34,750 nucleotides of DNA from a virus (taxonomy: Duplodnaviria > Caudoviricetes): positions 1 to 34,750 of IMG/VR virus record IMGVR_UViG_3300046779_000606; one strand, 5' to 3'. Within the stretch, counting starts at the first letter, position 1. Each line of letters starts with the position of its first letter. Below the pieces are notes generated by a model that saw nothing but the letters and a program-made list of their open reading frames with translations, did no database searches and had not been told where the DNA came from. Below, one piece after another: positions 1-34,750 of the stretch. The translations under genes were made by a program, and so were the position numbers.

Positions 1-208
1 TATAGGTATTAAGAATAGATAATGTAGTAGTATTTGCAAGTAAACCACCTGCTCCACCACCTCCGCCGCCACCTTCATTATCTTGTGATGCGCCTGAACC
101 ACCACCAGCAACAACAAGATAAGATGCAGGGACATTGTTAGCTGATCCGCTAACTAACATACCAAAACCTCTAGCTGCCTCTACTGCTATTCTTGATAAT
201 AGTGACAT
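1..208 (-). CDS. Glycine-rich-domain virion/tail protein, N-terminal part (runs off left edge)
   Basis: Hand-translated from ATG at 208: MSLLSRIAVEAARGFGMLVSGSANNVPASYLVVAGGGSGASQDNEGGGGGGAGGLL..., open to base 1. YLVVAGGG...GGGGAGG is typical of phage Gly-rich tail proteins. Confidence 0.75.
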   Translation of the reverse strand, partial: MSLLSRIAVEAARGFGMLVSGSANNVPASYLVVAGGGSGASQDNEGGGGGGGAGGLLANTTTLSILNTY

Positions 209-217
209 TAACTATTC

Positions 218-2851
218 CTACTTAAATTGTGTTTGTGATGCAAATACTGTAAAAGTTGCTGAACCTGTTTTAACAATAGTATATGAGTAAGCGTCTATTC
301 CTGAAGCATTACCGCTTGACCATGCTGTGCCACCTTGATATTTAGGTGTGACAGAGTTTCCGTCAATAGTGACTGCATTATTATAGTATGCAGTTGCACC
401 TTGTGATACTAGGAATACAACAGTCATTGATTGACCTGTTGCCATAGCTGTATTTAAAGACGTGCCACTTGAAGCTCTAAAGTTTACAGTCCAATTAGCT
501 GAAGCGTTTGTTGTATAGTAAAGAACTGATTGTGTGGTCACATCGTAGTTAATTGTGCCTGTAGCCGCAGTCGCTGATACTGTAACTACTTCAGCCGCGT
601 TTGTGAATACAGCCGCTAATGTGCTAGATGATCCACTAAATGTTTGAGCAGCAGTAAATGTATTGGCTACGTTAGTTACAGGAATATTAGCCGCAGCCAA
701 TGATGTAGCGCCTGTGCCACCGTATGCAGTTCCAAGTGGGTTAGTTGGTGTCAAGCTAGTTGCAGTTAAAGCGCCTGTGCTTGGATTAAATTGAAATTTA
801 GTAGAGCTTACAAATTCAGTTGTTAATGATCCTGTGGTAACTGAAGTAAATAATGGGTATCTTGTAGCGTTTGTAGTTGTATCATCTGTAATAGCTAGTC
901 CTGTGCTAGCAATCGTAATAGAGCCTGCGCCATTTGTAATAGATATACCTGAACCTGCTGTTAAAGCTGCATTTTTCCAATAACCTGCTACAGCGTCATA
1001 AATAATAGTTTGACCTGAAGCTAGTGATCCAAATTGAACGTTTGAGTCAGTTCCACCTAATTGTGAGCCTGGATTAACATTAATTTGAATAACACCGCCA
1101 CCTGACGAATTACCATTAATTACAAAAGCTACTTGAACTTTAGGATTAGGTGCAGAAGGCTTGGTAGCTGTATAACCGCCTGTTACAGCAGGGTTATACC
1201 AAAGTATTTCACCGTCAGCTATACCTGAAGTGCTAACGTTTCTTAAAACACCAGCGCTTTGAATTAAACCAAATCCATTTAAAGCAATAGATTCTGCTGC
1301 TATACCTATAATGTAAGTTCCGTCAGTAATACCTGTTGCAGGTGCTGCGGTAATAACGCCTGAAGCGCCAACAGAGCCTGTAAACATACAAACTTGGCCT
1401 TTAGTAATAGCGCTTGAAGCTTTTACATAATAATATTGATCCTCACCTATGTGTTGGACTACATTTCCGCCAATCATGCCTAAACCAAGCGTATTGTTTG
1501 TAGCATCCCAACCTAATTGACCCGTTGTTAAAGCTGTTGCGTAAGAAGTATTAAAACCAATATATGTAGGTGATGTAATAGCGCCTGTAATACCTGATAA
1601 AGACGTAATGTCTGAATTAGCGCCTGAATTAGCCTTGTTATTAAACGTATTCCAATCAGTTGATGATAGATAACCGTTTGTAGAGGTTGTAGCTTGGGTA
1701 ATACTAATATTAGGTGTAGCGCCACCACTTGATGATAAAGGTGCAGAAGCTGTAACAGATGTAACACCACTTGAAGCTGGCGCAGCCCATGAAGGCACGC
1801 CTGCGGCTAAAGTTAAAACATAGCCATTGGTGCTAGGTGCTAAAAATGTTGTAGCGCCTGGGCCTGATTGGTAAGGTAATGAGCCTGTTACACCGCCTGC
1901 TAAATTAGTGGCTGTTGTAGCTGAACCTGCTGTAGTTGCAGTTGCAGCGTTACCTGTTATATCGCCTACAATTGGAGTTGATACAGTTAAACCTGTTAAT
2001 GTGCCAACGGTTGTGATTCCTGTGTAAGAACCTGATAAATAGCTAGAACCAATAGTTCCGCTTGTAATTTGTGAGCCTGCAATAGATATGTCTGAAGCAG
2101 ATAATGAAGTTAATTGGCCTTGCGCATTAACTTGGGCTGTTAAAGTCTTACTAGCTGATCCATAAGAGCCTGCTGTAACGCCTGTGTTTGTAATAGAAAA
2201 TTGTGTGCCAACTAATGTTAAGCCTGTGCCTGCTGTATAACCTGCTGCAAATGATAGGTTAAAAAATTGGAGCGGTGTTACACCTAATGTGCCACCTGGT
2301 TGGGCTGTGCAATACCAAGCAGTTGTAGCTTGACCGCCTGATTCAATGTAAATAATAGCACCTTCGTATTCAGCCCATGTATCAGCACCTGGCGCTCTAG
2401 ACCAAGGGCCTGCACTTACAATATAAATACCGTTGTCAGCTAATGTTGATTGGTCTTTAACTAAAACTGTGTTTCCAGCTACCAATGATACGGTATCAAT
2501 CGTTTGTAGGCCTGAAAGCGTAATATTTGTTGTTGTGGCTGCGTTTGCTGGAGGTTTCCATGAAGCGCCTGAAATAGCATAGTCAACGTATTGTTTGTTT
2601 GCTATATCGGTTGAAGCCGTTGGTGTTGCATCTACTTGGCCTGATAAAAAGTGAGCCGTAGAAGGTGTTGTAGCACCAATAGTCGTGCTATCAATCGTGC
2701 TGTTTGTAATATGTAACCCTGATTGATTAGGGTTAATTGAGGCATAGAATGGCTTGTTCTGCCCAATAAACTCAATAAAATCGCCTGTAACCGTAAAATA
2801 CGCTTGAACAGGCAGTAAGTTTTGAACAGTAGATTGAGCAGGACTAGTCAT
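218..2851 (-). CDS. Tail fibre / long structural fibre protein (877 aa)
   Basis: Thr/Gly/Ser-rich. Contains the fibre motif ATTTNITLSGLQTIDTVSLVAGNTVLVKDQ...NGIYIV...W.RA and VTAGSYGS...VNAQGQLT shaft motifs. Lies downstream of the head genes. Confidence 0.75.
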   Translation of the reverse strand: MTSPAQSTVQNLLPVQAYFTVTGDFIEFIGQNKPFYASINPNQSGLHITNSTIDSTTIGATTPSTAHFLSGQVDATPTASTDIANKQYVDYAISGASWKPPANAATTTNITLSGLQTIDTVSLVAGNTVLVKDQSTLADNGIYIVSAGPWSRAPGADTWAEYEGAIIYIESGGQATTAWYCTAQPGGTLGVTPLQFFNLSFAAGYTAGTGLTLVGTQFSITNTGVTAGSYGSASKTLTAQVNAQGQLTSLSASDISIAGSQITSGTIGSSYLSGSYTGITTVGTLTGLTVSTPIVGDITGNAATATTAGSATTATNLAGGVTGSLPYQSGPGATTFLAPSTNGYVLTLAAGVPSWAAPASSGVTSVTASAPLSSSGGATPNISITQATTSTNGYLSSTDWNTFNNKANSGANSDITSLSGITGAITSPTYIGFNTSYATALTTGQLGWDATNNTLGLGMIGGNVVQHIGEDQYYYVKASSAITKGQVCMFTGSVGASGVITAAPATGITDGTYIIGIAAESIALNGFGLIQSAGVLRNVSTSGIADGEILWYNPAVTGGYTATKPSAPNPKVQVAFVINGNSSGGGVIQINVNPGSQLGGTDSNVQFGSLASGQTIIYDAVAGYWKNAALTAGSGISITNGAGSITIASTGLAITDDTTTNATRYPLFTSVTTGSLTTEFVSSTKFQFNPSTGALTATSLTPTNPLGTAYGGTGATSLAAANIPVTNVANTFTAAQTFSGSSSTLAAVFTNAAEVVTVSATAATGTINYDVTTQSVLYYTTNASANWTVNFRASSGTSLNTAMATGQSMTVVFLVSQGATAYYNNAVTIDGNSVTPKYQGGTAWSSGNASGIDAYSYTIVKTGSATFTVFASQTQFK

Positions 2852-2860
2852 TATATTTCC

Positions 2861-3208
2861 TTAAGATTGATTTTCAACAGGCGTTACATAGAGTGTGGTT
2901 GTATCTGATCCACCACAAACTGCTGTAATTTGAAACGGTGCTGTTGGAACTGCCAAAGTTATTGGGTATGTCATATTTGCTGGTAATACAAAATCACCTG
3001 GGCTACCTGCTGTTGGAAATACAGAAACAGGAGCAGTAGCTAAACTAGAAACGGTAACTGCACAAGCTTTAGTGCCAGCATTTAAAAATGCAGCAAAGTT
3101 TACTTGATCGTTAGTATTGTCTTCAATAGTAATTGAGGTTGATGATGTAGCTGTAACAGCAATAACAGCGGTTTTTCCTGCTGGTCTTAAAACTGTGGTA
3201 TTAGCCAT
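2861..3208 (-). CDS. Hypothetical virion protein (115 aa, beta-rich)
   Basis: ORF with AAGGA RBS, located in the structural cluster. Confidence 0.6.
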   Translation of the reverse strand: MANTTVLRPAGKTAVIAVTATSSTSITIEDNTNDQVNFAAFLNAGTKACAVTVSSLATAPVSVFPTAGSPGDFVLPANMTYPITLAVPTAPFQITAVCGGSDTTTLYVTPVENQS

Positions 3209-3248
3209 GATTGTTTCCTTGAATTTGTTAAATTATAAACTTTAATAG

Positions 3249-3277
3249 AAAAAAAGCCATTAGAAATTTAATGGCTT
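3249..3277 (-). terminator. Rho-independent terminator after the coat/decoration genes
   Basis: Minus strand AAGCCATTA-AATTTC-TAATGGCTT followed by a T run. Confidence 0.75.
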
Positions 3278-3297
3278 CTTCTCTTTATTGCACATTA

Positions 3298-3720
3298 CTA
3301 GTTTTGTTGTGTTAAGTCGTAACCATAAACATATACGTCAAATGTTGCAGCCGCACCTTGTGCAGTTCCAACGTTAACATATAGGTTTTGGCCTGTTTGT
3401 GCAGCTGTTGAAGCTACAGTTCTCTCTGACACAACTGTTGGGCCTGTTAAAGCTGACAAAGCTGCGTTAGCAACAATAGCTGTTCCGCCTGCTGCTGGTG
3501 CAGTAAATACACCTGCTAATGCAGTTGTTAAGCTAATTGAAGCGTTAGTGAAAACAACGTTCTTAACAGAGTAAGTTGTTGAGTTGATAATAGGTAAAAC
3601 TGTGTCACCTGTTACGTTTGCATTAACACCTTGATACACAGCCAATAAGCGTAGGGCTTGATTGGTTCCGACTAGCTGCGGATGTGCGCTTGAGGTTACT
3701 GCTGGGCCTGGATTTGCCAT
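3298..3720 (-). CDS. Putative head decoration/cement protein (140 aa)
   Basis: Directly follows the coat gene, precedes the terminator, Ala/Thr/Val-rich. Function is inferred from position only. Confidence 0.5.
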   Translation of the reverse strand: MANPGPAVTSSAHPQLVGTNQALRLLAVYQGVNANVTGDTVLPIINSTTYSVKNVVFTNASISLTTALAGVFTAPAAGGTAIVANAALSALTGPTVVSERTVASTAAQTGQNLYVNVGTAQGAAATFDVYVYGYDLTQQN

Positions 3721-3750
3721 AATAAATTTTCCTTTTCTGTTTGATTAATG

Positions 3751-3772
3751 AAGGGGACTTTTACATCCCCTT
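3751..3772. promoter_or_regulatory. Intergenic hairpin after the coat gene
   Basis: AAGGGGA-CTTTTACA-TCCCCTT. No U-tract on the minus strand, so more likely a stabiliser or attenuator than a strong terminator. Confidence 0.45.
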
Positions 3773-3785
3773 ACCGTTACATTAC

Positions 3786-5024
3786 TTAAGCTGCTACTCG
3801 GCAAGCTAACTCTGGGTAGAGTGGTGCCCAACCGTATAACACATCAAGACGTGTAGGAATTGAGTCGTTGTTAATGGTGTATTGACGAACCACACGCATT
3901 GAAAGACCAATTTCTTTGTCAGATGCACGACCAGCAAAATGAACACCGTCAGGCAATTCAAGATCAGCCATAGCTAATGTGAATGCATTTCTGTGCATAA
4001 TGATATTTTGTGGTGATGTAACACCTGTGTTATTGAACGGAGTAACAGTTTGTGAACCTGATGATGTTACAACTACGTTTTGGAATTGACCTGCTGTAAT
4101 AACAGCTGGTGAAACGTTAACTGAAGCTGTGCCACCTGAAGTAATTGTTACAGGGCTATTAACAACAAAGTTGCGTAATTTGCCATATGATTGACGGTTT
4201 TGTGGGTTAGCACCATAAACGCCAGCAATAGTAATTACGTCACCTTGATTGAGTGAAGCGTTAGCAGTAGCTGCACCAATAGTGATTGTAGAGCTTGAAG
4301 CCCAACCACTTGTTAGGAAGCCTGTTGCTGTTGTAACGTTGCATGATAAAACAGAAGTAGAGTATGAACCAAATGTTTGTGAAACAACGTTTTGATCCAT
4401 TTTCCAATTCATACCACCTGAATCACGACCCATTAAGCCTTTAGCGTATTGAGCAGAGATAGTTGTTTGTGGATTGAAAAGACCTTTTAAGCTGTCAACA
4501 ATAGTTGCAGATGTAAATGGTTCAATAATACATGATCTACGGCCATCACGTGGAGCACCTTCAGAATCAAGGTAAGCTTGACCTGTTAAGAATGTGATTA
4601 AACCTGTAGGTGCTACGCCAGCAGTGCCAACGATGTTAGCAGTGTTGTTTTTAGCAGTTACAAGACCGTCACGATCAATCTTATTCGCGATAGCTGCTAC
4701 AGCTGGTTTAAGAACTCTGTCGCTAAACATATCTAAAGACAATGCTAGGTCTTGAGTTGTAAACTGTGTGTCAACGTGGAATTGTGTTGATAAAGTAACA
4801 GGAACTGAAGTTTCATTGAAATCTTCAACGTTTAATGCTGGGCCTGTTGTGCCGATGAAACGACCAGGACGTCTAACGTTAACTGTGTTACCAATTTTTG
4901 CGCCAACTACAGCAAATTGGTCGTCATAGTTACGGTCAACTTCTGATGTGAATGTTAATTCATTTTCCAAGACCATTAACGCTTCGTTAGTGATCTTGCT
5001 AATGGTTAGTAAATTATTAGCCAT
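3786..5024 (-). CDS. Major capsid protein, P22 coat (gp5) family
   Basis: MANNLLTISKITNEALMVLENEL...KIGNTVNVRRP...RLDVLYGWAPLYPELACRV; position after portal and scaffold. Confidence 0.93.
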   Translation of the reverse strand: MANNLLTISKITNEALMVLENELTFTSEVDRNYDDQFAVVGAKIGNTVNVRRPGRFIGTTGPALNVEDFNETSVPVTLSTQFHVDTQFTTQDLALSLDMFSDRVLKPAVAAIANKIDRDGLVTAKNNTANIVGTAGVAPTGLITFLTGQAYLDSEGAPRDGRRSCIIEPFTSATIVDSLKGLFNPQTTISAQYAKGLMGRDSGGMNWKMDQNVVSQTFGSYSTSVLSCNVTTATGFLTSGWASSSTITIGAATANASLNQGDVITIAGVYGANPQNRQSYGKLRNFVVNSPVTITSGGTASVNVSPAVITAGQFQNVVVTSSGSQTVTPFNNTGVTSPQNIIMHRNAFTLAMADLELPDGVHFAGRASDKEIGLSMRVVRQYTINNDSIPTRLDVLYGWAPLYPELACRVAA

Positions 5025-5057
5025 GATATTTCCTTATTTTAAGAGTTTAATATCCTG

Positions 5058-6002
5058 CTACCTTACTTTCCCAGCTTGGCGATCAGCCTTCCATTGTTGA
5101 TATGTGCCGTGATATACGCCATTAGCGTCTACGTTAACGTCAACAGTTGCCGAACTCGCTTTAATTGGATTAAGCGGTGCAGGTGCTTTACTGCGTGCAA
5201 CTTGAGGTTTCGTTTCAGCGTCGGTTTTGGCGTCTTTTGGTGTATCTTTAGCCTCAAACCTTGCTTCCAACTTCCCAATTTCTCGAAGGGCTTTGATTGG
5301 ACTAGATGAGTTTAGCGTTTCTACTAGCTCAGGATTTTCTGCAAGGTGATATAGGATTCTTGGGCCTACATCGGACTCTACGATGGCATCTCTGACAACG
5401 TCATTTACAGTGACATCGGCAGCTGAAGCTATCATATCGTCATAGTCAGGTAAATCCGCCTTAATAGCAGCTTCACGTTGCCTCCAAGATTCAGCCAATT
5501 TTTGGCGTGTTTCTTGTTCTTTACGTTCAGCTTCGGCTTTCTCTCTATTCAATATAGCTTGTTCAGCACTCCATTCAGCTAATGCTTCAGCGTATTCAAA
5601 CGCGTCATTAAACTGACTAGGCTGTGGCTTTACGTTTTCCTCTACAGGTTTTGGTTCAGCCTTTCCTTCTAGCTCTTTAATACGGCTTTCTAAAGCTTCA
5701 CGAGCTTCACGTTCACGAGCCGCTTCTTTACGCGCCTCTTCACGTTGCTTTGTTAGCTCTGAAAATCTCTTTTCAAGCTTGGGGTTTTGTTTCTTTTCCT
5801 CTGTTGCTTTTGTTTCCGTTTCAGTTGTCTCTGGCTCACTCTGAACTTCAGCTTGTTCCGTTGGCTCTGTTTCAGTAACTTCCTCTTTAGGTGTTTCTGC
5901 TACAGCCTCAATCGGTGCTTCTTCAGCTAAACCCAACTTTTTACTAGCAAATTCCATATAGTTTTCACTAGTTACTACATTTCCTGCTTCTTTTTCTGAC
6001 AT
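5058..6002 (-). CDS. Scaffolding protein
   Basis: Acidic coiled coil (KRFSELTKQREEA), GPRILYHLAENPE, basic C-terminus; between portal and coat. Start moved to ATG 6002 (GGAG RBS). Confidence 0.85.
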   Translation of the reverse strand: MSEKEAGNVVTSENYMEFASKKLGLAEEAPIEAVAETPKEEVTETEPTEQAEVQSEPETTETETKATEEKKQNPKLEKRFSELTKQREEARKEAAREREAREALESRIKELEGKAEPKPVEENVKPQPSQFNDAFEYAEALAEWSAEQAILNREKAEAERKEQETRQKLAESWRQREAAIKADLPDYDDMIASAADVTVNDVVRDAIVESDVGPRILYHLAENPELVETLNSSSPIKALREIGKLEARFEAKDTPKDAKTDAETKPQVARSKAPAPLNPIKASSATVDVNVDANGVYHGTYQQWKADRQAGKVR

Positions 6003-6050
6003 GGATGACTCCAAGATTTTTACCCAATGAATCCATTGGTAGATTATTGC

Positions 6051-6079
6051 TTTATAACATTAATTTAGCTATTTATCAA
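6051..6079 (-). promoter_or_regulatory. Putative sigma70 promoter for scaffold/coat
   Basis: Minus strand TTGATA-17 bp-TATAAA with a TGn extension, in the portal-scaffold gap. Confidence 0.5.
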
Positions 6080-6086
6080 TCAATAG

Positions 6087-8162
6087 TTAAATTGCTCGTT
6101 CCGTAGTTTCTGCGCTTGCTGCGTCTGCTTGCTCGCCACTCATGTTGGCAAGTATCAGTGCTATTTGCGCTTTAAGCTCTTCAATTTGGATTTTAGTTTC
6201 GTTATCAGCGTCTGTATTGCGACGGCTAGTTTCCTCACGCATTTCTGTGTCATGTGCTTTAGCTGTGACATCCATAAGCTTACGTTGAGTTTCTGCATCT
6301 TGTCTAACTCCTTCAATATCTGAACGTTGTTTAATAAACATATTAAGGCTTTCAACTTGTTGTGAAAGTTGTTGAATTTGAGCCTGTGATTGTTGTAATT
6401 GCATTTGAACGCGTGGCGGCACGCTAGATTTGTCGTCTATTTGTGCTAATGGGTTATTTACCGCTAATCTATCGGCAATAGTTTCAGCGCCAGGGAAGTC
6501 CATGTTTCTTACCAATAAATCGCCAGCAGTTTGGATTAAGGTTGGGTCGGCTGCAAATAAAGCCATCATAGAATCAACGGCTTCTTGGCGTTTAGAGTTA
6601 TAACCTGGGCCTGTATCCATAACCACGTCATATTGGCCTACAGTTACGTCGTTTAGAATTCTATATATACCTTCCTCGTCTTGGCCATATTGGTTAATAG
6701 TCAATACTTCAGGCTTGCCGTCATCGCCAATAATACGCATTACACGCTCTTTATCGTAAATTTTAGGTATTAGGTCTAGTATTACGCGGCCTGTTTGACG
6801 AATAGAACGAGTTAAGTTGTCGTAATAGTGGAAGTTGGTCATATCAACTTGTTGTTGTTGACCTTGTAGTGCTTTACCTGAAATATTACCTGTAGGAAGT
6901 TGTGCTGGGTCAAATATACCAACAACTTGCATCAAGTCGGTAGTCATAGATTGAGCCGCAGCCATAATGCCTGCTGGTGGTGGTTCAGGTTGTAATCTTT
7001 GTGGCACAGGAGCTGGCTTGCCATCAATATCTGTTTGTTTATAGCGTAGAACAGGCATGGATTTAATGTTAGCCTGCGCCCATTCATTTTCATGGCCTTC
7101 GTCTTGTCCTTCAGCCAATAGCCATTTAGCTTTAGGTGCTAATGCAACTGATTCGGTAAGTGAAGTTTGCCAAAAGTTATACATTCTTTGTGGGTCTTTA
7201 GCCATTCTTACAATACCAAAGCGTTTCTTTTTGTTTTCTACAACTGTCTCTTGGCCGTAAACAGGAATAATAGGAATGTATTTACCAGCCCAATCACCTT
7301 CCTCTAATACTTGCATAGCAGTCAATTTGCACCATTTAATCTTTTTCTCGTATGAATTACGAGTCTCGACAATAGTTATACCTGCTGCCTCTAATACCTC
7401 ATCAGGTGGCAACTCATCTGATTTAACGCTTGAGCCGTCGGATAGTAAATGAATCTTAATAGACTTGCGTTCAGTGTAGAAGTATTCAGCTAAACGAATG
7501 TCCTCTTTCATGATCCATTCAGAGTTGGTATCGCCTGTGCCTCGCATAGTAAATCCTTGATCTACCTCTGCGTCAGGATACATTTTCTTAAATACTTTTT
7601 TAGGAATGACTGTGGTAATTAATACCTTTTCTGCGTCTGAACCGTCAGGTGCAGTTGAATTAGGGTCAAAATATACTGTGAAAGGGTTATCAATAGCTTT
7701 AATATATATCTCTTGGTCAAAGCTGTCATCGCTAATGTAATCTGTTGTAACGCGCCAATATCCCCAGCCCATTCTTACAGCAAAATCACCTGCTTTGTCA
7801 TAGGCTTGGTCTGCGTCTGAATTTACTTCAATGTGCCTAAAAATACCTGTGATAATTTCAGCCATTTTAGCGTCTGATTGAGTATTCATGCCATGCGCTT
7901 TCATGCGTGGTCTTTGTTGTCTCATTTGATTGGTTAATTGACGGCAGTATGCGTCAACTTTATTTACTGTAAGGCATGGTCTTGCTTCTAATACGCGGCT
8001 ATTTTGAATTTCTACAGGCCATTGGTCGCCTGCTGCAAACTTTAAATCCTCTAACGCTTCTGACCTATTCATTTGGTCTGCTTCGTTAGCAAACTGTAAG
8101 AATTGTATTGCGTCAGCTATACGTGGATCATTATCAAATACTTCTGTTTTTTTCTTTGCCAT
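6087..8162 (-). CDS. Portal protein, P22 gp1-like
   Basis: EDLKFAAGDQWP...RPCLTVN, KDPQRMYN, GQYDVVMDTGPGYNSKRQEA motifs; follows TerL. Confidence 0.93.
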   Translation of the reverse strand: MAKKKTEVFDNDPRIADAIQFLQFANEADQMNRSEALEDLKFAAGDQWPVEIQNSRVLEARPCLTVNKVDAYCRQLTNQMRQQRPRMKAHGMNTQSDAKMAEIITGIFRHIEVNSDADQAYDKAGDFAVRMGWGYWRVTTDYISDDSFDQEIYIKAIDNPFTVYFDPNSTAPDGSDAEKVLITTVIPKKVFKKMYPDAEVDQGFTMRGTGDTNSEWIMKEDIRLAEYFYTERKSIKIHLLSDGSSVKSDELPPDEVLEAAGITIVETRNSYEKKIKWCKLTAMQVLEEGDWAGKYIPIIPVYGQETVVENKKKRFGIVRMAKDPQRMYNFWQTSLTESVALAPKAKWLLAEGQDEGHENEWAQANIKSMPVLRYKQTDIDGKPAPVPQRLQPEPPPAGIMAAAQSMTTDLMQVVGIFDPAQLPTGNISGKALQGQQQQVDMTNFHYYDNLTRSIRQTGRVILDLIPKIYDKERVMRIIGDDGKPEVLTINQYGQDEEGIYRILNDVTVGQYDVVMDTGPGYNSKRQEAVDSMMALFAADPTLIQTAGDLLVRNMDFPGAETIADRLAVNNPLAQIDDKSSVPPRVQMQLQQSQAQIQQLSQQVESLNMFIKQRSDIEGVRQDAETQRKLMDVTAKAHDTEMREETSRRNTDADNETKIQIEELKAQIALILANMSGEQADAASAETTERAI

Positions 8163-8165
8163 AAT

Positions 8166-9452
8166 CTATCCCATCCAGCTTGCGCCAGGAGTAAATGTTT
8201 GTTTTTGAGCTTTTCGTTCTTTTTTGTCTTGAATCATTAAACCTATGTATCGGAATGCGTCAGCACCATGAGAGTAAACGTCATGGAGTGGGTTACGACT
8301 AAACTGACCTGTATCAGGATCAACTTCATAACGGTAATGACGTAAGCATTGTAACCCATCCGCACAATTTTCTCTATCAAAATAACACGAACTAAATATG
8401 GTTCTTGCAGCGTTAATAGAATCGACTACAGGAACGCGAGGAAGTATATTAGTTTTGAAGCCTGCTGCCCTTACTATTTCCTCAATAGAGCGACCATTAG
8501 ACGCTATGTTTTTGCTTTGAGCGTCGTGAGGTAAGTGTAACGTATCATAAAAATAGCCTAGTTTTTGCATTTCCTGCAAATAATGGCTCATAGTTTTTTG
8601 TGTATCTTGCAAATAGCGTATTAGACGTGTTTCCATGCCTATAAATTGCACAAACCATATAGCTGTATGATCTGCCCAGCCTAAATCAAATACAGCGTGA
8701 ACAGGCTTGGTAGCGTCATAAGGCACTCTAGTTATTCTGCCCTGTAGCTCGGCCATATTCATTTCGTTAGCAAATATAGCACCGTCAATAGTTAGGCGGC
8801 ATAAACCTTCCCACACGTTGTTATAGGCTTGTATATCTCGGCTTTGAAGCGCGTCTTTTTCCAGGCGCAACGTTTCAGGAAACCAAGGATTGTCCGACCA
8901 GTTAATCTTTTGCACGACAGCGTCGTCAGGTGGGCTTACCACAAACCTTTGATACGTTTCATCGGTTTCTAGTTCAGGGTTAAAGGTTATCCATATTTCA
9001 GACTGCTCTTTACGAATGGTTGGAATCAATACATTCCAGCTAGTTTTGGATACAGTCTGCGCTTCCTCGACCCAAGCTATATCTATGCCCTCAAAAGACT
9101 TGACGTTGGCTATGTTGTTTTTAAGGCCTACAAAAGCAAACTCTGTGCCGTTTCTGCCTCTAATAGCGTTCTGTGTAATTTCATAGAAAAAAGATAGGCC
9201 AAGCGCTTCAATTTGGTCTGATAGTAGCTTATGCACCGAGTCTTTCATTGAGGTCATAAACTCTCGCGCACAAAGCACACGTTTGACGTCTTTAGCGCCT
9301 AATAAAAGTAAGGCTCTTGCTACTCCCCAGCTTTTTGCCCCGCCCCTGCCCCCGTATAAAACGCGATAGCGTGAACTTTTAGGTTCAAATAGACATGAAA
9401 GCTTTTCAGGAAATTGTGCGTTTCCTAGCGCCTCTTTAAGTTGTTGATCCAT
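8166..9452 (-). CDS. terL: Terminase large subunit (PBSX family)
   Basis: Walker A YGGRGGAKS, Walker B WVEEAQ, TFNP motif, nuclease residues DLG and HGADAFRY. Confidence 0.95.
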   Translation of the reverse strand: MDQQLKEALGNAQFPEKLSCLFEPKSSRYRVLYGGRGGAKSWGVARALLLLGAKDVKRVLCAREFMTSMKDSVHKLLSDQIEALGLSFFYEITQNAIRGRNGTEFAFVGLKNNIANVKSFEGIDIAWVEEAQTVSKTSWNVLIPTIRKEQSEIWITFNPELETDETYQRFVVSPPDDAVVQKINWSDNPWFPETLRLEKDALQSRDIQAYNNVWEGLCRLTIDGAIFANEMNMAELQGRITRVPYDATKPVHAVFDLGWADHTAIWFVQFIGMETRLIRYLQDTQKTMSHYLQEMQKLGYFYDTLHLPHDAQSKNIASNGRSIEEIVRAAGFKTNILPRVPVVDSINAARTIFSSCYFDRENCADGLQCLRHYRYEVDPDTGQFSRNPLHDVYSHGADAFRYIGLMIQDKKERKAQKQTFTPGASWMG

Positions 9453-9783
9453 CGCCTGGTTTTACAAAGGTAATCTGTATGCCTTCTAATGGAGTGCCGT
9501 CAATATTACCTACTTTAGTCGTATTGGTCTCTCCCCAGCCCATTTGTGCTTTAGTCCACCATATAGCTGCGGTTGTGTCGCCTGATACGGCTTTATTGTA
9601 TAAAGACTTGGCTATTTGAGCCGACGCGGTAGCTTTACCCACAGCCAATTCTTTTTCGTAGTGCTTGCGTAAGGTGACGTCGGAAATACCAAGTAGTGCC
9701 GCTATTTGAACTTGAGGCAAACCTAGTCCTGAAGCGCTTAATACTTGCTCTCTTGTCTTATCAGTAGGAACGTGCTCTAGCAT
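9436..9783 (-). CDS. terS: Terminase small subunit
   Basis: HTH (QIAALLGISDVTLRKHY) and GDTTAAIWWTKAQMGW; overlaps the terL start. ATG 9783 chosen; the track gives 9798. Confidence 0.8.
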   Translation of the reverse strand: MLEHVPTDKTREQVLSASGLGLPQVQIAALLGISDVTLRKHYEKELAVGKATASAQIAKSLYNKAVSGDTTAAIWWTKAQMGWGETNTTKVGNIDGTPLEGIQITFVKPGDGSTT

Positions 9784-9824
9784 CTTTTTATTGACCAAAA
9801 GTGTTAAAAATTAGATGTTCTAAA

Positions 9825-11027
9825 TCAAACACTTACAAGTTCAGCCTTTCTACCTGTAAAATCTTCCCAACGCTTGACGATAACGTCACAATATTTAGGG
9901 TCTAACTCCATAAGTCTTGCTTTTCTACCTATCTTTTCACAAGCAATTAAAGTTGAGCCTGATCCGCCAAATAAGTCTAATACGACATCCATACCTTTAG
10001 AACTATTATTTATAGCTTCTTGAGGTAAAGCTACAGGTTTTTGAGTAGGATGCACATAACTAGCTTGAGCGTCTCTGCCTATTTTCCATATTGTTGTTTT
10101 AGTCCTGTCGCCACAAAAGAAATGTTTGCCTGATCCTTCTTTCCAACCATATAGGATAGGCTCATGTTGCGCTCTGTAATCTTGCCAACCCATGCCTGCT
10201 GATTGCTTCATCCATATAATAGTAGATGATTTTTTAAATTGTTCAGCAAAAGTTTTCTCAAAAGCTAATTTAGGGCCTGATTGACTGTCAGGATGACATA
10301 CATAAATACAAGCTAATGGCTTCATGTAAGTATGATAAGTGGTAAATATATCTCTGCAAAATTGCTCAAATTGACTGTCAGACATATCGTCATTTTTAAT
10401 AGTGCCTAAATTATTAGCGCCTCTGCCTGAATAAGCAACATTGTATGGTGGGTCAGTAAATACTAAATCTGCTAAATCACCATTCATAAGCTTTTCTGCA
10501 TCGTCTAGGCTTGCGCTATCGCCACACATAAGTCGATGATCGCCTAATTGATATATGTCGCCTAATTTGGTTTTAGGCTCTTCAGGTAATTCAGGAGTTG
10601 CATCCTCGTCAGTCAAACCTTCTATTTGTTCAGGCTGCAATATATTGGCTAATTCATCTGCATTAAAACCTGTTAAATTTAGGTCAAAACCCAATTCTTT
10701 TAGGTCGGCTAGTTCAATAGACAATAGATTAGTATCCCAATCAGAGTTTAAGGCTAGTTTATTGTCGGCAATAATTAAAGCCTTACGTTGCTCTTTGGAT
10801 AGGTGTGCTAATTCAATTACAGGGACTTCGGTCATTCCTAGTTTCTTTGCTGCCATAATACGACCATGGCCTGCAATAATACCGTTATCACCGTCAACCA
10901 ATATAGGGTTAGTCCAGCCAAACTCTTTTATTGAGGCGGCTATTTGGCTTACTTGGTCGTCAGAGTGCTTCCTGGAATTGTTAATATACGGAATTAGATC
11001 CGCTAACAAACGCTTCTCGATTTGCAT
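9825..11027 (-). CDS. ParB-like N-terminal domain fused to N6A/N4C DNA methyltransferase
   Basis: ParB motifs FGWTNPILVD...AGHGR...ADNKL; MTase motifs TDPPY, HPTQKP, DLFGGSGST. Confidence 0.9.
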   Translation of the reverse strand: MQIEKRLLADLIPYINNSRKHSDDQVSQIAASIKEFGWTNPILVDGDNGIIAGHGRIMAAKKLGMTEVPVIELAHLSKEQRKALIIADNKLALNSDWDTNLLSIELADLKELGFDLNLTGFNADELANILQPEQIEGLTDEDATPELPEEPKTKLGDIYQLGDHRLMCGDSASLDDAEKLMNGDLADLVFTDPPYNVAYSGRGANNLGTIKNDDMSDSQFEQFCRDIFTTYHTYMKPLACIYVCHPDSQSGPKLAFEKTFAEQFKKSSTIIWMKQSAGMGWQDYRAQHEPILYGWKEGSGKHFFCGDRTKTTIWKIGRDAQASYVHPTQKPVALPQEAINNSSKGMDVVLDLFGGSGSTLIACEKIGRKARLMELDPKYCDVIVKRWEDFTGRKAELVSV

Positions 11028-11245
11028 TATTCGTTTGTAGTGCTGTCAGAGTTAGCTTCAGCTTCATCAACTTTAGCTTGCGTTTCAGGGTTGTCCTCTA
11101 CTTTATTGATTGTATTTTGAACTTGAGGAATAGCCTGCCCTTTTACTTTTGCTACTAAAGGTTCAGCGTGTTCCATAGGTAGTTTATAAAGACCTGCTAT
11201 TAATAATTCAACTTCTTTGATTTCAAGCTCCAACTTAATGGCCAT
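11027..11245 (-). CDS. Hypothetical protein (72 aa)
   Basis: AAGGAG RBS; stop overlaps the methylase start. Confidence 0.7.
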   Translation of the reverse strand: MAIKLELEIKEVELLIAGLYKLPMEHAEPLVAKVKGQAIPQVQNTINKVEDNPETQAKVDEAEANSDSTTNE

Positions 11246-11271
11246 GATTTACTCCTTGGTTAATTAATCAG

Positions 11272-11430
11272 TTATTTTACTCTTTTTTTTGCTGTTTTTG
11301 CAGCCTCTTTGAAAGCTTCAGCAGTAGGCGCGCCTTTTGTGCCTGGCTTTCTCATCGTTTCTTTACTGCCATGCTTAATTCTCTCTTGTTTAGCATGGAT
11401 GTTTGCGTATAAACCTGGTTTAGTTGCCAT
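11272..11430 (-). CDS. Small basic phage protein (52 aa), not in ORF track
   Basis: MATKPGLYANIHAKQERIKHGSKETMRKPGTKGAPTAEAFKEAAKTAKKRVK with a GAGGA RBS. The GLYANIHAK...MRKPG.KGAPT pattern is recognised from other phages. Confidence 0.75.
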   Translation of the reverse strand: MATKPGLYANIHAKQERIKHGSKETMRKPGTKGAPTAEAFKEAAKTAKKRVK

Positions 11431-11725
11431 TCTCTTCCTCCTCAATAAAACATACGTCTTGCCAAGACATTATAAGATACTTTTCACCGTTGTCGGTCAC
11501 TTGTTGGTATTTTAAATATTCGTCTTTACCCATAGTGCCAAATCTAACTTTGTCGCCTACGTTAACAGGCATAGGTTCATACCTGCCTTCTTTTATTTTT
11601 TTACCTTGTCCCACTGCAACAACTGTTCCCATATTATATTCCTCGCTCATAATAAAGCCAGGGATAACAGACTTCTCGCGCTCAATAGGTTTTACCAATA
11701 TTTTGTCGCCAAACGGTCTAATCAT
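11420..11725 (-). CDS. groES: Co-chaperonin GroES (Cpn10)
   Basis: IRPFGDKILVK...GTVVAVGQG...VNVGDKV...GEKYLIM. Confidence 0.88.
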   Translation of the reverse strand: MIRPFGDKILVKPIEREKSVIPGFIMSEEYNMGTVVAVGQGKKIKEGRYEPMPVNVGDKVRFGTMGKDEYLKYQQVTDNGEKYLIMSWQDVCFIEEEENGN

Positions 11726-11967
11726 TTTTTAATCCTTTTTGGTTTGTTTTCAATCTGAATAGGTTTAGATTCTAATGCAGGCATAGAAACAGGATCAGGT
11801 ATGATCTCGTCTTTAGTTCTAGCTACGTTAGCAAAAATAAACTCGCCGCACCAATCAGATGGTGATTTATTTAACGTTGGAGGATATCTGTGACAGGTTC
11901 CAAGTTGACCGCCTGTAATAAAGAATTTACAAGACAAACAACTATCTGTAGAATTTGATGTAGCCAC
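11722..11967 (-). CDS. Cys-rich hypothetical protein (81 aa)
   Basis: CLSCKFF...CHRYPP...DWCGEF; GTG start with GGAGG RBS; 4-nt overlap with groES. Confidence 0.7.
   Translation of the reverse strand: MATSNSTDSCLSCKFFITGGQLGTCHRYPPTLNKSPSDWCGEFIFANVARTKDEIIPDPVSMPALESKPIQIENKPKRIKK
11926..11954 (+). promoter_or_regulatory. Putative antisense sigma70 promoter
   Basis: TTTACA (11926-11931), 17 bp spacer, TAGAAT (11949-11954). Confidence 0.6.
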
Positions 11968-12035
11968 TTAATAAACCTCCATTATTATTTGGTTAGAATT
12001 CCCAATCAGTCTAGGGCTGGTTGGGTTTTCGTTTT
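11961..12035 (+). ncRNA. Predicted antisense sRNA, ~70 nt, two hairpins
   Basis: Lies between the + strand promoter and a + strand terminator. Hairpin 1 (TAGCCA/TGGTTA plus TAATAA/TTATTA) has loop ACCTCCA (anti-SD); hairpin 2 is the terminator. Confidence 0.55.
12001..12035 (+). terminator. Rho-independent terminator on the + strand
   Basis: CCCAATCAGTC-TAG-GGCTGGTTGGG-TTTTCGTTTT. Two G-U pairs form only in the + strand RNA. Confidence 0.7.
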
Positions 12036-12036
12036 A

Positions 12037-12219
12037 TTAACTATACTTCTTGTGTTCGTAGCAAACTTTTTCAGAACTTCCGCCTTTGAATTGCTTGTCA
12101 GCACCAACTGCGTCTTTTTTACCCATAGCAACGCCGCCTTTTAAACTGCCTTTTTTCTCGCCTGAAGCGTCTGAAGCAGTAGCGCCTTTAGGTAATACTT
12201 CTTTGTTGTAATATCCCAT
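12037..12219 (-). CDS. Hypothetical protein (60 aa)
   Basis: AAGGA RBS; Lys/Gly-rich. Confidence 0.6.
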   Translation of the reverse strand: MGYYNKEVLPKGATASDASGEKKGSLKGGVAMGKKDAVGADKQFKGGSSEKVCYEHKKYS

Positions 12220-12242
12220 AATTTTTCCTTTTAGCTAAAAGA

Positions 12243-12791
12243 TTAACCTTGGTTATCAAGATTAAGAGCCTTTATTTTATCAGAAAAAACCTTCTTGAGA
12301 ACCTTTATTTCATCTATTGTTAACTTTATTGTGTCGTTATCAGACTCGAGTGTTTCAACAGCGAGTATTCCAATTTTTCTAATAAGTCCGAGTCGGTATC
12401 GGATGAGGTTACCAGATAAATGGGTGTTACAGGCAGCGCATTGTCGGTGGCAGTTCTGCTCGTTAAATCGTAAGTGTCCTGCACTTCCAATGCTTCGGTA
12501 ATGGCCTGCATGATATGCGCTGGCACTTTTTGACCCACAACTAATACAACCGTCATCTTGATCCCTTAATCTAATATATTTATTAAAAACTATTTGTGTG
12601 TCTTTTAACCAATCTGATCGGCTTTTAATTTTTAACTTTGCTTCTTTAACTTCTTTTTTAACTTTTTTTATTTTGTTATATTTTAACAAGTGAATAGCGC
12701 ATTCAAAACCACATACTTGCTGAAGCGGTCTTTCAGGTGTAAAAGTTAATTTACATATCTTACACTTTTTAGGTCGTATGGTCGATTTCAT
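12243..12791 (-). CDS. ninG: NinG/Rap-family recombination endonuclease (HNH-like)
   Basis: CKIC...VCGFEC; FNKYIRLRD..GCISCG..HAGHYRS...LRFNEQNCHRQCAACN. Confidence 0.9.
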   Translation of the reverse strand: MKSTIRPKKCKICKLTFTPERPLQQVCGFECAIHLLKYNKIKKVKKEVKEAKLKIKSRSDWLKDTQIVFNKYIRLRDQDDGCISCGSKSASAYHAGHYRSIGSAGHLRFNEQNCHRQCAACNTHLSGNLIRYRLGLIRKIGILAVETLESDNDTIKLTIDEIKVLKKVFSDKIKALNLDNQG

Positions 12792-13224
12792 GGAACATTA
12801 CTCCAAGCTCTGCGCCATAAGCTTCTATTTGCATCAAGTATTCGCTAAAACCTTTTTTAGTTAATTTGGAAGTTGAGCCAATCAATATTTTTTTACCGTT
12901 TGGCGTTTCATCGTATTTTTGATAGCCTTCTTTGGTTAGTTGCTCGTCAAAATATTCAGGTAAAAACTGTTCTTTAAAATATTCGTGCCAAACTAGAGGC
13001 GTGTATTGCTTACCATGAACCCATGCTTGTTCAGATATATCGCGCAAAGGCCCAGCCCACATTCTAGCGTTAGCGTCTATTGATCTAGTTTTGCGTTCCT
13101 CGCGAATAACTACTTCTATTGGATGTTCTTGGTCTAGCGGTGCGTTTTTTAAAGCGTTAATTGCTGTTTCTTGTTGTATAGAGCTTACTAATCTTATTGT
13201 GCGCGTTTGATATATATTTCTCAT
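12769..13224 (-). CDS. ninB: NinB/Orf-family recombination protein
   Basis: RSIDANARMW..L.DIS.Q...WHEYFK...STSKLTKKGFSEYL..IEAYGAELGVMF. Confidence 0.85.
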   Translation of the reverse strand: MRNIYQTRTIRLVSSIQQETAINALKNAPLDQEHPIEVVIREERKTRSIDANARMWAGPLRDISEQAWVHGKQYTPLVWHEYFKEQFLPEYFDEQLTKEGYQKYDETPNGKKILIGSTSKLTKKGFSEYLMQIEAYGAELGVMFHEIDHTT

Positions 13225-13763
13225 ATAGCAAATACAACTTTCTCTTTAGGTAAAATTAATCCAAAATCATTAATAAATAAACTATTGGTTTGATATCTAT
13301 ATAAATTTACTTTTCTTTGGCTTGTTTGTTTCCAGGTATTTTTATAACTTATACCTTGTCTTTCGCCAGCTTTAGTCCATCCCATTTGATTCCAAAAAAA
13401 ATTGCTAGGTAAATCGTCTGCACAACCACAACCAAAATCTTCAATTCCTCTTAAATTTCCATGTGAAATTGCTGCGCTCAATAAAGCTTTTCCTCTTGAA
13501 ATAAGTCTAGCATCCTCTTGAATACATATTTGATTACATTTTGCTATTTTTCCATAAGAAAACAATACAAAACCTACAAGTTCAGAATTTTCCTCGCATA
13601 CAAATAATTTATCATTACAAACATTGCTCCATCTTTTGCCTGTTTTAATTCCTGTTATCGCAGCTTCATAAGCAGATTTTGGAATAAATCCTAAAGACAA
13701 AGATTCTTTTTTAGACAGTGAAACAATATATGGAATATCTTTAAGTTGAGCTAGTCTTATCAT
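13221..13763 (-). CDS. GNAT-family acetyltransferase-like protein
   Basis: IRLAQLKDI; LFVCEENSELVGFVLF; QICIQEDARLISRGKALL (motif A-like); SNFFWNQMGW (motif B-like). Confidence 0.7.
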   Translation of the reverse strand: MIRLAQLKDIPYIVSLSKKESLSLGFIPKSAYEAAITGIKTGKRWSNVCNDKLFVCEENSELVGFVLFSYGKIAKCNQICIQEDARLISRGKALLSAAISHGNLRGIEDFGCGCADDLPSNFFWNQMGWTKAGERQGISYKNTWKQTSQRKVNLYRYQTNSLFINDFGLILPKEKVVFAI

Positions 13764-13948
13764 GTTCTTTTTTGAAAATCATCTCGACAGTCTATATCGC
13801 AAAAGCGTTTTGATTTTGATATAGGTTCACGACAATTAAGACAAAAGCCAGTGGGTTCAAAAATTTTAGATTGTGACCTTACACGTTCAATTGCAAGGTC
13901 ACGCACTGTCTGTTCTAAATCGCTGGCTTTGTCAAAATCGTCCTGCAT
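13760..13948 (-). CDS. TraR/DksA-like C4 zinc-finger protein (62 aa)
   Basis: N-terminal DDFDKAS (DxxDxA motif), helix, then CLNC...FCDIDC. Start moved to ATG 13948. Confidence 0.65.
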   Translation of the reverse strand: MQDDFDKASDLEQTVRDLAIERVRSQSKIFEPTGFCLNCREPISKSKRFCDIDCRDDFQKRT

Positions 13949-13949
13949 A

Positions 13950-14366
13950 TTAGAACGGAATGTCATCCTTCATATCGTCAAAATCTTTAGGCGCTTGTGT
14001 TTCAGCTGAAGCTTTAGGTGCTTCACGAGCCTCTTCCTTGCTGCCTAACATTTGCATTTGATCTGCTACAATTTCAGTTGTATAACGGTCTGCGCCTTCT
14101 TTGTCTTTCCATTTGCGCGTTTGAAGTCTGCCTTCAATATATACAGGCCTGCCTTTTTTTAAATACTCACCAGCTATTTCTGCAAGCTTTCTAAAAAGAA
14201 CTATATTGTGCCATTCTGTTTTATCAAGTTTTTGTCCGTCTTTATCTTTCCAGGACTCTGTGGTGGCTAGACTAAAATTACAAACTGCGTCGCCGTTGGG
14301 TAGAAATCTTACTTCAGGGTCTTTACCTAAATTACCTAAAACTATTGCCTTGTTTACTGATGCCAT
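13950..14366 (-). CDS. ssb: Single-stranded DNA-binding protein
   Basis: [18 protein letters not shown]...TEWH...EGRLQTRKW...DDIPF tail; GGAG RBS before ATG 14366. Confidence 0.95.
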
Positions 14367-14526
14367 GTTGCTCTCCTCTGTTGTGAATAGATGTGACATT
14401 AAATAATATATATTTATTGCCTAATTGTCTTTTTAATTCTTGAACTTTAATATTTCTTTTTTCCACAAACTCAATATCTTTTGTGGTAATAGAAAGATTA
14501 ACTCCATAAAAGCTATGTAGTAACAT
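14332..14526 (-). CDS. Hypothetical protein
   Basis: Fills the gap in a tightly packed operon; start uncertain. Confidence 0.55.
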
Positions 14527-14710
14527 ATTTTTTAACAACCTCCCCTGTTGATTTATCTAACTCATATTCATAGTGCAAGCCGTCGTTTCCGTTTTGACCT
14601 ACAATATCCATACGAGATTTCTTTTTGCCAAATATACGATCAAAGTTTTCATCAAACTTTTTTTGATCAACTGCACGATACATATCACCTTTTCCAGCTT
14701 CATGCGCCAT
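14513..14710 (-). CDS. Hypothetical protein (65 aa)
   Basis: AGGA RBS; GKGD..R.VD...F.ENFDRIF and DIVGQNGNDGLHY motifs. Confidence 0.7.
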   Translation of the reverse strand: MAHEAGKGDMYRAVDQKKFDENFDRIFGKKKSRMDIVGQNGNDGLHYEYELDKSTGEVVKKYVTT

Positions 14711-14718
14711 ATTACTTC

Positions 14719-14892
14719 CTAAAATAACGGTTCTTCTTTAATCAAATCAAATACGTTTTGTTTTGGTGCTTTAGCTAATTTAATAACTTGAATATCTTTG
14801 TGCGTGTCTTGATACCATTTAGCTTCTTTGTTTGACCAGCGGTATTTTCTAATCATTTCACCGCTATCCATTACAGCATGAGTAAAGTTCAT
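14719..14892 (-). CDS. Hypothetical protein
   Basis: GAGGA RBS before ATG 14892; packed operon. Confidence 0.6.
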   Translation of the reverse strand: MNFTHAVMDSGEMIRKYRWSNKEAKWYQDTHKDIQVIKLAKAPKQNVFDLIKEEPLF

Positions 14893-14893
14893 A

Positions 14894-15184
14894 TTAATCC
14901 TCGCAGTTTCCGCCAATACACATTTTATTTTTTAACACAGCCTCTTCAATGTCGGCAATAGCATCTTTACCTATAAAGTCGTCAGATGCAACACATAAAC
15001 GCTTGTATAAACTATGTTCAATTTCAGTGACAGAAGTTTTTAAAATTAAACCTCTATCGCGAGCATGGTCTGAAATTATAGACGCTATATAGTCGGAAGG
15101 CGCTACTCCCCACGACTCTACTTCATCATATTTTTTTTGATCTAATTCCACTTCAATGATAACCGAAAACTTCTTAAGCATCAT
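14894..15184 (-). CDS. Hypothetical protein
   Basis: Packed operon; start uncertain. Confidence 0.6.
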   Translation of the reverse strand: MMLKKFSVIIEVELDQKKYDEVESWGVAPSDYIASIISDHARDRGLILKTSVTEIEHSLYKRLCVASDDFIGKDAIADIEEAVLKNKMCIGGNCED

Positions 15185-15377
15185 TTTTAACCCTTTCAAT
15201 AAGTTTTAACATTTCACTTCTGCCATGCTTGGCTTGATACCTTTCAAGCATTGCTTTTGCGTGAGGTTTAAACGCTTTTTTTAGCCAACGAACCCAGCAG
15301 CATTCGTTAGAAAAGTTATAAAGACCTCCTTCTTTATAACAAAAATCACACTTTGTGTCGGAGCGCTTCTCTTGCAA
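15174..15377 (-). CDS. Hypothetical Cys-containing protein
   Basis: CDFC...ECC; overlaps both neighbours. Confidence 0.5.
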   Translation of the reverse strand: MQEKRSDTKCDFCYKEGGLYNFSNECCWVRWLKKAFKPHAKAMLERYQAKHGRSEMLKLIERVKNDA

Positions 15378-15783
15378 ATTTCACTCCAATCTCAAATTTA
15401 TATTTGCCCTTGTCGTAATCATTAATAATTTTTCTAGCCCAAGCTTTAGGATCAACTTTAGGCTTTAGGGCTATTTCGTTTGTTATAGCTTTCATTTTGT
15501 CATGATAAGTTTTAAGTTCATCGTTTGTGGCTAACCTAGGCAGCGCTTTTATAAACTCTTTAGGTTGGCTGGCTTTTATAGTTTCTAGTATATCGGCCAC
15601 CGTAGGCATATATTTATTTTTATTTACCCAATCATCAAAGGCTCGGCTTACTTGCATAAATTCATATTTTTCTAGTTTAGCCCACCATACGCGTAACGTG
15701 TCTTGCGTAGGTTCAGGTTTGGAATAAATACTCGCTATCGTATTCATCATGTCTTTAAAGCCTTTTTTCTCGGTTTCAATCAA
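15346..15783 (-). CDS. Putative helicase loader/inhibitor (replication P-position gene)
   Basis: WW..L..Y....V..AFD.WV..NKYMPTVADI pattern resembles G39P-like loader/inhibitor proteins; directly follows the initiator. Confidence 0.55.
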   Translation of the reverse strand: MIETEKKGFKDMMNTIASIYSKPEPTQDTLRVWWAKLEKYEFMQVSRAFDDWVNKNKYMPTVADILETIKASQPKEFIKALPRLATNDELKTYHDKMKAITNEIALKPKVDPKAWARKIINDYDKGKYKFEIGVKFAREALRHKV

Positions 15784-16469
15784 AATGACTGCTCCTGTGG
15801 TTTTTCGTCTAAAAATCTATGTTGATTTAGCCATGTGGAAGGGTTAGGGATATATTGGCCGTTGTTTTTAAACCATTGTGGGCTTACCTTTTGCCATTCC
15901 AAAGCATTTAATACCGTAGCTAGTTCAGGGTTAGCTTTAGCCCAGGCTTTTCTAGCTGCTTCTTTACCAACTTTTTTAGGGTATGCAATCCAAAACATAT
16001 CAAAATCCGACAAAGGTTTTATATTGGTTAATGGTTTATGGTTAATGGTTAATGGTTTATGGTTAGCATTGGGTTCGCTATGCGTTCGCATACCAAACGC
16101 AGTGCGTTCGCTAACTTTTTGCATTCTATCAGAAAAACTAGCCATTTCCTCTTTATTCCAGCGAATTTTGGCTGATTTTGAAGCTAATTCAGATTTAGCC
16201 TTAAAAGCCTCGATTTCAGCCTCGCATCGTTTATGGATATATCCTTGGTCGGTTTTCTCAAAAAAGTCGGCCAAAACGCTTAAAACTGCCCTTATTTCGC
16301 CTTCTTCCCTGGCGCAGAGTAAACGCATAAGCTTGGCCTCATCTAAAGGCAAAGGCGCTTCATTTAAGTAATATTGGTCTAATAGCTGCCTATATGCGCC
16401 ATGCTCTAATAACGTTAGGTGCGCGGTGTCCTTGCGGTAGTCGGCTATATTGTGCTGAAAATAGTGCAT
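15780..16469 (-). CDS. Replication initiator, YdaU/DUF1376 family
   Basis: MHYFQHNIADYRKDTAHLTLLEHGAYRQLLDQYY; C-terminal FDMFWIAYPKKVGK...YIPNPSTWLNQHRF; internal iterons. Confidence 0.85.
   Translation of the reverse strand: MHYFQHNIADYRKDTAHLTLLEHGAYRQLLDQYYLNEAPLPLDEAKLMRLLCAREEGEIRAVLSVLADFFEKTDQGYIHKRCEAEIEAFKAKSELASKSAKIRWNKEEMASFSDRMQKVSERTAFGMRTHSEPNANHKPLTINHKPLTNIKPLSDFDMFWIAYPKKVGKEAARKAWAKANPELATVLNALEWQKVSPQWFKNNGQYIPNPSTWLNQHRFLDEKPQEQSF
16024..16131. repeat. Probable replication origin: six 7-bp tandem repeats plus 11-bp-period iterons
   Basis: (A/T)TGGTT(A/T) x6 at 16024-16065, then GCATTGGGTTC, GCTATGCGTTC, GCATACCAAAC, GCAGTGCGTTC, GCTAACTTTTT, GCATTCTATCA, all inside the initiator gene as in lambdoid phages. 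Confidence 0.75.
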
Positions 16470-16476
16470 AGTTCCT

Positions 16477-16653
16477 CTAGTCTTTAAATTTACGTTTTAG
16501 GAATAATTCAGGGTATTGAAGCTTAATTTTGGCTGGAATACCTCTAACTTTCCAATTATTCACCTTAATCCTATCGTGGTGAGTAAGCAAGCCCAGCTTT
16601 CTAGCAAGTTTCGTGCCACCTCCGTAGAATTCTATGATTTCTTTATCGGTCAT
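16477..16653 (-). CDS. cro: Cro-like HTH regulator (58 aa), not in ORF track
   Basis: MTDKEIIEFYGGGTKLARKLGLLTHHDRIKVNNWKVRGIPAKIKLQYPELFLKRKFKD; AAGGA RBS; first gene of the leftward operon. Confidence 0.75.
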   Translation of the reverse strand: MTDKEIIEFYGGGTKLARKLGLLTHHDRIKVNNWKVRGIPAKIKLQYPELFLKRKFKD

Positions 16654-16691
16654 ATTTTATATCCTTTTTAATAAAAATGTTTAAATAATGC

Positions 16692-16724
16692 TTGCAATAT
16701 AAAACTATTTGTTTAATATAGCAA
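16692..16724. promoter_or_regulatory. 33-bp imperfect palindrome holding overlapping divergent promoters and a probable operator
   Basis: TTGCAATATAAAACTATTTGTTTAATATAGCAA; + strand TTGCAA-16-TAATAT, - strand TTGCTA-17-TATATT. Confidence 0.65.
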
Positions 16725-16753
16725 CTGTAGTTTTTAATTTTATGGAGGAAATT

Positions 16754-16858
16754 ATGAAAACAAAAGGCATGATCGTAACAGTTCTAGCAGTATATCTATA
16801 CGGAGCGCTTTGGCTCTATTTCTTATACCCAATACTTTCTAAACACTTTGGAGGCTAA
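16754..16858 (+). CDS. Small membrane peptide (34 aa), not in ORF track
   Basis: GGAGG RBS; MKTKGMIVTVLAVYLYGALWLYFLYPILSKHFGG; one TM helix. Confidence 0.7.
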   Translation: MKTKGMIVTVLAVYLYGALWLYFLYPILSKHFGG

Positions 16859-16859
16859 T

Positions 16860-17144
16860 ATGACTATTCAACAAGAATACGCGGAAGACTTAATTGACAC
16901 AGACCCAGTGGAAGTTTTAGCCCACATGAATATGGAACAGCTAGCTGGAACGATTCGTGCTTTATATTGGGCTAATCAAAAAGGCGATATGTTAAGCGTT
17001 AACCTTTTTGCCAAATCTATAAGTAATGCATTCTTTGAGGAAGCGATGGGTATTACAGAAAAAAAGCTAAATGAGGCTAACGTATATCAAGGCCCATACG
17101 ATGCCATGTATGACGCAGGCCACCAACATGGAGACTTTTTTTAA
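16860..17144 (+). CDS. Hypothetical protein (94 aa)
   Basis: GGAGG RBS before ATG 16860. Confidence 0.7.
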   Translation: MTIQQEYAEDLIDTDPVEVLAHMNMEQLAGTIRALYWANQKGDMLSVNLFAKSISNAFFEEAMGITEKKLNEANVYQGPYDAMYDAGHQHGDFF

Positions 17145-17233
17145 TGTTTAAATATATCCGAAACGTTGTGTTTTTATATTGCAAAGGCTTTACTTTTAAA
17201 AAATCTATTCAATTAGCAAAGGGTATTAAATGA
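17144..17233 (+). CDS. Small basic peptide (29 aa)
   Basis: MFKYIRNVVFLYCKGFTFKKSIQLAKGIK; GGAG RBS; TAATG and ATGA overlaps with both neighbours. Confidence 0.6.
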   Translation: MFKYIRNVVFLYCKGFTFKKSIQLAKGIK

Positions 17234-17766
17234 TTACTTTTAACGTATTAAAAAAGATCAACGTCAACAATCATACTGAAAAGAAAGGCAACTTAACCTA
17301 TCTTTCCTGGGCGTGGGCAGTAGATCAATTATTATCTAATGACCCAGCAGCCACCTGGGAATATAAAGAACCTAAACAATTTAACGACACCTTAATGGTA
17401 TTTTGCTCGGTGACGGCTTTTGGTAAAACTATGACCGCCCAGCTGCCTGTATTAGATTACAAGAATAAAGCGGTAGTAAACCCTGACGCCATGGCAGTTA
17501 ATACAGCTATGCAACGTTGCCTGGCCAAGGCTATTGCCCTCCATGGAATTGGTTTATATATTTACGCAGGCGAGGATGTGCCTCAAGAGCAACCAGCTTC
17601 AGACGAGGAAATAAACCAAGTATTAGAGGCTATAAATGAATCAGAATCTATTGAATCTTTAAAAGAAATATTTAAAGAGGCTCAAAAAAGGTTTGGTAGT
17701 CAACCTGATGTAATAACGACTATCCGTTCAGCACTATCAATTAAAAAAACTAAATTGGAGGAATAA
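17230..17766 (+). CDS. sak: Single-strand annealing protein, Sak/DUF1071 family
   Basis: EKKGNLTYLSWAWA...LPVLDYKNKA...NTAMQRCLAKAIALHGIGLYIYAGED. Confidence 0.88.
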   Translation: MITFNVLKKINVNNHTEKKGNLTYLSWAWAVDQLLSNDPAATWEYKEPKQFNDTLMVFCSVTAFGKTMTAQLPVLDYKNKAVVNPDAMAVNTAMQRCLAKAIALHGIGLYIYAGEDVPQEQPASDEEINQVLEAINESESIESLKEIFKEAQKRFGSQPDVITTIRSALSIKKTKLEE

Positions 17767-17767
17767 C

Positions 17768-17908
17768 ATGAAAAAAGTAATAGCAACTTTAGGAATTGTA
17801 GCTGCCTTGTTTGCAATCAAAGCTTATGCTTGCTACACACAAACTTATATCGTAAATGGCAAGATTATTACTTGCACCACTTGCGGTAATGTTACTAACT
17901 GTTTTTAG
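17768..17908 (+). CDS. Secreted Cys-rich micro-protein (46 aa), not in ORF track
   Basis: GGAGG RBS; MKKVIATLGIVAALFAIKAYA|CYTQTYIVNGKIITCTTCGNVTNCF; Sec signal peptide with A-x-A site. Confidence 0.75.
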   Translation: MKKVIATLGIVAALFAIKAYACYTQTYIVNGKIITCTTCGNVTNCF

Positions 17909-17916
17909 GAGGATAT

Positions 17917-18132
17917 ATGAATCAACAAGAACGCTTAACAAAGTATTTAGAAAAACATGGCAAGATTGACCCATTAAAAGCATGGTCTCAATTAGGCATA
18001 TATCGGTTAGCAGATACTGTTTTTAACTTACGCAAAAAAGGTTATGAAATTAAAACCAATACTAAAAAAGTTAAAAATAGATATAAAGAAGTTTGTGTGG
18101 TAGCTGAATACAAGTTGGAGCCTCAAAAATGA
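17917..18132 (+). CDS. Winged helix-turn-helix protein
   Basis: Q..RL..YLEKHGKIDPL.A...LGIYRLA..VFNLRKKGYEI; AGGAGG RBS. Confidence 0.8.
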   Translation: MNQQERLTKYLEKHGKIDPLKAWSQLGIYRLADTVFNLRKKGYEIKTNTKKVKNRYKEVCVVAEYKLEPQK

Positions 18133-18764
18133 TTGCCAACGATTGCACGCATTTAGAGCAAGGCTCAACCGAATGGGTTATGGCAAGGTTGGGCTTTGTA
18201 AGCGCCAGCAACATAGCAGAAGTTATGTCTAAAGGTAAAACAGGCGAGGCCATAGGTCGCAAGAAGTATAAAACTCGCCTTGTAGCTGAAAGGCTAACTA
18301 TGCAACCTTTAGAGTCTTATTCTAATGACGCCATGGCATGGGGAGTTGAAAATGAACCGTTGGCAGCCATGGCTTATGAGGCAGCAACAGGCACGTTTTT
18401 AGAAAAGACAGGCTTTTGGAAGCATCCTGAAATTCAATGGCTTGGTGTTTCACCTGATCGTTTGCTAGGCGACAAACATTTAATTGAAATCAAGTGTCCA
18501 AATACGACAACGCATTTAGATTATATATTTGAAAATAAAGTGCCTGGCGATTACTACAAACAAATCCAATGTCAATTATGGGTTACAGGTCGCGAGTGGG
18601 CAGATTTTGTTTCATACGACCCACGATTACCATTTAAAAATCGTTTGTTTATTAGTCGCGTTGAAAAAGACGAATCAATGATTAAAGAAATGGAATTAGA
18701 AGTAAAACAGTTCCTATCTGAAGTTGAAGAGTTAATTTTACGTTTAGAAAATGACAAAAATTGA
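18129..18764 (+). CDS. YqaJ/lambda-exonuclease family recombination nuclease
   Basis: EQGSTEW..ARLG.VSAS; WG..NEP.A; SPD; IEIKCP; QIQCQL. Confidence 0.92.
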   Translation: MIANDCTHLEQGSTEWVMARLGFVSASNIAEVMSKGKTGEAIGRKKYKTRLVAERLTMQPLESYSNDAMAWGVENEPLAAMAYEAATGTFLEKTGFWKHPEIQWLGVSPDRLLGDKHLIEIKCPNTTTHLDYIFENKVPGDYYKQIQCQLWVTGREWADFVSYDPRLPFKNRLFISRVEKDESMIKEMELEVKQFLSEVEELILRLENDKN

Positions 18765-18768
18765 AAAA

Positions 18769-18777
18769 TGGTATAAT
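18769..18777 (+). promoter_or_regulatory. Extended -10 promoter upstream of the cell wall hydrolase gene
   Basis: Perfect TGnTATAAT in a short intergenic gap. Confidence 0.55.
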
Positions 18778-18808
18778 CCTATTTGGCAACTACACAGGGA
18801 GGTCTTTT

Positions 18809-19198
18809 ATGATCGACCAGGCGTTACTATGCCTCGCGCAAACCATATTCATGGAATCTAGCGTTGAGTCAAAAGAAGCACAAATATCAGTGGGTTACGT
18901 TCTTATGCGGCGCGCTGATTTTGATCCAAAGCAAGTGTGTTATGAAATGAAAAAACCTTATCAATTTACTTGGTATGGAAAAACTAAACCACCTGAACGT
19001 AAGGAAATCAATCCACATTTTCTTAATTTAGCATGGCGCATCATGCATAAACTAGAGCCTGATTATTCCTACGGCGCAACACACTTTCACGACAACTCAA
19101 TCAAAAAACCTATAAGCTGGTTTAAGCTTAAAAAGACTGTTCAATGGTCTCGTATGGTTTTTTATAAACAGGAGGAAACAAAATATGCACAATTTTAA
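18809..19198 (+). CDS. Cell wall hydrolase, SleB/Hydrolase_2 family
   Basis: CLAQTIFMES..E; YQFTW; GATHFH. Start moved to ATG 18809 (GGAGG RBS). Confidence 0.8.
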   Translation: MIDQALLCLAQTIFMESSVESKEAQISVGYVLMRRADFDPKQVCYEMKKPYQFTWYGKTKPPERKEINPHFLNLAWRIMHKLEPDYSYGATHFHDNSIKKPISWFKLKKTVQWSRMVFYKQEETKYAQF

Positions 19199-19451
19199 TC
19201 TTTACGCTAAACAAATTAATGGATTAGATTTACAATCCATTTTAAATCCTAAAAAGATGCAGATACCAAAACCCGATGTTACCTTGGAATATTATGTTTA
19301 CAGAGGCAAAAAAGGCTATGCTAGTTTTATCTCATCAAATACTAAAGAACGCAAAAGAGGATGTAACGTTAAATTAATATTTGACGGTGAAACTAATCTT
19401 TTAAAAGATGTTATTTTTGTTGAAGTGAATCATAAAAATAATCAAAAATGA
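19185..19451 (+). CDS. Hypothetical protein (88 aa)
   Basis: AGGAGG RBS. Confidence 0.65.
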   Translation: MHNFNLYAKQINGLDLQSILNPKKMQIPKPDVTLEYYVYRGKKGYASFISSNTKERKRGCNVKLIFDGETNLLKDVIFVEVNHKNNQK

Positions 19452-19561
19452 AAATATTTGATATAGTAATCAAAGTTTTAATGTTTTTTGGTTTTGTCGG
19501 TTTGTTAATCGGCATTTTTTTTATGCTTGAACTTTTATTTGGAACTCATATATGTCATTAA
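19448..19561 (+). CDS. Small membrane peptide (37 aa)
   Basis: MKIFDIVIKVLMFFGFVGLLIGIFFMLELLFGTHICH; overlaps both neighbours. Confidence 0.55.
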   Translation: MKIFDIVIKVLMFFGFVGLLIGIFFMLELLFGTHICH

Positions 19562-20766
19562 GAAAAGAGCAATTGTTGGAGGCGGTTGAAGCTTTTAATA
19601 AGACAGGAAGTGAAACTAAAGCAGCAGAGTTACTAGGTATTAAAAGAGCTTGTTTGCAGGGCAGGTTAAAGGCAGCAAAACTAGCCAACTTATTTAAAGC
19701 GTTACCACCTGAAACACAACTCCCACCTGAAATAGCTTTAAAAGATAAAATAAGAACTCTGGAAGCTCAAATAGCTTCATTCAATCGTGACGTATTAAGT
19801 GAAAATTACGTTAAGTCTAAAATTCTTAAAATGGCGGAAAAAAAACCGTCACCACCTAGCTGGCTAATAAAACCAAGTGCTAGTAAATCTGCTCCAGGCG
19901 TTCCGACACTATTTGCTTCAGATTGGCATTGGGGAGAGAACGTAGACCCTAATCAAATTAATAATGTCAATTCATATAATATGAAAATAGCTCACAAACG
20001 AGCCAAAAAAATGATAGAAGTGGCTATTGATTTATTAAATAATCACATGGTCAACCCTAAATATCCAGGCATAGTATTTGCGCTAGGCGGCGATATGGTG
20101 TCAGGCGATATTCACGAGGAACTTATGGCCACCAACGATGCCGAGATTATGCCTGTGGTTATAGACTTATTTGGTGTGTTAATTTGGTGTATATCTACCC
20201 TGGCGGATCAATTTGGAAAAGTCTTTGTGCCATGCGTAGGCGGTAACCATGGCCGCAATACCCACAAAATTAGAAACAAAGGCCGTAACTTTACGTCTTT
20301 TGATTGGCTAACTTATCAATTCCTAGCCAAACATTTTGAAACCGATAACCGAGTATCTTTCCACATACCTGACGGCCCTGACGCTATATATGCTATTTAC
20401 AACCATAAATACCTATTAACCCATGGCGATCAGTTTAGAGGCGGTGACGGCGTTATTGGTGCTTTAGGGCCTATCATAAGAGGCGACCATAAAAAGCGTT
20501 CTCGTAACGCTCAAATAGACATGGAATACGATACTATGATTATTGGCCATTTTCACCAGCTAATACAATTAGAGCGTTTAATAGTAAACGGCTCTTTAAA
20601 AGGCTATTGTGAATACGCTTACAGTAATAACTTTGGTTTTGAACCGCCAAGGCAAGCTTTATGGATAACGCATCCATATCATGGCATAACATTTTCTATG
20701 CCTGTCAACGTGGATGTATCTTTTGAAAATTCAGATAAATCAGAATGGGTAAGCTGGAAAGGTTAA
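19552..20766 (+). CDS. Calcineurin-like metallophosphoesterase with N-terminal HTH and coiled coil
   Basis: SDWH, GGDMVSG, GNHGR, THGD, GHFH; N-terminal TKAAELLGIKRACLQGRL. Confidence 0.85.
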   Translation: MSLRKEQLLEAVEAFNKTGSETKAAELLGIKRACLQGRLKAAKLANLFKALPPETQLPPEIALKDKIRTLEAQIASFNRDVLSENYVKSKILKMAEKKPSPPSWLIKPSASKSAPGVPTLFASDWHWGENVDPNQINNVNSYNMKIAHKRAKKMIEVAIDLLNNHMVNPKYPGIVFALGGDMVSGDIHEELMATNDAEIMPVVIDLFGVLIWCISTLADQFGKVFVPCVGGNHGRNTHKIRNKGRNFTSFDWLTYQFLAKHFETDNRVSFHIPDGPDAIYAIYNHKYLLTHGDQFRGGDGVIGALGPIIRGDHKKRSRNAQIDMEYDTMIIGHFHQLIQLERLIVNGSLKGYCEYAYSNNFGFEPPRQALWITHPYHGITFSMPVNVDVSFENSDKSEWVSWKG

Positions 20767-20767
20767 A

Positions 20768-21112
20768 ATGTCTGAAATTATTACAGAGCAAAGCGTAAAA
20801 ATGATTTATTCAATGCTTCGTAAATTGCCGCCATTTGATTCCTGGAAACTTCCACCTGCATCTAAAATAAAATTTAAAGTTGACCCTAATTTTAAGTTTA
20901 TGGGCGAGTTAGACGTTAAGCCTTACAAAATGACCTTTGGCACTAAACACCAAGAGCATTTTTTAAGCATAGTAACAACCGTGGCTCATGAAATGGTGCA
21001 TTTGCATTTATACCTTGAGGGAGTCGCGTCTTACAACCAACACAGGCGCATTTTTAGGCAAAAATCTGCTGAAATAGGGTCATTATATGGGTTTGACAGA
21101 AAAACGCTGTAA
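20768..21112 (+). CDS. SprT-like HExxH zinc metalloprotein
   Basis: TVAHEMVHL...H...F pattern. Confidence 0.65.
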   Translation: MSEIITEQSVKMIYSMLRKLPPFDSWKLPPASKIKFKVDPNFKFMGELDVKPYKMTFGTKHQEHFLSIVTTVAHEMVHLHLYLEGVASYNQHRRIFRQKSAEIGSLYGFDRKTL

Positions 21113-21163
21113 AAGCCCACAAAATGCGTTTTAGGGCTATATATTACTTTTTTGGAGGAAATA

Positions 21164-21457
21164 ATGAGCAAAACTAAAAAAACAACAGAAATTAAAACAA
21201 TTTTAGATGAGCGTGGCAAGAATTATGGTGATTTTATGGGTCATGCTCGTATTACTATGAAATTAAAACTTGCAATTGAAGGACATCTTGTAGAGTGTAA
21301 TAAAATTCCAATAAAAGCAGATCAGCTGGAAGCTTTACACATGATTTGTCATAAAATTGGTCGTATAGTTAATGGTAATCCTGATTATATAGATAGCTGG
21401 ATTGATATAGCTGGTTATGCTAAATTAGTGTCAGATAGATTAGAAAATAAAGATTAA
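21164..21457 (+). CDS. DUF6378-family protein
   Basis: LDERGKNYGDF...HKIGRIVNGNPDYIDSWIDIAGYA; GGAGG RBS before ATG 21164. Confidence 0.8.
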   Translation: MSKTKKTTEIKTILDERGKNYGDFMGHARITMKLKLAIEGHLVECNKIPIKADQLEALHMICHKIGRIVNGNPDYIDSWIDIAGYAKLVSDRLENKD

Positions 21458-21503
21458 TGATTTTACTGATGTTAATATGTTCACAAAATGCCAAAATCTA
21501 TAC

Positions 21504-21525
21504 ATATACATAATGTCATGTATAT
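21504..21525. promoter_or_regulatory. Perfect 8-bp inverted repeat upstream of the pqqA RBS
   Basis: ATATACAT-AATGTC-ATGTATAT. Confidence 0.45.
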
Positions 21526-21544
21526 ATTTTAAAGGAATATAACT

Positions 21545-21616
21545 ATGTGGACTAAACCAGCAGTTACAGAAATGAGATTTGGTTTTGAAGTTACTATGTA
21601 TGTTATGAATAAATAG
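21545..21616 (+). CDS. pqqA: Pyrroloquinoline quinone precursor peptide PqqA (23 aa), not in ORF track
   Basis: MWTKPAVTEMRFGFEVTMYVMNK: W..P, R.GFEV..Y with the E-x3-Y core; AAGGA RBS at 21532-21536; tandem TAG TAG stops. Confidence 0.95.
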   Translation: MWTKPAVTEMRFGFEVTMYVMNK

Positions 21617-21665
21617 TAGCTTTAAAAGGTGGATAGCGTTCCTCAGAAAAACATATCCAATTAAG

Positions 21666-21692
21666 AAAGGGCAGAAATGCCCTTTTTTATTT
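21666..21692 (+). terminator. Rho-independent terminator ending the rightward unit (possibly bidirectional)
   Basis: AAAGGGCA-GAAA-TGCCCTTT-TTTATTT at the point where the two transcription units converge. Confidence 0.85.
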
Positions 21693-21794
21693 TACCAATA
21701 GCAAATAATATATTCTAAAGCCAAATGTAAAGGCAAATAGCACATACATAGAAGGCTAACGCTAACAGTAAACGCAACCAAAACATCTATAAAA

Positions 21795-21959
21795 TTATTT
21801 ATTTTTGTGCGCCTTTGACATTGGCATCTTTTCGTGGGCTTTTAATTCACGAGCCAAGCTTTCAACTTTAGCTTTTTCTCTTTCCCAATCCTTCATCATA
21901 GCCATTTCTTTTTTCTCGTGACGGATTGAAGGTTCGCATTTTTCTATTTTGTATTTCAT
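21795..21959 (-). CDS. Hypothetical protein (54 aa), not in ORF track
   Basis: MKYKIEKCEPSIRHEKKEMAMMKDWEREKAKVESLARELKAHEKMPMSKAHKNK; AAGGA RBS immediately after the endolysin. Confidence 0.6.
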   Translation of the reverse strand: MKYKIEKCEPSIRHEKKEMAMMKDWEREKAKVESLARELKAHEKMPMSKAHKNK

Positions 21960-21962
21960 AAT

Positions 21963-22397
21963 TTATCCTTTAAAAGTTCTAGTTCCTGATTTATCAATAA
22001 TTAAATTTTGTTTTCTTGGGTTTTCTTTATTAAATGCAATATGAACCCATCTGTCAAATTCCAAAATAAGTTGATCGTAAACGACATCACTACCCATAAG
22101 GCAAACAACAATGTCACGAGGACTACCAAAGGCAGGGCAAACAAAATCAGCAGCCAAACCTTTAGTATGTGCGCTTGTAGGTTTGCTTCCAAGTGTTGCG
22201 TTAACGAGAGAACTACGATAAGCGCTGTTAATGTGTATAGGTTTGCCAAGTATAGACCTCACCTTTTCTAAATTGTCAGCCAAAAATTTTATATTGTTTA
22301 GAATTGCAGAATCTTTAGGCATATTGTCTATTCCTAAACGATCAGCTATTTCAGAGGCATATAATTCCTCTAAAGTGAAATGCGGTGTCAACTTCAT
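21963..22397 (-). CDS. Endolysin, Peptidase M15A family
   Basis: LTPHFTLEE; INSAYR; SAHTKGLAAD; WVH zinc ligands. Confidence 0.9.
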   Translation of the reverse strand: MKLTPHFTLEELYASEIADRLGIDNMPKDSAILNNIKFLADNLEKVRSILGKPIHINSAYRSSLVNATLGSKPTSAHTKGLAADFVCPAFGSPRDIVVCLMGSDVVYDQLILEFDRWVHIAFNKENPRKQNLIIDKSGTRTFKG

Positions 22398-22783
22398 TTC
22401 TTTAATTTTTCAACAGTTCTTAATGTTCCCATACCTAATAGGCCAAGTAAGACTGTTAAAAGAGTGTCCATTTGAAATGGCACAAGAATAGGTTGCTGTC
22501 CCCATAACATGAGAAAGTAGTTAAATAAGGGTAAGATAACGAAGTGAAGTCCAAAGGCAATAGAACATATCCAGCCAACAGAAGGCCTCCAACCTGATTT
22601 AAAAAAACTGTCGGATTGAGCTTCAATAGCGTTAACTTTAATCTGTTCAATAGCAAGTTGAAATTCCTGTCCTGCTAATAATGTTTGTAGTTGTTCTTGG
22701 GCTTCTTTGCGTTTGTTTGTATCAGGAATAACTTTTTCTAATACAGAGCCAACTATGCTTACAACGGAGTCAATAATGCTCAT
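22394..22783 (-). CDS. Holin, 3TM/GTA-holin (DUF3154) family
   Basis: EAQSDSFFKSGWRPSVGWIC...LLGLLGMGTLRTVEK; adjacent to the endolysin. Confidence 0.85.
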   Translation of the reverse strand: MSIIDSVVSIVGSVLEKVIPDTNKRKEAQEQLQTLLAGQEFQLAIEQIKVNAIEAQSDSFFKSGWRPSVGWICSIAFGLHFVILPLFNYFLMLWGQQPILVPFQMDTLLTVLLGLLGMGTLRTVEKLKK

Positions 22784-23019
22784 TATTTTTTATCTTGCTT
22801 TGATTCTAATTTGTCAAATAAACGTTCAAGGATCGCTTCAATCTTGTCAAAACGTGCATTAATGTCTATTTTTTTAACATAGTTATCTGCTACGTTTAAT
22901 TCTAACTTTTGCACATCGTCTTTTAAATTTTGTGTGGCTTCCCATAATTGTCTAGCAAACCAACCAATAGCAGTTAAACCTGCACCAACTAAAATATTAA
23001 ATAAAGATTGAAATTCCAT
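22783..23019 (-). CDS. Membrane-anchored coiled-coil protein of the lysis cassette
   Basis: N-terminal TM helix plus coiled coil; start moved to ATG 23019 (AAGGA RBS). Confidence 0.6.
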   Translation of the reverse strand: MEFQSLFNILVGAGLTAIGWFARQLWEATQNLKDDVQKLELNVADNYVKKIDINARFDKIEAILERLFDKLESKQDKK

Positions 23020-23027
23020 GATAGTCC

Positions 23028-23774
23028 TTATGATTTCATTATGTAGCAAAGTGCATAGTATGGAGGAATGTTAGCACCTGTTCCGCTTGTTCCTGATGTA
23101 GCGACTGTTGTGGCTGTTGCAACAGTGACGCCTGTTGTTGCAGTAGATGTATTGCTTGATCCACTTCCACGATAACCTGGAGCTGCGCCACCGCCACCAA
23201 TAACATCTGCCGCAGCGTAAGGAACTGTATGTAAGTGACCAGGATCAGTAACTGTTGATGTAGATGTTGCTGTATGGTTATGAGATACAACAATTGCATC
23301 AGCAGAGCCGCCTGTGGCATTAACTGCGTAAGCGTCACCAGCACCAATTAAAAATCTGTTTCTTAAATCAGGTGTGCCGTTTGAGCCATCACATAAATAG
23401 TAACCTACAGGAATAGAGCCTACTGAACCTGACCATAAAAGAATCATACCTGAAGGCACAGTAGATGATGATGTAGGAATAGTTCCTAAAATACCGTAAA
23501 TATTGTCGTAGGTATAAATTAAAACGTCTGCTGAATCTCTTAAAACTAGCTTATAGTTATAGCCATAAGTTAGCCATAACTCTTCAGGAAGCTTACCGTC
23601 AGAACCTAAAATAATTGGGTTAGAGTTAGCAATTGTGCCGTCAATAGTTGTATACGACGCTAAAGGTGTGGATGAGCCAGCTTGGTAAGTGTATAACTTT
23701 CCACCTGCTAATGGCAGACCTGTAGTTCCTAAAAAGCTTATTCCGTTTCCTATTGGTGATAAATTAACTGCCAT
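23028..23774 (-). CDS. Short tail fibre: virion-anchoring N-domain plus collar-like domain
   Basis: GLPLAGGKLYTYQAG..TP...NPIIL; VPSGMILLWSG...LCDGSNGTPDLRNRF; NIPPYYALCYIMK. Confidence 0.8.
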   Translation of the reverse strand: MAVNLSPIGNGISFLGTTGLPLAGGKLYTYQAGSSTPLASYTTIDGTIANSNPIILGSDGKLPEELWLTYGYNYKLVLRDSADVLIYTYDNIYGILGTIPTSSSTVPSGMILLWSGSVGSIPVGYYLCDGSNGTPDLRNRFLIGAGDAYAVNATGGSADAIVVSHNHTATSTSTVTDPGHLHTVPYAAADVIGGGGAAPGYRGSGSSNTSTATTGVTVATATTVATSGTSGTGANIPPYYALCYIMKS

Positions 23775-23775
23775 T

Positions 23776-26013
23776 TTATTTTCCTATATCTGAAAGTTTT
23801 GTTTTTGGTTGTGGGTTTAAAGACTTTTTAACCTCTTTAGCTATTTTACGTTCTCTTAAAATTTGTGATGCAGGTTCTACAATACGGCCAACAACAGGAA
23901 TTCCTTTAATTAATTCACCGCCATATTGTTTAGCCATTGATCCAATTGCTGTAGCAGTATTAGATTCATTAACAAAAGAACCTTTTGGTCTAGCCTCTAC
24001 AATTTTTGCAACTTCAGCCAAATCTTTTAGTTGTTTAGAGTTTTCACCAAACAACACATCTAATTTTTTGTTTACATTAAGATTTTCAATTGCCTTTTGA
24101 AATTTAGCGTTACTAAAGTTTCCGCTTGCGTCTGTAGATTCTCTAATAATATAGTCCATTGTGCCTGAACGCAAATGTTCTAACGCAACAGGATCATCTT
24201 TTAATAAATCTATTGATTTTACAAAGTCGGCATTTTTAGACCTAATAACAAAGTTTTGAATAAAGTCTTTGCTATCAGCCGCTTCATTTAATACTTTGCT
24301 ATAAAGAGGATTTGATTTTTCTAGGTCAAAGTCTGCTTTAGCAGTTTTTCTAGCGTTGTCTGCCAATCCTTTTAAGTTAGCGTCAGCTTCTGTCATTGGT
24401 AAATTTTCCAATTCATTTCTTACTACGCTTAAAACGTTTTTCATATTGCCGTCACCAGCTCTATCCGCTTTACGCATTTCAGCCGCTAAATCAGAACGTA
24501 AGTTTTCAAACAAATTAAAATTCATTTCTTTAGAACCTGCTGCATAAGAATCTAATTTGTTCTTAATAGTAGAAGGTAAATAATCTAATCTATCTTCGGC
24601 TGTAAGTTTCTCAATAGCGTTATTAGCAAACTTTTTACCATCAATAGGAAACTTACCGCCAGCTGCATCTTCTAACGCTTTATAAGCTTCTTGTGTTTTA
24701 GTTTTGTTAGCTTCTTTAATAGCTTTTACTGAATCAATTAAATTAGTAGCGTCTGCAACATAATCAGTTGTTGTTACATTAGGCGCTACGTTTTGTTTAA
24801 TAATATTAGCGTTTTCTTGTAAAGCTTTGTTTTGCTCATTAAAACGTTCTGCGTGTGCTTCTTTAAATCCACGCTCATTACGTTCACGAGATATAAGCAC
24901 AGGGTTTTGTGATGCTTGACCTTCTGTTAATTCTACAGGCACAGGTAGTTCTGAAGATTTTTTAAGTCTAATGTCACGCAATACATCTTCAGATATTTGT
25001 GATTTAAATTCTTTAGGAGCTTCTACGCCTGTTTCGGTTGCTTTACGTTTAGCAAATTGTTCGGTAAATGTTTTACCAACAGGCTTACCTTTTGCTTTGC
25101 CATATACTCTACCAGCAACTTCAGGCACAACAAATGACCCTGCATTAATAATGTTTTGCACATCTTCGGTTGCCATGCCTGTGTTTTTAGCAATCCAATC
25201 TGCACCTTTTTCAACGTTTCTACCAATAAAATCCATTACTTTGTTTACAGGTGCATTTGCATATTCTTCTGTTCCAGCAAGACCTGTCATTTTTGCAAAT
25301 GGGCTTTTAAAACCTTCAGAATAAACGTCTGCAATTTTTCTAGCCTCTTCAGGTGTCTTTTTTAGGCCATATCTTGCAGATGTATAAGCACCAATGTCTG
25401 CAACTGTAGCAGCTAAATTAGGAATAACATCTGCCAATGCTGTTGTTGAAGCGCCAACTGTAGTTTTCTGTGGTTGAGGAGCTACCGCTTTAATTACGTC
25501 TTGTTTAGTTTGAGTAACTGATTTTTTTGCAACCTCTTTAGGTTCAACAGTAACTTCAGGTTCTTTTGTTAAAAAGCTAACAAACTCATCCGTAGGTTGC
25601 TCTTGCGATTGCGGTGTGGGTTGTTGTGTTGTAGTTTGAGGTGTGCCTTTTAATTTTTTAAGGCCTTGCTCTTGTAAAATAATAGGGCCACTAATAACGT
25701 GACGAATAGTAGGATTAGAAAGGTCAATTTCTTCATCAGGTTTAATTCCTGTTCTTTGAGATACGTTTTTTATGTATGCTTCGGTGTCGTTTTCAGAAGG
25801 CGGCGCCCATCTAGATATAACTTCTCGTAATGTTTTTAATTTGTGCTTTGAGCCGTAAATTCTTAATTGATCGTCAACAGCTTTAATACCTGCTTCAGGC
25901 GTGTCAAATTGTTGAAACCCTGTGGAGCTACCAACAGGTCTTATGTTGCCAACATTAGTAGGCGTGGGTGATTTGCTTGCGCTACCTGTTAGAAATTGAA
26001 CGAATTCATCCAT
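23776..26013 (-). CDS. Large DNA ejection/internal virion protein with N-terminal putative muralytic domain
   Basis: NVGNIR...F..FDTPEAGI.A...I.RWAPPSENDT.AY followed by a helical body; P22 gp16-like position. Confidence 0.65.
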   Translation of the reverse strand: MDEFVQFLTGSASKSPTPTNVGNIRPVGSSTGFQQFDTPEAGIKAVDDQLRIYGSKHKLKTLREVISRWAPPSENDTEAYIKNVSQRTGIKPDEEIDLSNPTIRHVISGPIILQEQGLKKLKGTPQTTTQQPTPQSQEQPTDEFVSFLTKEPEVTVEPKEVAKKSVTQTKQDVIKAVAPQPQKTTVGASTTALADVIPNLAATVADIGAYTSARYGLKKTPEEARKIADVYSEGFKSPFAKMTGLAGTEEYANAPVNKVMDFIGRNVEKGADWIAKNTGMATEDVQNIINAGSFVVPEVAGRVYGKAKGKPVGKTFTEQFAKRKATETGVEAPKEFKSQISEDVLRDIRLKKSSELPVPVELTEGQASQNPVLISRERNERGFKEAHAERFNEQNKALQENANIIKQNVAPNVTTTDYVADATNLIDSVKAIKEANKTKTQEAYKALEDAAGGKFPIDGKKFANNAIEKLTAEDRLDYLPSTIKNKLDSYAAGSKEMNFNLFENLRSDLAAEMRKADRAGDGNMKNVLSVVRNELENLPMTEADANLKGLADNARKTAKADFDLEKSNPLYSKVLNEAADSKDFIQNFVIRSKNADFVKSIDLLKDDPVALEHLRSGTMDYIIRESTDASGNFSNAKFQKAIENLNVNKKLDVLFGENSKQLKDLAEVAKIVEARPKGSFVNESNTATAIGSMAKQYGGELIKGIPVVGRIVEPASQILRERKIAKEVKKSLNPQPKTKLSDIGK

Positions 26014-27386
26014 TATAGTGAACCTGTTTCCTCAAGTTTTTTAATATTCATGTATTTTTCAATAAATACTTTACGTTCTTTTTCGCCTTTAGGAAACAAT
26101 CTAGCTTTTGCAGCTTCTTTGTCTTTAGCAGTTAAATCAGGGTCTTTTGCTATGTTATACAACTCAAATATTTTAGAGTCGGCATTTTTAGACCACATTT
26201 GTTGAAAAGCTTTAAAGTTATTATCACCAAATCCTTGGCTAAACTTTTGAGCCGCAGTAGCTTTTAAATCAAGTTCTGTCATATCAGCTTGCGCTCTATT
26301 AATAATGTTAAGTAATACTTTTGGAGGATATGTTTCATCGCCATTAGCCATTCTAGTTAGCTGTTGGCCTGCTACAGTATCCAACGATCCACCTTTGGCT
26401 TGAATATTAGATATTTGAACGTTAGCTAAATCTTTAGAGAGTTGTTTGTATTTAATTCCCATCTCTGTGCCTAAAAATGTGGATAAGTTTCTGCCTACCA
26501 TTCCTGGAAAACCAGCACCTTGCGCCCATTCCTCTTTTTCTAATTCTTTAGCAACTTGTTTTGCTTCATTAAGATTTCTGCGATCAGTAGTTAAATTAGC
26601 TTGTCTATCAACTAAAATATTTCTATTTTTAAAGCCAGCGTCTTGGTCAACTTTTTCAGTAGGGCCATAAGGTGTAATTGTTGTTGGTGTTCTTACAGGG
26701 TAAGGTAATTGTGATGGTTGGCTATGAGCAGGTTTATTCATGTTTTCCATGTTACCTTTTAAGGTATTTGGAGTTACAGGCGCATTTTCATTAGCTCCTT
26801 TTGGAGTATTTTCAGTTACGGGCAATGTTTCAACTTGTGGTAATTGTGTTGAGTAAACACCTGCTGGAGCTAATTTTTCTATTTGGCCTAAAGCGCCAAC
26901 AGAACGAGTTAAACCTTGTGCAAGCCAAGCTCTATAATCATTAACGCTGCCTTTTTCAGGAAGGCCTGATAATGTTTGATTTAATGATTGCTCGTTACCA
27001 CCAGCATTTTTATTTAATTCAGTAGCTCTTTTAACAATATCGTCACGAGTTAAATCAGGTTTGGTGATTAAAGTGGATATATTTTGAATTAAATTTTCTG
27101 CGTGTTTTTTAGTATTTTCTAATTGTTGTGTGTTTAATTGTGTGCCAGCAGATTCAGTAATATATTGTTGTTGTTGGATTTTAGGTTGTAATGTTTTCTT
27201 TGCCAATTCTTCTGCGGCCAAGTTTTGCTCTAATACAGATTGAGCTTGTTGAAGTTCAATAGGATTTAGCTTTTGTCTTTGTTTGTAATCTTGAGCGCCA
27301 CGAGCAACACTTAACATATCTGCTAAAGACATTTGTTGTGGTGTATTAACCTTTAAAGCAATACTAGGGTCTATATTAAAAGCCAT
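26013..27386 (-). CDS. DNA ejection protein (P22 gp20-like position)
   Basis: Gln-rich and helical; synteny. Confidence 0.55.
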   Translation of the reverse strand: MAFNIDPSIALKVNTPQQMSLADMLSVARGAQDYKQRQKLNPIELQQAQSVLEQNLAAEELAKKTLQPKIQQQQYITESAGTQLNTQQLENTKKHAENLIQNISTLITKPDLTRDDIVKRATELNKNAGGNEQSLNQTLSGLPEKGSVNDYRAWLAQGLTRSVGALGQIEKLAPAGVYSTQLPQVETLPVTENTPKGANENAPVTPNTLKGNMENMNKPAHSQPSQLPYPVRTPTTITPYGPTEKVDQDAGFKNRNILVDRQANLTTDRRNLNEAKQVAKELEKEEWAQGAGFPGMVGRNLSTFLGTEMGIKYKQLSKDLANVQISNIQAKGGSLDTVAGQQLTRMANGDETYPPKVLLNIINRAQADMTELDLKATAAQKFSQGFGDNNFKAFQQMWSKNADSKIFELYNIAKDPDLTAKDKEAAKARLFPKGEKERKVFIEKYMNIKKLEETGSL

Positions 27387-27395
27387 GATCTATCC

Positions 27396-28154
27396 TTATT
27401 GTCCTAAAATACGACTTAAAGCAAACATATTTCCTGCATTTGTTAACGCTCCTGAATAAGCGTTTGCTGCACCAATTCTACCAGCTGCTTCAGCCGCTGC
27501 GCCACCTGTAGCAAGATTAGCTACGTTTGTCCCATAGTTTTGAAGTGCATTTCCTGTTTGGCCTACGGCAGTTTGACCAATACCAGCTATGCCAGCTAAT
27601 GTATTGTAAATATTACCACGTTGGGTTTGAAATTGATTAAAAGCATTACCGTAAGCATTTTGTGCAAAGTTTTGAGTGTAATCTTGCAATCCTGTTAAAG
27701 CATTTCCACCAACAAGACCGCCTGTAGCATTTAGTTGATTTCTTAATGCTCCTTGACCTTGACCTAATTGAAATGCATAGTTAGGCGCTAAATATTGATT
27801 AAGATCAAGATTAGTAAATTCTTTTGTCAGATAACCTGTGCCTGTTCCTGTTCCAATAGGCTGGCCTTCTACGTCATATTTAGTATATTGACCTGGAAGT
27901 AAAGAACCTATTTGATTTAATGCGGTGTAACCCGTTCCTCTAAATGGTGCTTGTTGTTTGTTTTGAATATCAAATATTTCTTTTTGAACCCTAGCTTGTT
28001 GAGCTGCTGCATCTGCTTGAATTTGAGCCGCATCCTCTGCTGCGCTGGCTGACATAGCGCCACCAATTAAAGAACCGCCTACAGCAATAGCAGCCGAGAA
28101 CGGATCGTTATAGCCTGGATGTTTTAAAATACCTACAAATCTTGGATTAAACAT
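27396..28154 (-). CDS. DNA transfer/pilot protein (P22 gp7-like)
   Basis: Ala/Gly-rich N-terminus; PNYAFQLGQG...GGLVGGNAL..LQDY.Q. Confidence 0.7.
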   Translation of the reverse strand: MFNPRFVGILKHPGYNDPFSAAIAVGGSLIGGAMSASAAEDAAQIQADAAAQQARVQKEIFDIQNKQQAPFRGTGYTALNQIGSLLPGQYTKYDVEGQPIGTGTGTGYLTKEFTNLDLNQYLAPNYAFQLGQGQGALRNQLNATGGLVGGNALTGLQDYTQNFAQNAYGNAFNQFQTQRGNIYNTLAGIAGIGQTAVGQTGNALQNYGTNVANLATGGAAAEAAGRIGAANAYSGALTNAGNMFALSRILGQ

Positions 28155-28518
28155 AATTGCACCTATCGCATTTTAAATAAAGTCTGTCTTGATCCTCTTT
28201 TTCTATTTCAAAACCAAGACGTTTACAGAAGTTAATACCTTTTTCATTACTTTTCATTACAGTTGTTGTTGCATAACCGTATAAATCTATTGTTTTTCTT
28301 AACGTATCTTTTAAATGTTTTCTAATGCTAAATTTAGGTTTTTTAGAATAACCTATGTGCAATTCGTTTTCTTTTACCATTACAGCGCCAATTACATCGT
28401 CACCTTCTTTAAGTTCTACAAACTCCCAATCTTGCATAGCCTCTGCAAATTGTTCAGGTGTAATGTTTAATCTGTCTTTTATAGACAAATAAATAGCATT
28501 TATAGCTTTGTTACTCAT
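28147..28518 (-). CDS. GNAT-fold virion assembly protein (P22 gp14-like position)
   Basis: N.KGINFCKRLGF motif; lies between gp10 and the ejection genes. Confidence 0.55.
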   Translation of the reverse strand: MSNKAINAIYLSIKDRLNITPEQFAEAMQDWEFVELKEGDDVIGAVMVKENELHIGYSKKPKFSIRKHLKDTLRKTIDLYGYATTTVMKSNEKGINFCKRLGFEIEKEDQDRLYLKCDRCNYV

Positions 28519-28747
28519 TATAATACGGAATTTTAAACGGCTTACCGTTAACCGTTACATTAATAAAGCCAGCAGGTTTTGCTGGTAACGTTGCTGTTCC
28601 TGTAGTTGCTGTGGGTGAACTACTAAAATTAAGCAAGTTTAAAAAGAATTGTTGCCAAGCACGAGTTGGTCTTTTAGTCGTAGCATCTAAAAACTCCGAC
28701 TGTGGATAAGGGTTTTGTTGGCTTGTGCCATAAATATTAATAGACAT
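28511..28747 (-). CDS. Hypothetical tail protein (78 aa)
   Basis: Overlaps both neighbours; TRAWQQFF motif; position after gp10. Confidence 0.55.
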   Translation of the reverse strand: MSINIYGTSQQNPYPQSEFLDATTKRPTRAWQQFFLNLLNFSSSPTATTGTATLPAKPAGFINVTVNGKPFKIPYYNE

Positions 28748-30861
28748 TAATTTTCACCCACCGAAGCTTTTAAATTAGCTGATATTATAACCGCATTTAT
28801 TGGGTCTGTAACTACAACCTCAAAAACTCTATCTCTAGACCAACCTAATCTGCGCCAAATAGCACGATTATTATATTGGCCAACTTTACCAATAGAAGTC
28901 CAATGTTCGTAAGACCAAGTTGAACCACCGTCATTAGACCAACGCAACATAGCTTGTGGTGTTTGGCCTGGGTTAACTTGATTGCCTACGCCTGGTTGAA
29001 ATTGTATTTGTAATTCATCTAAATATTGACGTTGTAAGTCTGTGACAATATGTGGCGCTCTGCGTAATCTACGAATTTCACTACCATTATCTGTATAGTT
29101 AGAAGGATCAAGTAAATATATTTGACCATTAGAATGATCGCCTACATAAACTTTGCCTTGGAATACAGCAGAGCAATTACCACGATGTCTATGATAAGTA
29201 TTGGTAGTATCTACCCACAACCATTTATGCCACATTCCTGTAGATACGTCATATACCCAAGTTAAGTCTAATGTTGGAAATGAAACCACATAACATTCGT
29301 GACCTTCTTGTTGATAAGTCCAAGCTACTGCGTCATCTATGTATTTATTTAGTAATGTTTGCTCTACGGCGTGAGTTGATATGCGTGTGGGAACGTAGCC
29401 TTGCATTTGCATAATTTGAGCTTCACCACGATTGTTTCTAGATACATAGGCAAATGAATTTCCTAGCCTAGACATAGAAAACTTGGCTGCTATACCATGT
29501 TGAGTGTTTGTGCCTGGAATACGTTGAAATGGAAATGGAAACGTGCCAACGTCAACCCATACTTCAGATGAGGCTTCACCTAGTAAAAACACTTCACGAT
29601 TAACTACAATCAAAGACACTAAATCGTCAGGCGATCCGTCTTTAGATGAAAAGCTTAATGGCGGTGTAATAGGGCTTAAAGGATTAGAGGCTGCGTATTG
29701 TTGCGTGCCACCTTTATTAAATATAAAGTAATTATCTACAATATCAACAGTATTGCCACCTGAAAACGCTCCGTCAGATGAAGGTAAAACGCTAAAGTTT
29801 AGCGCATACATAGTGCGTGATGTTACTGTTTGGCTTGTGCTTATAACGTAGTTACCTGTGCTACCTGATCCTGTTCCAAAGGTAAGAGTTAAGGTTAATC
29901 CTGTGCCTGATCCGTTTGATGATGTGGAAGCATTGTTAGCTGGAGTAGATGTATAGTTACCTGAATTAGTTTGAGTAAGTGTTGTAACTGCGCCACTAGC
30001 TCCAATAGCCGTAACTGTATAAGTTGCAGGCGTAGTGCCATAAACACCACCTAATACGGTAACGGTGTCATTAACTGCATATCCTGTGCCAGCAGTTGCA
30101 ATAGTGTGGCTTAATACTGTGCCTGAACCTAAAGCGGTAATAATAGTGTTGGCAATTACCGTATCGCCTTGAATAGTTTGGCCAGGATATAAAGTTCCTG
30201 TGCTTCCTGTAACTGTTAAAGTTGTGCCTGACATTGAGGCTGTTAATACTGAAGCTACTGCCGCAGAATTCATCAATGTAGAAGTTACTGTTTGGCTTAA
30301 ATTAATTGAATATGTGCCAACACCGCCTGTTGTGCCTGTTAATTGACCTGTAATTACAGTTTCATTAGTGACACCTAAACCAAATAAAGATTGGTTTGCG
30401 CCTATTGTGCCTTGAGTAACTGCCGTAACGGTTAGCGTTGTGCCTGAAACAGAGCCTGTAAATAAAGCGCTTGAAGGATTAGAAATGCGCCATGTGTATC
30501 GATAAGAACCATCTACAATATAAACGTTTACACCGTTATCTGTAATACCTACACGACCTGTTGAAGTGTTTATTTGGCCTACAAGGGTTGGTGTAAATTC
30601 GTCTGTTAAAACATATACATATTGACCAACAACAGCCACCATATAATCGCCACCTGATACAGTTCGCAAACCACGAACTTCTTGGGCATTTTGAAATGTA
30701 ATTTTTGAGGATAAGCCAGGCGTTGGATATAAGGCTACAACACCTCTTTTGCCCTCGCCTTTTAATGGATCAATTTCAGGTCTAAAGTTAATACACTCCT
30801 GCCCATCTTGATAAATGGAAGGTGCTTCATAACTAGGGCCTACAAATCCAAAATCAGCCAT
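28747..30861 (-). CDS. Packaged-DNA stabilisation/tail hub protein (P22 gp10 family) with internal insertion
   Basis: LYPTPGL; DGSPD.LV; SEVW; LRWSNDGGSTW; WRRLG.SRDRVFEV. Confidence 0.88.
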   Translation of the reverse strand: MADFGFVGPSYEAPSIYQDGQECINFRPEIDPLKGEGKRGVVALYPTPGLSSKITFQNAQEVRGLRTVSGGDYMVAVVGQYVYVLTDEFTPTLVGQINTSTGRVGITDNGVNVYIVDGSYRYTWRISNPSSALFTGSVSGTTLTVTAVTQGTIGANQSLFGLGVTNETVITGQLTGTTGGVGTYSINLSQTVTSTLMNSAAVASVLTASMSGTTLTVTGSTGTLYPGQTIQGDTVIANTIITALGSGTVLSHTIATAGTGYAVNDTVTVLGGVYGTTPATYTVTAIGASGAVTTLTQTNSGNYTSTPANNASTSSNGSGTGLTLTLTFGTGSGSTGNYVISTSQTVTSRTMYALNFSVLPSSDGAFSGGNTVDIVDNYFIFNKGGTQQYAASNPLSPITPPLSFSSKDGSPDDLVSLIVVNREVFLLGEASSEVWVDVGTFPFPFQRIPGTNTQHGIAAKFSMSRLGNSFAYVSRNNRGEAQIMQMQGYVPTRISTHAVEQTLLNKYIDDAVAWTYQQEGHECYVVSFPTLDLTWVYDVSTGMWHKWLWVDTTNTYHRHRGNCSAVFQGKVYVGDHSNGQIYLLDPSNYTDNGSEIRRLRRAPHIVTDLQRQYLDELQIQFQPGVGNQVNPGQTPQAMLRWSNDGGSTWSYEHWTSIGKVGQYNNRAIWRRLGWSRDRVFEVVVTDPINAVIISANLKASVGEN

Positions 30862-31850
30862 TATCTAAAGAATCCACCTGTTAGTATCCAGCCTGCGTCT
30901 TTTTGACGGCTAGATAATAGCGCATCATTAAAGCGTGCAGATTGCATAGGTTTCATATTGGTGCGTTTTAATGTAGCCTTTCCTTGCGCAGCAAACGCTG
31001 TAATCATCGCTATTTGCGTTTGTGAAGCCTTACCATACATAGGCATCAAACGTTCAGCTAAACACCAACGTAACGCCATTGTGTAGCCTTGCGGAAGGTT
31101 TATATCATCATTAATAGAGGCGTAGTTTCTAAACAATGTTTGAGCAAACATATGGATTTCACCTTGTGCAGGATTAGGCCATACAAACACGTTTCCATTA
31201 TCAGAATTAGGGTTGAAATATAAAGCCTTTGGCCATGGGCCGTTTAAAGTTTTTAAGCCAATCATGTTGTAGTCATCTAAAGCTAAAATAGCTATTGGGT
31301 AATCTAGACCACCGTTTACAATAGGTTGGCCGTTAGAGTTTGTATTTATACGAACATAAGCGGAATCGATGCCAAGAGGCTTTTGGTAATAAGCTTGAAT
31401 AGTGGTTGATGCAACAGGGCTTGCATAAGTAACATTAAGTAAATATGTGCCTGCATAGTTTACGTTGCCTCCTGCGCCTGTTATGTTTTCTAAAATTTTA
31501 GTGCCAGCAGTAATGCCTGTGCCACTTAAAGTTTGATTTTGTGCAACTGCGCCTGATAATACATTAGTTACAGTTAATACGTTGCCTGTAATAGAACCTG
31601 TAAATTGAGCGCCAATAAAGTTAGATGATGTATGGCTAGGGCCAATAGTGTATTGAACTTGCCCTGCAACAACAGGCCAAATGATCTCTGTGACATTAAA
31701 GACAATCATGTCTTCATTTGACCATTGGTCAATCATGTCATTTAGCATATCAAAAGCGTCTTGTGCCTCCTCTGCGGTTGGAACTTCACCTGACGCTAAA
31801 GCACCTATGTCTTTCATTGCTCTTGATATAATGTCTATTGGTTTTGCCAT
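30861..31850 (-). CDS. Head-to-tail adaptor (P22 gp4 family) with internal insertion
   Basis: [33 protein letters not shown]; [19 protein letters not shown]. Confidence 0.8.
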
Positions 31851-31858
31851 GATCTGTC

Positions 31859-32176
31859 CTAAAGATTAGGTTTAAATGTGTTAGAGAGCCATGGAAAGCC
31901 AACTTTTTTGTCTTTTTTAAGCTCTAATAATTGTGCGTCTAAACGAGATTTTATACTAGAAACGCCATCTACGGTTGTTTCCTGATCAATCCAATCTAGA
32001 ATTGTTTTTTCTCTAACTTCTGCATAAGGAATAACAATCTCTGTGCCTTTAAAATAGTAATTCCCTTCTGTTTCTACAGTATTGTTACCGTCAGTTGCAG
32101 TTACATGGTAATAAGCATGAGTAATTAAATCATCCTCTGCTGTGACTTCTACAAGTTTCCAATTATAGTTGTTCAT
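31859..32176 (-). CDS. Hypothetical tail-associated protein (105 aa)
   Basis: IPYAEV....ILDWI...GFPW pattern; adjacent to fibre genes. Confidence 0.6.
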
Positions 32177-32531
32177 CGATTACATCCCAAGTTAGTGTTT
32201 CCTCGTTCCATGTATAGCGACCACCGTCTGTTGGATAGTCAACAGGTGCTTTCCATTGACAAGTTTCCTCGTCTAATAGCCATGAATTAAATGGTTGTGG
32301 CGGTATAAATGCGTCTAAATTAGCGTCATATTTATATCCAATACCTGCGTAATTTTTGCGAATTTTAGCGTTGTATGAAGTTTGAACCCAACGACCACCA
32401 AGAAGGTTATTACAAAACGCAATACCAATTTCTTCGTTTTCTACACCGTCTTGATCTGCTGTGTCTTGATTAGCCACTACAATTACTTGAGTTACTATGT
32501 TTTCTTCGTTTAATTGTGCGAAATGTGCCAT
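32163..32531 (-). CDS. Conserved phage protein, possible fibre chaperone (122 aa)
   Basis: MAHFAQL...WVQTSYN..IRKNYAGIGY.YD..LDAFIPPQPF.SW; follows the LamG/SPRY fibre gene. Confidence 0.7.
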   Translation of the reverse strand: MAHFAQLNEENIVTQVIVVANQDTADQDGVENEEIGIAFCNNLLGGRWVQTSYNAKIRKNYAGIGYKYDANLDAFIPPQPFNSWLLDEETCQWKAPVDYPTDGGRYTWNEETLTWDVIDEQL

Positions 32532-32539
32532 GTTTTTCC

Positions 32540-34750
32540 TTATCTTGCGTTAGAGTTTTTAAATGGGTTTTCTGCAAATGCTGCGTAGATGTATGTTCCT
32601 CCACTAGCATTTGGGTATAATGTGTTTCTACACTTAAACCCGTTAGACGTTAAATCTAAATGCTGTGCGGAATCTTCTGCTGCAGATGAGTTAGGATACA
32701 AAACATTATTATCTGCATTGTAGCCAAGTCGTTTATTATCGTGAATTCGCCAAAAATCTGTTGTGTCTGTTCGTTTGAACATAACAAAAGCTGGTCTAAA
32801 TCCTAAATAAATAAATGGTCCATCAGCACTACCATTACCTGTATAAGAACCAAATTTACTAAAGCCTGATATTTCTGCCCAGCAATAGGCTACATGAGTT
32901 CCACCATTTGTATTTACTCCACCATAAGTTCCAATACTAAATACAGTTGATGTAGGTGTTGTATTTTGCCAATAAGTAGAGCTTGTAAATGGAGTGCCTG
33001 TAGTATTTAATTCCATTAATTGAGTTGCACCAAGTGAAGTATGATATACAGCCCAACCTGTTGCTACAGTTCTAACTTTTTCTATAATTAATTTAGGTGC
33101 AACACCTAAACCATGTCCTACTGTTGCATTACTTCCTGTTCCTGTGTAAGTCACAACACTAAACCCAGCAGTTGCATTTACAGATACAGTAGATGTAATA
33201 GAGCCTTGTGTATTAGATGATGTTGAGCCTTGTCCAGCTTGCCATTGCCAACCTACATAGTTATCACTTGTGTTATTAACATAAGAACCTGCACCAGCAG
33301 AATTAACTGCAAAACCATTAGAATTTAGTGCTGTTACAGTATCAAGTGAAGATACATTTTCTGCTGCTGTAGTATTAGAAAATAAACGACCATAATAAGG
33401 ATTACCACCTGAAGTAAATGTTCCTCTTACAGAATCAATTAATACATTATCTACTGCGGAAGTTCTATCTTTAATCCATACAAAATCAGGTTTAAATTGT
33501 GCATTATTTACTACAACCTGTCTAGAACCATTACCTGTCCATAGCGTTGCATCCATATACTTATTACCCTGTAATACAGTAGGAGTAGGTAGGTTATATG
33601 TGTTTAGTGCCGTAAATCCACTTGGTGGTGTGTATGAGAATGGTCTTTGTCCGAAGTTGGCATACCAAGTTTGTGAATTTCTATTACATATAACAGGCAT
33701 AGCTGATGTATCTAATCCTGAAGCCACTTGTCCTGTTCCAGCAGCTGGGTCACCTGAATTTGCCCACGTGCCATTTCTACCCATCCATAACTTACCATTA
33801 TCGTATGCTATCATTATTACATCATTAGCTACCCAATTACCTGTTGCTATTCCTGTAGTTGCACCATTTTGATATATAGCACTAACTTGAGGACACATAC
33901 CAACAGAATTTGCTCCTAATGCTGTTATGCCTGCTACTAGCGTATCATTGGCAAACGTTGTTGGCGTATAATTAGAAGGTAAAACTCCACAAGCTCCTCT
34001 AGCAGCATTTGCACCAACATTAGTTATTTGAAATTCCCAATAACATTTATCAAATACTGTTTGCGTAGCAAATACAGCAACTGTAAAACTGCCTGAAGCA
34101 TCTACACTTTTAAGGTTTCCTTCACTCAAAGTAATTGATGAGGCTTTTGCATTTGGGTTTAATACAGCATAATTAGCCACAGTCGCACTTGTATTAGTAG
34201 GAACATCTAGCATAGCATCATAGGTTGTGCCTGCTGTTAAGCTAATGTTGTTAGTTGTCCAATTATTACCGTTACCTGATGTGTCGTAGCCTAATGTTGT
34301 AGTAGATGTTGTGTTACCAAATGTTAGGTAGAAACCGTTAGTGCCATACATACCTGTGTATTTAATTGGTTTCCATACACCGTTAGCGTCATTGTTACCA
34401 AAGTAATATGGTTCTAGTGCTTGACCGTCAATAAAGTTAATGTCAGTCATGTAACCGTCAAAGAAAGCACTTGAGCTTGTATTTGCGTATTGAGCTGCAA
34501 TATTGTGAACTAAATTATTGTTAATAGATGCTTCTGCATTTAAAGCAGGATAATTAGCAGTTCCAAAAGCAGTTATTTGATTACCATTTACATATATTTT
34601 TACTCTATTAGATGATGTAGCTTGAGTTGTATCCACAGCTAAAACAAAATGATACCAAGCACTAGGGTCTCTAAATACTTGTGTTGACTCAATGTTTACT
34701 GATACTGCTCCACCTTGAAAGAATGAAATAGTATCGCTTTTAATTCTAAA
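32540..34750 (-). CDS. LamG/ConA-like plus SPRY-domain tail fibre or adhesin (5' end outside window)
   Basis: Frame is open to 34750: ...QVFRDPSAWYHFVLAVDTTQ..., YGTNGFYL.F, CYWEF (SPRY), FKPDFVWIK, GFRPAFVMFK. The track start at 34636 is internal. Confidence 0.8.
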   Translation of the reverse strand, partial: FRIKSDTISFFQGGAVSVNIESTQVFRDPSAWYHFVLAVDTTQATSSNRVKIYVNGNQITAFGTANYPALNAEASINNNLVHNIAAQYANTSSSAFFDGYMTDINFIDGQALEPYYFGNNDANGVWKPIKYTGMYGTNGFYLTFGNTTSTTTLGYDTSGNGNNWTTNNISLTAGTTYDAMLDVPTNTSATVANYAVLNPNAKASSITLSEGNLKSVDASGSFTVAVFATQTVFDKCYWEFQITNVGANAARGACGVLPSNYTPTTFANDTLVAGITALGANSVGMCPQVSAIYQNGATTGIATGNWVANDVIMIAYDNGKLWMGRNGTWANSGDPAAGTGQVASGLDTSAMPVICNRNSQTWYANFGQRPFSYTPPSGFTALNTYNLPTPTVLQGNKYMDATLWTGNGSRQVVVNNAQFKPDFVWIKDRTSAVDNVLIDSVRGTFTSGGNPYYGRLFSNTTAAENVSSLDTVTALNSNGFAVNSAGAGSYVNNTSDNYVGWQWQAGQGSTSSNTQGSITSTVSVNATAGFSVVTYTGTGSNATVGHGLGVAPKLIIEKVRTVATGWAVYHTSLGATQLMELNTTGTPFTSSTYWQNTTPTSTVFSIGTYGGVNTNGGTHVAYCWAEISGFSKFGSYTGNGSADGPFIYLGFRPAFVMFKRTDTTDFWRIHDNKRLGYNADNNVLYPNSSAAEDSAQHLDLTSNGFKCRNTLYPNASGGTYIYAAFAENPFKNSNAR

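What the first reader, a model, noticed from the sequence alone, without database searches (positions are those of the whole stretch)
21459..21692. Phage-encoded PqqA: a stand-alone cofactor-precursor peptide as an auxiliary metabolic gene
Seen: a 72-bp ORF below the track cut-off encodes MWTKPAVTEMRFGFEVTMYVMNK, with an RBS, tandem stops, a downstream hairpin and a terminator. No pqqB-E is present in the window. Established: PqqA is the ribosomal peptide whose Glu and Tyr (E-x3-Y) are cross-linked by PqqE/PqqD and matured by PqqB/C into PQQ, the cofactor of the methanol dehydrogenases MxaF and XoxF; one peptide is consumed per PQQ. Inference: the phage supplies the stoichiometric substrate to the host pathway to sustain methanol oxidation during infection at very small genome cost, or alternatively titrates PqqD/E. 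Phage-borne pqqA may already have been noted in metagenome surveys, so novelty needs a literature check.
Basis: partly seen in the sequence, partly recalled or inferred. Interest (0 to 1): 0.9.

Follow-up and report, generated by a model that had tools for sequence, protein, structure and literature searches.

The report
Phage pqqA cassette with host operator

Summary
Confirmed. Window 21545-21616 encodes a 23-residue PqqA (Pfam and TIGRFAM above cut-off, Glu15/Tyr19 intact) in a P22-like phage with no pqqB-E. It sits in a ~240-bp cassette (21454-21692): host-type palindrome, predicted -10, 5' hairpin, RBS, gene, terminator-like hairpin. The cassette is 79% identical to one in the unrelated cultured siphovirus P19250A and is cleanly absent from a complete relative. 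Not a chimera.

The gene is intact and unannotated in all 9 cultured Methylophilaceae phage records returned (6 named phages), and about 2,000 IMG/VR stretches match PqqA patterns; none of 204 viral loci with flanks had pqqB-E nearby. The palindrome precedes host pqqA and pqqB genes, not methanol dehydrogenase genes.

Best reading: the phage supplies the one consumed part of PQQ synthesis to host enzymes (inferred, untested). Phage pqqA was reported in 2020 (Lake Baikal), and that paper said P19250A lacks such genes. I found no paper on its presence in the cultured phages or on the palindrome. This scan noted phage pqqA before on other DNA (210 findings, at least 163 genomes).

The parts
21454..21470 (+). 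Operator-like 17-bp imperfect palindrome (7-3-7). Its TAA is also the stop codon of the upstream DUF6378 gene. Left end of the cassette.
   Evidence: Best site in the whole window (13.0 bits) under a matrix trained on host pqqA upstream regions only. Similarity to P19250A and to 5 of 6 IMG/VR cassettes begins at 21454, to the sixth at 21455. Function inferred.
21492..21497 (+). Predicted -10 hexamer (CAAAAT), 21 nt after the palindrome
   Evidence: A -10-like hexamer lies 21 nt after the site in 23 of 61 viral upstream regions with a site; no other spacing exceeds 9 of 61. The sigma-70 scan did not list this site.
21504..21525 (+). Predicted 5' leader hairpin (8-bp stem)
   Evidence: Folds at -5.3 kcal/mol; present with few changes in P19250A and 6 IMG/VR cassettes, but the scan pattern required most of it.
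21532..21536 (+). Ribosome-binding site AAGGA
   Evidence: Sequence; an RBS-like motif precedes 120 of 120 viral homologues.
21545..21616 (+). pqqA, 23-residue PQQ precursor peptide, Glu15-x3-Tyr19
   Evidence: PF08042 and TIGR02107 above cut-off.
21630..21659 (+). Weak 3' hairpin, related to elements in P19250A and other phage cassettes
   Evidence: -6.1 kcal/mol; its core motif occurs in 3 of 120 viral and 0 of 132 host downstream regions.
21662..21693 (+). Terminator-like hairpin with A run before and T run after (likely bidirectional); right end of the cassette
   Evidence: -16.0 kcal/mol; not listed by the terminator scan; similarity to P19250A ends at 21692.
21152..21457 (+). Left flank: DUF6378 phage gene, last of the rightward early block
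   Evidence: PF19905, phrog_474.
21963..22783 (-). Right flank: M15 endolysin and holin at the end of the converging late block
   Evidence: PF08291, PF11351; holin 79% identical to that of P19250A.

Best explanation
This is an intact phage-borne pqqA in a self-contained cassette that is shared between unrelated phages; it is likely transcribed from a host-type pqq promoter and likely feeds host PqqD/E/B/C with the peptide they turn into PQQ, which would keep the host's methanol dehydrogenase supplied during infection. Shown: the gene, its purifying selection, the cassette limits, the absence of pqqB-E, and the palindrome's place before host pqq genes. Inferred: the host is a freshwater Methylophilaceae cell (Methylopumilus-like); a host activator binds the palindrome at about -42; the candidate is a NarL-family two-component system, by synteny only. 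Why only pqqA: PqqA is consumed one peptide per PQQ while PqqB-E are reusable catalysts (established chemistry), so the precursor would be the first part to run short when host transcription declines, and it costs 72 bp.
For: HMM hits above cut-off. 9 of 12 phage-collection records hit are Methylophilales/Methylophilaceae phages; the 6 named phages checked all have an intact ORF with RBS. All 120 viral homologues sampled are 72 bp with an RBS-like motif, 106 distinct haplotypes; pN/pS 0.118 in the four tail codons that the search pattern did not constrain. 0 of 204 viral loci of 1.5 kb or more have a PqqB-E hit, against 26 of 30 loci from other Pseudomonadota genomes and 23 of 123 host loci of the same peptide type. 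PqqB in 0 of 49 and PqqC in 0 of 49 whole viral records. Methylophilaceae: 121 of 121 genomes have pqqA, 117 with two or more matches; 3-12 copies against one pqqB-G set in print (PMC4109929). Palindrome above 8 bits in 53 of 95 non-redundant viral upstream regions (shuffles 0.8) with a host-trained matrix. In Methylopumilus universalis it precedes all three pqqA copies and the pqqB operon. In 34 of 59 viral loci pqqA lies antisense to both neighbours, so it needs its own promoter. xoxF was often the most transcribed gene in an OM43 strain (PMC5120137).
Against: No data on expression in infected cells. The only RNA sign is one 167-nt contig at depth 3.5 in one freshwater metatranscriptome, identical over 21544-21669 but with other letters before the ATG, so from a relative. 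The gene is dispensable in this lineage: a complete relative with 88% terminase identity lacks it, and only 2 of 12 near-complete terminase relatives have it. Hosts already hold about three copies, so the gain from one more is unproven. The palindrome is absent before 7 of 7 PQQ-dehydrogenase genes checked, so the link to methanol oxidation is indirect. MEP401 and MEP402 lack the palindrome, and in Venkman the best site overlaps a reverse RBS. Overexpressing pqqABCDE in Methylovorus gave only a limited PQQ rise (as cited in PMC9851590). The host is not shown directly.
Confidence: 0.62

Rival explanations
1. The peptide is turned into PQQ, but the benefit is redox protection or another PQQ enzyme, not methanol oxidation.
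For: The palindrome marks PQQ supply genes, not the dehydrogenases. An OxyR-like gene lies near pqqA in 9 of 80 host loci. Viral pqqA also comes in peptide types typical of other bacteria. PQQ's antioxidant action is recalled, not from a call.
Against: The commonest viral type is the Methylophilaceae type (about 1,500 stretches against about 450 and 44), and these hosts carry MDH-type enzymes in 4 of 4 genomes checked. OxyR adjacency may be inherited gene order.
Confidence: 0.13
2. It is a moron that helps the cell in a prophage or carrier state, under host control, and not during lysis.
For: Own host-type promoter and terminator between converging phage blocks; lambdoid-type Sak, YqaJ, NinB and NinG genes.
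Against: No integrase or repressor hit among the 50 ORFs scanned, though the record is 98% complete and small ORFs were not all scanned. The gene also sits in T4-like Melnitz and Zobellviridae phages, which are lytic types by recall.
Confidence: 0.1
3. It is a decoy: excess peptide titrates PqqD/E, or many genome copies of the palindrome titrate the host regulator, lowering PQQ.
For: Only the precursor and one site are carried; some viral peptides have cores not seen in the host sample.
Against: The window's peptide differs by one residue from a common host form and keeps Glu15/Tyr19; a normal substrate is a poor inhibitor. Titrating the regulator would not need a conserved ORF.
Confidence: 0.07
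4. It is a passenger: a short multi-copy host gene picked up often, or kept as a recombination hot spot.
For: Many insertion contexts; mixed promoters and 3' ends on near-identical coding sequences; clean absence in a relative.
Against: pN/pS 0.118 in unconstrained codons, 120 of 120 full length with RBS; nearest sampled viral copy 2 differences, nearest host copy 8; host neighbours of pqqA are not carried along. The pattern scan cannot see decayed copies, so decay is under-counted.
Confidence: 0.08

Closest known systems
Viral PqqA of Lake Baikal population VP_266 (Coutinho et al. 2020, PMC7678222; passages read)
   Same: Phage-encoded PqqA, predicted Methylophilaceae host, proposed to boost methanol oxidation.
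   Different: That was a T4-like metagenomic phage that also encodes methanol dehydrogenase. This is a 35-kb P22-like phage with pqqA alone. The passages read describe no promoter or cassette, and state that P19250A encodes none of the AMGs reported; it does encode pqqA.
Dispersed extra pqqA copies of Methylophilaceae (PF08042, TIGR02107; Beck et al. 2014, PMC4109929, passages)
   Same: Same peptide type, stand-alone unit with RBS and terminator-like hairpin, same palindrome.
   Different: On a phage. Hosts mostly have the strong site 44 nt before the -10 plus a weaker site 23 bp further on; the commonest viral layout, as here, has the site 21 nt before the -10. Val7 was in 0 of 132 host copies of this form sampled.
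Unannotated pqqA region of cultured phage P19250A (KX815270)
   Same: 79% identical over 261 nt from palindrome to terminator, E=2e-57.
   Different: Unrelated siphovirus: no coat, portal or terminase hit from the window's proteins; different flanking genes.
Virus-encoded pqqA/D/E listed as phosphate-solubilising AMGs (PMC13188868, passages)
   Same: pqqA on viral contigs.
   Different: A list without mechanism or methylotroph link; here pqqD and pqqE are absent.
Cyanophage psbA (recalled, no call)
   Same: Phage restocks the part of the host's energy pathway that turns over fastest.
   Different: PsbA is a protein subunit; PqqA is a consumed cofactor precursor.

Membership tests
PqqA (PF08042 / TIGR02107) | Score above curated cut-offs | tested here: met
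   43.8 vs 21.1 bits; 46.5 vs 20 bits.
PqqA (PF08042 / TIGR02107) | Glu-x3-Tyr core in a peptide of about 23-29 residues with N-terminal W-x2-P | tested here: met
   Glu15 and Tyr19, Trp2 and Pro5, 23 residues; same pattern in genome copies.
PqqA (PF08042 / TIGR02107) | PqqB-E available in the same cell | tested here: inconclusive
   Absent from the phage; pqqB and pqqC present in Methylopumilus universalis; that this is the host is inferred.
PqqA (PF08042 / TIGR02107) | Cross-linked by PqqE/PqqD and matured to PQQ | not testable with these tools
   Needs an assay.
Auxiliary metabolic gene | Host metabolic gene flanked by phage genes on a true phage contig | tested here: met
   DUF6378 on the left, endolysin and holin on the right; same order in independent contig G008, 88.7% over window 21352-27435.
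Auxiliary metabolic gene | Intact, with expression signals, under purifying selection | tested here: met
Auxiliary metabolic gene | Expressed during infection | tested here: inconclusive
   One low-depth RNA contig of a relative.
Auxiliary metabolic gene | Changes host metabolism or phage yield | not testable with these tools
   Needs infection experiments.
Host pqq regulon (palindrome) | Same site at a fixed distance from a -10 | tested here: met
   13.0 bits, best in window; 21-nt spacing.
Host pqq regulon (palindrome) | Bound by a host regulator and needed for transcription | not testable with these tools
   Candidate regulator by synteny only.

The most novel reading that the evidence does not exclude
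pqqA is the signature auxiliary gene of methylotroph phages, the counterpart of psbA in cyanophages. A 240-bp cassette travels between podo-, sipho- and myoviruses and plugs into an undescribed host PQQ regulon run by a NarL-family two-component system, so that infected cells make extra cofactor precursor just when the host calls for PQQ. It has gone unseen because it is below gene-caller limits, and it could serve as a host marker for thousands of unassigned viral contigs.
Probability: 0.4. Interest if true: 0.8.

Novelty: new variant of a known kind. Interest (0 to 1): 0.6.

Why it matters
Methylopumilus and OM43 are abundant methanol oxidisers of lakes and coasts. If their phages routinely restock PQQ, infection would sustain methanol turnover, not only end it. 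The gene is present and unannotated in every cultured phage of this host family that the search returned, so a proposal that rested on one metagenomic contig becomes testable in existing phage-host pairs. A phage carrying only the consumed peptide of a cofactor pathway, behind a host operator, is a very compact form of host manipulation. The palindrome and its candidate regulator also give a handle on how these bacteria control PQQ synthesis.

Tried and rejected
Chimera: rejected. An independent IMG/VR contig is colinear across the site with the same peptide. A contig of run X4 joins the upstream phage genes to pqqA and the terminator, and one of X16 joins pqqA to the downstream genes. No single laid contig spans the whole stretch, and X1/X2 may be the source.

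Rfam: no match at gathering score apart from tRNAs in other loci; only chance-level matches at the site. No tRNA in the window. Promoter/terminator scan: 4 sites against 5.9 expected, 0 terminators.

'Only Methylophilaceae phages carry pqqA': rejected; other peptide types occur in about 450 and 44 viral stretches, although 40 of 87 and 5 of 28 of these also carry the palindrome. 'All relatives carry it': rejected.

The two Acinetobacter 'phage' hits were dropped from the cultured-phage count: the one opened is a bacterial pqqABCDE operon; the other was not opened. Palindrome before dehydrogenase genes: not found. A LysR-type T-N11-A core (motif recalled) does not fit the consensus. GroES as a host clue: best hit of 151 genomes is M. 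universalis but at 40% identity, too weak. RNA-labelled runs X16 and X17 may be DNA and were not used as expression evidence. The first terminase tree did not finish; the rerun used 35 rows: near-complete records and those at 77% identity or more. Plasmids gave only peptide types of other bacteria among the 20 of 47 records listed. No complex prediction: the peptide is under the tool's 30-residue size.

Full report
Observation. The ORF is at 21545-21616 on the + strand, with an RBS and tandem TAG stops. It scores far above the curated cut-offs of PF08042 and TIGR02107 and keeps Glu15-x3-Tyr19. The window is a whole IMG/VR record, linear, 98% complete. It is a P22-like podovirus with coat, portal, terminase, NinB/NinG, Sak, YqaJ, endolysin and holin. 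No pqqB-E is present. pqqA lies where the rightward early block meets the converging late block.

Not a chimera. IMG/VR record G008 is colinear at 88.7% over window 21352-27435 and has the same peptide. Contigs from two other public runs link pqqA to the upstream or downstream phage genes. None of the laid contigs spans the whole stretch; they break at pqqA, where many other pqqA-bearing contigs pile up. Of the 8 runs holding half the words or more, 6 are labelled freshwater.

A movable cassette. Window 21454-21692 matches cultured phage P19250A (host Methylophilaceae IMCC19250) at 79% over 261 nt, while coat, portal and terminase show no match. The complete relative G012 (terminase 88%) has no pqqA: its DUF6378 gene runs straight into the sequence that follows the cassette. 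Six further IMG/VR contigs carry the same 5' part, five starting at the same base and one a base later, behind other upstream sequence. In run X1 a second contig shares the first 75 bases with 2 differences behind a P19250A-like upstream end. Whether G012 lost the cassette or the others gained it is not settled; carriers and G012 fall in one terminase clade.

Distribution. tblastn of the phage collection gave 12 records. Nine are Methylophilales or Methylophilaceae phages: Venkman, P19250A, MEP301, MEP401, MEP402 and four Melnitz records. One is a spring metagenome phage; two are Acinetobacter contigs, of which the one opened is a bacterial operon. I opened one record for each of the six named phages: none annotates pqqA and each has an intact ORF with RBS. 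A 2023 paper lists these five as the OM43 isolates then known (PMC10580990, passages); later isolates may exist. IMG/VR pattern scans estimate about 1,500 stretches of the Methylophilaceae type (120 sampled), about 450 of an Asp-type and 44 of a GME type; these are stored stretches, not species. Among near-complete relatives by terminase, 2 of 12 of the window's phage and 5 of 7 of P19250A carry it; carriers are the closer ones (83% or more; 81% or more), with G012 the exception (I searched 35 of 80 and 40 of 80 records, the longer ones).

Always without its enzymes. None of 204 viral loci of 1.5 kb or more had a PqqB-E hit, against 26 of 30 loci from other Pseudomonadota genomes. PqqB was in 0 of 49 and PqqC in 0 of 49 whole viral records, most of them fragments. 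I scanned 93 of 146 neighbour ORFs; 55 hit PHROGs, among them major head protein, SSB, endolysin, RegA-type repressor, terminase and ribonucleotide reductase, so there are many insertion sites. All 120 sampled copies are 72 bp with an RBS-like motif; pN/pS is 0.118 in the four tail codons outside the search pattern. The scan cannot see decayed copies.

Host. By record titles, genome hits of this peptide type are mostly Methylophilaceae. All 121 family genomes sampled have pqqA, 117 with two or more matches; 44 of 301 phylum genomes have it, mostly once. Methylopumilus universalis (1.27 Mb) keeps three copies, all far from pqqB. Beck et al. report 3-12 pqqA copies against a single pqqB-G set (PMC4109929, passages). 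The stand-alone form is thus the host's own design, and the extra copies suggest that precursor dose matters. With the shared cassette and a holin 79% identical to P19250A's, a freshwater Methylophilaceae host is likely, not shown.

The palindrome. Two earlier notes of this scan gave the lead; I tested it. A 17-bp matrix trained on host upstream regions only (consensus CTCATGA-N3-TCATGAG) scores above 8 bits in 92 of 112 host regions (the training set) and 53 of 95 viral regions, a set that includes the window and the cultured phages; shuffles give 0.5 and 0.8. The best site in the whole window is 21454-21470 (13.0 bits), the first base of the cassette; three other sites exceed 8 bits in 34.7 kb. 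In hosts a -10-like hexamer follows at 44 nt (66 of 101) and a weaker second site lies 23 bp downstream. In phages the commonest spacing is 21 nt (23 of 61), as here, which would centre the site near -42, an activator position (recalled). P19250A, MEP301 and Melnitz have the site; MEP401/402 do not; Venkman's is ambiguous. In M. universalis the three best-scoring sites among the 26 loci scored precede two pqqA copies and the pqqB operon; the third pqqA has a two-mismatch site, and weaker sites precede a PqqU-like receptor and a PQQ-associated beta-propeller gene. The pattern has 54 matches in that genome against 19 for the control, many inside unrelated genes. It is absent before 7 of 7 PQQ-dehydrogenase genes and 28 of 28 pqqA from other phylum genomes. 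In three betaproteobacterial genome-bin loci (L148, L187, L203) a sensor kinase gene and a NarL-family regulator gene lie directly before a near-perfect palindrome and pqqA; the regulator has a 64-69% identical orthologue in 5 of 5 Methylophilaceae genomes. It is a candidate by synteny only.

Mechanism. Established: PqqE with PqqD cross-links Glu and Tyr of PqqA, PqqB and PqqC mature the product, and one peptide gives one PQQ (PMC9851590 passages, and recall). Inferred: on infection the host activator and polymerase transcribe a short hairpin-capped message, and the copy number rises with phage DNA. The extra peptide would keep PQQ flowing to XoxF, whose gene was often the most transcribed in an OM43 strain (PMC5120137, passages), while host pqqA messages fade and the enzymes persist. 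Expression evidence is slight: one 167-nt RNA contig from a relative. Rivals are redox protection, a carrier-state benefit, a decoy role and passive carriage.

What is known. Coutinho et al. 2020 reported PqqA in a T4-like Baikal phage with methanol dehydrogenase and proposed the same role; they also wrote that P19250A encodes none of their AMGs (PMC7678222, passages). A 2026 paper lists viral pqqA among phosphate genes (PMC13188868, passages). Term searches of the main texts on MEP301, Melnitz, Venkman and MEP401/402 found no pqqA, nor did one on a BONCAT virome paper. A RiPP survey mentions PqqA only as host-encoded near defence systems (PMC11118758, passages). Ten library searches found nothing on pqqA in cultured methylotroph phages or on the palindrome. 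I read no supplements, and did not see the P19250A paper or Ge et al. 2015 on pqqA promoters; any of them may bear on novelty.

Verdict. Real and well supported as a gene and as a mobile, host-styled cassette; function inferred. The basic idea is in print. The presence in all six cultured phages, the cassette and the operator are, as far as I could search, not. Interest 0.6.

Noticed in passing
L148:1401-3880, L187:1-1395, L203:1452-3885; orthologues L622-L626: Sensor kinase plus NarL-family regulator directly upstream of palindrome and pqqA (followed by a probable TonB receptor in L148 and L203); regulator conserved in 5 of 5 Methylophilaceae genomes, with a palindrome-like site before the kinase in two. 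Candidate PQQ-regulon regulator.
   Followed up: partly
L520, L521, L528, L540, L556, L561 and others: Viral PqqA variants with Methylophilaceae-like ends but a GMEITAY core, not seen in the host samples; several keep the palindrome.
   Followed up: no
L399-L518: Large set of viral pqqA with an Asp-type core, many on contigs over 50 kb; 40 of 87 carry the palindrome, hosts unknown.
   Followed up: partly
L008:2961-3056; L002:2067-2195: The Melnitz and MW202481 records annotate an antisense hypothetical ORF over pqqA; in Melnitz pqqA ends just before a tRNA-Leu.
   Followed up: partly
L351 (G018): A relative carries a four-to-five-residue divergent PqqA behind the same palindrome at the same site, so promoters and coding parts are swapped separately.
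   Followed up: partly
window 11420-11725 (-): GroES-like gene next to the packaging block; best of 151 genomes is M. universalis at only 40%.
   Followed up: partly
window 9825-11027 (-): ParB-N domain fused to a DNA methyltransferase, just upstream of the small terminase.
   Followed up: no
window 19552-20766 (+): 404-residue nuclease/phosphoesterase-like protein (phrog_284) with a weak Fis-like N-terminal match; about 90% conserved in three relatives.
   Followed up: no
window 21369-21385: Second palindrome-like site (11.7 bits) inside the DUF6378 gene, 85 bp upstream of the first; may be chance.
   Followed up: no
L069, L077, L105, L123, L124; L012, L075, L079, L081, L091, L129: Two other recurring 3' elements after viral pqqA, absent from host copies; no Rfam match in the loci scanned.
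   Followed up: partly
L159:207-1169 and 8 other host loci: OxyR-like gene near pqqA in 9 of 80 host loci.
   Followed up: no
L009 (CAKLQF020000010.1): A record filed as Acinetobacter phage is a bacterial contig with ppk and pqqABCDE.
   Followed up: yes
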